Source of the DNA: a virus | Virus genome (UHGV): UHGV-0366749 | DNA: 34,495 nt | Reading direction: 5' to 3' (one strand) | Notes under the pieces: generated by a model | The model's input: only the letters and a program-made list of their open reading frames with translations | What the model was told of the DNA's origin: nothing | The model's database searches: none | Made by a program: the position numbers and the translations under genes | Shown: positions 1 through 34,495 of the stretch, piece after piece | Numbering within the stretch: position 1 is the first letter of the stretch | Layout of the letters: every line of letters starts with the position of its first letter

Positions 1-2
1 AA

Positions 3-134
3 CAATGGTTTGAACCCGGAACCGCCCGCGCGCTTGATGCGTTTATTGAGGGGATGACGCTGCATTTTGTCACCGACCGTAAGCCGCTATCGCGCGAGGA
101 GATTTTGAGGATGGTTGAGAGGGTTGCAGGGTAG
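3..134 (+). CDS. 3' end of a flanking host gene (partial, identity unknown)
   Basis: Open frame from the window edge ending at TAG 132-134 (…[10 protein letters not shown]), directly upstream of the proposed attL core. Product not recognised. Confidence 0.3.
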
Positions 135-150
135 TAGATAAGTTTTAGAT

Positions 151-164
151 AACAAAAAACCCAT
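151..164. repeat. attL: Putative attL core (direct repeat with 34327..34340)
   Basis: 14-nt aacaaaaaacccat is repeated exactly at both ends of the prophage, about 75 bp beyond the int 3' end and about 75 bp beyond ogr, as expected for P2-type integration. Confidence 0.4.
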
Positions 165-238
165 TTATGTAAACGGGTTAATGAAAACAATAAGTTAGAT
201 TAAAAACAATAAGTTAGGTTGGTGGTCAGTGGTGGTTA

Positions 239-1291
239 TTACGGGGTAATGCCAACCGCTGCCGCCACTTTGTCGCCACTTGGCAGCGTTGCCAGAGGAT
301 TGAAACGGAGCGCCGTTTCCAGATGATCCGGTGCCAGATGTGCGTAACGCATAGTCATTTTTATATCGTGGTGTCCGAGAATTTTTTGTAAGGCCAGAAT
401 GTTTCCACCCGACATCATGAAGTGCGCCGCAAACGTATGGCGCAGAACGTGTGTGAGTTGACCGCGAGGGAGCACGATAGACGTTTTTTCCATCACGGAT
501 AAAAATTGAAAATAGCAGTCTGTGAAGAAATTGAACCCATCAAGCGCCATGATCTCTTCGTAAAGCTCTTTACTGATAGGGATGCTTCTGTTTTTCTTCC
601 CCTTCGTTCTGACAAAGGTAATTCGGTATTTGGTCACCTGTGAGCGGGTAAGATTTACGGCTTCACGCCAGCGTGCGCCTGTGCTTAAGCATATCTTAAC
701 TACCAGTGCCAGAATTGGGTCCTGACGTTTGCAATCAGCCAGCAATTCAACAATCTGCTCATGGGTAAGCCATGCCATCTCTTTTTCTGCGATGGTGAAT
801 TTTCGCATGTTCTCCAGTGGGTTCGGATACGACCATTCGCCCAGACGGGATAGTTCGCTAAAAACACTACTTAGATAGCTTTGCTCCAGGTTAATGGTGA
901 CCGGGCTTGCTCCTTTCTTCCATTTCTCGCTGAAGTAGATCTCGCCTGTCAGGCGTTTATCTCGATAGTGGGCAAACATTTTAGAGGTGAGATCGGTTGC
1001 AAGAGGATTGCCCAGAGCGTCAACCATCAACAGCAATTTGTCATAGACATGCTGCCCAGCTGTCAGAGATTTACCATGTAGTTTGAACCATAGCTCAACC
1101 ACGTCTTTCAGTGTTCGACGATCCACTGATTCACCCAGCCAGGGCTTTGCTTCGGTTTCTTCCATCGTGTGGCGCTCAAAAGCCAGTGCTTCGCCTTTGG
1201 TGACGAATTGTTTACGCACACGACGCCCACTTCGTCCGGCGGGGTAACATTCGCAAAGCCATTTCCCAGTGGTGAGTTTTCGTACTGCCAT
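239..1291 (-). CDS. int: Tyrosine integrase (P2 Int family)
   Basis: C-terminal HxxR…Y tyrosine-recombinase region (…LRHTFAAHFMMSGGNILALQKILGHHDIKMTMRYAH…). Start chosen at the internal ATG (MAVRKLTTGKW…) preceded by GGAGGG; the longer ORF to 1447 is probably an N-terminal over-extension. Confidence 0.9.
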   Translation of the reverse strand: MAVRKLTTGKWLCECYPAGRSGRRVRKQFVTKGEALAFERHTMEETEAKPWLGESVDRRTLKDVVELWFKLHGKSLTAGQHVYDKLLLMVDALGNPLATDLTSKMFAHYRDKRLTGEIYFSEKWKKGASPVTINLEQSYLSSVFSELSRLGEWSYPNPLENMRKFTIAEKEMAWLTHEQIVELLADCKRQDPILALVVKICLSTGARWREAVNLTRSQVTKYRITFVRTKGKKNRSIPISKELYEEIMALDGFNFFTDCYFQFLSVMEKTSIVLPRGQLTHVLRHTFAAHFMMSGGNILALQKILGHHDIKMTMRYAHLAPDHLETALRFNPLATLPSGDKVAAAVGITP

Positions 1292-1479
1292 AAAAAATGC
1301 CCTCCAGTAGAGAGCATTTTCACTGTATGTATAACCAGTGTCAATGTATGAAATCCTACGACCATACATCTCACTGAAGCCATAATTAAGTTGGCTATTC
1401 TTTTTGCTATGTGAGCATGTAACTTTTGCGGTTAACCTGCGGCTCATTTTTATTTTAGACGCAGATATAAAAGCAAAAG

Positions 1480-1671
1480 TTATCGTGAGTTTTTAGTACA
1501 GATTTTTTTGGATTTACTAATAGTTCCATCATTGCAAACGAATTTGCCATCTGAGGTACAGTGAGAAACACCTCCCTTTTTCCCTGAGCAGGGATAATTT
1601 CTAGCATAGGTAGTTAGTGGGTTTAATAACAAAGAACATGACAAAACCACAAAAAATACCTTACCAAGCAT
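1480..1671 (-). CDS. Small secreted cysteine-rich protein (63 aa), possible lysogenic-conversion moron
   Basis: Strong RBS (GGAGG, 5-nt spacer) before the ATG; N-terminal hydrophobic signal-like segment and four Cys in the predicted mature part; AT-rich; lies between cI and int on the lysogenic-strand transcript. Confidence 0.55.
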
Positions 1672-1686
1672 AGTTTCCTCCCGGTA

Positions 1687-2256
1687 CTATTTAACATACT
1701 TGACTGTTAAACTTATAATTTTACCAATTATTTCAATGTCTTCTATCTTGCATTCGAAGGCTCTGTTTCCACCCTCGACGAAGATTCTTCCACCGGGTAA
1801 ACGAGTAATGTCACGGATCGTTATTTCGCCATCAATACTTATTACCCATTTACCATCACGTATATCATCAAATTCTTTATCACAAATAAATTCAGAATTG
1901 TTATCTGTGATGACAAAAGGTTTTTTAAACGTAGAGGGTAGAAATCCCTTATCAAAAATATAAAAACCGTCTTTCTGCAATGCTCCATCAGACAATAAAT
2001 ATTTTTCTACTTCTATAGTATTTGTATTTGCTGATGCTTGCTTTGAACCATGCCCTGTTGTTAGCCAATTAAGCGAGGTGCCCGTTTCAAGGGCGCACTG
2101 GATTACCCAATCTGCTGGAAAAATATCACGCATATAGCGCGTTGCCATGGTGCTCTTAGAAACACCTAAATGATCACATAGAGCCTGACGGGTACCGAAC
2201 CCATATGCTTCAACTAAACGTTCTATGGCTTTCTTACCGCCGCTATTGAAATCCAC
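1687..2256 (-). CDS. cI: 186-type CI immunity repressor
   Basis: Recalled similarity to phage 186 CI (CALETG…WLTTG; LPGG…V.GG…FEC.I.DI). Start set to the GTG preceded by TGGAGGA rather than the upstream ATG at 2343, giving about 190 aa. Confidence 0.75.
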   Translation of the reverse strand: MDFNSGGKKAIERLVEAYGFGTRQALCDHLGVSKSTMATRYMRDIFPADWVIQCALETGTSLNWLTTGHGSKQASANTNTIEVEKYLLSDGALQKDGFYIFDKGFLPSTFKKPFVITDNNSEFICDKEFDDIRDGKWVISIDGEITIRDITRLPGGRIFVEGGNRAFECKIEDIEIIGKIISLTVKYVK

Positions 2257-2401
2257 AAGTCCTCCAAAGAAATCCAAAATTCGTTGACAGATTCCAAAAG
2301 CGATCTTAAAGTTGAACCAGAAGTGTTCTTTTGGAGCCTTCACTACTAATCACGACAAACAACGGCTCGCCACAAGCCATATCTAGAAGGAATGTTGCCT
2401 T

Positions 2402-2605
2402 ATGACACCTAACATTTCAATTACTCTGAATACACCACATGTCACAATCGAACGTTATAGCGAACTGACTGGCCTTTCTATTGATACGATTAACGACATG
2501 TTGGCTGATGGCCGACTACCTCGTCATCGTCTTCGTAAAGACAAAAAACGTGAAAAGGTAATGATTAACCTGGCTGCTCTGACTGTTGATGCTTTGTCTG
2601 CTTAA
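2402..2605 (+). CDS. apl: Apl/Cox-like small DNA-binding protein (first gene of the lytic operon)
   Basis: Divergent from cI, 67 aa and basic, in the position of 186 apl / P2 cox. Assignment is by position rather than sequence. Confidence 0.5.
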
Positions 2606-2669
2606 TAGACGTCTATTTTCGCAATAAGACGCTGAGTTCGATTTTGCGATAAGTTCGGAGTTGAAAACC

Positions 2670-3179
2670 ATGTTTGATTACCAAGTTTCCAAACATCCAC
2701 ATTTTGATGAAGCCTGTCGTGCATTCGCACTGCGCCACAATCTGGTGCAACTGGCAGAACGTGCGGGCATGAATGTGCAGATTCTGCGGAACAAGCTGAA
2801 CCCAGCTCAACCTCATTTATTAACCGCACCAGAAATCTGGCTGCTTACCGATCTGACTGAAGATTCAACGTTGGTAGATGGTTTTCTGGCACAGATTCAT
2901 TGTCTGCCATGTGTACCGATTAATGAGGTAGCAAAAGAGAAACTGCCGCATTACGTCATGAGCGCAACTGCAGAGATCGGGCGTGTTGCAGCAGGTGCGG
3001 TATCTGGTGATGTAAAAACTAGTGCCGGTCGTCGTGATGCTATCAGCAGCATTAACTCTGTAACACGACTGATGGCGCTGGCTGCTGTTTCATTGCAGGC
3101 CCGTTTACAGGCTAATCCTGCGATGGCGAGTGCAGTTGATACCGTGACTGGCCTCGGTGCTTCATTCGGTTTGCTGTGA
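2670..3179 (+). CDS. cII: CII-like lysogeny establishment protein (186 type)
   Basis: 169 aa from the ATG at 2670 (the listed ORF begins at an upstream TTG), the same length as 186 CII, with a CGGAG RBS and the expected position after apl. Confidence 0.65.
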
Positions 3180-3186
3180 GGTGCTT

Positions 3187-3483
3187 ATGCTGACGAAAGA
3201 ACCATCATTTGCATCGCTGCTGGTAAAACAAAGCCCGGCAATGCACTACGGTCACGGCTGGATCACGGGTGAGGATGGAAAACGCTGGCATCCATGTCAT
3301 TCACAAGATGAATTGCTGTCTGAATTGACCACGAGGAAACGGAGAAAGTCCAAATGTATGCGGCAGAAAGTGAAGTGGTTTATCAGTTTCGTTACAGAGG
3401 GGAGAGTTATTCAGTACCTGAAGATGATTTGCTCTGTTGCTATCCGTCATTGTCGGGCGATGGCAGTTACTTTTTCACGTTAA
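3187..3483 (+). CDS. Hypothetical early protein
   Basis: ATG at 3187 preceded by GAGGTG; overlaps the next ORF in another frame, so one of the two may be mis-called. Confidence 0.3.
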   Translation: MLTKEPSFASLLVKQSPAMHYGHGWITGEDGKRWHPCHSQDELLSELTTRKRRKSKCMRQKVKWFISFVTEGRVIQYLKMICSVAIRHCRAMAVTFSR

Positions 3484-3578
3484 AGGATGGGACGTTTTTA
3501 CGGGGAGAGCAGGTTAAAGAGACGATACGAAAAAATGTATCTCCTCTTGAGCGTTACCGTAAGAACAAAGAACGATAG
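3354..3578 (+). CDS. Hypothetical early protein (74 aa)
   Basis: ATG with a GGAG-type RBS; in the position of 186 fil/dhr-type small early genes. Confidence 0.4.
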   Translation: MYAAESEVVYQFRYRGESYSVPEDDLLCCYPSLSGDGSYFFTLKDGTFLRGEQVKETIRKNVSPLERYRKNKER

Positions 3579-3600
3579 CTGCGTTTGGGGGATATGAAGT

Positions 3601-3942
3601 ATGGCAATTAATGGCGCTGCAGCAACTGTTCCATTAAGCCCCGGTGAACGCCTGAATGGACTTAATCACATTGCAGAGTTAAGGGCGAAAGTTTTTGGCC
3701 TGAATATTGAGTCAGAGCTTGAGCGGTTTATTAAAGATATGCGTGATCCACGGGATATCAATAATGAACAAAATAAACGGGCACTGGCTGCCATATTCTT
3801 TATGGCAAAAATTCCAGCTGAACGTCATAGCATCAGCATTAATGAGCTGACCACTGACGAAAAGCGGGAGCTGATTAAAGCAATGAATCATTTTCGTGCA
3901 GTGGTGAGCTTATTTCCCAGACGGCTAACCATGCCGAATTAA
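3601..3942 (+). CDS. Hypothetical early protein (113 aa)
   Basis: ATG with an upstream G-rich RBS, same strand as the early operon. Confidence 0.5.
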   Translation: MAINGAAATVPLSPGERLNGLNHIAELRAKVFGLNIESELERFIKDMRDPRDINNEQNKRALAAIFFMAKIPAERHSISINELTTDEKRELIKAMNHFRAVVSLFPRRLTMPN

Positions 3943-4009
3943 CCAACTAATGAAATTAATGGCGTAAACCCGCCGGGCATCCCTTTATCTAAATTCAGGA
4001 GAATTGATT

Positions 4010-4243
4010 ATGCGTAATATTGAAACCCTCACGACTAAAACCGGACCGGATGACGCAGGGCTTAATATTTTACTGACAGAGGCTCGTCTGGAAGAACGCC
4101 GGGCAAGGGCTGAAGCAATGGCTGCTCGCCTTGATAGCCTGGCGTGTCATATCTCATCCCGCCAGCTAAACCACGTGGAAGCGGCAGAACTGCTGCGCGT
4201 GACTGCTGAAGCAATCCAGAACGAAGCGCAGGAGATCCACTAA
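4010..4243 (+). CDS. Hypothetical early protein (78 aa)
   Basis: ATG at 4010 preceded by CAGGAG with an 8-nt spacer; its stop overlaps the next start (TAATG). Confidence 0.5.
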   Translation: MRNIETLTTKTGPDDAGLNILLTEARLEERRARAEAMAARLDSLACHISSRQLNHVEAAELLRVTAEAIQNEAQEIH

Positions 4244-4470
4244 TGGCTGATGCAATGGATCTCGTACAGCAGCGCGTTGAAGAAGAACGCCAGCGCCATA
4301 TCCGTGCAGCCCGTGCCAAATCACCGGGCGTGTCACGCGTACTTTGCATTGAATGTGAAGCGCCAATTCCGCCAGCACGACGCCGCGCCATTCCGGGAGT
4401 GCAGCTTTGCATTACCTGTCAGGAAATCGCAGAACTGAAAGGCAAACATTACAACGGAGGTGCTGTATGA
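4243..4470 (+). CDS. TraR/DksA-family C4 zinc-finger protein
   Basis: CIECEAPIPPARRRAIPGVQLCITCQ, i.e. CxxC-N17-CxxC, typical of phage TraR/DksA-like proteins; RBS GCAGGAG. Confidence 0.7.
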   Translation: MADAMDLVQQRVEEERQRHIRAARAKSPGVSRVLCIECEAPIPPARRRAIPGVQLCITCQEIAELKGKHYNGGAV

Positions 4471-5324
4471 GCACCATCCTGAAATGGGCGGGAAATAAAA
4501 CCGCCATTATGCCAGAACTGAAAAAATACCTTCCTGCTGGCCCGCGACTGGTTGAACCTTTCGCGGGTTCCTGTGCTGTGATGATGGAAACGGATTATCC
4601 CAGCTATCTGGTTGCGGATATTAATCCTGATTTAATCAACCTCTATAAAAAGGTTGCCGCTGATTGTGAATCGTTTATATCTCGCGCCAGAGTTTTATTT
4701 GAGATCGCAAACAGGGAGGTGGCTTATTACAACATAAGGCAGGAGTTTAACTGCTCAACTGAAATTACTGATTTCATGAAAGCGGTATATTTCCTGTATC
4801 TTAATCGTCACGGTTACCGTGGTTTATGTCGCTATAACAAGAGCGGGCATTTCAACATCCCCTACGGTAATTATAAAAATCCGTATTTCCCTGAAAAAGA
4901 ACTTCGCACATTTGCAGAAAAAGCCCAGCGAGCAACGTTTATCTGCGCCAGCTTTGATGAAACGCTGGCGATGTTGAAGGCGGGAGATGTGGTGTATTGC
5001 GATCCGCCGTATGACGGTACGTTTTCCGGCTATCACACTGATGGTTTCACTGAAGATGACCAGTATCACCTGGCATCCGTTCTTGAACATCGGTCATCAG
5101 AAGGACATCCAGTCATTGTTTCTAACAGTGACACATCCCTGATCCGTTCGCTGTATCGCAATTTTACTCACCACTATATCAAGGTAAAACGCAGCATCGG
5201 TGTGGCAGCTGGCGAGGGTAAATCAGCAACAGAAATCATTGCTGTTTCCGGGCCGCGCTGCTGGATGGGATTTGATTATTCGCGTGGCGTGGATAGTTCT
5301 GCCGTGTACGGAGTACGTGCATGA
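4467..5324 (+). CDS. dam: DNA adenine (N6) methyltransferase, Dam family
   Basis: N-terminal ILKWAGNK…PFAGSCAV (AdoMet-binding) and the DPPY catalytic motif; start overlaps the upstream stop (ATGA) and the stop overlaps the gene A start. Confidence 0.85.
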
Positions 5325-7735
5325 GTCATGCCGATATGAACAACTGCTGCGGCTTTAACGAGGCTGCCGCAGCATTCTCATGGAACAGCCCGAAAAAGGC
5401 CATTAACCCTTATCTGGACCCGGCGGAAGTTGCGCCGGTTTCTACGCTTTCAAACCTGATCACTCTGTACGCTGCCGATAACGAGCAGGAACAGTTGCGC
5501 CGCGAGGCACTGAGTGATCAGGTCTGGGAGCGTTATTTCTTTAATGAATCACGTGATCCTGTCCAGCGCGAAATGGAGCAGGATAAGCTCATTAGCCAGG
5601 CAAAGCTGGCGCATGAGCAGCAGCGTTTTAATTCAGACATGGTCATTCTGGCGGACGTCAACGCCCAGCCTTCCCATATCAGCAAGCCGCTGATGCAACG
5701 TATTGAATACTTCAGCAGCCTGGGCAGGCCAAAGGCTTATTCCCGCTATTTACGTGAGACGATTAAGCCATGTCTGGAACGACTGGAGCATGTACGCGAC
5801 AGTCAGCTATCTGCATCTTTTCGCTTTATGGCAAGCCATGAAGGGCTGGACGGCCTGCTGATCCTGCCTGAAATGAGTCAGGATCAGGTGAAACGCCTGT
5901 CCACCCTGGTAGCTGCGCATATGAGTATGTGCCTTGATGCAGCTTGTGGTGATTTGTATGCCACCGATGACGTTAAGCCAGAAGAAATCCGCAAGACATG
6001 GGAAAAGGTGGCAGCGGAAACCCTGCGTCTGGATGTCATCCCACCTGCGTTTGAGCAACTCCGTCGGAAAAGAAACCGCCGTAAACCCGTGCCCTATGAA
6101 CTCATTCCGGGTTCGCTGGCGCGTATGTTGTGCGCCGACTGGTGGTACCGGAAATTATGGAAGATGCGTTGCGAATGGCGGGAAGAGCAGTTGCGCGCTG
6201 TTTGCCTGGTCAGCAAAAAAGCATCTCCTTATGTCAGCTATGAAGCCGTGATGCATAAACGTGAGCAGCGCCGTAAGTCGCTGGAGTTTTTCCGTTCTCA
6301 TGAACTGGTGAACGAAGACGGCGACACGCTGGACATGGAGGATGTGGTAAACGCCAGCAGCAGCAACCCTGCGCATCGCCGCAATGAGATGATGGCCTGT
6401 GTTAAAGGTCTGGAGCTTATCGCGGAAATGCGCGGTGACTGCGCCGTTTTCTACACTATCACCTGTCCGTCGCGTTTCCATTCCACGCTAAATAACGGCA
6501 GACCAAACCCGACCTGGACAAACGCGACGGTAAGACAAAGCAGCGATTATCTGGTCGGCATGTTTGCTGCATTTCGTAAGGCGATGCACAAAGCCGGGTT
6601 GCGCTGGTATGGCGTGCGGGTGGCTGAGCCGCATCATGATGGCACAGTTCACTGGCACCTGTTGTGTTTCATGCGCAAAAAAGACCGCCGTGCCATCACT
6701 GCATTACTGCGTAAGTTTGCCATCCGTGAAGACCGCGAGGAGCTGGGCAATAACACTGGGCCGCGCTTTAAGTCTGAGTTGATTAACCCGCGCAAAGGAA
6801 CGCCGACAAGCTACATCGCGAAATATATCAGTAAGAACATTGACGGTCGTGGTCTGGCTGGCGAGATCAGCAAGGAAACGGGTAAATCTCTGCGTGATAA
6901 CGCTGAATACGTGAATGCCTGGGCGTCTCTGCATCGTGTTCAGCAATTCCGCTTCTTTGGTATTCCGGGGCGTCAGGCTTACCGTGAACTTCGCTTGCTG
7001 GCTGGTCAGGCGGCAAGGCAACAGGGTGACAAAAAAGCAGGTGTGCCGGTACTGGATAACCCGCGTCTTGATGCCATTCTGGCTGCTGCTGATGCTGGTT
7101 GTTTTGCCACCTACATCATGAAGCAGGGCGGCGTACTGGTTCCCCGTAAATATCACCTCATCAGAACCGCTTATGAAATCAACGAAGAGCCGACCGCCTA
7201 TGGCGATCACGGCATTCGTATTTATGGCATCTGGTCACCCATTGCAGAGGGCAAGATCTGCACTCATGCAGTGAAGTGGAAAATGGTTCGTAAAGCCGTT
7301 GACGTTCAGGAGGCGGCAGCCGACCAGGGCGCTTGCGCCCCTTGGACTCGTGGCAATAACTGTCCCCTTGCTGAAAATTTGTACCAACAAGGGAAAGACA
7401 AATCAGCTGATGGGGATACCAGAACGGATATCACCCGCATGGATGACAAGGAATTGCACGATTACCTGCACAGTATGAACAAAAAAGAGCGCCGGGAACT
7501 GGCTGCAAGGTTACGCCTGGTGAAACCGAAACGGCGTAGAGACTACAAACAGCGAATTACAGATCATCAGCGACAGCAGCTCGTCTATGAACTGAAGTCC
7601 AGAGGATTTGATGGCAGCGAGAAAGAGGTCGATTTACTCCTTCGCGGTGGCAGTATTCCGTCAGGAGCAGGCCTGCGTATCTTCTATCGGAACCAGCGTT
7701 TGCAGGAAGATGATAAGTGGCGGGATCTGTATTAA
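5321..7735 (+). CDS. A: Rolling-circle replication initiation endonuclease (P2 gpA family)
   Basis: 804 aa with an HUH-type motif ([10 protein letters not shown]), the size and position of P2/186 gene A. Confidence 0.9.
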
Positions 7736-7804
7736 TTACGCGGGTTAACAATTCGTGCTCTTAATAATACCAGGCATATCAGGCTGATGAACGTAAAAAA
7801 ACGT

Positions 7805-7833
7805 TTTACATCAGTGAGATTATTATATACTGT
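7805..7833 (+). promoter_or_regulatory. Sigma70-like promoter (-35 TTTACA, 17-bp spacer, -10 TACTGT) overlapping a LexA-box-like sequence
   Basis: Read directly from the sequence upstream of the 7888 ORF. Confidence 0.4.
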
Positions 7834-7847
7834 AAATATAACCAGTG
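7828..7847. promoter_or_regulatory. Candidate LexA (SOS) operator
   Basis: TACTGTAAATATAACCAGTG against consensus TACTGTATATATATACAGTA: CTGT-N8-CCAG with one mismatch in the right half; overlaps the putative -10. Confidence 0.45.
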
Positions 7848-7887
7848 GTTATGTATACAGTATTGCTTTGGTGTCATAGGAGGAAAG

Positions 7888-8076
7888 ATGCAGGACTATT
7901 TTTTGGAGTCTTTGAAGCTCCAGCGCATTGATTTTTTTCTTAAGCTTGTAGCGGCTAGTGAGTGTAGTGATGAAGAGAAGGGGCTGGCCCTGCAGTGGGT
8001 TTCTGAACTGACAGATGAACTCATGGCAAAAATCAGAACCCATGAATACAACCGCTCAATGGATGTCATCAGCTGA
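7888..8076 (+). CDS. Small SOS-operon protein (62 aa), possible Tum-like N-terminal module
   Basis: Strong RBS TAGGAGGA before the ATG; immediately downstream of the LexA-box-like promoter and upstream of the DinI-like gene. Confidence 0.5.
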   Translation: MQDYFLESLKLQRIDFFLKLVAASECSDEEKGLALQWVSELTDELMAKIRTHEYNRSMDVIS

Positions 8077-8086
8077 GGTGACTTTT

Positions 8087-8320
8087 ATGCGCATTGAAAT
8101 AATGATCGATAAAGAGCAGAAGATTAGCCAGTCTACACTGGACGCCCTTGAATCCGAGCTTTACCGCAATCTGCGCCCCCTGTATCCCAAAACGGTAATT
8201 CGTATCCGCAAAGGTAGCTCTAACGGTGTGGAACTGACCGGACTGCAACTGGACGAAGAAAGAAAACAAGTGATGAAAATTATGCAGAAGGTCTGGGAGG
8301 ACGACAGCTGGTTACACTAG
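8087..8320 (+). CDS. dinI: DinI-family protein
   Basis: 77 aa (MRIEIMIDKEQKIS…IMQKVWEDDSWL) resembling E. coli DinI from memory; GAGGTG RBS. Confidence 0.8.
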   Translation: MRIEIMIDKEQKISQSTLDALESELYRNLRPLYPKTVIRIRKGSSNGVELTGLQLDEERKQVMKIMQKVWEDDSWLH

Positions 8321-8326
8321 CGAACG

Positions 8327-8361
8327 TTGCGGACGATAAAACTGGTTTTTATCGTCCGCAA
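8327..8361 (+). terminator. Hairpin downstream of the dinI-like gene
   Basis: Perfect 15-bp inverted repeat ttgcggacgataaaa / ttttatcgtccgcaa with a 5-nt loop. Confidence 0.45.
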
Positions 8362-8526
8362 GGTTGAACAACGAGCCGCGTGAGGCGTTAGAAACGGGTA
8401 GTGAAAAGTGATTTAAGAATGCCTTGTTCCCCTGAAACTTTGGCCTATGCAACAACATTCGACAGCTTTCTTGATTATCATAAGTAACTTGAAGTTTAGG
8501 GACGATTCTGATGGTATACGTGAAAA

Positions 8527-9726
8527 ATGTATCGTGTGTTGCTTTGGCAAAAAGGAGTTTTAGTGGACAACGGCTCAATCACCTTCTTTGATATTACTGC
8601 TTGTGGGTTTTATCGTTTAAAGAATAAACCCGAAGAGCTTGATTATAAATTCGGCGATCTTATGGGGGTTTTGGACGATTTAGAAGGGTGGCTCAAGGAT
8701 AAAAATTTTGAGCAGACTCTCCCATGGAATAAAGAAGAACAACCTCTGCGAACACGAGTTTACAGTCGAGGCCTTGTGAGGGACAGCCAGACTAAAGATG
8801 CAGTAATTGTTTTATACCGTGAAGTGGGGAACGGTAACGGAATACATGGTATTAAGGTCGGTTCTAAAGTAAGTGGTGATAGTAAAGGAACCATTAGGGC
8901 GGGAAGAGAACATGGTGAGGATAAAATAATTTGGGGTGAACCCTGCTATTACTGGATTATTCCTGAGTTGAATAAAATAGCATCAATCAGATTCCCCCAT
9001 TCTTTCGCTGATACTTATCTCTTCGCACAATACTTCATTCAGCATGTAAATAATAATAGTAAGTTAGGTAAAAGAACGAAATCTAAGCGTACATTTGAAT
9101 CAGCTAAGACCCCTGGTCGTTGTGTGGATGTCTACAATACTAAGTTTCAATATAAAGATGGCAAAAATGAGATAAACTGTATCTTCAAGTTTGTATTGGA
9201 AGAAACAAAACTTAAAGCCGCTGAGGAAAACTTTGAAAGGTTAAGGCATAAAATTACACACACATTGATAAAGGATACAACGGTAATAAACCAAAATGAC
9301 ACAAGGCAACCATTGTTGAAGCTAACAAGTGTAGCTTTAGCATCTCTGGTGGGTGAAGAAAAGCGTAATAAGCTTATTGGGGCACCTCCTGTTTTGGAGC
9401 AGCCTCGTAAAATTGAAGTTAAAATTGACGGTGCACCATCATCGGATGAGCTTCGAAATCTCTTCTCAATGAGAGGTGAAGAGTCTGAATGGGATGTGGG
9501 TTTTTTACTGGCTGATCGTGCTAATCCGGTTTGGCTCAGTAGCTATGTAGCCAGGACTAAACTTCCTCTTCAAGATTCGGATGGGTTTGAGCATTATTCA
9601 GCGCGTTTTTTACTGGATGAAATAAACAAAATTCGTGATGATTTGATTAGTGAAGTAAAATATGCTGAGGAAGCATCCATTAAAGAATCTGAAGCTGCAT
9701 CCACAAAAAAGATAGCGGAAGGTTGA
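8527..9726 (+). CDS. Uncharacterised 399-aa soluble protein, gene 1 of a coupled two-gene accessory cassette
   Basis: Long ORF in a sharply AT-rich island at the P2 tin/old position. An in-frame GTG at 8563 with AAGGAG 5 nt upstream is the more likely start. No Walker A, CD-NTase, reverse-transcriptase or other motif recognised. Confidence 0.7.
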   Translation: MYRVLLWQKGVLVDNGSITFFDITACGFYRLKNKPEELDYKFGDLMGVLDDLEGWLKDKNFEQTLPWNKEEQPLRTRVYSRGLVRDSQTKDAVIVLYREVGNGNGIHGIKVGSKVSGDSKGTIRAGREHGEDKIIWGEPCYYWIIPELNKIASIRFPHSFADTYLFAQYFIQHVNNNSKLGKRTKSKRTFESAKTPGRCVDVYNTKFQYKDGKNEINCIFKFVLEETKLKAAEENFERLRHKITHTLIKDTTVINQNDTRQPLLKLTSVALASLVGEEKRNKLIGAPPVLEQPRKIEVKIDGAPSSDELRNLFSMRGEESEWDVGFLLADRANPVWLSSYVARTKLPLQDSDGFEHYSARFLLDEINKIRDDLISEVKYAEEASIKESEAASTKKIAEG

Positions 9727-9727
9727 T

Positions 9728-10264
9728 ATGACAGAAACGGAAGGTTTGATAATAACAGTTGCAAAACAGCAGGCGATTAATTTTGTTGCTGTTGTTTTGT
9801 GCTGCGTTATAAGCTATTTTTCGTTCAAAAGTTTTTCCTATAATGATGCAAAAGATATTTTAGGTGCGCTTATAAATATTTCAGCATCTATATTCACTAT
9901 TGTCGGTTTATGGGTCGGTTTTTTATATCCGAATGCAATGAATAGTATTGTTAAGGATGATGTAAGTTATATAAAAAATGAGCATGACTCACCAAGAATA
10001 GAGAAATTAGTTTATACAATAATCACATCTGCTTGTGTTATGGCTGGGATTCTAATTTTCTTTTTGGTTAAGGCAGTGTTTTATGCATTACCTGTTTATC
10101 AAGCTAATAAAGACTTGTTTAAATACATTGGTATTTTCTTCATTTACTTTATTAGCTGGATGCAATTAAAATGCGTTATGAGCCTGATTTTGAGTAATTT
10201 ACATTTTGTTAATCACTTACATGGACGTTTAGCAAAAGCGAAATTAGAACACTATGATGAATAA
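9728..10264 (+). CDS. Small membrane protein (178 aa, about four predicted TM helices), gene 2 of the cassette
   Basis: Start overlaps the gene 1 stop (TGATATG); four hydrophobic stretches (e.g. AINFVAVVLCCVISYFSF, LVYTIITSACVMAGILIFFLV); AT-rich. Confidence 0.75.
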   Translation: MTETEGLIITVAKQQAINFVAVVLCCVISYFSFKSFSYNDAKDILGALINISASIFTIVGLWVGFLYPNAMNSIVKDDVSYIKNEHDSPRIEKLVYTIITSACVMAGILIFFLVKAVFYALPVYQANKDLFKYIGIFFIYFISWMQLKCVMSLILSNLHFVNHLHGRLAKAKLEHYDE

Positions 10265-10478
10265 AGTGTTCGTATTGGCAGGAGTTACTGTGGATGTTTA
10301 ACCTCAACAAGAGTAAGCCTCCTTTAACATGGGAATCACCGTTCTAACAAGCTTTGCATGTCTATGCTGCATGAATCCGCATGATCGTTTTAGGATCGTT
10401 TTTGCTGAGGCCCGCCAGAACTGGCGGGCTTTTGCTTATGTCATACACCTGCATGAAAACCACTACATAAAGCGGGCA

Positions 10479-10497
10479 GGCGTGGCGGGGATACGAG
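10479..10497. other. cos: Putative cos cohesive-end site
   Basis: GGCGTGGCGGGGATACGAG; the first 13 nt match the recalled 186 cohesive end GGCGTGGCGGGGAAAGCAT (P2: GGCGAGGCGGGGAAAGCAC); in an intergenic gap where the phage right and left arms should meet. Confidence 0.45.
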
Positions 10498-10542
10498 CGC
10501 GCGCTAACTCATAAATCCTAGATTATTAGTGGATTTATCTCA

Positions 10543-12366
10543 TTGAAATGTGCACTATTCCCAGCATTGAGTTGTACCAGATGTCTTTATGGAGGGACTG
10601 TGGCTTTTGTAACTGATATTCGGCTTGAAGATAATGCTATTGCTGCACCTGCGACAGCACAGGTTATGGCTCAGAGGCTAGGATCTGTATTACGTAAGAG
10701 ATATGAAGAATTCATCCATAAAAGAGAGTGTGCACCAGGCCAAGCAGACTATGATGTAAAAATGGCTAGCAGGGCTTTAGCTGCATTCACTATGTATCAG
10801 TTAGGATGTGTGGATGATAAGTATGCAGGGGAGTCTGTATGTGATAGTAGTGAAGATGGTGGTATAGATGGAATAGCAATCAACCATAACGAAAAAATCG
10901 TTGTTGTTGTTCAATCAAAATTTCACCAATCGGGAAACGGCACTTGGACAAGAGCCGATTTTATGTGTTTTAAGGATGCTTGTGAGAAGCTACAAAGTGA
11001 AAGATACGAATTATTTGATTCCATATTGCAAAATAAAAGCGGGGAAATAAGTGCGGCTTTAAGTAGTTTTGAATACAAGTTCATCTTTGCGATGGCGCAT
11101 ACAGGTAAAAAAGGTGCTGCAGAGGAAATATTAAATGATATGCGGGAATGGCAATATCAATTAAACGCTGCAGCTTTTACACCTGAGGATGAGCCTAAAG
11201 AGAACTGGGGATTTCAGGTTCATTTAATATCCTCTGAAGATATGATGCATTGGTTACAGAATGGCTCTCGAAATCAAATTGATCTTAACAGGGTTGAAAT
11301 TGAGCGTTTTGGATTTTTGAATGAACCATATCAAGCTTTTTACGGGGCTATTAGTGGTGATCAAGTTGCAGAATGGTGGGAAGAGCATGGTGCTCGATTA
11401 TTTACAAAAAACATAAGGAATATGCTTGGTAAAACAGAAGTGAATGAGGAAATAAAAAAGACAGCTATAGATAATCCTGATATGTTTTGGTTTTATAATA
11501 ATGGGATTACTGTACTGGTTAAGGAGGTTGTTCCTCATAGACGAAACGCAGCTCCTAATATAGAGAGAGGGATTTTTGATTTTCGTGATGTAAGTGTAAT
11601 TAATGGTGCACAAACAGTCAGTAGTATTGGCGCATGTAAAGATGCGCTTGGTGAAAACATATATAGACTCAAAGTGCCAGCTAGATTCATTGTTATAGAT
11701 GATGATACTGATAATTTAACTGCAAATGCGATTACAAAAGCTAACAATTTCCAAAATAGAGTATTGGGAAGGGATTTTGCGTCGCAGCAGGCAGATCAAC
11801 ATAGATTGGCAAGGGAGTTAGTGCTTGAAGGATATCAATATCAGTTACTAAGAACAGATGAAGATCATTCACAGACAAATACGAAAGTCATTGACTTGGA
11901 TGAGGCGCTCAATGCACTCGCATGTTTAAGTAAAAATAATACGGTTGTATCGACACTAAAATCAAATCGCGGTAGGTTTTTTGAAAATTTTGAAGGCTCT
12001 CTATATAAAACTATTTTCAATCCAAGATTAAGTGGTTTAAAACTTATCAATACTGTTCTACATTTTAGAGTTATAGATAAGTTGATCGGTAAAACATTAC
12101 TATCAGTAGATAAAACTACCCATAGTCGCAAGCATTTAATTATTACGCATGGTAATAGATACTATGCGTCTGTGCTATTGAGCAACGTTTCTGGGATACA
12201 TAATAGCTCAGAAATTCTTGTTCCAGATGAAAAAAATCTTTCAGAAGAATTAAGTGCATTAATTCAACGTGCTGAAGAGTACATTGAAGATAATTACCCG
12301 AATGCCTATCCGGCAAGATTTTTTGCAAATCCAACGAAAATACAAGAGTTATACGATAATGTTTAA
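10543..12366 (+). CDS. AIPR-like abortive-infection protein with an N-terminal Mrr-like PD-(D/E)xK nuclease motif
   Basis: SEDGGIDGIAINHNEKIVVVVQSKF fits the Mrr catalytic core (DGGIDG…QxK); an NGITVL…INGAQT segment lies mid-protein; AT-rich. Start is uncertain (TTG 10543, GTG 10600 after GGAGGG, or ATG 10666). Confidence 0.7.
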   Translation: MKCALFPALSCTRCLYGGTVAFVTDIRLEDNAIAAPATAQVMAQRLGSVLRKRYEEFIHKRECAPGQADYDVKMASRALAAFTMYQLGCVDDKYAGESVCDSSEDGGIDGIAINHNEKIVVVVQSKFHQSGNGTWTRADFMCFKDACEKLQSERYELFDSILQNKSGEISAALSSFEYKFIFAMAHTGKKGAAEEILNDMREWQYQLNAAAFTPEDEPKENWGFQVHLISSEDMMHWLQNGSRNQIDLNRVEIERFGFLNEPYQAFYGAISGDQVAEWWEEHGARLFTKNIRNMLGKTEVNEEIKKTAIDNPDMFWFYNNGITVLVKEVVPHRRNAAPNIERGIFDFRDVSVINGAQTVSSIGACKDALGENIYRLKVPARFIVIDDDTDNLTANAITKANNFQNRVLGRDFASQQADQHRLARELVLEGYQYQLLRTDEDHSQTNTKVIDLDEALNALACLSKNNTVVSTLKSNRGRFFENFEGSLYKTIFNPRLSGLKLINTVLHFRVIDKLIGKTLLSVDKTTHSRKHLIITHGNRYYASVLLSNVSGIHNSSEILVPDEKNLSEELSALIQRAEEYIEDNYPNAYPARFFANPTKIQELYDNV

Positions 12367-12370
12367 ACTA

Positions 12371-12394
12371 AAGGGAGGTTGCCTCCCTTTTTTA
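12371..12394. terminator. Bidirectional rho-independent terminator between the AIPR-like gene and Q
   Basis: aagggagg-ttgc-cctccctt hairpin with an A-tract on one side and a T-tract on the other. Confidence 0.6.
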
Positions 12395-12395
12395 A

Positions 12396-13424
12396 TTAGA
12401 AATGGTATTCTTGGAATTCAATAACACCTTCTTTTATGAAATTGTTTATTTCTTGTAATCTTTTTTGCAATGGCAATAATTCATTACGTACAAATACTTT
12501 ACTCGCCTTCTCTACATCTCCAAAGCCCCCAACATTATTAGGCATTATCCCCATCATTTGCGGTGGCACACGATGCGCCGCCATCATGTCATCCCGGCTC
12601 ACGTTCTTGATGTTTAGAAACTCATCCTTCGCCGCCACTTCTGACAACGGGATAATCTGAAGTCCGTCCTTTTTCCCGTTAGGCGAGTACATAAACAGGT
12701 TGCGGAAGTTACCTGGTCCTTTGGCGCTTTTCATCGCATTGCGGAGGTTGTTCACATCCTCCTGGTTTTGCGCGGCATCGGTCATGTACATGATGAAGCC
12801 TGCATGACTGCCGTTAATGTAATACTTTCGGCGGAACAGCGTGGCGGACTCGTTGAGCAGGGCTGACGGAATGGCAGAAAGGTAACCTGGCAGGCCGTAG
12901 ATCTCTTGGTTGATGTCCGGTTCCATCAGATGAAAGATGCTTCCTTTCGTGAACTGATATGGCTGCGTGGTCATACCGTATTGCACAAACCAGTAGGTAT
13001 CCAGGTCTAACCCGCGTCGGGTGTATTTTGCCAGGGCAGGTTCAAGGGCGATAACTTCACCGAAGCGGTTAGTGCGTTTCTCCAGGTAGGCGTTACCAAA
13101 AACCAGATAGTCCTGCACAAAACGTGAAAAAGCCTGCTGGCTGAGCAGCGGGTGAGGGATATAGGTGCTGGACAGAATGTTGCACTTTACTGCAATCGGG
13201 GAGCTGTGATGTACGGCAGCGCGGAAGGTTCGCGCCAGCCCGTCGAAACTCACTGGTGGCTCATACCAGCGGTCCATCTGTACGCATTCCACATAGTCCA
13301 GTAATTCGCGGCGGTCCAGAACAGGAACGGGATCACCGAAGCTGAATGCTTCGGCTGAAGTTTGGCTTTTATGCTTGAGCTGATTCGTCGCCGCAGCGCG
13401 GTTTTTCTTACTCTTTCCCATCAA
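12396..13424 (-). CDS. Q: Portal protein (P2 gpQ family)
   Basis: 342 aa, upstream partner of the terminase on the minus strand; start overlaps the P stop. Confidence 0.9.
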   Translation of the reverse strand: MMGKSKKNRAAATNQLKHKSQTSAEAFSFGDPVPVLDRRELLDYVECVQMDRWYEPPVSFDGLARTFRAAVHHSSPIAVKCNILSSTYIPHPLLSQQAFSRFVQDYLVFGNAYLEKRTNRFGEVIALEPALAKYTRRGLDLDTYWFVQYGMTTQPYQFTKGSIFHLMEPDINQEIYGLPGYLSAIPSALLNESATLFRRKYYINGSHAGFIMYMTDAAQNQEDVNNLRNAMKSAKGPGNFRNLFMYSPNGKKDGLQIIPLSEVAAKDEFLNIKNVSRDDMMAAHRVPPQMMGIMPNNVGGFGDVEKASKVFVRNELLPLQKRLQEINNFIKEGVIEFQEYHF

Positions 13425-15187
13425 AAAATCTCCACAATATTGCTGGTATTGGCGGATTCGCCCTGCAGCGGTTCGTTAAACAGTGCGTGCATCGTTGCCC
13501 AGGCCAGATCGGCGTGGCTGGCTTCTTCGCTGCGGCTGGCTTCATAGGTCGGGCGGTTGCCGCTGGCGGTTGTGGCGCGACGGATTGCCATGAATGACTG
13601 CGCAATGTCGGTGTGTCCGGCGTCAAACTCCAGACGGCGGTGGCTGATAATGTCGTAGGCCTTGAGTACCAGGGCGTTTTTAACGTTGGGGTTGTAGACA
13701 AACTCCCGGACGGCAGGAAAGAACGCTTTTACGTTCTCATAAACCCCGTGACCGACACCTGTCGAGTCGATACCGATATAGGTCACGTTGTACTGTTCAG
13801 TCAGTTTTTTGATGGCGTCCGCCTGGGCACGGAAGTCCATCCCGCGCCACTGGTGACGCACAAGAATGCGGAACTTACCGCCCGGCACGGCTGGCGGAGC
13901 CACCACCACGCATCCGGCACTGTCGCCGTTCTGCGTACCTTTTGCCGGGTCATAACCGATCCACACCTCGCGCCAGCCAAACGGGCGCAGGGCCAGTGCA
14001 TGAAAGTCGGTCCAGACTTCCCAACTGTCCACCATGCACGCCTGCAGTTCGCTGAGCGGGAACACGGACGCGAGATCGTCCACGAACTCGCACATCAGCA
14101 GGTTCTGGTATTCGTCCGGGCTGTACTCCATGCGCAACTGGTCGAGATCGAACAGGTTACAGCCGCCGCGCACCGCATCTTCCACGGTGACTATCTGGCG
14201 GTATTGCCCGTCTGCGCACAGCAGGCCGGGGGCCAGATTGTTGTGGGACAGGTCTATGTCCACCTTATCGGCTTTGTTGCGCCCACGGTTGAACAGCGCA
14301 CCGGACCAGAACGGATAAGCACTATGAGTCAGGCTGGATGGCGTGGAAAAATAGGTTTGTCGCCATTTCTTGTGAATAGCCATGCCGGAAGCCACTTTGC
14401 GCAGCTCCTGGAATTTCGGTATCCAGAAATATTCATCCAGATACAGGTTGCCGTGGTAACTCTGGGCCGTGCGGGCATTGGTGCCGAGGAAGTAAAGTGT
14501 GGCTCCGTTAGGAAGAACCATCGGATCGCCTTTCAGCTCCACCTCGACTTCTTTGGCGAAGTCTATGATGTACTGCTTAAAGACGTGAGCCTGTGCCTTA
14601 CTGGCGGAAAGGAAAATCTGGTTACGTCCGGTAAGCAGGGCGTCAATCAGGGCTTCACGGGCAAAGTAAAAGGTCGCGCCGATCTGGCGAGACTTCAGCA
14701 GGTTGCGGATGCGATTGGTTTTTCCGGCTTCCCACCAGTGGCGCTGGTAGTTGAACATGGAGGAATGGAAGATTTCTTCCAGCTTCTCAATCTGTTCATC
14801 GGTGAAAACATTCTTTTCCGGCTGACGGCGCGGCCCTTTGTTGCGGTTGGCGACGTTAGGGTTTAAGTCGGCTTCGTTGCCGCCATTGTTAAACTTGCCG
14901 ATCCGCGCGTGGCGCTCCGACTGGCGCGCCAGCAGGTCAATTTCTTTGAAATCTTTCCCTTCTTTGTGCTCCTTCATAATGAGCTGGCAGTAGCGGGCGG
15001 CGGTGGTGAGCTGCATCTGATCCAGCGGCCCATAGTCACCCCACTTGTCGCGTTTTTTCCAGCTGTGAACGGTTGCAACTTTCTCGCCCAGCATTTCAGC
15101 AATGCGGGCTACGCGGTATCCCTGAAAGTACAGCAGCATGGCCTGCCGACGGGGATCGAGATCTGCGGGTGTCAGTGTGGTGTTCAT
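13421..15187 (-). CDS. P: Terminase large subunit (P2 gpP family)
   Basis: 588 aa, P2 gpP-like, divergent from O. Confidence 0.9.
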   Translation of the reverse strand: MNTTLTPADLDPRRQAMLLYFQGYRVARIAEMLGEKVATVHSWKKRDKWGDYGPLDQMQLTTAARYCQLIMKEHKEGKDFKEIDLLARQSERHARIGKFNNGGNEADLNPNVANRNKGPRRQPEKNVFTDEQIEKLEEIFHSSMFNYQRHWWEAGKTNRIRNLLKSRQIGATFYFAREALIDALLTGRNQIFLSASKAQAHVFKQYIIDFAKEVEVELKGDPMVLPNGATLYFLGTNARTAQSYHGNLYLDEYFWIPKFQELRKVASGMAIHKKWRQTYFSTPSSLTHSAYPFWSGALFNRGRNKADKVDIDLSHNNLAPGLLCADGQYRQIVTVEDAVRGGCNLFDLDQLRMEYSPDEYQNLLMCEFVDDLASVFPLSELQACMVDSWEVWTDFHALALRPFGWREVWIGYDPAKGTQNGDSAGCVVVAPPAVPGGKFRILVRHQWRGMDFRAQADAIKKLTEQYNVTYIGIDSTGVGHGVYENVKAFFPAVREFVYNPNVKNALVLKAYDIISHRRLEFDAGHTDIAQSFMAIRRATTASGNRPTYEASRSEEASHADLAWATMHALFNEPLQGESANTSNIVEIF

Positions 15188-15234
15188 GGCACAAACCTAC
15201 AGCCTTGAATGAAGGCTTTCCCCGCCTGCGGTTT

Positions 15235-15252
15235 GTGTGGTTGTCGGTACAA
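15235..15252. promoter_or_regulatory. Candidate Ogr-dependent late-promoter element (TGT-N12-ACA) in the P/O divergent region
   Basis: TGTGTGGTTGTCGGTACA, 78-95 bp upstream of O; closely matches the element upstream of FI (TGTGTGAATAACGGTACA). Confidence 0.4.
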
Positions 15253-15329
15253 ATACCGCGCATTGTTTCACTGCCCCCATCACCGCAACCATAAGGCTCC
15301 AGTAAGTTTTTTCTAACGGAGCACGGCTC

Positions 15330-16163
15330 ATGACAGTGAAAGCAAAGCGTTTTCGCATCGGGGTGGAAGGTGCCACTACCGACGGACGCGAAATCCAGCG
15401 TGAATGGCTGGAACAGATGGCAGCCAGCTACAACCCGGCGGTGTATACCGCGCTGATTAACCTTGAGCACATTAAGTCTTATCTGCCGGACAGCACGTTT
15501 AACCGCTACGGCAAGGTGACGGCGCTGTTTGCTGAAGAAATCGCGGAAGGTCCGCTGGCAGGCAAGATGGCACTGTATGCCGACGTTGAGCCAACGGAGT
15601 CCCTGGTGGAACTGGTGAAAAAAGGCCAGAAATTATTCACCTCTATGGAAGTCAGCCCGAAGTTTGCTGATACGGGCAAAGCCTACCTGGTCGGCCTGGC
15701 TGCCACTGATGATCCCGCCAGTCTGGGTACGGAAATGCTGACATTCAGCGCCAGTGCAGCCCATAACCCGCTGGCAAACCGCAAGCAGAATCCTGCCAAT
15801 CTTTTTACCGCTGCAGAGGAAACGGTGATCGAACTGGAAGAAATCCAGGAGGACAAGCCGTCCCTGTTTGCCCGCGTCACGGCGCTGTTTACCAAAAAAG
15901 AGCAGTCCGATGACGTCCGGTTCTCTGATGTGCATAAGGCCGTGGAACTGGTCGCCACTGAGCAGCAGAACCTGAGCACGCGCACCGAAAAATCCCTGTC
16001 TGAGCAGGAAGAACGCCTGTCTGAGCTGGAGACTGCTCTGCAGGAGCAGCAAACCGCCTTTAACGAACTGGTGGATAAGCTGAGTCATGAAGACAGCCGC
16101 CAGGACTACCGCCAGCGTGCAACAGGCGGCAACGCCCCCGCTGACACTCTGACCAATTGCTGA
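15330..16163 (+). CDS. O: Capsid scaffolding protein (P2 gpO family)
   Basis: 277 aa with a coiled-coil-like C-terminus, immediately before the major capsid gene. Confidence 0.85.
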   Translation: MTVKAKRFRIGVEGATTDGREIQREWLEQMAASYNPAVYTALINLEHIKSYLPDSTFNRYGKVTALFAEEIAEGPLAGKMALYADVEPTESLVELVKKGQKLFTSMEVSPKFADTGKAYLVGLAATDDPASLGTEMLTFSASAAHNPLANRKQNPANLFTAAEETVIELEEIQEDKPSLFARVTALFTKKEQSDDVRFSDVHKAVELVATEQQNLSTRTEKSLSEQEERLSELETALQEQQTAFNELVDKLSHEDSRQDYRQRATGGNAPADTLTNC

Positions 16164-16179
16164 TGGAGCATAAAACCCA

Positions 16180-17238
16180 ATGAAGAAGAATACCCGTTTT
16201 GCTTTTAACGCTTACCTGCAGCAACTGGCGCGTCTGAACGGTGTGGCAGTTGAGGAACTGTCCAGCAAGTTCACCGTAGAGCCGTCTGTGCAGCAGACGC
16301 TGGAAGACCAGATCCAGCAGTCCGCCGCTTTCCTGACGCTGATTAACGTCACGCCAGTGACTGAGCAGTCCGGTCAGCTGCTTGGATTGGGTGTTGGCAG
16401 CACCATTGCCGGAACCACTGACACCACCGCGAAAGAGCGTGAACCTGTCGATCCGACGCTGATGATCGATGTGGAATACAAATGCGAACAGACCAACTTT
16501 GACACGGTGCTGACCTACGCGAAGCTGGACCTGTGGGCGAAGTTTCAGGATTTCCAGGTGCGTATCCGTGACGCCATCGTGAAACGCCAGGCACTGGACC
16601 GCATCATGATCGGCTTTAACGGCGTGAAGCGTGCGAAAACCTCCAACCGTAGCGAAAACCCGCTGCTGCAGGATGTGAACAAAGGCTGGCTGCAGAAAAT
16701 CCGTGAGGATGCACCGGATCACGTCATGGGCAGCACCACCACGGGCGGTGAAACCACACCGGGTGCGGTGAAAGTCGGGAAAGGTGGCGAATATGCCAAC
16801 CTGGACGCCGTGGTGATGGATGCGGTCAATGAGCTTATCGACGTGGTCTACCAGGACGATGACGATCTGGTGGTGATTTGCGGTCGTGAGCTGCTGTCTG
16901 ACAAGTATTTCCCGCTGGTCAACAAAGAGCAGGAAAACAGTGAAAAACTGGCTGCCGATATGATCATCAGTCAGAAACGCATGGGTGGCCTGCAGGCCGT
17001 GCGTGCGCCGTTCTTCCCGCCGAATGCGCTGCTGATCACCCGTCTGGATAACCTGTCCATTTACTGGCAGGAAGACACCCGCCGCCGTTCGGTTATCGAC
17101 AACCCGAAACGTGACCGGATTGAAAATTTTGAATCCGTTAACGAAGCCTATGTGGTTGAGGACTACCGCTGCGCCGCACTGGTGGAAAACATCCAGATTG
17201 GCGACTTCAGCGCCGCCGCAGCAGAAACCGGAGCGTAA
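16180..17238 (+). CDS. N: Major capsid protein (P2 gpN family)
   Basis: Close similarity to P2 gpN over the whole length (…TRFAFNAYL…KFTVEPSV…DLWAKFQDFQVRIRDAIVKRQ…). Confidence 0.9.
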   Translation: MKKNTRFAFNAYLQQLARLNGVAVEELSSKFTVEPSVQQTLEDQIQQSAAFLTLINVTPVTEQSGQLLGLGVGSTIAGTTDTTAKEREPVDPTLMIDVEYKCEQTNFDTVLTYAKLDLWAKFQDFQVRIRDAIVKRQALDRIMIGFNGVKRAKTSNRSENPLLQDVNKGWLQKIREDAPDHVMGSTTTGGETTPGAVKVGKGGEYANLDAVVMDAVNELIDVVYQDDDDLVVICGRELLSDKYFPLVNKEQENSEKLAADMIISQKRMGGLQAVRAPFFPPNALLITRLDNLSIYWQEDTRRRSVIDNPKRDRIENFESVNEAYVVEDYRCAALVENIQIGDFSAAAAETGA

Positions 17239-17241
17239 ACC

Positions 17242-17892
17242 ATGAGCCTGAGTCCCGCACGGCAGCATCGCCTGCGCGTTCAGGCTGAACAGGCCGCCCG
17301 CGAGGGCGGCAGCGTTCGCCACGCGTCGGGCTATGACCTGATGCTGCTGCAACTGGCAGAAGACCGCCGCCGTCTCAAGGGCGTTCAGTCCACGGTCAAA
17401 AAAGCGGAAATCAAGGTGGAGCTGCTGCCGAAATACGCCGCCTGGGCGGAGGGTGTCCTGGCTGCCGGAGGCGCTCAACAGGATGACGTGCTGATGTACG
17501 TGATGCTGTGGCGCATTGATGCCGGAGATTATGTCGGAGCGCTGGAGATCGGGCGTCATGCCCTGCGTCATGGCTGGGTGATGCCGCTGGGTAACCGCAA
17601 CGTGCAGACCGTGCTGGCAGAGGAAATGGCAGACGCAGCGCAGAGCGCAATGCTTGCCACTACCGGCTTTGATGCCGATCTGTTGCTGCAGACGCTGGAG
17701 CTGACAGACGGTCTGGATATGCCGGACCAGTCACGGGCGCGTCTGCATAAAGCGATTGGCGCTGTCCTGTGTGAAAGCAACCCGGCTTCCGCCCTTAATC
17801 ATCTCAACCATGCGTTACAGCTCGATCCCCGCTGTGGCGTGAAAAAAGACAAACAGCAGCTGGAGCGCAGACTGCGCAATGACAGCCGCTGA
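17242..17892 (+). CDS. M: Terminase small subunit / endonuclease (P2 gpM family)
   Basis: P2 gpM-like (…QDDVLMYVMLWRIDAGDYVGALEI…MPDQSRARLHK…). Confidence 0.85.
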   Translation: MSLSPARQHRLRVQAEQAAREGGSVRHASGYDLMLLQLAEDRRRLKGVQSTVKKAEIKVELLPKYAAWAEGVLAAGGAQQDDVLMYVMLWRIDAGDYVGALEIGRHALRHGWVMPLGNRNVQTVLAEEMADAAQSAMLATTGFDADLLLQTLELTDGLDMPDQSRARLHKAIGAVLCESNPASALNHLNHALQLDPRCGVKKDKQQLERRLRNDSR

Positions 17893-17987
17893 CAGAACGT
17901 GCCCCCGCGCACGGGCGGCACGGGGTGGCGAAAGGCACTGCCACATCAAAACCCCGTCCACCGCCCTTTATTTCAGGAGAAAGCAGC

Positions 17988-18452
17988 ATGAAGTTTGTTG
18001 CGCCAGAACAGGCACCGGAACAGGCGGAAATCATCAGAAATACGCCGTTCTGGCCTGATGTGGACCTGTCGGAGTTTCGCAGTGTCATGCGCACTGACGG
18101 CACGGTGACGCAGCCGCGTTTAAAGCAGGTTGCGCTGTCGGCAATTTCGGAGGTCAACGCAGAGCTGTATGAGTTTCGCAGACGCCAGCAGATGCTGGGG
18201 TATGCCTCGCTGGCAGAAGTCCCGGCGGAACAACTGGACGGCAAAAGCGAGCGCATTCAGCACTATTTCAACGCGGTTTACTGCTGGGCACGCGCCATGC
18301 TCAACGAACGTTACCAGGACTATGACGCCACGGCATCCGGTGCGAAGCGAGGCGAGGAACTGGCGGAAGCAAGCGGTGATTTATGGCGTGACGCCCGCTG
18401 GGCCATCAGCCGGGTGCAGGATGCGCCGCACTGCACAGTGGAGCTTATCTGA
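17988..18452 (+). CDS. L: Head completion protein (P2 gpL family)
   Basis: P2 gpL-like (…AELYEFRRRQ…LWRDARWAISRVQ…); start at the ATG preceded by CAGGAG. Confidence 0.85.
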   Translation: MKFVAPEQAPEQAEIIRNTPFWPDVDLSEFRSVMRTDGTVTQPRLKQVALSAISEVNAELYEFRRRQQMLGYASLAEVPAEQLDGKSERIQHYFNAVYCWARAMLNERYQDYDATASGAKRGEELAEASGDLWRDARWAISRVQDAPHCTVELI

Positions 18453-18655
18453 TGAAAGTGCGTGCGCATCAGTATGACACGGTGGACGCACTTTGCTGGC
18501 GTCATTACGGGCGCACGCAGGGTGTCACGGAGCAGGTACTGAAGGCAAATCCGGGGCTTGCCGAATACGGCCCCTTTTTACCTCACGGGCTGCAGGTGGA
18601 GCTGCCGGACATTCCGACAACCACCACCGTGCAGACCGTCCAGCTATGGGACTGA
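18452..18655 (+). CDS. X: Tail protein X (LysM-like)
   Basis: 67 aa, P2 gpX-like (…ALCWRHYGRT…ANPGLAEYGP.LPHG..VELPD…). Confidence 0.8.
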   Translation: MKVRAHQYDTVDALCWRHYGRTQGVTEQVLKANPGLAEYGPFLPHGLQVELPDIPTTTTVQTVQLWD

Positions 18656-18658
18656 ATT

Positions 18659-18874
18659 ATGACGCTTGAGCGAATCAGCGCCTTTATCACGTATTGCATC
18701 GCCGTCGTGCTGGCCTGGCTGGGCGATTTGTCCATCAAGGATGCCTCAACGCTGGGCGGCCTGATGATTGGTGTGCTGATGCTGGCTATCAACTGGTACT
18801 ACAAACACAAAGCCTACCAGCTTCTGCGCGACGGGCAGATTTCGCGGGAGGACTATGAATCCATCAATCGTTAA
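18659..18874 (+). CDS. Putative holin
   Basis: 71 aa with two hydrophobic helices and a charged C-terminus, immediately before the endolysin gene. Confidence 0.6.
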   Translation: MTLERISAFITYCIAVVLAWLGDLSIKDASTLGGLMIGVLMLAINWYYKHKAYQLLRDGQISREDYESINR

Positions 18875-19370
18875 ACGCTGCCTTGTCGGGGCCGTGCTGG
18901 CTATTGCTGCCACGCTGCCGGGGTTTCAGCAGCTTCACACCTCCGTGGAGGGGCTGAAACTGATTGCCGATTACGAAGGTTGTCGTCTGCAGCCGTATCA
19001 GTGCAGCGCGGGTGTCTGGACCGACGGCATTGGAAATACGTCGGGCGTCATTCCCGGCAAAACAATCACGGAACGACAGGCAGCAGAAGGGCTTATTTCC
19101 AACGTGCTGCGTGTGGAGCGGGCGCTGGAAAGGTGTGTGAAGCAACAGCCGCCGCAGAAGGTATATGACGCTACGGTGTCGTTTGCCTTCAACGTGGGAA
19201 CGGGCAATGCCTGCAGTTCTACGCTGGTGAAATTGCTCAATCAGCGGCGCTGGGCAGAAGCGTGCCGACAGTTGCCGCGCTGGGTTTATGTGAAAGGTGT
19301 GTTTAATCAGGGGCTGGATAACCGCCGTGCGCGGGAGATGGCCTGGTGCCTTAAAGGAGCTGGATTATGA
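18855..19370 (+). CDS. Endolysin, T4-lysozyme-like glycoside hydrolase, possibly signal-anchor-release type
   Basis: EGLKLIADYEGCRLQPYQCSAGVWTDGIGNT catalytic region preceded by a weakly hydrophobic Ala/Gly-rich N-terminus. Confidence 0.8.
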   Translation: MNPSIVKRCLVGAVLAIAATLPGFQQLHTSVEGLKLIADYEGCRLQPYQCSAGVWTDGIGNTSGVIPGKTITERQAAEGLISNVLRVERALERCVKQQPPQKVYDATVSFAFNVGTGNACSSTLVKLLNQRRWAEACRQLPRWVYVKGVFNQGLDNRRAREMAWCLKGAGL

Positions 19371-19795
19371 CGCGTGCGCTGGCGGTAGTGGCGGCGCTGG
19401 CACTCGTTGCGCTGGGCTGGCAGTCGTGGCGGCTTAACAGCGCCAGCCACACCATCGAAACGCAGCGCGCGGCGCTGAAAAGTAAAGCGCACGAACTAAC
19501 GAAGAAAAATAGCCAGCTGATCAGTCTGTCCATTCTGGCTGAAACCAATAACCGGGCGCAGGCGCGGCTCTATGCCGAAGCAGAACAGACCAGCGCGCTG
19601 CTGAGACAACGACAACACCGGATCGAGGAACTGAAACGTGAGAACGAGGATTTACGCCGCTGGGCTGATACTCCTTTGCCTGCTGACATTATCCGGCTGC
19701 GGGAACGTCCGGCACTCACCGGAGGTGCAGCTTACCGTCAGTGGTTGTCCGCGAGTGACGCCGTGTCGGCTGGAGCAGGCAGCGCCGCGCACTAA
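19367..19795 (+). CDS. lysB: Inner-membrane spanin (Rz / LysB-like)
   Basis: N-terminal TM helix followed by a charged coiled-coil; follows the endolysin gene. Confidence 0.7.
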   Translation: MTRALAVVAALALVALGWQSWRLNSASHTIETQRAALKSKAHELTKKNSQLISLSILAETNNRAQARLYAEAEQTSALLRQRQHRIEELKRENEDLRRWADTPLPADIIRLRERPALTGGAAYRQWLSASDAVSAGAGSAAH

Positions 19796-19928
19796 CGGTG
19801 ATCTGAACGCATTGCTGGATGAAACGGAGGCCGCCTGGGCGGTCTGTGCAGACAAAGTGGACATGATTATTGCGTGTCAGGAGCGAAACAGTGAACAAAC
19901 CACAATCCCTGCGCCACGCCCTCAATAA
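19638..19928 (+). CDS. lysC: Outer-membrane lipoprotein spanin (Rz1 / LysC-like), overlapping lysB in another frame
   Basis: Signal peptide with lipobox LSGC; starts inside lysB and ends beyond it (overlapped architecture). Confidence 0.65.
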   Translation: MRTRIYAAGLILLCLLTLSGCGNVRHSPEVQLTVSGCPRVTPCRLEQAAPRTNGDLNALLDETEAAWAVCADKVDMIIACQERNSEQTTIPAPRPQ

Positions 19929-20322
19929 AGCAGTGCCTTATGTCCGCAATAACCCGGATAAGCTGCATCTGTTTGTGGATAACGGTTCGCTGGTTGCCAC
20001 GGGGGCCAGCTCCATGTCATGGGAGTACCGTTATACCCTCAACGTGGTGATTGAGGATTTCAGCGGCGACCAGAATCTGCTGATGGCCCCGGTTTTGCTG
20101 TGGCTGCGTGATAACCAGCCCGATGCCATCAATAATCCGGCGTTACGGGAAAAGTTATTCACCTTTGAGGTGGATATTCTGCGCAACGATGTCTGTGATA
20201 TCAGCCTCAACCTGCAACTGACGGAACGTGTGCTAGTCAGCACTGACGGAAGTGTGTCGAGCGTTGAAGCAGTAGCGGAACCCGATGAACCTGAAGAAAT
20301 GTGGACGGTGAAACGTGGCTGA
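19891..20322 (+). CDS. R: Tail completion protein (P2 gpR family)
   Basis: Position and size; start set at the in-frame GTG after AGGAG (the listed ORF begins at an upstream ATG, 19870). Confidence 0.7.
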   Translation: MNKPQSLRHALNKAVPYVRNNPDKLHLFVDNGSLVATGASSMSWEYRYTLNVVIEDFSGDQNLLMAPVLLWLRDNQPDAINNPALREKLFTFEVDILRNDVCDISLNLQLTERVLVSTDGSVSSVEAVAEPDEPEEMWTVKRG

Positions 20323-20767
20323 ACTGCAGAAGGTGGACGACTGGCTGAGTGCTTTGCTGGCGAATCTGGAACCAGCCGCAAGAAGCCGAATGATGCGCCA
20401 GCTGGCGCAGGAACTGCGCCGGACACAGCAGCAGAATATCAGGATGCAGCGCAATCCAGATGGCAGCAGTTATGAGCCGCGCAGGGTAACAGCACGCAGC
20501 AAGAAGGGGCGCATCAAACGTCAGATGTTTGCAAAGCTGCGCACCACAAAATACCTGAGAACTGCCGCCAGCGCGGATTCTGCCAGCGTACAGTTTGAAG
20601 GTAAGGTACAGCGTATTGCCCGTGTTCATCACTACGGTCTGCGCGATCGCGTCAGTCCAAAGGGGGGAGTCATTAAGTATCCATCCCGAAAATTGCTGGG
20701 TTTAAATGAACATACTGAAAATGAAGTAAGAGATTTACTTTTAAAGTATTTATTGATGAAAAATTAG
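20315..20767 (+). CDS. S: Tail completion / virion morphogenesis protein (P2 gpS family)
   Basis: Position and size; the 3' end runs into AT-rich DNA. Confidence 0.7.
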   Translation: MAELQKVDDWLSALLANLEPAARSRMMRQLAQELRRTQQQNIRMQRNPDGSSYEPRRVTARSKKGRIKRQMFAKLRTTKYLRTAASADSASVQFEGKVQRIARVHHYGLRDRVSPKGGVIKYPSRKLLGLNEHTENEVRDLLLKYLLMKN

Positions 20768-20772
20768 AATGT

Positions 20773-21303
20773 TTACGCTCTTAATAAACTTAAATAACTT
20801 TTTATGCTTTGGCAAAAAGGGAAAAGGTCTATTTTAATTTTCCAGTTTTTTTTGTTTTGAACCCCAGAAGCAATAATAGAACCGTCCCAATATTTTATTC
20901 CATTTTTGCCGGTCTTTTTTGTTAACTCAAAACTTAATGCGTGAATAATTTTATTGCAGCATTCGCGTATAGAATCTTTAACATGACCATCTATAACAAA
21001 AAGTATATTTTCATGTTCTTCAAATGCTTCTTTCTCAGGTGAGTAATCTGGGTTCCACTCATGTTCACTAGTGTCTTGGAGAATTCGTAGTTTTGTACAA
21101 AGGCTAATAAGATTGTTGCTAATGGTATATTCCAACCATCCGTTGTACGATAACTCCTCCATTTCAAATTCAGTTACTATAGAACCATCATATACTTTCT
21201 GTGTGGAATATATACGCTGTAAATAAAATTCAGATGAACAGCATAATTGCTCAATTATTCTTGCGTGTTCTTCTATAGCGTAATAATCAATTGGATGGCT
21301 CAT
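20773..21303 (-). CDS. Uncharacterised 176-aa protein encoded by an AT-rich insertion between S and V
   Basis: Reverse-strand ORF in a low-GC block between two conserved late genes. Start set at the second ATG (MSHPIDYY…) after an AAAGG-type RBS; the first ATG is at 21342. No recognised motif and no TM segment. Confidence 0.6.
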   Translation of the reverse strand: MSHPIDYYAIEEHARIIEQLCCSSEFYLQRIYSTQKVYDGSIVTEFEMEELSYNGWLEYTISNNLISLCTKLRILQDTSEHEWNPDYSPEKEAFEEHENILFVIDGHVKDSIRECCNKIIHALSFELTKKTGKNGIKYWDGSIIASGVQNKKNWKIKIDLFPFCQSIKSYLSLLRA

Positions 21304-21334
21304 TCTTTTACCTTTCTTTGATTGGAATTGTATT

Positions 21335-21352
21335 TGTGTCATTTACCACACA
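21335..21352. promoter_or_regulatory. Possible late-promoter TGT-N12-ACA element upstream of V
   Basis: TGTGTCATTTACCACACA, 47-64 bp upstream of the V start; weaker match than the O and FI elements. Confidence 0.25.
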
Positions 21353-21398
21353 AGGACGTATTGATGCCATAGATTCAAGGTCCGTGCAACCTAACCCT

Positions 21399-21977
21399 AT
21401 GAACGCACAACTAACCGAAATCATGCGCCTTATCACCAACCTGATCCGCACTGGTGTAGTCACCGAAGTGGACCGGGAAAACTGGCTTTGCCGGGTGAAA
21501 ACGGGCGAGCTTGAAACCAACTGGATCAGCTGGCTGACGCTGCGTGCCGGGAATGCCCGCACATGGTGGCGACCATCGGAAGGTGAGCAGGTGGTGCTGC
21601 TGAGTCTGGGCGGCAATCTGGAAACTGCCTTTGCGCTGCCCGCTGTCTATTCGAATCAGTTCGCACCACCGTCGACGTCGGCAGACGCCTGCGTGACAGA
21701 ACATCCTGACGGCGGCTGGTTTGAATACGAACCCACTACCGGGCGCTGGTATGTCAGGGGCATCAAATCAATGGTCATTGAGGCCGCTGACAACATCACC
21801 ATGAAAACCAGTGAGTTTGTACTGGAGGCTGACCGCACGCGCATTAACAGCGAAGTGGTGATCAATGGTGGCGTTACCCAGGGCGGCGGAGCGATGAGTT
21901 CTAACGGGATCGTGGTTGATGCGCATCAGCATACTGACGTCCTGAAAGGCGGCGACACAACCGGAGGCCCGGTATGA
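21399..21977 (+). CDS. V: Baseplate spike/assembly protein (P2 gpV family)
   Basis: N-terminus MNAQLTEIMRLITNLIRTGVVTEVD resembles P2 gpV; start taken at this ATG rather than the upstream ATG at 21291. Confidence 0.85.
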   Translation: MNAQLTEIMRLITNLIRTGVVTEVDRENWLCRVKTGELETNWISWLTLRAGNARTWWRPSEGEQVVLLSLGGNLETAFALPAVYSNQFAPPSTSADACVTEHPDGGWFEYEPTTGRWYVRGIKSMVIEAADNITMKTSEFVLEADRTRINSEVVINGGVTQGGGAMSSNGIVVDAHQHTDVLKGGDTTGGPV

Positions 21978-22333
21978 CGCTTTATAGCGGGATGAACAAT
22001 ACCAGCGGTAAAGCCATTACTGATATTGATCATCTGCGCCAGTCGGTGCGGGACATTTTGCTGACGCCGCAGGGTAGCCGCATTGCCCGTCGGGAATATG
22101 GTTCCCTGCTGTCGGCACTGATAGACCAGCCACAAAATCCGGCATTACGCCTGCAGGTCATGTCGGCAGTGTATGTGGCGCTGAGTCGCTGGGAGCCACG
22201 GCTGACGCTGGATTCCATCACCATTAACAGCAATTTTGACGGTTCAATGGTGGTGGAGCTGACCGGGCGGCGTAATAACGGTGTGCCTGTTTCCCTTTCC
22301 GTATCAACAGGAGCAGAGAATGGCAGTGATTGA
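21974..22333 (+). CDS. W: Baseplate wedge protein (P2 gpW family)
   Basis: 119 aa, start overlaps the V stop, canonical position. Confidence 0.8.
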   Translation: MTLYSGMNNTSGKAITDIDHLRQSVRDILLTPQGSRIARREYGSLLSALIDQPQNPALRLQVMSAVYVALSRWEPRLTLDSITINSNFDGSMVVELTGRRNNGVPVSLSVSTGAENGSD

Positions 22334-23228
22334 CCTTTCGCAGTTGCCTGCGCCGCAGATTGTGGATGTGCCGGACTTTGAGACGCTGCTTGCCGAACGC
22401 AAGGCAGAATTTGTGGCGCTTCATCCGAAAGATGAGCAGGAAGCAGTGATCCGCACGCTGGAACTGGAATCTGAACCCGTCACCAAATTGTTGCAGGAGA
22501 ATGCTTACCGTGAGTTGCTTCTGCGCCAGCGCATTAACGAAGCCGCGCAGGCGGTGATGGTGGCTTATGCCATAGGGGGCGATCTGGACCAGCTCGCCGC
22601 CAACTACAACGTGAAACGCCTGACGGTGACGCCTGCTGATAATGACGCTGTGCCGCCCGTTGCAGCTGTGATGGAAAGCGATGAAGCGTTACGCCTGCGT
22701 GTGCCTGCAGCCTTTGAAGGGCTTTCAGTTGCGGGGCCAACTGCAGCTTATGAATTTCATGCCCGAAGCGCCGACGGTCGGGTGGCGGATGCCAGTGCAA
22801 CCAGCCCGGCACCTGCAGAGGTGGTGCTGACTGTCCTTAGCCGCGAAGGCGATGGAACTGCAGAAAAAGACCTGCTGGACGTGGTGGAAAAAGCTCTGAA
22901 CAGTGAGAACGTCCGCCCGGTGGCTGACCGTCTTACGGTTCGCAGCGCAGAAATCATCCCGTATCGCGTGGAAGCCACCATTTTTCTCTATCCGGGACCG
23001 GAAGCAGAGCCGGTAATGGCAGCGGCAAAAGCCAGTCTGCAGAAGTACATTGCCAGCCAGACGAGGCTTGGTCGGGATATTCGCCGTAGCGCCATCTTTG
23101 CTGCTCTGCATGTTGAGGGTGTTCAACGTGTGGAACTGGCTTCTCCGCTGGCGGATGTGGTCCTGAACAAAACACAGGCGGCATCATGTACGCAGTGGAG
23201 CGTAACCAACGGAGGAACGGATGAATAG
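22320..23228 (+). CDS. J: Baseplate protein (P2 gpJ family)
   Basis: Strong similarity to P2 gpJ (MAVIDLSQLPAP…SRLGRDIRRSAIFAALHVEGVQRVELASPLADVVL…); start at the ATG after CAGGAG. Confidence 0.9.
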   Translation: MAVIDLSQLPAPQIVDVPDFETLLAERKAEFVALHPKDEQEAVIRTLELESEPVTKLLQENAYRELLLRQRINEAAQAVMVAYAIGGDLDQLAANYNVKRLTVTPADNDAVPPVAAVMESDEALRLRVPAAFEGLSVAGPTAAYEFHARSADGRVADASATSPAPAEVVLTVLSREGDGTAEKDLLDVVEKALNSENVRPVADRLTVRSAEIIPYRVEATIFLYPGPEAEPVMAAAKASLQKYIASQTRLGRDIRRSAIFAALHVEGVQRVELASPLADVVLNKTQAASCTQWSVTNGGTDE

Positions 23229-23826
23229 TCTGCTGCCACCGGGTTCAACTTCACTGGAGCGCCGACTGGCGCAAACCTGTAGCGGGATTTCTGATCTGCA
23301 GGTGCCGCTGCGTGACTTGTGGAATCCGGCTACCTGTCCGGTCAGCTTCCTGCCTTATCTCGCCTGGGCGTTCTCTGTGGATCGCTGGGACGAGGGCTGG
23401 ACAGAAAGCGTCAAACGCCAGGTAGTGAAGGATGCTTTTTATATTCATCAGCATAAAGGAACTACCAGTGCCGTGCGGCGGGTGGTGGAACCGTTCGGAT
23501 TCCTGATCCGCATTATTGAGTGGTGGCAGACCGGAGAAACACCGGGCACGTTTCGCCTGGATATCGGCGTGCAGGACCAGGGCATCACTGAAGATACCTA
23601 TCTGGAACTTGAGCGGCTGATAAGCGATGCCAAACCATGTAGCCGTCACATGATCGGCATGTCCATCAATCTGCAGACCAGCGGTCCGCATTGGGTGGGG
23701 GCCGCCAGCTATCTTGGCGAAGAAATCACGATCTATCCGTATATCAACGAAACAATTATTTCCGGCGGCACCGCGCATGAAGGCGGGGCGGTCCATGTTA
23801 TTGACACAATGAGAGTGAATCCATGA
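23221..23826 (+). CDS. I: Baseplate protein (P2 gpI family)
   Basis: Position between J and the tail-fibre gene, overlapping both. Confidence 0.8.
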   Translation: MNSLLPPGSTSLERRLAQTCSGISDLQVPLRDLWNPATCPVSFLPYLAWAFSVDRWDEGWTESVKRQVVKDAFYIHQHKGTTSAVRRVVEPFGFLIRIIEWWQTGETPGTFRLDIGVQDQGITEDTYLELERLISDAKPCSRHMIGMSINLQTSGPHWVGAASYLGEEITIYPYINETIISGGTAHEGGAVHVIDTMRVNP

Positions 23827-25214
23827 GCACAAAATTTTATACCCTGCTGACGGATATTGGCGCGGCGAAACTTGCCAGCGCCGCCGCGCTCGGTGTGCCG
23901 CTAAAAATTACCCATATGGCGGTGGGCGATGGCGGCGGAACATTGCCAACGCCGGACGCCAAGCAGACAGCATTGGTAAATGAGAAACGCCGGGCTGCGC
24001 TGAATATGCTCTATATCGACCCGCAGAACAGCAGCCAGATTATTGCTGAACAGGTGATCCCTGAAAACGAGGGCGGTTGGTGGATACGTGAAGTGGGCCT
24101 GTTTGATGAGTCCGGGGCATTGATTGCCGTGGGCAACTGCCCGGAAAGCTATAAGCCGCAACTGGCTGAAGGCAGCGGGCGTACCCAGACCGTGCGCATG
24201 GTGCTGATTACCAGCAGCACGGACAATATCACCCTGAAAATCGACCCTGCCGTAGTGCTGGCAACCCGCAAGTATGTGGATGACAAGGTACTGGAGCTGA
24301 AGGTGTACGTGGATGATCAGATGGCAAAACATCTTGCCGCACCGGACCCGCATTCACAGTATGCACCCAAAGAAAGTCCGACGTTTACCGGGACACCAAA
24401 AGCGCCAACTCCAGCGGCAGGGAATAACACCACGCAGGTTGCGACCACCGCGTTTGTTCAGGCGGCACTGACGGCTCTTATTAATGGTGCGCCAGCCACG
24501 CTGGACACGCTGAAAGAAATAGCCGCAGCCATTAACAATGATCCGAATTTCAGTACCACCATTAACAATGCGCTGGCACTGAAAGCGCCGTTGTCGAGTC
24601 CGGCACTCACCGGAACGCCAACAGCCCCCACTGCTGCACAGTCGGTCAACAATACACAGATTGCCACCACGGCTTTTGTGAAATCGGCGATTGCAGCAAT
24701 GGTAGGTTCTGCACCTGCGGCACTGGATACACTGAACGAACTGGCGTCGGCGTTGGGGAATGATCCGAACTTTGCCACGACAATGCTTAATGCGCTGGCA
24801 GGTAAACAACCGCTGGACAATACGCTGACTAATTTGAGTGGAAAGGATGTCGCTGGTCTTCTCGCATTCCTTGGTTTGGGAGAAGCCAGATATGTCATTC
24901 AGCGAGGAGCTAATGCCAATGGTGCGTGGATACGCTGGTCAGATGGTGCAATAGAAGTATTTGGAACTGGTGGTTCCAATGATAATGGGCTGGCTAAAGT
25001 CGTTTATCCAATTGCACTACCTAAGCTTTCACGTTTTATCAGCATAGCGGAAAGAATAAGAACAGATTACGAGGCCACACCTAATAACGTTCACGTTTCA
25101 ATGATCGTGGATGACCAGGTCAGTAATACAGGTTTTTATGTCCGCTGCCAGATGTACGACGGAAGACCATCAACAAGTGCTTTTTCCTGGAGAGTTTATT
25201 GTGCGCCTGTTTAA
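23823..25214 (+). CDS. H: Tail fibre protein (P2 gpH family); C-terminal part lies inside an invertible segment
   Basis: 463 aa with tail-fibre-type internal repeats (…NNTTQVATTAFV… twice); the reading frame crosses the left crossover site at 24871..24890. Confidence 0.85.
   Translation: MSTKFYTLLTDIGAAKLASAAALGVPLKITHMAVGDGGGTLPTPDAKQTALVNEKRRAALNMLYIDPQNSSQIIAEQVIPENEGGWWIREVGLFDESGALIAVGNCPESYKPQLAEGSGRTQTVRMVLITSSTDNITLKIDPAVVLATRKYVDDKVLELKVYVDDQMAKHLAAPDPHSQYAPKESPTFTGTPKAPTPAAGNNTTQVATTAFVQAALTALINGAPATLDTLKEIAAAINNDPNFSTTINNALALKAPLSSPALTGTPTAPTAAQSVNNTQIATTAFVKSAIAAMVGSAPAALDTLNELASALGNDPNFATTMLNALAGKQPLDNTLTNLSGKDVAGLLAFLGLGEARYVIQRGANANGAWIRWSDGAIEVFGTGGSNDNGLAKVVYPIALPKLSRFISIAERIRTDYEATPNNVHVSMIVDDQVSNTGFYVRCQMYDGRPSTSAFSWRVYCAPV
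24871..24890. repeat. Left crossover site of the invertible segment (hix/gix-like)
   Basis: ttggtttgggagaagccaga is the exact reverse complement of 26308..26327; the left copy lies inside the tail-fibre ORF (encoding GLGEAR). Confidence 0.6.
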
Positions 25215-25398
25215 TCCTGTTACTTTGACTGAAGTAATCCCCGGTCTTCATGACGTGACCGGGGCTGTGGAATTACCAGAAGATAACTGGTTTTTTACTG
25301 CATCTGAAATCCCTGAAGGAATGGAAATATCTGTTAACGAGAAGGGCGAACCCATTCTGATTGAGATTAAACCATCTCAGGTGGAACTGGCCAGATAA
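25201..25398 (+). CDS. Putative tail-fibre assembly chaperone (current orientation)
   Basis: Short ORF just after H inside the invertible segment. Start is uncertain (GTG 25201 after GGAGAG, or ATG 25138). Confidence 0.35.
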   Translation: MRLFNPVTLTEVIPGLHDVTGAVELPEDNWFFTASEIPEGMEISVNEKGEPILIEIKPSQVELAR

Positions 25399-25633
25399 CC
25401 CCCGGCGTGGTGCTGGTATCTGATTCCATCACCGCGTCGATATTACCAACATCATATTCAGTCATTTCCGGTTCCGGTGGCGCTATAAACTCTCCGTCAG
25501 AATAGAACCAACCGACGCCTGCATCTATATGATCAATATTTATAATTTCGCAGTTAGAGAATAAATCACCATCTCCATCCCAGATAATAATATTTTTCAC
25601 CACGCCATGTTCAATCAGAGCAAAATTACTCAT
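25367..25633 (-). CDS. Alternative tail-fibre assembly chaperone (Tfa-like), silent in this orientation
   Basis: 88 aa ending …GVIWPVPPEMV, matching the conserved WPxPP C-terminus of Tfa proteins as recalled; GAGGAG RBS. Confidence 0.55.
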   Translation of the reverse strand: MSNFALIEHGVVKNIIIWDGDGDLFSNCEIINIDHIDAGVGWFYSDGEFIAPPEPEMTEYDVGNIDAVMESDTSTTPGVIWPVPPEMV

Positions 25634-26327
25634 CAGGCATACTCCTCAACAATAACTATTCCCGGGGCACCGTCACCTCCCGATTGAGCCTCACTTCCGG
25701 CAGGTGCGCAGGCTCCGCCTCCGCCAGCACCAAAGCCCTCAGCTTTACCACCACCACGTCCGCTGAATGATGAAGAACTTGCACCACCTATACCGCCTGA
25801 ACCTAGTGGTGTATCCCCCCCGGTACCACCTGCAACAGCTTTAACAGAGATAACCATTGCACCTGGTGTTTTTGCACTACAGCGAAATGCTCTTAGTACA
25901 GTACCGGACGATGTCGGACTGGCACCCCATGAAATACCCTGAATATATGATGTGTTTGCAGATGCTCCCCCCGCGCCACCGCCTGTACCACCCGGTGCAG
26001 TTATCAGGGAACCGAAATAAGTTGTGCCACCTTCACTACCTGAATTTCTTCCGGCTCCCCCCCCTTTACCTGCAGCACCGATAATAACGTTGACTTCGAA
26101 ATCATTATCAACCTCGAAAAATGCTTCAATAAATGCACCGCTCAATCCAGCTCCGGCTGTTGCCTGCTGATTTTCTGTTGTTTCTGGAACCCCACCGCCG
26201 CCGCCACCGCCACCAGAGGCAATGACCCTTATCTTTTTTGTCCCTGGTGTTGGGATATATTTTCCAGAGCTTTTAAAAATATTCGTGTTTAACAAACGAC
26301 CAGAGAATCTGGCTTCTCCCAAACCAA
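25633..26327 (-). CDS. Alternative Gly-rich tail-fibre C-terminal exon (promoterless), fused to H after inversion
   Basis: Reverse-strand frame continuous from the right crossover site (encoding GLGEAR in the same frame as H) through a Gly-rich region to the stop at 25633. Confidence 0.55.
26308..26327. repeat. Right crossover site of the invertible segment
   Basis: tctggcttctcccaaaccaa, reverse complement of 24871..24890. Confidence 0.6.
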
Positions 26328-26388
26328 CGTTTATGAAAATGCAGAGATAACGGCTAACTGGCATCATCTCCGGTTTTTATTCAGGGGG

Positions 26389-26961
26389 ATGATCATGCTT
26401 ATTGGCTATGTACGCGTGTCAACAAATGACCAGAACACCGATTTGCAACGTAATGCACTGAACTGCGCGGGATGTGAGCGGATTTTTGAGGATAAAATCA
26501 GTGGCACTAAGTCCGACAGACCGGGGCTGAAAAAGCTGCTCAGGACACTATCGGCAGGAGACACGCTGGTTGTCTGGAAGCTGGACAGGTTGGGGCGCAG
26601 TATGCGGCATCTTGTTACGCTGATAGAGGAGTTGCGCCAGCGTGGTGTGAATTTCCGAAGCCTGACTGACAGTATTGATACCAGTACCCCAATGGGCCGT
26701 TTCTTTTTTCATGTCATGGGTGCCCTGGCTGAAATGGAACGCGAACTGATAGTTGAACGTACTAGGGCAGGGCTGGCTGCAGCTCGTGCCAAAGGCAGAG
26801 TAGGTGGACGCCGTCCTAAGTTGACCACCGAACAGTGGGCACAGATTGGGCGTTTACTCGAGGCCGGAGAATCAAGACAGCGTATTGCACTGATTTTTGA
26901 TGTGGGTGTTTCCACAATTTATAGAAAATTTCCGGCAAATAAGAGTAATGAATCCCCCTGA
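26389..26961 (+). CDS. Serine DNA invertase (Hin/Gin/Cin/Pin family)
   Basis: N-terminal GYVRVSTNDQ… resolvase/invertase catalytic motif with Ser, and a C-terminal HTH; 190 aa. Confidence 0.9.
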   Translation: MIMLIGYVRVSTNDQNTDLQRNALNCAGCERIFEDKISGTKSDRPGLKKLLRTLSAGDTLVVWKLDRLGRSMRHLVTLIEELRQRGVNFRSLTDSIDTSTPMGRFFFHVMGALAEMERELIVERTRAGLAAARAKGRVGGRRPKLTTEQWAQIGRLLEAGESRQRIALIFDVGVSTIYRKFPANKSNESP

Positions 26962-27009
26962 ATCAGCATTATTTTGATTATCCCTGCAAGTAGACAAATA
27001 CCGTCATTT

Positions 27010-27027
27010 TGTGTGAATAACGGTACA
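27010..27027. promoter_or_regulatory. Candidate Ogr-dependent late-promoter element upstream of FI
   Basis: TGTGTGAATAACGGTACA (TGT-N12-ACA), 77-94 bp upstream of the FI ATG. Confidence 0.4.
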
Positions 27028-27103
27028 ACTGCGCTTAGCTGTTTGTCAGGCACAATCACTTCAACATAGGGCGAAGCCTAATCCAATCAGGAGGTTCGCC
27101 ACT

Positions 27104-28276
27104 ATGGCTCAGGATTACCACCACGGGGTGCGCGTTGTTGAAGTCAACGAAGGCACCCGATCCATTACCACGGTGAGCACCGCCATCGTGGGCATGGTCT
27201 GCACGGGCGATGATGCCGATGCAAAAATGTTTCCTCTTAACAAACCTGTGCTGATCACTGATGTGCTGACTGCCAGCGGTAAAGCGGGTGAGTCCGGCAC
27301 GCTGGCCCGTTCGCTGGATGCCATCGCTGACCAGGCAAAACCCGTGACCGTTGTTGTGCGTGTGCCGCAGGGTGAAACGGAAGAAGAAACCACGACCAAT
27401 ATCATCGGTGCAGTGACTGCTGAAGGTAAAAAAACAGGCATGAAAGCTCTGTTATCTGCCCAGTCACAGCTCGGCGTTAAACCGTGCATTCTCGGCGTGC
27501 CAGGTCACGATAACAAAGCCGTTGCGACTGAGTTGCTGAGCGTGGCGCAAAGCCTGCGTGGGTTTGCTTACCTGTCAGCGTATGGCTGCAAGACGGTACA
27601 GGAGGCGATCACTTACCGTGAAAACTTCAGCCAGCGCGAAGGAATGCTGATCTGGCCCGACTTTACTGGCTGGGACACGGTGCTGAATGCCGAAGCAACG
27701 GCATATGCCACCGCCCGTGCACTTGGTCTGCGTGCCAAAATTGATGAGCAGACCGGGTGGCACAAAAGCCTGTCCAACGTGGGCGTGAACGGTGTCACCG
27801 GAATTTCTGCAGATGTGTTCTGGGATCTGCAGGACCCGGCAACCGATGCAGGTCTGCTGAACCAGAACGACGTCACCACGCTTGTGCGTAAAGACGGTTT
27901 CCGCTTCTGGGGTTCCCGCTGTCTGAGCGATGATCCGCTTTTTGCCTTCGAAAACTACACCCGCACGGCGCAGGTGCTGACGGACACAATGGCAGAAGCA
28001 CACATGTGGGCGGTGGATAAACCGCTTAACCCGTCGCTGGCCCGCGACATTATCGAAGGTATCCGCGCCAAAATACGCAGCCTGGTCAGTCAGGGCTATC
28101 TCATTGGTGGTGATTGCTGGCTGGATGAGTCGGTGAACGACAAAGACACGCTGAAAGCCGGAAAACTCACCATCGACTATGACTACACGCCAGTGCCGCC
28201 ACTTGAAAATCTGATGCTGCGCCAGCGCATCACCGATCAGTACCTGGTGAATTTCGCCAGCCAGGTCAGCGCGTAA
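27104..28276 (+). CDS. FI: Contractile tail sheath protein (P2 gpFI family)
   Basis: 390 aa; CAGGAGG RBS; canonical position and P2 FI-like sequence. Confidence 0.9.
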
Positions 28277-28285
28277 GGGGACAAC

Positions 28286-28801
28286 ATGGCTTTACCACGC
28301 AAATTAAAACATCTGAACCTGTTTAACGACGGGAACAACTGGCAGGGGATCGTTGAGTCGCTGACGCTGCCGAAATTCACCCGCAAATATGAGAAGTATC
28401 GCGGCGGCGGAATGCCGGGTGCAGTGGATGTGGATCTGGGGCTTGATGACAGTGCGCTGGACACAGAATTTTCCATTGGTGGTACTGAACTGCTGCTGTT
28501 TAAGCAGATGGGCAAAGCCACGGTAGATGGCATTCAGCTGCGCTTTACCGGCTCTATCCAGCGTGACGATACCGGGGAAGTGCAGGCCGTGGAGCTTGTG
28601 GTGCGTGGACGTCACAAAGAAGTGGATTCCGGCGAGTGGAAGACGGGCGAAAGCAACACCACCAAAGTGACCAGTACCAACAGCTACGCGAAGCTGACCA
28701 TCAATGGTGAGGTGCTCTATGAAGTGGACCTTATCAACATGGTGGAAATTGTGGACGGTGTGGACCTGATGGAAGCGCACCGCAACGCCCTCGGCCTCTG
28801 A
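28286..28801 (+). CDS. FII: Tail tube protein (P2 gpFII family)
   Basis: 171 aa immediately after the sheath gene. Confidence 0.9.
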   Translation: MALPRKLKHLNLFNDGNNWQGIVESLTLPKFTRKYEKYRGGGMPGAVDVDLGLDDSALDTEFSIGGTELLLFKQMGKATVDGIQLRFTGSIQRDDTGEVQAVELVVRGRHKEVDSGEWKTGESNTTKVTSTNSYAKLTINGEVLYEVDLINMVEIVDGVDLMEAHRNALGL

Positions 28802-28855
28802 TGTATCTGAACGGCGCGGGATACCGCGCCAGAACCCAATTTACAGGACAGCAAA

Positions 28856-29158
28856 ATGAGCGATAAGCAGACTGAAAAGACTATTCAACTGGATACCCCC
28901 ATCAAGCGCGGTAAAACAGAAATCACCGAAATTGTGCTGCGTAAACCGCAGTCCGGTGCGCTGCGCGGTACACGCCTGCAGGCCATTATGGATATGGATG
29001 TGAACGCGATGATGACCGTGATCCCCCGTATCTCCAGTCCGGCACTGACTGCACAGGAAATTGCAGAGATGGACCCGGCAGATCTCACTGCCATGTCGGT
29101 TGAGGTTGTCACTTTTTTGTTGAAGAAGTCGGTGCTTGCCGGTTTACCGACAGCCTGA
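28856..29158 (+). CDS. E: Tail assembly chaperone (P2 gpE family)
   Basis: 100 aa before the tape-measure gene; contains the slippery TTTTTTG near its 3' end. Confidence 0.8.
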   Translation: MSDKQTEKTIQLDTPIKRGKTEITEIVLRKPQSGALRGTRLQAIMDMDVNAMMTVIPRISSPALTAQEIAEMDPADLTAMSVEVVTFLLKKSVLAGLPTA

Positions 29159-29292
29159 CGGTTGACGATCTGGTGGCTGATATCGCCACCATCTTTCACT
29201 GGCCGCCATCCGTTACTGACGTTATGCCGCTGACCGAAGTGCTGGAATGGCGGTATAAAGCGATTCAGAGAAGCGGGGCCAACGATGAGTGA
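28856..29292 (+). CDS. E+E' extended chaperone made by -1 programmed frameshift at TTTTTTG (29113..29119)
   Basis: The -1 frame is open from the slippery site to TGA 29290..29292, overlapping the T start, as in the P2 E/E' arrangement. Confidence 0.5.
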
Positions 29293-32200
29293 TAACAACC
29301 TGCGGCTGCAGGTCATTCTTAATGCGGTTGACAAACTCACCCGCCCATTCCGTGTTGCACAGGCCAGTTCGAAAGAGCTGGCTGGCGCAATTCAGAATAC
29401 CCGAAACAGCCTCAAAGAACTGAATAAGCAGGCTGGCAGAATTGATGAATTTCGCAAGACGCGCTCGCAACTAGCCATAACAGCCAACAACCTGAACGCA
29501 GCCCGCGAAGAGGCGGCAAAACTCGCCACACAATTTGCTGCCACTAACAGGCCAACCGCCGCGCAGGCAAAGTTATTCAGTCAGGCCAAAACACGAGTAC
29601 AGGAACTTCAGCAGACCTATAACGGCTTGTTGGGGGCGGTCCAGAGACAACGTCAGGCACTTAAAGAATCAGGGATTGATACCAGACAACTCAGTAGTGC
29701 CCAGCGAGAACTTAAGAAAAATGCTGAAGAAACAAGGCAGGCACTGGAGGGCCAGCAAAAAGCACTTAAACGTCTGGGTGAACAACAGGCACGGATGAAC
29801 GCTGCCAGAGAACAATACTCAAGACGGCTTGAAGTGCGCGATCGCATCGCAGGAGCCGGAGCCACTACCACGGCTGCAGGGCTGGCAATGGGTGCGCCAG
29901 TGATGGCAGCAGTAAAAAGCTATACCAGCATGGAAGATGCCATGAAAGGTGTGGCAAAGCAGGTCAATGGTCTGCGTGATGATAATGGCAACCGCACTGC
30001 GCGTTTTTACGAAATGCAGGATGCCATCAAGGCTGCCAGCGAACAGTTGCCGATGGAAAACGGTGCTGTGGACTTTGCCGCACTGGTTGAAGGTGGTGCG
30101 CGCATGAACGTCGCAAATCCTGACGACAGCTGGGAAGACCAGAAACGTGACCTGCTGGCCTTCGCCAGCACGGCAGCAAAGGCGGCAACAGCCTTTGAGC
30201 TGCCAGCGGATGAACTGTCAGAAAGTCTGGGGAAAATCGCCCAGCTCTACAAAATCCCTACCCGCAATATTGAACAGCTCGGTGATGCGCTGAACTATCT
30301 GGATGATAACGCCATGTCGAAAGGGTCAGACATCATTGATGTCATGCAACGCCTGGGCGGTGTGGCAGATCGTCTGGATTATCGTAAAGCGGCGGCGCTG
30401 GGTTCCACCTTCCTGACACTGGGCGCTGCGCCGGAGGTTGCTGCCAGTGCAGCAAACGCGATGGTGCGTGAATTGTCCATTGCCACCATGCAAAGTAAGA
30501 GTTTCTTTGAAGGAATGAATCTGCTGAAACTCAATCCTGAAGTGATTGAAAAGCAGATGACGAAGGATGCGATGGGAACCATCCAGCGCGTGCTGGAGAA
30601 GGTGAACGCACTGCCGCAGGATAAGCGCCTGTCTGCCATGACCATGTTGTTTGGTAAAGAGTTTGGCGATGATGCGGCGAAACTGGCAAACAACCTGCCG
30701 GAACTGCAGCGCCAGCTAAAACTGACAGCGGGCAATGATGCGCTCGGTTCGATGCAGAAAGAATCCGACATTAACAAGGACTCACTTTCTGCGCAGTGGT
30801 TGCTGGTTAAAACCGGAGCGCAGAACACCTTCAGCAGCCTGGGCGAAACGCTGCGCCAGCCGCTGATGGATATTCTGTACACGGTGAAAAGCGTCACGGG
30901 GGCGTTGCGTCGCTGGGTGGAAGCTAACCCGGAACTGACGGGCACTCTGATGAAAGTAGCCGCTGTGGTGGCTGCCGTTACCGTGGGCCTCGGCACCTTA
31001 GCAGTGGCGCTGGCTGCAGTGCTGGGGCCGCTGGCAGTCATCCGTCTGGGATTCTCTGTGCTGGGTATCAAAACGTTACCTTCCGTTACGGCAGCAGTAA
31101 CCCGAACCAGCAACGCGTTGTCCTGGTTGGCTGGCGCACCACTGGCACTGCTGCGACGCGGGCTTGCTTCATCGGGCAACGCCGCAGGTTTACTTACTGC
31201 GCCGTTGTCGTCTTTGCGCCGCACGGCATCACTGACGGGAAATGTCCTGAAAACTGTAGCAGGTGCGCCGGTTGCACTTTTGCGGTCTGGATTATCCGGT
31301 TTACGTGCTGTTGCTGTGATGTTTATGAATCCTCTGGCGGTACTGCGCGGTGGACTGGTCGCCGCAGGCACGGTGCTGCGAGTACTGGCATCTGGTCCAC
31401 TGGCGATGCTGCGCGTTGCCCTGTATGCCGTATCTGGTCTGTTAGGTGCTCTGCTCAGTCCGATAGGTCTTGTGGTTACTGCACTGGCGGGCGTGGCGCT
31501 GGTTGTCTGGAAATACTGGCAACCCATCACCGCATTTCTCGGTGGTGTGGTGGAGGGATTCAAAGCAGCGGCAGGTCCCGTCAGTGCCGCGTTCGAACCA
31601 CTTAAGCCTGTGTTCCAGTGGATTGGCGATAAAGTGCAGGCGTTGTGGGGCTGGTTTACTGATCTGCTGACACCCGTTAAGTCGACTTCTGCCGAACTGC
31701 AGAGCGCAGCGGCAATGGGGCGACGATTCGGGGAGGCGCTGGCGGAAGGGCTGAATATGGTTATGCATCCGCTGGACTCCCTCAAATCCGGCGTATCCTG
31801 GTTGCTGGAAAAACTCGGCATTGTCAGTAAAGAAGCCGCAAAGGCAAAACTGCCGGAAAGCGTGACGCGTCAGCAACCTGCGACGGTGAATGCAGACGGT
31901 AAAGTGATGTTGACATCGGGTGGTTTTCCGTCATGGGGATATGGTTTTGCGGGGATGTATGACAGCGGCGGGTATATCCCGCGCGGGCAGTTTGGCATCG
32001 TCGGTGAAAACGGGCCGGAAATTGTTAACGGCCCGGCAAATGTGACCAGCCGGAGAAATACCGCTGCACTAGCTGCGGTTGTCGCCGGAGTGATGGGCGT
32101 TGCTGCCGCGCCAGCAGAGCTTCCACCGTTGCACCCTTTGGCACTTCCCGCGAAAGGCGGCGAAGCGATGGTGAGTCGCGCAGCCACTGTGCCGCCTGTT

Positions 32201-32362
32201 TACAGGATTGAGGCACCGACGCAGATCATCATCCAGACGCAGCCAGGACAAAGTGCGCAGGATATTGCGCGGGAGGTGGCCCGCCAGCTTGATGAACGTG
32301 AACGCAGGCTGAAGGCAAAGGCCAGGAGTAACTACAGCGATCAGGGGGGATACGACGCATGA
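29285..32362 (+). CDS. T: Tail tape measure protein (P2 gpT family)
   Basis: 1025 aa, Ala/Leu-rich with coiled-coil and hydrophobic segments, in the canonical position. Confidence 0.9.
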   Translation: MSDNNLRLQVILNAVDKLTRPFRVAQASSKELAGAIQNTRNSLKELNKQAGRIDEFRKTRSQLAITANNLNAAREEAAKLATQFAATNRPTAAQAKLFSQAKTRVQELQQTYNGLLGAVQRQRQALKESGIDTRQLSSAQRELKKNAEETRQALEGQQKALKRLGEQQARMNAAREQYSRRLEVRDRIAGAGATTTAAGLAMGAPVMAAVKSYTSMEDAMKGVAKQVNGLRDDNGNRTARFYEMQDAIKAASEQLPMENGAVDFAALVEGGARMNVANPDDSWEDQKRDLLAFASTAAKAATAFELPADELSESLGKIAQLYKIPTRNIEQLGDALNYLDDNAMSKGSDIIDVMQRLGGVADRLDYRKAAALGSTFLTLGAAPEVAASAANAMVRELSIATMQSKSFFEGMNLLKLNPEVIEKQMTKDAMGTIQRVLEKVNALPQDKRLSAMTMLFGKEFGDDAAKLANNLPELQRQLKLTAGNDALGSMQKESDINKDSLSAQWLLVKTGAQNTFSSLGETLRQPLMDILYTVKSVTGALRRWVEANPELTGTLMKVAAVVAAVTVGLGTLAVALAAVLGPLAVIRLGFSVLGIKTLPSVTAAVTRTSNALSWLAGAPLALLRRGLASSGNAAGLLTAPLSSLRRTASLTGNVLKTVAGAPVALLRSGLSGLRAVAVMFMNPLAVLRGGLVAAGTVLRVLASGPLAMLRVALYAVSGLLGALLSPIGLVVTALAGVALVVWKYWQPITAFLGGVVEGFKAAAGPVSAAFEPLKPVFQWIGDKVQALWGWFTDLLTPVKSTSAELQSAAAMGRRFGEALAEGLNMVMHPLDSLKSGVSWLLEKLGIVSKEAAKAKLPESVTRQQPATVNADGKVMLTSGGFPSWGYGFAGMYDSGGYIPRGQFGIVGENGPEIVNGPANVTSRRNTAALAAVVAGVMGVAAAPAELPPLHPLALPAKGGEAMVSRAATVPPVYRIEAPTQIIIQTQPGQSAQDIAREVARQLDERERRLKAKARSNYSDQGGYDA

Positions 32363-32844
32363 TGATGGTGCTGGGATTGTACGTGTTTATGCTGCGCACC
32401 GTGCCGTATCAGGAGCTGCAGTATCAACGCAGCTGGCGTCATGCGGCAAACAGCCGGATAAACCGACGTCCGTCCACGCAGTTTCTGGGACCGGACAACG
32501 ACATGCTGACGCTTTCCGGTGTTCTTATGCCGGAGATAACAGGTGGCAGGCTGTCGTTGCTGGCACTGGAGCAGATGGCAGAACAGGGGAAAGCATGGCC
32601 CCTGATTGAAGGCAGCGGCACGATTTATGGCATGTATGTGATTGAGGGACTGAATCAGACTAAAACGGAGTTTTTCCGCGACGGTATGCCGCGCCGGATT
32701 GAGTTCACCCTGTCGCTCAAACGGGTGGATGAATCCCTGTCCGATATGTTCGGTGATCTCAGTGCACAGCTGAATAATCTGCAGGATACGGCAACGTCTG
32801 CATTAAGCGATATCAGTAAAACGGTGGGAGGGCTGCTGTCGTGA
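32359..32844 (+). CDS. U: Tail protein (P2 gpU family)
   Basis: 161 aa, overlaps the T stop and the D start. Confidence 0.85.
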   Translation: MMMVLGLYVFMLRTVPYQELQYQRSWRHAANSRINRRPSTQFLGPDNDMLTLSGVLMPEITGGRLSLLALEQMAEQGKAWPLIEGSGTIYGMYVIEGLNQTKTEFFRDGMPRRIEFTLSLKRVDESLSDMFGDLSAQLNNLQDTATSALSDISKTVGGLLS

Positions 32845-33941
32845 ATTTCAGCTCTGAACTGCTTAACAAAGGCAACAAAACTCCGGCATTCAGCATCAGT
32901 ATTGAAGGCAGGGATATCACCACTGTGCTGGACAACCGCCTGATGGGGCTGACGCTGACGGATAACCGGGGCTTTGACGCAGACCAGCTTGATCTGGAGC
33001 TGGACGACGCCGACGGAAAAATCGTGCTGCCGCGCCGTGGTGCGGTCATTACGCTGGCGCTGGGCTGGAAGGGGCAGCCGCTTTTCCCGAAAGGGGCATT
33101 CACGGTGGACGAGATTGAACACACTGGCGCACCGGACCGCCTGACAATCCGGGCGCGAAGTGCTGATTTTCGGGAAACGCTGAATACCCGTCGTGAAAAG
33201 TCGTGGCACAAGACCACCGTCGGGGAAGTGGTTAAGGAAATAGCCGCGCGGCACAAGCTGAAGATGGCACTGGGTAAAGACCTGTCGGATAAGCCCGTTG
33301 AGCATATAGACCAGACTAATGAGAGTGACGGTAGTTTTCTGATGCGGCTGGCGCGACAGTACGGTGCCATCGCGTCGGTGAAAAATGGCAATCTGTTATT
33401 CATCCGGCAGGGGCAGGGCAAAAGCGCCACTGGTAAACCACTGCCAGTGATCACTATCACACGCAAGGACGGCGACAGTCACCGCTTTACCCTGGCAGAT
33501 CGCGGAGCCTACACGGGCGTAATTGCCAGCTGGTTGCATACCCGCGAACCTGCGAAGAAAGAAAGTACCACGGTGAAGCGTAAGCGCAGAACTAAGAAGC
33601 AGAAGAAAGAGCCGGAAGCGAAGCAGGGCGATTACCTGGTGGGTACGGATGAAAACGTGCTGGTACTTAATCGCACTTATGCCAACCGGAGCAACGCTGA
33701 ACGGGCAGCGAAAATGCAGTGGGAACGCCTGCAACGCGGCGTTGCGTCATTCTCGCTACAACTGGCGGAAGGGCGGGCAGATCTTTACACGGAAATGCCA
33801 GTGAAAGTTAGTGGCTTTAAACAACCGATAGATGATGCGGAATGGACCATTACGACTCTGACGCATACCGTCAGCCCCGATAACGGTTTTACAACCAGTC
33901 TGGAGCTTGAAGTGAGGATTGATGATTTCGAAATGGAATGA
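32841..33941 (+). CDS. D: Tail protein / late control protein (P2 gpD family)
   Basis: 366 aa in the canonical position. Confidence 0.85.
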   Translation: MNFSSELLNKGNKTPAFSISIEGRDITTVLDNRLMGLTLTDNRGFDADQLDLELDDADGKIVLPRRGAVITLALGWKGQPLFPKGAFTVDEIEHTGAPDRLTIRARSADFRETLNTRREKSWHKTTVGEVVKEIAARHKLKMALGKDLSDKPVEHIDQTNESDGSFLMRLARQYGAIASVKNGNLLFIRQGQGKSATGKPLPVITITRKDGDSHRFTLADRGAYTGVIASWLHTREPAKKESTTVKRKRRTKKQKKEPEAKQGDYLVGTDENVLVLNRTYANRSNAERAAKMQWERLQRGVASFSLQLAEGRADLYTEMPVKVSGFKQPIDDAEWTITTLTHTVSPDNGFTTSLELEVRIDDFEME

Positions 33942-34031
33942 TTCTTCGCAATGGAGAACTTTTAAGTTTGCAAAATGGAATAATGCGGTATCATTATTGT
34001 GAATTTAGCAAAAATGGGGAGAACTCGAAAA

Positions 34032-34250
34032 ATGATGATTTGCCCACTGTGTGGAAGTGCCGCCCATACTCGCAGCAGTTTTCAGGTATCTTCATTGACC
34101 AAAGAGCGTTACAACCAGTGCCAGAATATTAACTGCAGCCATACTTTTGTAACCCATGAAACTTTTGTTCGTTCGATTGCAACGCCAAAAGAGTCAAATC
34201 CGGTTCAGCCGCATCCAATGAAATCAGGACAGGTGGCGCTCTCTCTTTGA
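34032..34250 (+). CDS. ogr: Zinc-finger late gene transcription activator (Ogr family)
   Basis: MMICPLCGSAAHTRSS…ERYNQCQNINCSHTF resembles P2 Ogr (CxxC…CxxxxC); start at the ATG after GGGAGA. Confidence 0.8.
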   Translation: MMICPLCGSAAHTRSSFQVSSLTKERYNQCQNINCSHTFVTHETFVRSIATPKESNPVQPHPMKSGQVALSL

Positions 34251-34326
34251 CGCTGCCGCCATTTTGTCGCCATCGTTAAAAAACAGTGCTTCTAACGTCA
34301 TGATTTTAAACGGCATAAATTTCAGG

Positions 34327-34340
34327 CAACAAAAAACCCA
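34327..34340. repeat. attR: Putative attR core (direct repeat with 151..164)
   Basis: aacaaaaaacccat, identical to the left copy. Confidence 0.4.
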
Positions 34341-34372
34341 TCAACCTTGAACCGAAATGGCGGGGTTGATGG
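34336..34372 (+). terminator. Hairpin overlapping attR (likely the original host terminator)
   Basis: Perfect 10-bp stem cccatcaacc / ggttgatggg after an A-run. Confidence 0.4.
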
Positions 34373-34495
34373 GCTCCACAAAATGGGGACATCAAAGAAA
34401 AGCAGTGGCACTAATTAAGACTGATGCCCTGCGGAAAAGTTCTGCGGTTGTGCAAAAAAATTTCATTTTCAGGGCAACTTCAGTTTTATCCTAAT

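Follow-up and report, generated by a model that had tools for sequence, protein, structure and literature searches.

The CI repressor of phage 186 is inactivated by the Tum protein and not by cleavage (PMC3121763). An initial annotation of the locus described here referred to 186 tum as a LexA-controlled gene encoding an antirepressor with a DinI-like C-terminal part, and this description agrees with both the 186 record and the literature (PMC3121763). In Fels-2 and PSP3, tum is split in two (Lemire et al., 2011; PMC3121763). The GenBank record of PSP3 (NC_005340) annotates the two genes as tumA, 'similar to 5' end 186 tum; UV induction of prophage', and tumB, 'similar to dinI and 3' end of 186 tum'. 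The upstream PSP3 gene reportedly has antirepressor activity, according to a personal communication of G. E. Christie that is relayed via Bunny et al. (2002) in PMC3121763. Fels-2 has been described as analogous to 186 in its antirepressor mechanism (PMC3121763). In the Gifsy prophages, non-polar deletions of dinI were without significant effect on induction (PMC3121763).

Here, we analyzed a stretch of viral DNA of 34,495 nucleotides, referred to as the window. Judged from the genes it encodes, the window is a prophage of the Peduoviridae (P2 family) that is Fels-2-like and carries a 186-type genetic switch. The switch genes CI, CII, and Fil are all encoded in the window. An integrase gene, int (239–1291, minus strand), is followed by the gene for a 186-type CI repressor (1687–2343, minus strand; PF07022, E 3.3e-31, and PF16452, E 4.7e-29), which is the presumed target of TumA and whose translation probably begins at a codon inside the ORF. 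Next come an Apl-like ORF (2402–2605), CII (2661–3179), Fil (3157–3483), a Dam-like methylase (4407–5324), and gpA (5321–7735), the last being 89% identical to the 'P2 gpA-like protein' of Fels-2. The tum module lies directly 3' of gpA (gene A), the same place that it occupies in 186, and is followed by cargo consisting of a PDC-M18A/B candidate defense pair (8527–10264) and an AIPR/AbiU-like abortive-infection protein (10543–12366). A 700-bp region containing the tum module displays 97% DNA identity to the Salmonella prophage Fels-2. The tum region was also matched in approximately 1,125 of 5,426 complete E. coli genomes, with two genes annotated in the records listed. With the region present in about one fifth of complete E. 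coli genomes, this prophage type is very common.

Our analysis points, with good confidence, to an SOS induction operon of a Fels-2-like prophage, in which a LexA-repressed promoter precedes two distinct genes, one for a small antirepressor and one for a DinI-like protein. A split tum has already been described for Fels-2 and PSP3, and this main finding adds nothing new to biology. Its practical value is the annotation of Fels-2-type TumA.

The initial annotation had proposed a promoter-like sequence whose -10 element is overlapped by a near-consensus LexA box, followed by a 62-aa ORF with a strong ribosome-binding site and by a 77-aa DinI-like gene. All of these elements were found. A -35 hexamer, TTTACA (7805–7810, plus strand), which is invariant in Fels-2-type loci, is positioned 17 bp upstream of the predicted -10 hexamer TACTGT (7828–7833, plus strand). 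This -10 hexamer makes up the first 6 nt of a 20-nt LexA box, TACTGTAAATATAACCAGTG (box 1; 7828–7847), with the CTGT-N8-CCAG core at 7830–7845. The annotated 186 promoter p95 has an identical hexamer, which overlaps its LexA box in the same way. A consensus promoter scan called no promoter at the tum locus because TACTGT matches TATAAT at only three of six positions.

The bare pattern CTGT-N9-CAG is uninformative, since the window contains 6 matches compared to 4.0 expected. We used a more discriminating LexA weight matrix of 20 positions, derived from 27 E. coli operators of the literature and open to small errors in these. With this matrix, box 1 outscores every other 20-mer of the 34.5-kb window. 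It scores 22.2 bits, compared to a median of 20.3 bits for real operators, and a score this high was reached in only 0.5% of 200 Markov-simulated windows. The heterology index of box 1 (~5.0) is likewise within the range of real operators. We also fetched 265 related loci from IMG/VR, which fall into three TumA families (186-type, PSP3-type, and the family of the 62-aa ORF itself, referred to as the ORF62 family). In nearly all of them, a LexA box of at least 21 bits is located 15–41 nt upstream of the homologous gene. CTG and CAG are retained in the different lineages, whose boxes otherwise vary in sequence. Most relatives have ...AAACAGTG in place of the CCAG variant seen at this locus, and the CCAG variant is the form present in colicin operators.

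A second LexA box, CAGTGGTTATGTATACAGTA (box 2; 7843–7862), which was absent from the initial annotation, is offset from box 1 by 15 nt and has 5 nt in common with it. Box 2 is the third-best 20-mer of the window (15.3 bits). Its TACAGT is kept across Fels-2-type loci while adjacent bases vary, and in a MAFFT alignment the single box of 186 and PSP3 falls opposite box 2 and not opposite box 1. Distant members of the ORF62 family also have a single LexA box. The 39 nt that contain both boxes (7826–7864) are approximately 90–92% identical to an operator found directly upstream of colicin R (cra) and cloacin-like genes, and the operator at 7828–7862 appears to be a colicin-type double overlapping SOS operator. 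Colicin operators bind two LexA dimers, resulting in very tight repression (PMC2994835). A tight, late-firing operator would suit a promoter that, if leaky, would be lethal to the lysogen.

The first gene behind this promoter (7888–8076, plus strand; ATG at 7888, TGA at 8074–8076) is tumA-like and encodes a 62-aa predicted antirepressor of 186-type CI. Its ribosome-binding site, AGGAGG (7878–7883, plus strand), is kept in relatives. The product, TumA, is 98% identical to STM2728 of Fels-2 ('hypothetical'), and the phage and E. coli records listed carry it under the name 'hypothetical protein'. It has no match in Pfam or NCBIfam, and its only PHROG match is phrog_698, 'unknown function'. BLASTP detected no similarity of ORF62 to either 186 Tum or PSP3 TumA, so profile methods were needed. 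When the ORF62 family, represented by 28 diverse members, was compared with the 186 Tum N-terminal family using hhalign, the two matched with a probability of 96.2% (E 2.4e-9). This alignment is in register, with residues 2–44 of one paired with residues 2–44 of the other, and E7, R13, L20, A22, C26, A34, L35, and E40 are identical. Similarity of the 62-aa product to the N-terminal region of Tum, which the initial annotation had named as a check, was thus seen by profile comparison and not by BLASTP.

The 186 Tum N-terminal family in turn matches the PSP3 TumA family (probability 85%, E 6e-6), while the direct match between the ORF62 and PSP3 TumA families is weak (probability 8%, E 0.004). 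ORF62, the N-terminal part of 186 Tum, and PSP3 TumA therefore belong to one superfamily bridged by 186 Tum. Given the weakness of the direct link, it is via 186 Tum that ORF62 is tied to the split gene with reported activity. The match to the Tum profile justifies the name putative antirepressor for Fels-2-type TumA. An AlphaFold model of TumA (pLDDT 88) is a two-helix hairpin with helices at residues 2–23 and 28–61, and a Foldseek search of this model against PDB and BFVD returned generic helical hairpins only, all with E >0.1.

The second gene, tumB (8087–8320, plus strand), is preceded by a GAGG ribosome-binding site (8075–8078, plus strand) that overlaps the tumA stop codon. The distance from this stop to the tumB ATG is 10 nt, which would fit translational coupling. 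The DinI-like nature of the 77-aa product is confirmed by its match to PF06183 (E 6.6e-23; 81.3 bits compared to a cut-off of 24.2). TumB aligns with positions 71–148 of 151 in phrog_189 and is 100% identical to the DinI-family protein of Fels-2, 78% identical to PSP3 TumB, and 41% identical to the C-terminal half of 186 Tum. By its NF007893 score (42.7 bits compared to a cut-off of 111), TumB is not an equivalog of host DinI. A strong hairpin (8323–8365, plus strand) directly 3' of the tumB stop codon has a folding energy of -26.3 kcal/mol (z -6.1), and its core stem of 15 bp spans 8327–8361. This hairpin has no U tract and is a candidate partial terminator or RNA-stabilizing element. The partial terminator t95a is found at the same relative place in 186.

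With tumA ending at the stop codon at 8074–8076 and tumB starting at 8087 in the +1 frame, the module has the split form of PSP3 and Fels-2 and not the fused form of 186. At this locus, the DinI-like domain and the antirepressor are not joined in one polypeptide. A Tum-type induction module split into two ORFs in different frames, as the initial annotation had suggested, is supported by the switch type, the position, the promoter, the profile homology, and the precedent of PSP3 and Fels-2. Among the ORF62-family loci, none is fused to DinI, 84 are split (81 with the same +1 offset), and 22 have no adjacent DinI gene. PSP3-type loci comprise 51 that are split, in this case in frame, and 30 without an adjacent DinI gene, again with no fusion. 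The 186-type loci are fused in 79 cases, with one split and one lacking an adjacent DinI gene. We inspected five of the ORF62-family loci without DinI and found no plausible forward-strand gene after TumA; reverse-strand genes appear directly after it. Even in 186, a free DinI-like product is made in addition to the fused protein. The existence of fused, split, and DinI-absent forms indicates that the antirepressor and the DinI module are separable units.

By analogy with 186, PSP3, and Fels-2, from which we infer LexA binding, damage induction, TumA-CI binding, and the role of TumB, the operon could work as follows. In an undamaged lysogen, host LexA would occupy the double overlapping operator at 7828–7862, which spans both the transcription start and the -10 element of a sigma-70 promoter, and would keep the operon off. 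DNA damage would activate RecA, LexA would cleave itself, and the promoter would fire, giving one transcript from which two small proteins, TumA and TumB, could be made. TumA, which corresponds to the N-terminal part of 186 Tum, would bind CI non-covalently and keep it off its operators. This inactivation of CI would release the lytic promoter and induce the prophage. TumB, on the strength of its family membership, would be expected to bind RecA filaments and to tune the SOS signal, an accessory role that would not be needed for induction.

We examined how TumA and CI vary together. All 80 of the IMG/VR loci kept for ORF62 encode a TumA that is 100% identical to that of the window, and in 70 of these a syntenic CI gene is located 4.8–7.2 kb upstream on the opposite strand. 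The N-terminal DNA-binding domains of the CI proteins in these identical-TumA loci are 61–100% identical to that of the window, while the C-terminal domains are only 25–100% identical. Clustering of the CI N-terminal domains at the 55% level mapped TumA families almost one-to-one onto clusters, with 64 186-type, 71 PSP3-type, and 71 Fels-2-type loci each in a cluster of their own. TumA families do not map one-to-one onto clusters of the CI C-terminal domain. In Mantel tests, co-variation of TumA with CI was mostly explained by linkage to the neighboring gpA, and partial Mantel correlations between TumA and CI were weak (0.17, 0.19, and 0.50 for the N-terminal domain; 0.05, 0.28, and 0.10 for the C-terminal domain). 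These patterns hint that TumA may target the N-terminal domain of CI or may have broad specificity.

The finding of identical TumA proteins alongside diverse CI proteins is unexpected for a highly specific antirepressor-repressor pair and counts against the antirepressor reading. Identical ORF62 occurs with at least eight clusters of the CI N-terminal domain at the 75% level and with approximately 13 clusters of the C-terminal domain at the 55% level. ORF62 could then be SOS-induced without being a CI antirepressor, serving another role in DNA damage, for example as a partner of TumB or RecA or through a host target, with induction occurring by another route. The absence of pairwise similarity to characterized antirepressors, of a Pfam or NCBIfam match, of a PHROG function, and of an informative structural match to the generic helical hairpin would all fit such a role. 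This explanation is nevertheless unlikely in view of the significant, in-register profile match to residues 2–44 of Tum, and it does not account for a position, promoter logic, and partner gene that are the same as those of tum and tumA, or for the approximately one-to-one relation of TumA families to the 55%-level clusters of the CI N-terminal domain. Fels-2 has moreover been described as using an antirepressor in the manner of 186 (PMC3121763), and 186-type CI has no supported autocleavage domain. This last point also bears on whether RecA might stimulate CI to cleave itself and so inactivate it directly, in the manner of lambda, leaving the tum operon dispensable. A faint match of CI residues 153–210 to Peptidase_S24 (E 0.009) would favor self-cleavage, but at 16.1 bits it falls below the cut-off of 23.3 and lies under the much stronger match to PF16452, the C-terminal domain of 186 CI. 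Considering this sub-threshold match together with the precedent of 186, whose CI is inactivated by Tum and not by cleavage, and the conservation of the LexA-controlled tum module across the group, we regard self-cleavage of CI as very improbable and reject it.

A further question, left between two answers by the initial annotation, was whether the two ORFs constitute a natural two-protein arrangement or a frameshifted tum. If an ancestral fused Tum had been broken, both ORFs would be decaying remnants with little or no function, and two ORFs in different frames, 10 nt apart, in place of the single 146-aa protein of 186 could be seen in that light. Yet the same +1 split recurs in 81 of the 84 split loci sampled from the ORF62 family, each ORF has its own ribosome-binding site, and 52 loci have a TumA homolog with no DinI gene next to it. 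A frameshift is equally hard to reconcile with the presence of the region, annotated as two genes in the records listed, in approximately 1,125 of 5,426 complete E. coli genomes, and with the PSP3 record, which annotates the split as tumA and tumB. Selection on the tumA sequence also argues against decay. Its dN/dS is 0.13–0.18 in groups not chosen on protein identity, and of the 16 nucleotide sites that vary among loci chosen for identical TumA, 14 fall on the third position of a codon. Finally, a search of representatives at 50% identity yielded 66 clusters of the ORF62 family, nearly all of them stand-alone proteins of 50–100 aa, and no fused form among them. The recurrence of the split, the DinI-less TumA genes, and the low dN/dS effectively refute the frameshifted pseudogene, which we consider barely credible, and the natural split is the alternative borne out. 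The anatomy of the module, its homologies, its conservation, and the naturalness of the split are established by sequence analysis.

A separate observation concerns the integrase gene. The second-best LexA site of the window (1321–1340; 21.7 bits) fills the spacer of a near-consensus predicted promoter, TTGACA-17-GAAAAT, on the minus strand, which is followed by GGAGG and the likely true start of int at 1291. This int LexA box is present in all 42 ORF62-family loci with cargo between int and cI and is absent from all 17 in which cI and int abut. The three P0172-type loci that were scored lack the box as well (in two of them, cI and int are 831 nt apart), as do all 79 of the 186-type and PSP3-type loci scored. 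A literature search on LexA-controlled P2-like integrases found nothing.

Our additions to the described systems are modest. They comprise the profile match between TumA and Tum, a double operator of the colicin type, the pairing of one invariant TumA with diverse CI proteins, and the predicted LexA-controlled promoter of int. It is conceivable, although we hold it to be rather doubtful, that the SOS circuit of the Fels-2 lineage is broader than that of 186, combining a colicin-type tum operator, a broad-acting TumA, and a LexA-repressed int promoter. In such a circuit, the double operator would probably be shared by exchange with Col plasmids, and its effect would be to set a high, late threshold for induction. 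One near-invariant TumA would act on many heteroimmune CI proteins, most likely via the better-conserved N-terminal DNA-binding domain, and co-resident Fels-2-type prophages of different immunity would induce one another. Sub-lineages with cargo between int and cI would have gained a LexA-repressed int promoter of their own. The double operator, the invariant TumA with diverse CI, and LexA-controlled int could refine the understanding of both induction thresholds and cross-induction in polylysogens.

We compared the split operon of the window with the systems closest to it; a literature search on TumA and TumB themselves returned unrelated papers only. The nearest relative is Fels-2, in which STM2728 and STM2726.1 ('DinI family') are located downstream of gpA with the same gene order, promoter, and double LexA box. 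The two loci differ in box 1, which has ACAG in Fels-2 and CCAG here, in the leader, which is 1 nt shorter here, and in the downstream cargo. In addition, cI and int are 3 nt apart in Fels-2, whereas a small gene and the LexA-repressed promoter lie between them in the window. PSP3 has the same layout: immediately downstream of gene A, a LexA box and promoter precede an antirepressor gene of approximately 60 aa and, as an ORF of its own, a DinI-like gene of 77 aa. In contrast to the window, its TumA comes from another sequence family (no BLASTP match; hhalign probability 8%), its single consensus LexA box is 20 nt from the start codon, and its two genes share one reading frame, with the stop and one further codon between them, where the window has a +1 offset.

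Phage 186 shares with the window a homologous N-terminal antirepressor domain, a DinI-like C-terminal part, and the same CI/CII/Apl type of switch, and it too makes a free DinI-like product, from an internal GTG start. Its promoter p95, as annotated, consists of TTCACA, an 18-bp spacer, and TACTGT, with the -10 element beginning the LexA box as it does here. Unlike the module of the window, 186 Tum is one 146-aa polypeptide, as is the case in 79 of the 81 186-type loci sampled. The 186 operator also has a single LexA box, and the DinI-like parts of the two systems are 41% identical.

Beyond the P2 family, the operators of colicin operons on small Col plasmids resemble the tum operator over 7826–7864 (approximately 90–92% identity), and the resemblance extends to the non-canonical GTG half-site of box 2. 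The genes under their control are unrelated to tumA and tumB, and the -35 element is 9 nt closer here than in the colicin operators, with the result that box 1 overlaps the -10 element. [quoted passage not shown] They differ in being lambdoid, in placing dinI first, and in using a different repressor family; for the antirepressors, the comparison with TumA is one of published descriptions only.

Upstream of the integrase gene int, positions 1321-1353 on the minus strand hold a second strong LexA box, CACTGGTTATACATACAGTG, together with a candidate int promoter. At 21.7 bits, this box was the runner-up among the sites found when the window was scanned with the LexA weight matrix, and it takes up the spacer between the two elements of TTGACA-17-GAAAAT, a promoter close to consensus. 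Downstream of the promoter lie a GGAGG motif and then the likely true start of the integrase (MAVRKLTT...) at about 1291.

The int-side box was present in all 42 loci of the ORF62 family (the Fels-2-type TumA family) in which the gap between int and the repressor gene cI is at least 393 nt. It was missing from all 17 loci in which cI and int abut, from the P0172-type loci (3 scored), and from the 186-type and PSP3-type loci (0 of 79 scored). This distribution suggests that the integrase promoter is under SOS control in one sub-lineage. Fels-2 differs from the window in having no int-side box, because its cI and int are only 3 nt apart. Between cI and int, the window carries a 63-aa ORF (1480-1671, minus strand) with several cysteines and an N-terminus that resembles a signal peptide; the DNA surrounding it, at about 1370-1720, had no match in the phage collection. 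The ORF probably represents a small cargo gene whose presence uncoupled int from cI.

The predicted antirepressor TumA was 100% identical to that of the window in all 80 IMG/VR loci retained for the tumA ORF (L005-L084). In contrast, identity to the window's CI repressor (1687-2343, minus strand), the presumed TumA target, ranged from 61 to 100% for the N-terminal domain and from 25 to 100% for the C-terminal domain in the 70 of these 80 loci with a CI match. The antirepressor is invariant across these loci against a strongly mosaic immunity region.

Directly 3' of the stop codon of the DinI-like gene tumB lies a very stable hairpin (8323-8365, plus strand; -26.3 kcal/mol, z -6.1, core stem of 15 bp). 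Since neither strand has a U tract at this hairpin, it is uncertain whether it acts as a terminator. Between tumB and the late genes, the cargo (8527-12366, plus strand) is made up of a candidate defence pair, PDC-M18A/B, with products of 399 aa and 178 aa, and an AIPR/AbiU-like abortive-infection protein of 607 aa.

The tum operator itself is a double overlapping LexA box (7826-7864, 39 nt). Upstream of tumA in L005 (IMGVR_UViG_2634166506_000002), unrelated GC-rich sequence replaces the first box and the -35 region. Of the operator, the second half alone is kept. L005 is the sole Fels-2-type locus of this kind and may have arisen by recombination that changed its control by the SOS response. 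186 and PSP3 have one LexA box each. Over its 39 nt, the overlapping pair in the window shows approximately 90-92% identity to the operators upstream of the colicin R and cloacin-like genes of small Col plasmids.

Follow-up and report, generated by a model that had tools for sequence, protein, structure and literature searches.

The 34,495-nucleotide viral genome UHGV-0366749, the whole of which is referred to here as the window, contains a 19-nt string (GGCGTGGCGGGGATACGAG, positions 10479–10497, + strand) that resembles the annotated cohesive ends of P2-family phages. This locus raises the question of whether the string is the cos cleavage site of the element and, if it is, whether the accessory genes on its two sides form one island or two separate sets of cargo that would lie at opposite ends of the packaged chromosome.

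The window contains an apparently complete P2-type prophage

At the left of the window are genes for an integrase (239–1447, − strand) and a CI repressor (1687–2343, − strand). The + strand then encodes the replication endonuclease gpA (5321–7735; Pfam Phage_GPA, E = 1.4e-127), at which the gpA-gpQ hotspot begins on the left. A small ORF follows, and then a + strand gene for a DinI-like (Tum-like) protein (8087–8320; Pfam DinI, with a RefSeq CDS at the same place in relatives), the last of the conserved backbone genes ahead of the left cargo; its presence suggests that the prophage, like 186, may be SOS-inducible. To the right of the predicted cos site, the − strand carries genes for the portal protein (12396–13424; Pfam Phage_portal), a homolog of P2 Q that has the position and strand of Q by cosL, and for the terminase large subunit (13421–15187; Pfam Terminase_6N, Terminase_6C, and Terminase_5), the homolog of P2 P. 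Right of P are scaffold, capsid, and M genes and then lysis and tail genes; the M homolog (17242–17892, + strand; Pfam Phage_term_smal, E = 4e-40) is the terminase small/endonuclease subunit. As expected for a cos site of this family, both subunits of the terminase (the M and P homologs) are encoded on the same element as the predicted cos site. The site has the replication and accessory genes on one side and Q and P, which are read divergently, on the other, with the 19-nt sequence in the orientation found in the P2 record.

At its ends the window matches the rcdA and ybjL sequences that border E. coli prophages integrated at this position, and the element is apparently a complete Fels-2/Cartapus-type P2-family prophage of this E. 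coli locus. A direct repeat of 14 nt (AACAAAAAACCCAT) is present at 151–164 and 34328–34341, with partial similarity that reaches ∼13 nt further left; this repeat is probably the att core, bounding a prophage of ∼34.2 kb in the rcdA-ybjL interval. The window contains no tRNA gene.

The 19-nt sequence aligns in register with P2-family cohesive ends

A sequence-only reading of this DNA had proposed that the first 13 nt of the string are shared with the cohesive end of phage 186 and that the last six positions differ. The 186 record (NC_001317) begins with GGCGTGGCGGGGAAAGCAT, which is annotated as a cohesive end, and its first 13 nt are indeed those of the window (GGCGWGGCGGGGA). The second part of the proposal holds, relative to 186, for four of the six positions (14, 16, 17, and 19) and fails for positions 15 and 18, which are A in both sequences. 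In register, the window agrees with 186 at 15 of the 19 positions and with P2, the record of which (NC_001895) begins with the annotated cohesive end GGCGAGGCGGGGAAAGCAC, at 14. The 19-nt sequence had a single match in the 34.5-kb window even when three mismatches were allowed, and it matched none of 100 shuffled sequences; its 13-nt prefix also occurs once in the window, and shuffled sequences averaged 0.09 matches with one mismatch.

Alignment of the window with the circularized P2 and 186 junctions, SEN8, Fels-2, and Yersinia phage MLG42 showed that the 19-nt sequence is preceded by AAAGCGGGC(A/G) and followed by (C/T)GCGCGC. The flanks align in register with those of P2 and 186, and with those of P4 as well. 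An ungapped alignment places the equivalent of the P2/P4 shared core at 10450–10504 (+ strand), where the window is identical to P2 at 42 of 55 positions, to 186 at 44, to P4 at 43, and to SEN8 at 54. This 55-bp core is that of Ziermann and Calendar 1990, to which PMC3931495, PMC5694545, and PMC9594776 refer, and the cos region is all that P4, which is otherwise unrelated to P2, shares with that phage (PMC9594776).

The cos sites of 186, PSP3, P2, and the satellite P4 have 19-nt 5′ cohesive ends, like those predicted here. Features common to the coliphage and P4 sites and to the window are the GGCG(A/T)GGCGGGG start of a GC-rich string, as in P2-family (Peduoviridae) cos sites in general, the left and right flanks given above, TGCAT-AAAACC at −28, GCAT at −123, −110, and −100, and a location beside Q and P. 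The end of the 19-nt sequence is ATACGAG in the window, in contrast to AAAGCAT/C in the 186/P2 group. An identical 19-nt sequence stands at the start of the record of the Salmonella phage SEN8, where it is annotated by similarity as a “putative cos site,” and at positions 33–51 of the record of Cartapus (E. coli LF82), inside a feature annotated “putative cos site, homologous to the cos of P2 phage.” Taken as a whole, the match, the register of the flanks, and these annotations agree with the earlier proposal that the site is cos, and 10479–10497 is almost certainly the cos sequence of a Fels-2/P2-type E. coli prophage, as judged from sequence.

A 151-bp block around the predicted cut is conserved

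When the window was compared with 119 IMG/VR loci that contain the exact 19-nt sequence, identity per position was high from −124 to +26 relative to the predicted cut and random outside these limits. The conserved cos block defined in this way (10355–10505, + strand; 151 bp) consists of 124 bp to the left of the cut, the 19-nt sequence, and 7–8 bp to its right, and the 55-bp core within it is near-invariant among the 119 loci. BLAST matches to Fels-2, SopEPhi, RE2010, and Yersinia and Klebsiella phages are restricted to 10355–10505, and SEN8, Fels-2-type elements, and Cartapus have the same block limits as the window. The block has a GC content of 53.6%, against 50–56% for the backbone and 31–39% for the adjoining cargo.

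Three GCAT motifs are located at the left of the block (10356–10359, 10369–10372, and 10379–10382, + strand; −123, −110, and −100 from the cut), and a fourth (TGCATGAAAACC) is at the start of the 55-bp core (10451–10454, + strand; −28). The same four offsets from the left nick are found in 186, P4, SEN8, and Fels-2, and in P2 except that the first motif is at −122. They are also kept in loci of Chitinimonas (Betaproteobacteria), the flanks of which are only ∼55% identical, and four or more GCAT motifs occur in only 0.08% of the 124-nt windows of the whole sequence. At the corresponding offsets phiCTX has GCAG in place of GCAT, which suggests co-variation with its terminase. From this conservation we infer that the GCAT motifs are terminase recognition sites, and the M homolog is the presumed reader of the block.

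The block also contains a GC-rich hairpin (10407–10437, + strand; GCCCGCCAG..CTGGCGGGC, followed by TTTTGCTT), which was identified by separate folding of this segment and is absent from the list produced by the terminator scan. Its predicted free energy is −23.6 kcal/mol (z = −4.8), none of 200 shuffled sequences was equally stable, and its GCCAG..CTGGCG arms are also present in 186, P4, and Chitinimonas. The hairpin is likely the terminator of rightward transcription from gpA through the cargo. Since the block does hold a strong terminator-like structure, it could be argued that it is a terminator or regulatory element only, or that a GC-rich string resembles the 186 end by chance. This is extremely improbable, because no shuffled sequence contained the 19-nt string, because the alignment with P2, 186, and P4 keeps its register for 150 bp and P4 has only cos in common with P2, and because the site lies beside Q and P as it does in P2. 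A second hairpin (12370–12390), between the convergent AIPR and Q genes, is terminator-like on the + strand and, given the A-run that adjoins it, could also be a terminator on the − strand.

A 61-codon ORF (10329–10514) crosses the predicted cos site, and its counterparts are annotated as “hypothetical protein” in several phage records (e.g. MLG42). We rejected this ORF as a gene and regard it as an annotation artifact, as only 9 of 116 related loci keep the frame open and the ORF begins outside the conserved block.

In the lambda cos site (cosQ-cosN-cosB), the staggered nicks are made between terminase recognition elements that are asymmetric, with cosB on the left-end side. There is no sequence similarity between lambda cos and the block described here, and the general layout, a nick site with asymmetric flanks, is alike; unlike lambda cosB, almost all of the conserved flank is on the side of the virion right end.

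Distribution of the 19-nt sequence in other genomes

Other carriers of the exact 19-nt sequence are Fels-2, phages of Klebsiella and Yersinia, and >120 IMG/VR contigs. A search of species-representative genomes (596 Gb) found it at 54 loci, mostly in Enterobacterales but also in Chitinimonas. About five of the 54 loci, in Hydrogenedentota, Christensenella, Geobacter, and Anaerolineae MAGs, lack any similarity in the flanks; these are probably chance occurrences, of which we estimate that ∼4 are expected in 596 Gb. A search for P4-like satellites with the same cos variant, by tblastn of P4 psu, delta, sid, and alpha against the 119 IMG/VR loci with the exact sequence, gave only integrase matches.

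No contig in the collections searched terminates at the 19-nt sequence, and a full-text literature search with the string for measured ends of this variant returned only similarity-based annotations (for SEN8 and for the related variants of SEN1/4/5 and Smp131). The records of Midge and Cartapus begin or finish near cos rather than at it and thus carry no information on ends. Because phiCTX has ends of 21 nt and the last third of the 19-nt sequence differs from P2/186 at four positions, the exact nick positions used here are an assumption.

Draft contigs of Escherichia sp. E1V33 and other strains break ∼40 nt to the left of the 19-nt sequence; assembly likely stops at the repeated cos core in strains that have more than one such prophage. 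The enterobacterial type of the sequence is present on five contigs of Chitinimonas sp. BJB300 and on three of C. taiwanensis, with the GCAT array in register at 6 of these 8 copies; the presence of several such contigs per genome indicates that there are several P2-type elements per genome in this distant host. One IMG/VR contig (IMGVR_UViG_3300011853_000021) contains the exact sequence twice, in inverted orientation and ∼3.2 kb apart (6704–6722, + strand, and 3447–3465, − strand), possibly as two adjacent elements or through an assembly chimera.

Candidate defense genes lie on both sides of the predicted cos site

On the left of the block are two genes on the + strand that are separated by 1 nt. 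The first (8563–9726, coordinates taken from the RefSeq CDS in ETEC1749; 39% GC) matches the PADLOC profile PDC-M18A (E = 5.9e-31), and the second (9728–10264; 31% GC) matches PDC-M18B (E = 2.8e-18). With both components matched by adjacent genes on the same strand, this pair is a candidate PDC-M18 system; the pair (8563–10264) has no Pfam or NCBIfam match. On the right is a gene with a GTG start (10600–12366, + strand; 37% GC) that encodes an AIPR family, AbiU-like protein of 588 amino acids. This product matches Pfam AIPR (E = 7.3e-35; 121.5 bits against a cut-off of 25) and PADLOC AbiU (E = 7.4e-25, over profile positions 45–512 of 537), and an identical gene is named “AIPR family protein” in RefSeq. 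Identification of this gene as MzaE was rejected (58 bits against a cut-off of 1050). From these HMM matches, both cargo slots contain candidate anti-phage genes.

The sequence-only reading had placed the two-gene cassette at the right end of the packaged genome and the AIPR-like gene at its left end, before Q. This assignment is supported by the + strand orientation of the 19-nt sequence, with Q and P on the − strand to its right: since the orientation is that of P2, the AIPR gene is expected at the virion left end and the PDC-M18A/B-like pair at the virion right end.

Both positions have precedents. In P2, old and tin are at the right end beside cos, that is, on the gpA side, where the window likewise has AT-rich, defense-related cargo. 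In phiCTX, the ctx toxin gene lies between cosL and the Q homolog, where the window likewise has its Q-side cargo, and in phiRSY1 ORF1–4 occupy the same cosL-Q hotspot. With reference to Dodd and Egan 1996 and Nakayama et al. 1999, PMC5694545 names cosL-Q as a hotspot of foreign genes. The distance from cos to Q is ∼170 bp in P2 and 186, as compared with ∼1.9 kb of cargo in the window; the interval between cos and Q holds genes for a hypothetical protein and an HNH protein in SEN8, a 1.7-kb ORF in Fels-2, and a DUF4145 gene in Cartapus. SEN8, Fels-2, and Cartapus differ from the window in the cargo on both sides, and their cos sites are likewise predicted by similarity.

Sequence comparisons indicate that the two cargo slots assort independently

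The same cargo genes were found in E. coli relatives with different partners. ETEC1749 and its relatives have the same left pair, with 99.6% identity up to 10505, followed by a gene with a GmrSD domain before Q. Strain 3090 has the same AIPR gene, with 99.5% identity from 10355, and a ComF gene and a hypothetical gene on the left; ARL09/232 also has this AIPR gene, with ∼97% identity from 10344, and a DUF2971 gene on the left. Homology with these E. coli relatives breaks at 10355 or at 10505, and SNPs within the block place the junction between ETEC1749-like and 3090-like sequence at 10467–10502, an interval that contains the 19-nt sequence. Across the whole window, tracts of ∼100% identity are shared with ETEC1749 at 7500–10505 and with strain 3090 at ∼10467–14500, and the remainder is 94–99% identical to both. 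This pattern is ordinary mosaicism with one endpoint at cos.

The content of the gpA-gpQ region beside cos is highly variable in IMG/VR relatives, as described for the gpA-gpQ hotspot (Rousset et al. 2022). The interval from the DinI-like gene to the block varies in these relatives from 82 to ∼3,090 bp and the interval from cos to Q from ∼156 to 3,530 bp. When the cargo of the IMG/VR relatives was clustered, 67 loci contained 44 left types and 62 right types in 62 distinct combinations; a single left type can be found beside as many as six right types, and the same applies to right types.

We also compared the 124 bp to the left of the cut between pairs of loci that share one flank. These 124 bp are 99.3% identical in the 98 pairs that share the left and not the right flank, and 87% identical, near background, in the 21 pairs that share the right flank only. 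In 19 of these 21 right-only pairs, divergence reaches to within 4–39 nt of the cut. This contrast shows that the putative recognition region travels with the cargo of the virion right arm and that exchanges resolve in the invariant core.

It is possible to view the gpA-gpQ region as a single island that was acquired as a block, so that the cos-like sequence separates no independent units, and published surveys do count gpA-gpQ as one hotspot (PMC9122126, PMC13586616). The data above make this very improbable, as each side of the window recurs, at 99.5% identity or more, beside a different partner, homology breaks exactly at the cos block, the 67 clustered loci show 62 combinations, and none of 5,426 complete E. 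coli genomes contains both halves together. Instead, the comparisons indicate that the left and right cargo assort independently. The earlier reading of two independent cargo insertions that flank the packaging site is therefore upheld as to independence, given the differing partners, and needs amendment as to “insertions”; because the two halves are exchanged through recombination that has one of its endpoints within the cos core, they are better described as exchangeable slots.

Predicted packaging of the prophage

In the following model, terminase binding, 19-nt nicking, and linear packaging are taken by analogy from the biology of P2, 186, and P4; the identity and register of the sequence, the genes around it, the limits of the block, and the independent assortment of the slots are demonstrated by the comparisons above. 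The terminase formed by the M (17242–17892) and P (13421–15187) homologs would recognize the 151-bp block at 10355–10505, that is, the four GCAT motifs (−123, −110, −100, and −28) and the 55-bp core, and would introduce nicks staggered by 19 nt, after which the DNA would be packaged in linear form. The virion left end would start at 10479 and carry the AIPR/AbiU gene, followed by Q and P; the virion right end would extend to 10497 and carry gpA, the DinI-like gene, and then the PDC-M18A/B-like pair. According to this model, the gpA-gpQ island would consist of two cargo slots, one for each end of the virion chromosome, parted only by the packaging signal, and the slots would be swapped independently between related phages with the short invariant cos core as the usual recombination junction. 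We consider it very likely that 10479–10497 is a cos site at which packaging occurs as in P2 and that it separates two independently exchanging slots.

The main residual alternative to this model, and an improbable one, is that the site is a genuine cos by ancestry but that the prophage is defective and has lost DNA packaging, in which case the description of virion arms would have no present-day meaning. Such a history would fit with the composition of the window, which is a mosaic of several parental tracts, and with the behavior of Cartapus, the virions of which are produced at very low titer and are not propagable (PMC9928086). It is opposed by the presence, as long ORFs, of all of the P2-type head, terminase, tail, lysis, regulatory, and integrase genes, and by a cos core identical to those of many relatives. 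It is also opposed by Cartapus, which matches 91% of the Q-to-end region of the window (12396–34495) at 98.5% identity and whose DNA is encapsidated, as virion DNA from E. coli LF82 is DNase-protected (PMC9928086).

Cos as a possible cause of arm exchange

In 19 of 21 informative pairs, the junctions of left/right exchange fall within ∼35–55 bp centered on the cohesive-end sequence. This clustering could mean that arm swapping is driven by the ends that the terminase makes. One route would be the joining of cohesive ends between co-resident P2-type genomes that share the 19-nt sequence; another would be end-stimulated recombination of the kind known for lambda cos. Ordinary homologous recombination that favors the longest invariant stretch fits the evidence equally, and we think it rather unlikely that the cos site itself drives the two hotspots as opposed to merely lying between them. 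If it does, end-driven arm exchange would explain why defense cargo is found beside cos in both P2 and P4.

Consequences for the analysis of P2-type hotspots

Both the cos site and the two-slot layout have essentially been described already for this phage family and are textbook anatomy, and our understanding of P2 packaging is unchanged. What the present comparison adds is limited to showing explicitly that the locus comprises two slots, meeting at the cos core, that assort independently of each other. Rousset et al. 2022 and a 2026 NAR survey treat gpA-gpQ as one defense hotspot locus “adjacent to cos,” and AbiU is listed among the P2 hotspot systems (PMC13586616). The region is counted once in these surveys, whereas in the present data each half assorts on its own and the cos core is where the two join. 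Because the slots recombine independently, treating them as one locus inflates the number of “arrangements,” and hotspot surveys should split gpA-gpQ at cos into two slots before arrangements of genes are counted. For this prophage, the predicted site fixes the virion map, that is, which defense genes would be at which end of the chromosome, and it identifies the 151-bp signal as the segment to be retained in any engineered derivative or cosmid.

Two other segments of the prophage are variable. The segment at 20500–21400, between the tail-completion and baseplate genes, does not align with either close relative and holds an opposite-strand ORF of 189 amino acids (20773–21342) for which Pfam gave no match; this segment is possibly a third cargo slot. 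The tail-fiber segments within 25000–26961 do not align with close relatives either. There, a serine invertase gene (26389–26961; Pfam Resolvase and HTH_7) adjoins oppositely oriented tail-fiber and tail-fiber-assembly segments, in what looks like a Cin/Hin-type invertible host-range switch.

Follow-up and report, generated by a model that had tools for sequence, protein, structure and literature searches.

The AT-rich gene that separates the cos-like site from the portal gene of the prophage studied here raises the question of what its product does, and whether it acts alone or together with the genes around it. We consider it highly probable that it is a stand-alone, single-gene AbiU/AIPR cargo (a 'moron') in the right-of-cos slot of the P2 A-Q hotspot, whose product joins a nuclease module to an AIPR module and would serve as a gated defence protein. 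The family, the architecture, the conserved catalytic residues, the location, the lack of a conserved partner and the independence from the neighbouring cassette are directly supported. The window, which is the whole stretch of 34,495 nt that was analysed, is a complete P2/186-like prophage with the landmarks listed below; the tail genes, ending with D, follow terminase P.

239-1447: integrase
5321-7735: replication gene A
12396-13424, minus strand: portal gene Q (stop codon 12396-12398)
13421-15187, minus strand: terminase P

The gene itself can be read from more than one start codon.

10543-12366, plus strand: uninterrupted open reading frame, longest reading, from TTG 10543 (607 aa)
10591-10595, plus strand: GGAGG ribosome-binding site, 4 nt upstream of GTG 10600, read from the sequence
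10600-12366, plus strand: AbiU/AIPR-family gene, 588 aa (stop codon 12364-12366)

The first-pass annotation had taken the gene to span 10543-12366. The frame and the stop codon stand, but the start does not: TTG 10543 probably gives the longest possible reading rather than the real one, and the true start is most likely GTG 10600, because it is preceded by GGAGG, because the resulting product opens with MAFV..., as do all 20 full-length homologues that were aligned, and because the same 1767-bp gene is called by the NCBI PGAP annotation pipeline in other genomes. The 588-aa product is 100% identical to RefSeq WP_021542068.1, which is annotated as "AIPR family protein". The AT-richness noted earlier is borne out, with 36.6% GC (GC3 26%) in the gene compared with 52-57% GC in Q, P and A (GC3 58% in Q and 70% in P). 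An imperfect inverted repeat of 15 nt inside the gene (10606-10620 and 11837-11851) is treated as chance.

By profile comparison, the protein is a member of the AIPR family, as had been proposed from its motifs. Pfam AIPR (PF10592) matches with an E-value of 7.3e-35 and 121.5 bits, well above the cut-off of 25, over profile positions 1-305 of 308, and the same profile matches all 80 homologues scanned; since the match is this strong, the named motifs are not due to chance. The PADLOC AbiU model (PDLC02357) matches residues 96-582 of the 607-aa reading frame over positions 45-512 of 537 (E 7.4e-25), and PHROG 1841 ("Abi alpha-like abortive infection mechanism", category moron) matches end to end (E 7.1e-173). 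An exhaustive HMMER scan revealed 4026 clusters at 50% identity with E <= 1e-3, 425 of them with E <= 1e-30. The best matches are for the most part complete proteins, 550-600 aa long, and have a two-part layout like that of the present protein. Close homologues, at 52-87% identity, come from Enterobacterales, Aeromonas, Vibrio, Pseudomonas and cyanobacteria.

The first part of this layout is a predicted nuclease.

10600-11262, plus strand: predicted N-terminal PD-(D/E)xK nuclease domain, approximately residues 1-221
10843-10920, plus strand: predicted catalytic core, D82, D86-G-G-I-D90 ... Q105-S-K107, from conservation and the structural model

To describe this domain we used the conservation among 105 homologues, down to 24% identity, and an AlphaFold2 model built from the alignment of these 105 sequences (mean pLDDT 91.2, pTM 0.81). 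In the 588-aa numbering, DGGIDG occupies residues 86-91 and QSK residues 105-107. D82, D86, G88 and D90 are invariant, and R58, Q105 and K107 are conserved in at least 90% of the homologues, so that the catalytic residues expected from the motif are confirmed by alignment. In the model, D90 lies directly before the strand formed by residues 91-95, and QSK lies in the next strand (residues 100-107), which is the classical PD-(D/E)xK arrangement as far as the prediction goes. Fold comparison places the modelled domain with the cleavage domains of FokI, AspBHI, MspJI and AF1548 (match figures of 9.5, 8.9, 8.2 and 7.7, respectively), followed by N.BspD6I (7.2), LlaBIII (6.4), Hna (6.3), Avs4 (6.0), HamA (5.7) and Upx (5.4). 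All of these nuclease matches vanish when residues 222-588 alone are modelled and searched, which assigns the nuclease fold to the N-terminal part. At the sequence level, neither the single protein nor the 105-sequence profile found a meaningful match in the PDB. Identity to the FokI, MspJI and AspBHI cleavage domains and to Mrr-like nucleases (AF1548, LlaBIII and the Avs4 N-terminus) is 8-13%, and the partner domain here is AIPR, not a recognised DNA-recognition domain.

The core had been described as Mrr-type. The DGGIDG...QSK motif and the PD-(D/E)xK fold are upheld, but membership of the Mrr family is not: Mrr_cat (PF04471) scores 13.7 bits (E 0.068; residues 80-111) against a cut-off of 21. 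Among 80 family members, five match Mrr_cat (best E 1.3e-3), two match Mrr_cat_2 and two match HamA. Conservation and modelling together thus describe a PD-(D/E)xK nuclease domain with a D...QxK core, for which Mrr is a resemblance and not a demonstrated membership. AbiU has been viewed likewise in publications: in a 2026 review, AbiUi is superposed on FokI, with 146 of 568 residues aligned, and is predicted to have a FokI-like nuclease domain, and a 2026 phylogeny puts AbiU-1 in the PD-(D/E)XK superfamily, next to Upx.

The second part is the AIPR domain, which holds the mid-protein segment that had been recognised from its motifs.

11401-12288, plus strand: Pfam AIPR domain, residues 268-563, with a ParB/sulfiredoxin-like core followed by a helical C-terminal region (predicted)
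11497-11505, plus strand: invariant AIPR motif N300-N-G302, from the alignment
11599-11616, plus strand: invariant AIPR motif I334-N-G-A-Q-T339, from the alignment

NNGITVL lies at residues 300-306 and INGAQT at residues 334-339, as the first-pass annotation had it, within the match to the AIPR profile. Across the 105 sequences, the core motifs NIR, NNG, (I/V)NGAQT, NxQN and RDF are conserved. The invariant residues are N271, R273, N282, N300, N301, G302, N335, G336 and Q338, and, in the later part, N383, Q385, N386, F393, Y414 and Y469. Judged by this composition, mostly Asn, Gln and Gly with one Arg, they do not form a typical acidic metal-binding site. The INGAQT element (residues 334-339), a strand followed by a helix, is placed in what we take to be the position of the DGQQR motif of DUF262. 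The fold matches of this part are PadC (5.7-5.8), the N-terminal domain of Pnob8-type ParB (5.1-5.2), BrxU (DUF262; 5.2), KorB (5.1), sulfiredoxin (4.4-5.0) and SspE (DUF262; 4.4), and these ParB, sulfiredoxin and DUF262 matches come mixed with non-specific helical ones. The top Foldseek match is likewise a ParB N-terminal domain and is not significant (E 0.15), and no DUF262 profile match was found among 80 family members. Makarova et al. call the AIPR/COG1479 core a 'ParB superfamily nuclease domain'; the modelled ParB-like fold is consistent with this statement, without proving it.

From these two modules we infer how the protein may work. The first would be the N-terminal PD-(D/E)xK nuclease, of the FokI/MspJI/Mrr kind with the core D82/D86/D90...Q105-x-K107, and the second the C-terminal AIPR domain, with its putative ParB/sulfiredoxin-like core and helical region. 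In a lysogen, the AIPR domain would act as a sensing or regulatory module that binds DNA and/or nucleotide, by analogy with DUF262 in GmrSD, BrxU and SspE, and would then license the nuclease to cut superinfecting phage DNA early in infection. Such early cutting would fit the delayed phage transcription that has been reported for lactococcal AbiU. A more specific version of this mechanism, which is possible but which we put forward only tentatively, is that AbiU/AIPR proteins are the PD-(D/E)xK counterpart of GmrSD/BrxU, in which a ParB/sulfiredoxin-like nucleotide switch reads phage DNA and gates a FokI-like module. The feature sensed on the incoming DNA might then be, for example, a modification or free ends. 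GmrSD, BrxU and SspE, which are type IV restriction and phosphorothioate-sensing effectors, combine a DUF262 NTPase with a nuclease; however, their nuclease is a C-terminal DUF1524/HNH domain, whereas that of the AIPR protein is N-terminal and of the predicted PD-(D/E)xK type.

The roles of the two modules could also be distributed differently, with catalysis in the ParB-like AIPR domain, as a nuclease or an NTPase toxin, and a PD-(D/E)xK domain that is used for DNA recognition only or is inactive. The published name of the AIPR/COG1479 core speaks for this distribution, as does a second AIPR subtype in the same slot (L026), which has only the AIPR domain in common with the protein described here (25% identity) and bears no N-terminal nuclease recognisable in Pfam. 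On the other hand, the invariant residues of the AIPR domain are unlike a typical metal-dependent nuclease site, and the acidic and lysine residues of the PD-(D/E)xK core are invariant or nearly so, which argues, on conservation, for an active nuclease. We regard catalysis by the AIPR domain as improbable and retain the N-terminal domain as the putative nuclease.

The surroundings of the gene suggest how it came to lie next to cos.

10479-10497: cos-like cohesive-end site, 19 nt, GGCGTGGCGGGGATACGAG, from reading and alignment with P2 cosL
10505-12503: AT-rich right-of-cos cargo segment, 36% GC, comprising the AIPR gene, a hairpin and the replaced 3' end of Q
12370-12390: stem-loop (9-bp stem) in the gap where the AIPR and Q genes converge, from terminator scan and folding
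12396-12503, minus strand: last ~36 codons of Q, 23-28% GC, from sliding-window identity and alignment

The cos-like site differs from P2 cos at 5 of 19 positions, which is why a search of the prophage for P2 cos with up to three mismatches found nothing. Of 5426 complete E. coli genomes, 1272 contain the ~110 bp around cos, with 80-99% identity. In an alignment with three other P2-like prophages, the backbone is conserved to ~10504, up to ...GCGCGCGC, and then diverges at once. P2 has cosL at 1-19, the tQ terminator at 160-181 and Q at 187-1221, with no gene between cos and Q; the AIPR gene thus occupies a place that in P2 holds only tQ, in agreement with the position first assigned to it. 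The hairpin at 12370-12390 takes the position of tQ with a different sequence, and it folds on both strands (-12.9 and -13.4 kcal/mol) between the two stop codons, which corroborates the bidirectional hairpin shared with Q that had been proposed.

The replacement does not stop at the hairpin. The last ~110 bp of Q show 33-63% identity to Q of strain JS316, compared with 67-93% over most of the remaining gene, and this AT-rich 3' end still encodes a related C-terminus; it was co-inherited with the cargo. No direct repeats were found flanking the cargo segment, and transposition or site-specific insertion with target duplication is accordingly unsupported. The extension of the AT-rich segment ~110 bp into Q, the different hairpin and the lack of direct repeats point to cassette exchange by recombination and not to the arrival of a mobile element; the exchange, anchored in cos on one side and in the 3' part of Q on the other, probably brought the cassette in from a relative of lower GC content. 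The gene had been described as inserted; its place between cos and Q is right, but a simple insertion does not account for a segment that enters Q.

Rousset et al. 2022 (PMC9122126) described the whole gpA-gpQ interval as a defence hotspot adjoining cos, in whose 18,150 loci they counted 1,650 gene arrangements, and their Table S5A lists WP_021542068 at least 12 times. The AIPR gene belongs to this hotspot, since it lies between A and Q and beside cos, at a place with variable content among nine other E. coli P2-like prophages (eight evenly spaced from the cos matches, and strain JS316). The cos-Q slot is filled in eight of these nine and empty in one; P2, with its empty slot, is thus the exception and not the rule. 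The cargos are a SEFIR/TIR protein, a PIN_12 protein, a P-loop NTPase, an AAA ATPase with an S8 peptidase, an LPO_1073-family protein with a small hypothetical protein, one hypothetical gene, three hypothetical genes and the second, very different AIPR protein. The non-essential lysogenic-conversion genes old and tin of P2 likewise lie in the A-Q hotspot, but across cos from the AIPR gene, and their products are unrelated to the AIPR protein. The AIPR gene with the adjoining portal gene is found in 12 of the 5426 complete E. coli genomes, and an identical WP_021542068.1 is encoded in all eight of the copies whose annotation was read. In 50,697 phage records, Megablast matched only the cos-proximal ~110 bp and did not detect the AIPR gene.

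Outside P2-like prophages, homologues with 58-87% identity are found in three settings: in Klebsiella and Cronobacter within lambdoid prophages, with the replication genes on one side and the nin region on the other, in Pectobacterium in an integrase-bearing island, and in Pseudomonas and an enterobacterium among housekeeping genes. No neighbouring gene is conserved across the P2-like prophages, lambdoid prophages, island and chromosomal sites, which supports, at the genomic level, a self-sufficient single-gene system. The view of the gene as a self-contained moron holds in this respect: it is a single AT-rich gene between cos and Q with its own hairpin and no conserved partner.

Two relatives bear on its function. 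Lactococcus lactis AbiU (AbiU1/AbiUi; Dai et al. 2001) belongs to the same family by the PADLOC AbiU profile and Pfam AIPR, and both are single proteins of approximately 540-590 aa, as judged from the 537 profile positions and the 568 residues given in the review. AbiU is plasmid-borne in a Gram-positive host and lies beside AbiU2, a HEPN protein that dampens it, whereas the gene described here has no AbiU2-like neighbour. According to the 2026 review and the 2026 phylogeny paper, AbiU1 alone gives modest resistance (10- to 100-fold) and delays phage transcription. The AIPR protein of a P4 satellite (WP_032211572, plasmid pFR77; Rousset et al. 2022) shares 33% identity over ~400 aa and the same D...DNGID...QSK and NNG/NGAQT motifs, and its gene is likewise a single-gene cargo directly beside cos; it differs in residing in a satellite, not a helper phage, and belongs to a distant subfamily. 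This protein is the only E. coli relative to have been tested: it was cloned by Rousset et al. 2022 and is absent from the seven systems reported as protective.

The fate of the P4 protein would suit a gene that has nothing to do with defence and that serves the prophage itself, in packaging, maintenance or addiction, or is a silent passenger. The AIPR gene also abuts cos, and a promoter scan between cos and its start codon detected no sigma-70-like promoter, manual reading yielding poor candidates only. However, the gene is missing from ~99% of P2-like prophages (it is present in 12 of the 1272 cos-bearing genomes), the slot carries unrelated cargo in other prophages, and orthologues sit far from any cos, in lambdoid prophages and at chromosomal positions; moreover, all eight copies read encode the identical protein, and the catalytic residues are kept across the family. 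A role other than defence is thus decidedly unlikely, and a defence cargo remains the preferred reading.

A second question is whether the gene forms one system with the cassette on the other side of cos.

8527-9726, same strand as the AIPR gene: PDC-M18A, PADLOC candidate system (E 5.9e-31)
9728-10264, same strand as the AIPR gene: PDC-M18B, PADLOC candidate system (E 2.8e-18)
10407-10433: strong terminator (-23.6 kcal/mol) at the end of the PDC-M18 cassette, just before cos

A "RexA + 4TM" system was cloned by Rousset et al. from a P4 satellite, and PDC-M18A shows 27% identity to it. The first-pass annotation had suggested a defence island straddling cos, and the AIPR gene and this RexAB-like two-gene cassette (8527-10264) are indeed adjacent, in the same orientation, low in GC content and both within the hotspot. 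Nevertheless, at least five other cassettes are found left of cos in prophages with the identical AIPR protein, including DarT/DarG, a ComF-family protein with a hypothetical protein, DUF2971, an AAA ATPase with an HNH endonuclease, and a KAP NTPase, while strain D9 combines a 99%-identical PDC-M18A gene with a PIN-domain protein, not AIPR, in the right slot. With at least six left-of-cos cassettes beside the AIPR gene and the reverse combination in D9, the two cassettes assort independently in both directions, and functional coupling was rejected on this basis. The terminator and cos also stand between the two, and AIPR orthologues in other settings have no PDC-M18-like neighbour. A single system across cos is therefore very unlikely; what survives of the proposed island is co-location in the known P2 hotspot and not a functional unit. 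Membership of a multi-gene MZA-type system as an MzaE-like component, for which partial matches to MzaE speak (PADLOC E 1.5e-13; NCBIfam E 5.5e-16), is most implausible and was rejected, since these matches span only ~residues 267-415 of the 607-aa frame, the AIPR core that the two proteins have in common, and reach 58.2 bits, far below the equivalog cut-off of 1050, since no MzaA-D-like genes lie nearby (the neighbours being PDC-M18A/B, DinI and the portal gene), and since the top PADLOC model is AbiU, matched over nearly the full length.

A stand-alone AbiU/AIPR cargo thus remains the preferred reading. The locus, the family, the predicted nuclease domain and the accession are already in databases and publications, and because both the cargo type and the exact protein have been catalogued at a known hotspot, the finding is correct but ordinary. 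As a discovery it carries little weight, given that RefSeq annotates the protein, that Pfam, PADLOC and PHROGs recognise it, and that the hotspot survey lists it. At this locus, the P2 hotspot has a slot to the left and a slot to the right of cos, which assort independently, and the right-hand one reaches into the portal gene. The interval between cos and Q may form a second cargo slot in its own right; as it starts at the same cos-proximal junction as the P4 hotspot, cassette exchange between helper and satellite anchored at cos is possible. The remaining value of the gene lies in offering a convenient E. coli representative of a large defence family without a characterised mechanism, for which the confident model marks the residues to mutate: D82, D86, D90, Q105 and K107 in the putative nuclease, and R273, N335 and Q338 in the AIPR core. 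If the AbiU/AIPR proteins were indeed the counterpart of GmrSD/BrxU, this would provide a mechanism for a widespread family of 4026 clusters that has lacked one since 2001.

The interval between the cos-like site and the portal gene Q is empty in P2, in contrast to its occupation in other prophages. Eight of nine other E. coli P2-like prophages (L003 and L019–L026) carry cargo at this position, which comprises SEFIR/TIR and PIN_12 proteins, a P-loop NTPase, an AAA ATPase plus an S8 peptidase, a protein of the LPO_1073 family, hypothetical genes and another AIPR protein. The last of these occupies the slot in strain Survcare253 (locus L026):

L026, 3664-5403: second AIPR-family protein, WP_059241720.1, 579 aa

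WP_059241720.1 and the AIPR-family protein of the window, a predicted nuclease, have only the AIPR domain in common (25% identity over ~190 aa), and no Pfam domain is recognised in the N-terminal region of WP_059241720.1.

The other side of cos carries a cassette of its own, which ends at a strong hairpin.

8527-10264, + strand: two-gene left-of-cos cassette, matching the PADLOC candidate system PDC-M18A/B (E-values of 5.9e-31 and 2.8e-18)
10407-10433: hairpin of -23.6 kcal/mol, terminator of the cassette

The first protein of the cassette shares 27% identity with the 'RexA + 4TM' system, which originates from a P4 satellite and was cloned by Rousset et al. (2022), and the small second protein matches PDC-M18B. 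E. coli strain D9 contains a 99%-identical PDC-M18 cassette; across cos, however, it encodes a PIN-domain protein and not an AIPR protein. Judging from the nine other prophages, the slots to the left and right of cos seem to assort independently of each other. A promoter scan from cos to the start codon of the AIPR gene (10505-10599) gave no sigma-70-like site, and the strong terminator is located immediately upstream of cos.

Additional features are located in the immunity and tail regions.

1687-2343, - strand: immunity repressor, matching the Phage_CI_repr and Phage_CI_C models
20773-21342, - strand: 189-aa ORF in a second AT-rich island
24871-24891 and 26307-26327: perfect 21-nt inverted repeats, TTGGTTTGGGAGAAGCCAGAT
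25633-26367, - strand, and 26389-26961, + strand: ORFs at the inverted-repeat locus

The combination of the two repressor models is known from phage 186 rather than from the C repressor of P2; the immunity region of the prophage may therefore be nearer to 186 than to P2. The second AT-rich island (38% GC; 20500-21500) lies among the tail genes. Its ORF matches only PHROG 18838 (E-value of 4e-135), a family of unknown function, without a match in Pfam or PADLOC, and may be another cargo gene. The inverted repeats bound a segment of ~1.4 kb that is adjoined by a serine recombinase/invertase gene (Resolvase, E-value of 2.3e-53, plus HTH_7). The segment contains a glycine-rich ORF, probably a tail-fibre end, in the orientation opposite to the recombinase gene, and the arrangement resembles an invertible host-range switch of the Gin/Cin type.

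The limits of the AIPR cargo can be placed from sequence comparison. The last ~36 codons of Q (12396-12503, - strand) have a GC content of 23–28% and differ markedly from the corresponding part of other P2-like Q genes, although the encoded C-terminus is still related; the exchange boundary of the cargo is therefore inside this essential structural gene. At the opposite end, the variable cargo of these P2-like prophages starts directly after cos and a short (T/C)GCGCGC stretch (10498-10505 in the window; 20-27 in locus L013). The P4 inserts of the P4-satellite hotspot constructs likewise carry cargo from just past cos and (T/C)GCGCGC. This common starting point suggests that the right-hand slot of P2 and the P4 hotspot may be positionally equivalent.

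Follow-up and report, generated by a model that had tools for sequence, protein, structure and literature searches.

An AT-rich gene on the reverse strand separates two tail genes in the virus genome UHGV-0366749 (34,495 nucleotides, here called the window), namely the tail completion gene S (20315..20767, plus strand; PHROG 26, E 1e-49, and alignment of the S protein) and the baseplate spike gene V (21399..21977, plus strand; PHROG 9992, 6142 and 11, and the Cartapus annotation). What is the function of such a gene, and why does it occupy a junction between structural genes? Over this region the sequence agrees at 100% identity with Escherichia phage Cartapus (NC_070909/OV696611; Peduoviridae, Elveevirus), which resides as a P2-like prophage in the adherent-invasive E. 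coli strain LF82 (PMC9928086). The gene, hereafter the cargo gene, carries the names CARTA_14 and LF82_787 of prophage Cartapus and is listed in the Cartapus record as gp14, a "hypothetical protein". LF82_789, the gene that was called a moron in PMC9928086, was considered as a possible synonym and rejected, as it corresponds to CARTA_47 in the cos-proximal hotspot. The exact 176-aa protein is found on at least 1000 contigs under the title "MULTISPECIES: hypothetical protein [Enterobacteriaceae]"; the whole block is present in only 22 of 5426 complete E. coli genomes.

The original prediction took P2 to have no gene between S and V, which is incorrect: the P2 reference record places the nonessential, reverse-strand Orf30 exactly there. 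PMC3091744 counts the orf30 locus among three regions that P2-like phages have gained by horizontal transfer (with reference to Nilsson & Haggard-Ljungquist 2007), and yet another ORF has been described at the S/V site of phage R18C (PMC6823313). The variability of the site, known since 2007, and the idea of a moron there are thus not new. To sample the junction in complete E. coli genomes, R with the 5' portion of S was joined to V, W and the 5' portion of J as the query, and 60 evenly spaced records were drawn from 1062, giving 48 resolved junctions. The junction is empty in 33 of these 48 (span 2159 or 2162 bp) and occupied in the remaining 15, with nine or more size classes among them; each of the eight occupied junctions opened contains a single reverse-strand cargo gene. 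The close relatives 500465-1, KP12 and Fels-2 also have nothing between S and V. Because 33 of the 48 sampled junctions are empty, the cargo gene is dispensable for the virion. One reverse-strand gene each is present at the same site in P2 (Orf30), SEN8 (an FRG protein), RE-2010 (gp27) and eight E. coli cargo types. The P2 and Cartapus loci are alike in position, reverse orientation, single-gene content, low GC, dispensability and the PV activator box on the right, but Orf30 looks like a membrane protein, while the Cartapus cargo protein is soluble and unrelated to it. Homology to P2 Orf30, the FRG protein and RE-2010 gp27 was tried and rejected; against Orf30 (NP_046770), blastp gave only E of about 0.9–1.3 over 27 residues, and the family HMM misses Orf30.

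The opposite-strand ORF does lie in a low-GC block, as had been noted: GC content dips to 0.25–0.35 over about 20680–21390 between flanks of 0.55–0.62, and the block as a whole has 32.3% GC versus about 57% in the flanks. The comparison with S–V junctions of relatives, proposed earlier as a means of defining the boundaries, places them at about 20660 and about 21385. Relative to the empty-site phage 500465-1, identity continues until about 20657, inside S, and resumes only ~15 nt before the ATG of V, so that the cassette is larger than the ORF and swaps the last ~35 codons of S, from about 20660. The S protein diverges after ...HHYGLRDRVS into a C-terminus that is still S-like and resembles that of an Enterobacter prophage with a 60%-identical cargo gene (GGvIKYPSRkLLG...). 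A search for direct or inverted repeats flanking the cassette found none, and a transposition-type insertion was rejected on that ground. The exchanged unit (about 20660..21385) thus comprises the S 3' end, the cargo gene and a separate copy of the PV promoter region. The pattern fits homologous recombination between P2-like phages better than transposition. Of the idea of an inserted moron, the single reverse-strand moron in a low-GC block is thus retained, while simple insertion gives way to the swap of a cassette that includes the S 3' end and the V promoter.

The longest reading frame (20773..21342, minus strand) encodes 189 aa, but the product is probably the 176-aa protein that starts at the ATG at 21303 (gene 20773..21303, minus strand). 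All close homologues (51–84% identity) have 176–182 aa and begin with MSHPI..., which corresponds to Met14 of the 189-aa frame, and the RefSeq Cartapus record annotates the 176-aa start. The shorter form is favoured also because the ATG of the longer one (21342–21340) falls within the activator box of the V late promoter, and the in-frame extension 21304..21342 (minus strand) is probably a 5' UTR or promoter rather than coding sequence. The plausible ribosome-binding site that had been proposed for a product of 176–189 aa can be recognised as a Shine-Dalgarno AAAGG (21311..21315, minus strand; 7-nt spacer to the ATG at 21303); the 189-aa start, with its ATG inside the box, is the less likely one. 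The box itself, a TGT-N12-ACA dyad read from the sequence at 21335..21352 (plus strand) as the Ogr-type late activator site of PV, is centred 55.5 nt upstream of the V ATG (21399), which is the geometry that the P2 reference record annotates for its own activator site and V transcription start, and it is kept in seven of seven aligned junctions, the empty one included. The suspected overlap between the upstream region of the cargo gene and the V late promoter is therefore confirmed. A candidate -10 element of the cargo gene, TACAAT (21327..21332, minus strand), abuts the dyad, with a weak -35-like TTGTGT (21348–21353, minus strand) at a 15-nt spacer; both were picked tentatively, the former by eye, and a consensus scan of the minus strand called no sigma-70 promoter, TACAAT included. 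A similar [TC]ACAA[TA] adjoins the dyad in other cargo carriers too. The stop codons of the convergent S and cargo genes are 5 bp apart, and no intrinsic terminator or stable hairpin was found between them (fold z = 0.68), whereas the P2 record marks a terminator between S and orf30; no Rfam RNA was detected in 20000–22000.

The reading frame is not a chance product, as none of 2000 block shuffles yielded a stop-free run of at least 176 codons (maximum 144, observed 189). GC content at codon positions 1, 2 and 3 is 0.39, 0.32 and 0.27, and dN/dS (Nei-Gojobori) against an 84%-identical homologue is 0.11, a value that indicates purifying selection on the cargo gene.

The cargo protein is acidic and soluble, as predicted (pI 5.4, net charge -7, no hydrophobic segment), and belongs to PHROG 18838, a family of unknown function that was built on the same protein. 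A word-indexed search retrieved 12 relatives; when 1.84 billion cluster representatives were searched exhaustively with a profile, 518 were retrieved at E≤1e-3, 144 of them at E≤1e-10. Almost all members are single-domain proteins of 180–210 aa, with no name beyond "hypothetical protein" and no Pfam domain. No Pfam match was obtained for the cargo protein, 11 close members or 68 diverse members (17–41% identity to the query); at a threshold of E≤1, the 68 members matched families by one member each, with no HEPN-clan family among the 25 of 28 matched families listed. PADLOC-DB 2.0 (5027 models) contains no family that matches the cargo protein at E≤1, and the 68 members gave only scattered single-member matches to it (E≥0.003); NCBIfam and PDB sequence profiles likewise gave no match. 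In the literature on orf30, Cartapus, P2-like hotspots and HEPN/DUF4145 we found no functional study of S/V cargo or of the cargo-protein family. The family is thus without a name in every library searched and without a known tie to defence. The AlphaFold2 model (11 sequences; mean pLDDT 90.1, pTM 0.86) comprises, in order, a helix (aa 7–34), a second long helix (45–78), a short helix (89–95), a strand (101–105), a helix (112–120), three strands (124–131, 137–149, 152–159) and a terminal helix (160–175). Foldseek identified no match at E≤1e-3 in the PDB (best E 0.21) or BFVD (best E 0.057), so that the earlier statement that the protein matches nothing recognisable holds for homology and fold searches alike. 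The structures named beside this result were the HEPN toxins 7ae2, 5yep and 8xdj, the integron HEPN 3jrt, YutE (1ylm), TTHA0636 (1wwp) and two aminoglycoside nucleotidyltransferases.

Conservation in the 68 diverse members is concentrated in a few positions: R73, N117 and H121 never vary, D77, R113 and K118 are kept in 94% or more of the members and L145, G147 and W154 in 90% or more, and C116 is the only broadly conserved cysteine. The core motif is L-[ST]-[LI]-R-E-x-C-N-K-I-I-H-A (RExCNKIIHA in short). HEPN domains have been described as having long helices H1 and H2, an insert between H2 and H3, an R...H motif on H3 and an acidic residue in H2 (PMC3710099), and the order of elements in our model would fit this description, with R73 and D77 on predicted helix 2 and R113...H121 on predicted helix 3, where the R...H motif is expected. 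The published HEPN criterion calls for Rx4-6H at the end of helix 3 with a polar N, D or H after the Arg (PMC3710099); the cargo family departs from it, with R113-E-x-C-N-K-I-I-H121, a spacing of 7 and Glu after the Arg in 50 of the 68 members. The second acidic residue of HEPN domains, in helix 2 and typically in Ex3[KR] (PMC3710099), has a counterpart in D77 (Asp in 64 and Glu in four of the 68 members; helix 45–78), and the invariant R73 four residues before it gives R-x3-D, the reverse of E-x3-[KR]. The three-strand beta meander that the model places between H3 and H4 is not typical of HEPN domains. Given this imperfect fit, it is plausible, though less likely than not, that the cargo protein works like a HEPN RNase and is a divergent member of the superfamily.

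The main functional evidence comes from the genomic neighbourhoods of relatives. Close relatives (51–100% identity) are always located between V and S, in 19 of 19 IMG/VR contigs as well as in Pantoea ananatis and Enterobacter cloacae. Distant members (25–46% identity) occur in Vibrio, Aliivibrio, Pseudoalteromonas, Photobacterium, Stutzerimonas, many alphaproteobacteria, Pectobacterium and an Erysipelotrichia MAG, and the only one of them found in a P2-like prophage, in a Vibrio, lies beside the portal gene Q, i.e. in the cos-proximal hotspot. At two loci (L069 and L071) the family gene starts 4–5 bp after a gene for an AAA_21/SMC_N ATPase, at another it follows a gene for an 875-aa AAA_13 ATPase, and at two more (L009 and L013) genes for AAA_21 or AAA_23 ATPases are nearby, L009 having also a type I restriction subunit beside the family gene. 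Elsewhere the family gene immediately follows GmrSD, with genes for an SNF2 helicase and SIR2_2 near; lies between a Trypsin_2 gene and a gene for a 370-aa protein (two loci); adjoins HEPN_Toprim_N genes (two loci); follows a Lit-like Peptidase_U49 gene at about 100 bp; or has a TIR gene about 600 bp upstream, with one ORF between. In five Rhodobacterales-type loci, which share one mfd-adjacent site, it forms the third gene of an AbiEi-AbiEii-X operon and overlaps the stop codon of AbiEii; AbiE is normally a two-gene system, and a third gene is outside its definition. Since the loci are partly related (the five AbiE loci share one site, and the ATPases of L069 and L071 are near-identical), fewer associations are independent than there are loci. 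The partners are nevertheless of at least six unrelated kinds, all of defence type, as one would expect for a modular defence effector. Because the family sits elsewhere beside anti-phage defence genes, the cargo protein is probably a new defence effector, a prediction by guilt by association that we regard as reasonably likely. Among the options put forward originally without a choice between them (defence, anti-defence or superinfection exclusion), defence is the best reading of the context.

These observations can be combined into the following explanation. The cargo gene is exchanged horizontally at the orf30 locus and is transcribed in the lysogen, presumably by way of a weak promoter of its own, and its product, a small soluble helical-bundle protein, is most likely an anti-phage effector of the abortive-infection type. 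R73 and D77 on helix 2, together with R113-x3-N117-K118-x2-H121 on helix 3, would probably make up a divergent, HEPN-like nuclease site that works without metal, most likely that of an RNase switched on by the invading phage. In P2-like prophages, where the gene stands alone, the protein would combine sensor and effector, while in other bacteria ABC-type ATPases, AbiEi/AbiEii, GmrSD or the trypsin-like protease may act as its partners. The chance that this explanation is right seems to us about even. It may further be speculated that late transcription, running antisense through the cargo gene, silences it during the lytic growth of the prophage itself, because the gene is antisense to the late operon and there is no terminator between it and S. 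A bolder generalisation would make the family a widespread group of R-x7-H divergent HEPN-like RNase effectors, acting alone in P2-like prophages and as a plug-in effector elsewhere, with S/V as a third, single-gene defence hotspot and self-immunity conferred by convergent late transcription; this extended version we consider doubtful.

Or perhaps the protein is itself non-catalytic, a sensor, adaptor, specificity or immunity/antitoxin subunit, whose R/N/K/H face is a binding surface? Outside P2-like phages it is usually encoded by a small gene tightly coupled to that of a larger enzyme (the AAA_21 or AAA_13 ATPase, GmrSD, the AbiEii nucleotidyltransferase or the Trypsin_2 protein), and it has no detectable homology to nuclease families, as would be expected of such a subunit. 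Yet 21 or more P2-like loci have it as their sole cargo gene, in a cassette without a partner, and the partners found elsewhere are mutually unrelated, as suits a plug-in effector more than a dedicated regulator; besides, an invariant Arg/Asn/His set with an Asp is typical of catalytic sites. A role as a non-catalytic partner is thus rather unlikely, though it is the alternative that survives best.

Transcription in the lysogen bears on the remaining alternatives. In the stranded RNA-seq data for LF82 (PMC9928086, S1 Table; log2(fpkm+5), floor 2.32, two replicates), CARTA_14 has values of 3.51 and 2.71 in LB stationary phase, 5.06 and 5.16 in B1, 5.89 and 5.97 in B6, 5.11 and 5.28 after 1 h in macrophages and 4.57 and 4.38 after 6 h; B1 and B6 are taken here as bacteria-only samples in cell-culture medium, the caption naming LB, DMEM and macrophage conditions. 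Under the same conditions S ranges over 2.3–3.6, V over 2.3–4.3 and the CI repressor over 5.0–9.3, so that the cargo gene reaches roughly 25–55 fpkm versus about 0–5 for its neighbours. In LB stationary phase it is at background, 1.3x the prophage median, and it fell under the five-fold cut-off applied in LB by the authors, who for this reason did not list it as a moron (PMC9928086). RNA-seq of the lysogen, which had been suggested as a check on expression from the prophage, thus reveals that the cargo gene is transcribed alone and at a modest level, while the flanking late genes are silent.

The higher transcript levels in cell-culture medium and macrophages than in LB stationary phase could be taken to mean that the cargo gene serves lysogenic conversion or host fitness, for example as a stress or intracellular-survival factor of AIEC and other Enterobacteriaceae, or that it is an addiction-type toxin; the abundance of the exact protein on Enterobacteriaceae contigs (at least 1000) and the fact that most cargo at the S/V site has no known function would agree with this. 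However, the family extends to marine Vibrio and Pseudoalteromonas, alphaproteobacteria and a Firmicute MAG, its neighbours are restriction, Abi, TIR and ATPase genes instead of virulence or metabolic ones, and the cassette has no antitoxin-like partner, which makes a fitness gene or addiction toxin unlikely. An anti-defence protein, used by Cartapus against host immunity, might also be small, acidic, soluble, phage-carried and without homologues of known function, and such genes too occupy variable phage loci. But the cargo gene is transcribed in the lysogen, from the strand opposite to the late operon and not as part of an early lytic operon, its distant homologues are chromosomal and form operons with defence enzymes, very few anti-defence genes are found in P2-like prophages (PMC13586616), and the catalytic-looking motif is strongly conserved, while inhibitor surfaces usually evolve fast. 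An anti-defence role is accordingly quite improbable: the evidence favours defence over anti-defence and proves neither. A tail or virion accessory gene for morphogenesis, suggested by the location between S and V, is effectively refuted by the empty junctions (33 of 48, and 500465-1, KP12 and Fels-2), the unrelated genes at S/V in other phages, the opposite strand, the deviant GC and transcription while the late genes are silent.

Returning to the predicted defence effector, several known systems offer points of comparison. RAZR is a PD system in which a zinc finger is combined with a DUF4145 divergent HEPN RNase (PMC13017515). The spacing of Arg and His is identical in the two proteins, R113/H121 of the cargo protein and the published R146/H154, which are needed for RAZR defence, being eight positions apart in both. 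The cargo protein differs from RAZR in that it has no N-terminal Cys4 zinc ribbon, its N-terminus being a long helix, no PF13643/DUF4145 match and no PADLOC match, and in that a beta meander precedes its last helix in the model. HepS, an abortive-infection anticodon nuclease with a single HEPN domain encoded by the Gifsy-1 prophage (PMC13043305), provides a precedent for a prophage-encoded, single-protein HEPN sensor-effector that spares its own prophage; it comes from a lambdoid prophage, however, has a canonical HEPN motif and shows no sequence or Foldseek relation to the cargo protein. With respect to ATPase partners, distant family members 4–5 bp downstream of AAA_21/SMC_N ATPases occupy the place that the nuclease effector has in two-gene defence systems of an ABC ATPase and a nuclease, such as PARIS (AriA/AriB), Septu (PtuA/PtuB) and Gabija. 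Unlike the effectors of these systems, the cargo protein is not a Toprim, HNH or other known nuclease fold by sequence, and there is no ATPase partner in the window. Nor does the window contain AbiE genes, in contrast to HEPN-MNT/AbiE modules.

Roughly one complete E. coli genome in five carries a P2-like prophage, judging by matches to the flanking genes (1056 of 5426), and many defence systems have already been found in the old/tin and Z/fun hotspots of these prophages. The hotspot studies considered here cover old/tin and Z/fun, one of them adds a tail/CI site, and none singles out S/V; in one, 16% of P2 defence systems are placed "downstream of GpL", without resolution of the tail region (PMC13586616). 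The S/V junction is a clean one-gene swap site, and the Cartapus family, with about 500 clusters and no name in the libraries searched, recurs in association with genes for defence ATPases, AbiE and restriction. The prediction, once confirmed, would add a new effector family and a new place for single-gene systems, as well as the testable idea that a prophage silences its own defence gene in lytic growth; the host, LF82, is a studied Crohn's-disease isolate for which transcriptomes and CRISPRi tools exist. Some of the other cargo at this site matches defence models. Among ten alternative cargo proteins scanned, a DUF6602 protein matched the PADLOC PD-(D/E)xK/NucC-like model (6.6e-32) and an FRG-domain protein the candidate system PDC-S15 (3e-31), one was a DUF6216 protein, one was weakly DUF3112-like, and six, including P2 Orf30, had no match. 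By eye, candidate motifs that resemble the canonical one of HEPN proteins can be seen in the cargo shared by RE-2010 and locus L042 (RNALFH), in a second cargo gene of L067 (RSAIVH) and in a neighbour gene of L065 (RNNSAH).

In the essential tail gene S, the final ~35 codons (window 20660-20767), which adjoin the cargo gene CARTA_14, are low in GC and divergent from those of close relatives, while S-like sequence is retained in this segment despite the divergence. The C-terminus of S co-varies with the type of cargo found at the S/V junction, and the version present in the window resembles that of the Enterobacter carrier. The structural gene S is thus a mosaic, part of which travels with the exchangeable low-GC cassette.

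The S/V site is not strictly a one-gene site, since a P2-like contig from IMG/VR (L067, 3698-5575) carries two cargo genes at the junction, namely a member of the CARTA_14 family and a convergent gene encoding 420 aa. The product of this second gene (4313-5575) exhibits a canonical-looking HEPN motif, RSAIVH. Canonical-looking HEPN motifs are found also in the S/V cargo of the RE-2010 type (RNALFH; L004 1164-2015 and L042 894-1745), which gave no match in Pfam or PADLOC, and in the 504-aa product of a neighbouring gene in locus L065 (RNNSAH; 6618-8132), all of these genes lying at the S/V junction or beside it. Laboratory strains of the E. coli B lineage (H93, H94 and H91, i.e. E. coli B, C41(DE3) and AS19) have yet another type of S/V cargo in their P2-like element, a protein of the DUF6216 family; in L048 (834-1640) its gene overlaps the end of S by ~59 bp.

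Members of the CARTA_14 family are encoded also next to other genes. Five alphaproteobacterial loci adjoining an mfd-like gene (L023, L024, L026, L027 and L029; e.g. L026 6167-8363) have AbiEi, AbiEii and the family member, in that order, in one operon with overlapping stop and start codons; AbiE as usually defined has no such three-gene form. In two further loci (L069, 4700-6600, and L071, 3102-6618) the family member begins 4-5 bp after a gene for a large AAA_21/SMC_N ATPase, with DNA methylase and GIY-YIG genes around the pair, and in L039 (516-3818) it begins ~90 bp after a gene for a large AAA_13 ATPase. These pairs look like uncharacterised two-gene systems composed of an ATPase and an effector.

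The gene adjoining the family member in a Dokdonia MAG contig (L017) is homologous (E 1.8e-38) to the window ORF 26389-26961 (+). A single resolvase-domain match was obtained within the neighbour-gene set as a whole, not assigned to a locus; the window ORF may be a DNA-invertase gene close to those of the tail fibres.

Several other genes of the Cartapus prophage are stronger morons than CARTA_14. According to the LF82 RNA-seq data (PMC9928086, S1 Table), two hypothetical genes close to cos, LF82_788 and LF82_789, rise to log2 values of ~9-11 in macrophages, as does a DinI-family gene cluster, and the putative exonuclease gene LF82_783 is high under every condition (genes concerned: CARTA_1, CARTA_47, CARTA_44-46 and CARTA_32).

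Follow-up and report, generated by a model that had tools for sequence, protein, structure and literature searches.

A probable two-state invertible cassette at the end of tail-fibre gene H in a P2-like prophage of Escherichia coli

Gene H of the virus genome UHGV-0366749 very probably ends in a two-state invertible cassette that is run by a serine invertase of the Pin/Cin/Gin family. All the structural elements of a Gin/Cin/Pin-type tail-fibre switch, with a putative enhancer among them, were found in intact form in the window, by which we mean the whole 34,495-nucleotide stretch of DNA that was analysed (Table 1). Near-identical segments occur in both orientations, even within one laboratory lineage, which bears out the proposal of an earlier note, made from the letters of the DNA, that an invertible tail-fibre segment with its invertase is located here.

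The element is a P2-like (Peduoviridae, Cartapus/Fels-2-type) prophage of E. coli. Its gene order is V-W-J-I-H ... FI-FII-E-T-U-D with P2-family domains (Pfam Phage_base_V, GPW_gp25, Baseplate_J, Tail_P2_I, Phage_tail_fib, Phage_sheath and Phage_tube in the tail module), and the flanks of the segment are 99.9% identical to Elveevirus cartapus (Escherichia phage Cartapus). A motif search found two TGT-N12-ACA dyads. Judging from the late promoters of P2, we take the one upstream of gene V to be the Ogr-dependent P2-type late promoter element of the V-W-J-I-H operon and the one upstream of the sheath gene to be the P2-type late promoter of the FI-FII operon. H would be transcribed from the first of these presumed promoters, outside the invertible segment, and the second presumably marks the end of the inserted switch module.

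Table 1. Coordinates of the switch and its surroundings in the window.
Feature	Position	Strand	Description
TGT-N12-ACA dyad	21335..21352	+	upstream of baseplate gene V; motif search
Constant N-terminal part of H	23823..24870	+	residues 1-349 plus first base of codon 350
Left 26-bp crossover site	24859..24884	-	minus-strand reading TTCTCCCAAACC AA GGAATGCGAGAA; core dinucleotide 24871-24872
Invertible segment	24871..26327	no strand	1,457 bp, edged by perfect 21-nt inverted repeats
Expressed tip exon	24873..25214	+	residues 351-463, 113-aa C-terminal 'foot', in frame with H
orf65	25201..25398	+	65 aa, directly downstream of the expressed tip
orf88 ('mini-Tfa')	25367..25633	-	88 aa, downstream of the silent Gly-rich tip
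Silent alternative tip exon	25633..26326	-	230-aa Gly-rich C-terminal domain
Right 26-bp crossover site	26314..26339	+	TTCTCCCAAACC AA CGTTTATGAAAA; core dinucleotide 26326-26327
Serine DNA invertase, Pin/Cin/Gin family	26395..26961	+	188 aa; alternative ATG 26389
Putative recombinational enhancer	26413..26484	no strand	within 5' end of the invertase gene
TGT-N12-ACA dyad	27010..27027	+	upstream of tail sheath gene (sheath by Pfam); motif search

The segment and its crossover sites

The segment occupies the 3' end of gene H, a P2-type tail-fibre gene with an ORF of 463 aa (23823-25214). A repeat search of the sequence returned a perfect inverted repeat of 21 nt, with its arms at 24871-24891 (TTGGTTTGGGAGAAGCCAGAT) and 26307-26327; the earlier note had correctly called the repeat perfect, but had given its length as 20 bp. 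The arms are separated by 1,415 nt, and the segment measures 1,457 bp when both are counted, in agreement with the ~1.46 kb first reported. By chance, ~1.4e-4 perfect repeats of 21 nt would be expected in 34.5 kb, and the runner-up inverted repeats in the region have only 75-88% matches.

Of each 26-bp recombination site, the 21-nt repeat covers the core and the inner half but nothing of the outer half, so that the crossover dinucleotide is at the outer edge of the repeat. The two sites are in inverted orientation and have the same asymmetric, non-palindromic AA core. A comparison with the gix/hix/cix consensus had been suggested, and the sites were compared with the actual cix, gix and e14 sites taken from sequence records. 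All 26/26 bases of the right site are identical to the pinE-proximal site of E. coli K-12 e14, while the left site is identical to e14 in its inner half and core; the inner half matches P1 cix at 10/12 bases. The outer half of the left site contains a private T to A change (GGAATG vs. GGTATG in relatives), and this variant was not found in any relative examined, nor in IMG/VR or JGI metagenomes. No further crossover sites were found within 23800-27100, which argues for two states only.

Alternative tips and their partner ORFs

The left arm lies inside the fibre ORF, where it encodes L350-GLGEAR and the crossover TT forms codon positions 2-3 of Leu350. The right arm is in the same frame in a reverse-strand Gly-rich ORF (25633-26367), reading ..NVGLGEARFSG.., and both placements agree with what had been claimed for the two repeats. 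Upstream of the crossover, the constant N-terminal part of H matches Pfam Phage_tail_fib (E = 1.5e-65) as well as PHROG tail fibre families, and it is the same in flipped relatives. Beyond residue 350 the alternative tips are 113 aa vs. 230 aa long, and the ~108 aa and ~225 aa given earlier for the exchanged C-termini were close enough.

The AlphaFold2 model of the 113-aa tip has a pLDDT of 82.6. Its best matches among solved structures are the C-terminal domains of the R1/R2 pyocin tail fibres and the fibre tip gp53 of phage AP22 (E = 5e-5 to 4e-4, TM 0.59-0.68), and the modelled tip looks like a pyocin-fibre-like receptor-binding foot. The Gly-rich exon, which is expressed only after inversion, matches Pfam Gly_rich_2 (PF21722, E = 1e-7) and the C-terminus of tail fibre family phrog_6202 (1.3e-56). 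Flipping the segment in silico joins the fibre to the Gly-rich tip in frame and changes its length from 463 aa to 580 aa, and this flipped fibre is identical to the annotated EC5502 fibre at 559/580 residues (96%). No stops or frameshifts were found in the silent cassette, which differs from those of relatives by 8-10 synonymous and 2 non-synonymous substitutions. The two tips are unrelated to each other in sequence, so different specificity is likely, and they would probably confer different host ranges.

Each tip is followed by an atypically small ORF, and the earlier note had proposed that inversion exchanges a chaperone together with the tip. Tfa features bear this out in part for orf88; in orf65 a Tfa signature is missing. 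The orf65 family consists of conserved 57-73-aa proteins across Enterobacterales (65-83% identity). orf65 matches phrog_5400 at 4.7e-23; there was no Pfam or NCBIfam match, and the one link to Tfa is a weak match to the tail fibre assembly family phrog_188 (E = 0.0039). We presume that it is an accessory or assembly factor for the expressed tip, a chaperone label being suggested by its position.

On the other strand, orf88 begins where the Gly-rich exon ends, at its stop codon, and converges on orf65, with a 32-bp overlap. Its N-terminal ~60 aa are common to ~130-aa proteins that are members of Pfam Caudo_TAP (PF02413), with matches at 1e-13 to 1e-26. Its terminal residues, SDTSTTPGVIWPVPPEMV, are of the Tfa type, as had been noticed for this reverse-strand 88-aa ORF; they align with the tails of e14 TfaE, TfaP and Cartapus Tfa and fit the Tfa tail pattern DTSxAPxxxWPxxPE directly after a fibre tip gene. 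orf88 itself gave no Pfam match to Caudo_TAP at E <= 0.01, and in the alignment with full-length relatives the central helical segment of Tfa (about 45 aa) is missing. Since it has a Tfa N-domain and a Tfa tail without the helical middle, we consider orf88 a shortened derivative and do not file it as a regular Caudo_TAP member.

A joint reading of these ORFs, speculative and rather unlikely, is that orf65 and orf88 represent a minimal class of fibre-tip partners and that the cassette is a plug-in module. The 65-aa partner may then serve the pyocin-fibre-like foot, and the 88-aa 'mini-Tfa', with N-domain and WPxxP tail only, may serve the Gly-rich tip, while the 1.46-kb unit, with its limits exactly at the crossover sites, would move between unrelated prophage types (e14-like, P2-like). 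If both partners suffice for fibre maturation, the helical segment of Tfa, thought to grip the fibre, would be dispensable for some tips.

Invertase, orientations among relatives and competing explanations

The serine invertase gene that had been reported directly after the segment is an intact ORF, beginning 68 bp past the right repeat. Its product matches Pfam Resolvase (2.3e-53, residues 5-137), HTH_7 (1.5e-15, residues 140-183) and PHROG 'DNA invertase' (1.4e-101), and residues 1-184 align with the Mu Gin structures 3UJ3 and 4M6F at E = 8e-93. It is ~75-85% identical to Gin, Cin and PinE (79% for P1 Cin, 157/184 residues for PinE) and identical at 188/188 residues to the invertase of phage Cartapus. 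The label Gin/Hin-family was correct as to the invertase family, but not as to Gin or Hin specifically: the sites are essentially those of e14 ('pix'), the nearest enzymes are Pin/Cin, and the system counts as Pin-type. Both the catalytic Ser9 (MLIGYVRVS9TNDQ at the start) and the wild-type Met114 are present; the roles of Ser9 and of M114V are described in PMC3575834. The enzyme also carries K46, K47, R50, Q150, R153 and L154. Their counterparts in Hin, K47/R48/K51 and Q151/R154/L155, are restricted to those invertases which make contact with Fis and the enhancer (PMC3798978), and we infer a one-residue offset in numbering between Hin and this invertase from Ser10 vs. Ser9.

Within the putative enhancer, Fis-like sites are located at 26417-26431 and 26465-26479, where 6/7 and 7/7 of the positions specified in a degenerate Fis consensus are matched, and their placement is conserved in pin, cin and gin. 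Their centres are 48 bp apart; a 48-bp spacing rule for Fis sites is said to come from Johnson et al. in 1987. The position of the region is that of the enhancer annotated in the P1 record (cin +19 to +90), with an identity of 56/72 to P1 and 63/72 to e14. From the right crossover point to the proximal Fis-like centre the distance is 97.5 bp; the native distance of the Hin enhancer is ~100 bp (PMC3798978). The sequence is thus consistent with an enhancer that has two Fis sites, and inversion would presumably depend on Fis.

In the mechanism that we propose, invertase dimers would attach to both of the inverted 26-bp sites (centres 24871/72 and 26326/27), and host Fis, bound to the enhancer near the 5' end within the invertase gene, would bring about an invertasome on supercoiled DNA. 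Ser9 would then cut the AA/TT core, and a 180-degree subunit rotation would flip the 1,457-bp segment, while H up to codon 350 and its late promoter would remain fixed outside it. H would be completed by the 113-aa pyocin-fibre-like foot, followed by orf65, in the present orientation, and in frame by the 230-aa Gly-rich tip, followed by mini-Tfa orf88, in the inverted one. A lysogen population would therefore release two kinds of virion differing in receptor specificity.

Near-identical prophages have the two orientations in 12 vs. 16 complete E. coli genomes and in 17 vs. 5 IMG/VR contigs. In EC5502 the homologous segment is inverted relative to the flanks, with breakpoints inside the repeats. 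UC4315 and UC4316 are laboratory siblings derived from UC4224, and over 32.8 kb the inversion is the only difference between them; strain 214-4 has two copies, which agree at every base over 14.8 kb after the segment is turned round in one of them. The inversion is recent in both of these cases. The relatives concerned (UC4315/UC4316, 214-4) are about 97% identical to the present prophage and have the same repeat. In P2-like prophages of EPEC, inversions have been demonstrated by sequencing and PCR (PMC4272514). The fibre allele studied here is on one contig only, for which one orientation was seen and no flipped copy found, and a collection of about 15 billion proteins does not contain its flipped 580-aa product in exact form. 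From its intact parts and its flipping relatives, this particular copy probably still flips.

A chance repeat or an assembly artefact, without any biological inversion, would be favoured by nothing but the origin of the contig in a metagenome assembly. This explanation is refuted by the inverted copies in EC5502, UC4315/UC4316 and 214-4. About 1e-4 such repeats would be expected by chance, and those found here fall together with canonical crossover sites, reading frames and an adjacent invertase; the same architecture is seen in dozens of finished genomes in both orientations. It is improbable, in our judgement, that the switch is frozen, with a Pin-type architecture that no longer or very rarely flips in this copy and a phage fixed with the short foot-type tip. 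Such a state could be caused by the private base change in the left site, which is unique to this contig, or by a lack of invertase expression, and a sigma-70-like promoter was not detected in the stretch from the right site to the start of the invertase gene; the single orientation and the flipped product missing from public protein collections would fit it as well. However, this A:T to T:A transversion affects a half-site which is already off consensus in flipping relatives (GGTATG vs. the consensus GGTTT), and the natural P1 cix and e14 sites likewise pair a good half with a poor half. The right site and the enhancer region are intact, as is the reading frame of the silent cassette, and the invertase is that of Cartapus and identical at 185-187/188 residues to those of the flipping relatives. 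A metagenome assembler, moreover, gives one consensus orientation anyway.

A use of the inversion by the host, instead of or besides a change in virion host range, appears very improbable. The lysogen would in this case make a receptor-masking, fibre-derived protein that blocks superinfection, as in e14, where inversion of the P segment by PinQ yields a chimeric StfE2 that blocks T2 adsorption (PMC12529663). The same cassette adjoins pinE in e14-like elements, and the right crossover site is that of e14. Here, however, H belongs to a P2-type late operon that looks complete and is preceded by an Ogr-type late promoter motif, so its expression is expected only in lytic growth; the prophage looks intact, not cryptic, and its relative Cartapus makes virions (PMC9928086).

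The two-state cassette that we favour is an ordinary, well-understood phage device of a kind already known. Invertible tail-fibre segments run by Gin, Cin or Pin have been textbook material since the 1980s, and P2-like prophages with such segments are annotated in GenBank, with phase variation already shown; the present case therefore has little weight as a discovery. Its use is in annotation and in method. The stand-alone 'hypothetical' or 'glycine-rich domain' ORFs that many E. coli genomes show beside an invertase are fibre exons in the silent state, and fibres of 463 aa and 580 aa in one prophage correspond to a single gene in its two states, which is how host-range prediction and prophage typing should treat them. 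The comparison of sibling strains also shows that direct evidence of active inversion can be drawn from finished genomes in the public domain.

Comparison with known systems

The P segment and PinE of e14 in E. coli K-12 are treated in PMC4272514 and PMC12529663 and were reportedly described by Plasterk and van de Putte in 1985. They share with the present system the crossover sites, to the extent given above, along with much of the invertase and of the enhancer region. The layout is also the same, with a constant fibre N-terminus ahead of two convergent tip-plus-partner cassettes and the invertase gene coming last. In other E. coli strains, the very cassette described here is found, ~98% identical, in e14-like elements. 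In contrast to e14, the host element here is a P2-type myovirus prophage, and its H fibre has a Phage_tail_fib N-terminus. The 1.8-kb segment of K-12 e14 holds other cassettes, StfP/TfaP and StfE/TfaE, whose Tfa proteins are of full size (137-200 aa).

The G segment of Mu with Gin and the C segment of P1 with Cin follow the same mechanism and logic as proposed here: they are likewise built from a fixed promoter and fibre N-terminus, with alternative C-termini and assembly genes on opposite strands, and have a Fis/enhancer-dependent serine invertase whose enhancer lies in its own 5' coding region (here putative). The site consensus is common to them, and the enzymes are related to the degree stated above. 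The segment is 1.46 kb here vs. 3.0 kb in Mu and 4.2 kb in P1, however, and the inverted repeats are shorter. The tips here, a pyocin-fibre-like foot and a Gly-rich domain, are unrelated in sequence, and the partner proteins have 65 and 88 aa vs. about 175 aa.

Segments of other P2-like prophages (Cartapus of strain LF82, Fels-2, EPEC E2348/69) have the same insertion point, between the fibre and sheath genes. Although Cartapus shares its flanks and its invertase with the present prophage, its segment holds another cassette pair, which has a YfdL-like tip and Tfa proteins of full size (139 and 131 aa). One of the EPEC P2-like prophages has three sites and four variants, whereas two sites and two variants are found here. 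Hin and hix of Salmonella resemble the present system in enzyme family, in 26-bp sites, in a Fis enhancer about 100 bp from one site (here putative) and in conserved residues for contact with Fis and the enhancer (PMC3798978). Hin, however, flips a promoter, and the hin gene is inside the segment; here the invertase gene is outside and coding exons are swapped.

The inverted repeat and its crossover sites

A repeat search of the window returned a perfect inverted repeat of 21 nt, with 1,415 nt separating its arms, for which the chance expectation in the window is about 1e-4; the remaining inverted repeats of the region are imperfect, or about 12–13 nt long. The earlier note had described a perfect repeat of 20 bp, which was correct as to perfection and one base short. 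Its reading of the frames held: the left arm is inside H, the P2-type tail-fibre ORF of 463 aa, the right arm is in a reverse-strand ORF in the same frame, and both arms encode GLGEAR.

We compared the crossover sites with those in the annotated P1 and Mu records and in K-12 e14. The e14 site adjacent to the invertase gene pinE is TTCTCCCAAACC-AA-CGTTTATGAAAA, identical to the right site of the window at 26/26 positions, while the second e14 site has its inner half and core in common with the left site. P1 cixR is TTCTCTTAAACC-AA-GGTATTGGATAA. From this comparison, the perfect repeat consists of the inner half-site and the 2-bp core, extended inward, and the crossover dinucleotide marks the outer edge of the repeat (24871-72 and 26326-27). 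With the sites in inverted orientation, the asymmetric AA core has the same sequence in both, a requirement for inversion. A third crossover site, as in a shufflon-like system, was rejected: the whole window contains none within three mismatches of the 14-nt inner half plus core, and in 23800-27100 no further site in a plausible position comes within four. The absence of a third site makes this a two-state switch.

Coordinates of features in the window and in related loci (crossover sites are written inner half first)
Feature	Position	Strand	Detail
Fibre (H) ORF	23823-25214	+	
Reverse-strand ORF	25633-26367	-	
Inverted repeat arms	24871-24891 / 26307-26327		
Left crossover site	24859-24884	-	TTCTCCCAAACC-AA-GGAATGCGAGAA
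Right crossover site	26314-26339		TTCTCCCAAACC-AA-CGTTTATGAAAA
orf65/orf88 overlap	25367-25398		
Invertase ORF	26395-26961		
Enhancer-like stretch	26413-26484		
Fis consensus matches	26417-26431 and 26465-26479		
12-nt repeat arms	26379-26390 / 26952-26963		ATTCAGGGGGAT / ATCCCCCTGAAT
Dyad upstream of V	21335		TGT-N12-ACA, motif search
Dyad upstream of sheath gene	27010		TGT-N12-ACA, motif search
189-aa ORF	20773-21342	-	
Methyltransferase ORF	4407-5324		Pfam 2.7e-75; PADLOC orphan methyltransferase 1.6e-110
Candidate anti-phage ORF	8527-9726		PADLOC PDC-M18A, 5.9e-31
Candidate anti-phage ORF	9728-10264		PADLOC PDC-M18B, 2.8e-18
Candidate anti-phage ORF	10543-12366		AbiU 7e-25; Pfam AIPR 7e-35
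E. coli 214-4 copies (L014/L015), NZ_CP025840.1	11511-26311 and 5115149-5129949		differ only by inversion
E. coli ECE228 cassette (locus L011)	2223-4589		
E. coli Res13-Sevr-PER07-33 cassette (locus L013)	2223-4586		
E. coli TK3888 (locus L002)	2734-2934		

Two fibre tips and their partner ORFs

Flipping 24871-26327 in silico kept the frame and replaced residues 351–463 of the fibre (113 aa) with a Gly-rich stretch of 230 aa, giving a 580-aa fibre and bearing out the C-terminal swap that had been proposed. The expressed tip gave a confident AlphaFold2 model (pLDDT 82.6), and among solved structures it is closest to the receptor-binding C-terminal domains of the R1/R2 pyocin fibres and to the fibre tip of AP22 (gp53). 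Pfam places a Gly_rich_2 domain in the silent tip, which also matches a tail fibre PHROG at that family's C-terminus. Its substitutions relative to relatives, 8–10 synonymous and 2 non-synonymous, indicate that it is under purifying selection.

One small ORF follows each tip, orf65 (65 aa, plus strand) after the short tip and orf88 (88 aa, minus strand) after the Gly-rich tip, and the two converge with an overlap of 32 bp. This overlap lies around the palindrome TGGCCA, whose minus-strand reading gives the Trp-Pro found in the Tfa tail; the tfa pairs of e14 and Cartapus overlap likewise, by 29 bp.

The product of orf88 had been described as a chaperone ending in a Tfa-type WPxPP motif. The tail is present (SDTSTTPGVIWPVPPEMV; TfaE counterpart TDTSTAPDVIWPELPEA) and the first ~60 residues are common to regular Caudo_TAP members of ~130 aa. 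It is a shortened derivative and not a full-size Tfa, as the ~45-aa helical middle is missing. A word-indexed search gave only close relatives, and an exhaustive search was needed for the wider set of homologues. The single-sequence AlphaFold2 model was unusable (pLDDT 37.8). orf65 belongs to a conserved family of 57–73-aa proteins across Enterobacterales, and this protein-level conservation across genera argues that it is coding. It has no recognisable Tfa feature by Pfam or homologue comparison, and its only PHROG link to an assembly family is weak (phrog_188, E = 0.0039); its position, and only that, suggests that it may act as an assembly factor. An NCBIfam search of the cassette proteins returned nothing useful. 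Across the copies compared, orf88 has 2 synonymous and 3–4 non-synonymous changes and orf65 has 0–2 changes, counts too small for dN/dS to be informative since the cassette is 98–100% identical in all of these copies.

The invertase and its prophage setting

A serine invertase gene does adjoin the segment, as had been noted. Its product has Resolvase and HTH_7 domains (Pfam) and aligns end to end with crystallised Mu Gin (E = 8e-93), with the catalytic Ser9 (PMC3575834) in place. Its identity to P1 Cin is 79%; PinE agrees with it at 157/184 positions and the Cartapus invertase at 188/188. The wild-type Met114 is present; M114V frees Gin from Fis dependence (PMC3575834). Also kept are K46/K47/R50 and Q150/R153/L154, matching Hin residues 47/48/51 and 151/154/155, which are conserved only in Fis/enhancer-dependent invertases (McLean et al., PMC3798978). 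The Cin enhancer is annotated in the P1 record at cin +19 to +90, and the equivalent stretch of the window gene is identical to P1 at 56/72 positions and to e14 at 63/72. Two sequences there fit the degenerate Fis consensus; their centres are 48 bp apart, they fall at the same places in the gene as in pin, cin and gin, and the proximal one lies 97.5 bp away from the right crossover. Fis would presumably bind this enhancer-like region.

A perfect 12-nt inverted repeat brackets the invertase gene, and its upstream arm contains the invertase ribosome-binding site. We treat this repeat as chance: about one is expected per 6.5 kb; e14, P1 and Mu do not conserve it, and in UC4315 it is imperfect.

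The window is the entire ENA metagenome contig ERZ27274558, k141_47883 (34,495 bp), and carries a complete P2-type prophage. Its left end has the integrase and CI repressor, followed by replication, portal, terminase, capsid and lysis genes, and then by a tail module in the order V-W-J-I-H ... sheath-tube-TAC-E-T-U-D-ogr. The switch module is placed between two late operons. The TGT-N12-ACA dyad is the P2 late-promoter motif, and its occurrence upstream of both V and the sheath gene indicates that H would be driven from outside the segment. Scans of 24700-27150 gave background levels of both sigma-70 promoters (3 found vs. 2.8 expected) and terminators (5 vs. 2.9), and no invertase promoter was identified. 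Outside the switch segment, the tail region shares 99.9% identity with Escherichia phage Cartapus. This phage is resident in E. coli LF82 as a Peduoviridae (Elveevirus) prophage; it undergoes spontaneous induction and produces particles (PMC9928086).

Elsewhere in the window, candidate anti-phage genes occupy a variable stretch (8527-12366) flanked by the replication/DinI genes on one side and the portal gene on the other, a typical P2 accessory hotspot. Neither Pfam nor PADLOC gave a match for the 189-aa ORF that separates tail gene S from baseplate gene V. Cartapus and UC4315 have other hypothetical genes at this position, so it is probably a second accessory (moron) slot. The early region encodes a Dam-type D12 N6-adenine methyltransferase.

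Both orientations among relatives and the cassette as a module

When 24300-27100 was searched by megablast against 5,426 complete E. coli genomes, 12 had the window orientation at a coverage of at least 80%, and 16 matched the flipped query at the same threshold. The search also gave a set of matches confined to 24871-26327. In one of these, EC5502, segment and flanks align on opposite strands, their alignments overlap exactly within the 21-nt repeats, and the annotated 580-aa fibre is identical to the in-silico flipped product at 559/580 positions. Separate IMG/VR scans for each orientation found the fibre-to-short-tip junction in 17 contigs and the fibre-to-Gly-rich-tip junction in 5. The most telling case is the pair UC4315 and UC4316, both described as mutants of UC4224, with both orientations in a single lineage: over 32.8 kb they have 1,005 differences as deposited and 0 after the 1,457-bp segment is flipped, and the parent has the orientation of UC4316. 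E. coli 214-4 has two copies, which lie about 35 kb from each other on either side of the record origin and agree at every position over 14.8 kb once flipped. They could represent a tandem double lysogen, or else a circularisation/assembly overlap left untrimmed; either way, both orientations are present in one 214-4 culture. Relatives shown in both orientations have the same 21-nt repeat and invertases identical to that of the window at 185–187 of 188 positions. Phase variation of fibre segments has been shown experimentally for P2-like prophages of EPEC and for e14 of K-12 (PMC4272514), and programmed inversions across bacteria are enriched for fibre genes and P2 'tail protein I' neighbours (PMC9881135). 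The earlier note's central proposal, an invertible tail-fibre segment with a Gin/Hin-family invertase, is supported, as a Pin/Cin/Gin-type switch in a P2-like prophage.

The outer half of the left site reads GGAATG in the window vs. GGTATG in every relative compared, Cartapus included. This private T-to-A change at 24861, three bases outside the crossover core, also converts a fibre Tyr to Phe, and the window's fibre allele was found on a single contig. Neither IMG/VR nor the JGI metagenomes contain the exact 33-mer spanning the variant, and a large protein collection lacks the exact flipped 580-aa fibre, which leaves flipping of this copy as an inference. Judged by its sequence, the copy likely still flips: the A:T to T:A swap affects a half-site that departs from consensus even in relatives proven to flip, and all other parts of the switch are intact. 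A naturally locked switch appears to be present in E. coli TK3888, where the same cassette is accompanied by an invertase pseudogene that is truncated and by outer half-sites that have diverged.

The cassette behaves as an exchangeable module. The window and EC5502 share 99.9% identity across the segment and only 95–96% in the flanks, whereas Cartapus has identical flanks and a different cassette pair. In e14-like elements the window's cassette adjoins pinE at about 98% identity, with homology beginning at the crossover site. In the e14-like elements of ECE228 and Res13-Sevr-PER07-33, this two-tip cassette is fused to an StfP-type N-terminus. The module is thus common to unrelated prophage types, e14-like and P2-like. 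Mosaicism of these fibre genes has long been known, and an exchangeable cassette is consistent with it. This kind of switch is itself already very well known, and only two points are mildly unusual: how small the partner proteins are, and the private base change carried by one of the sites.
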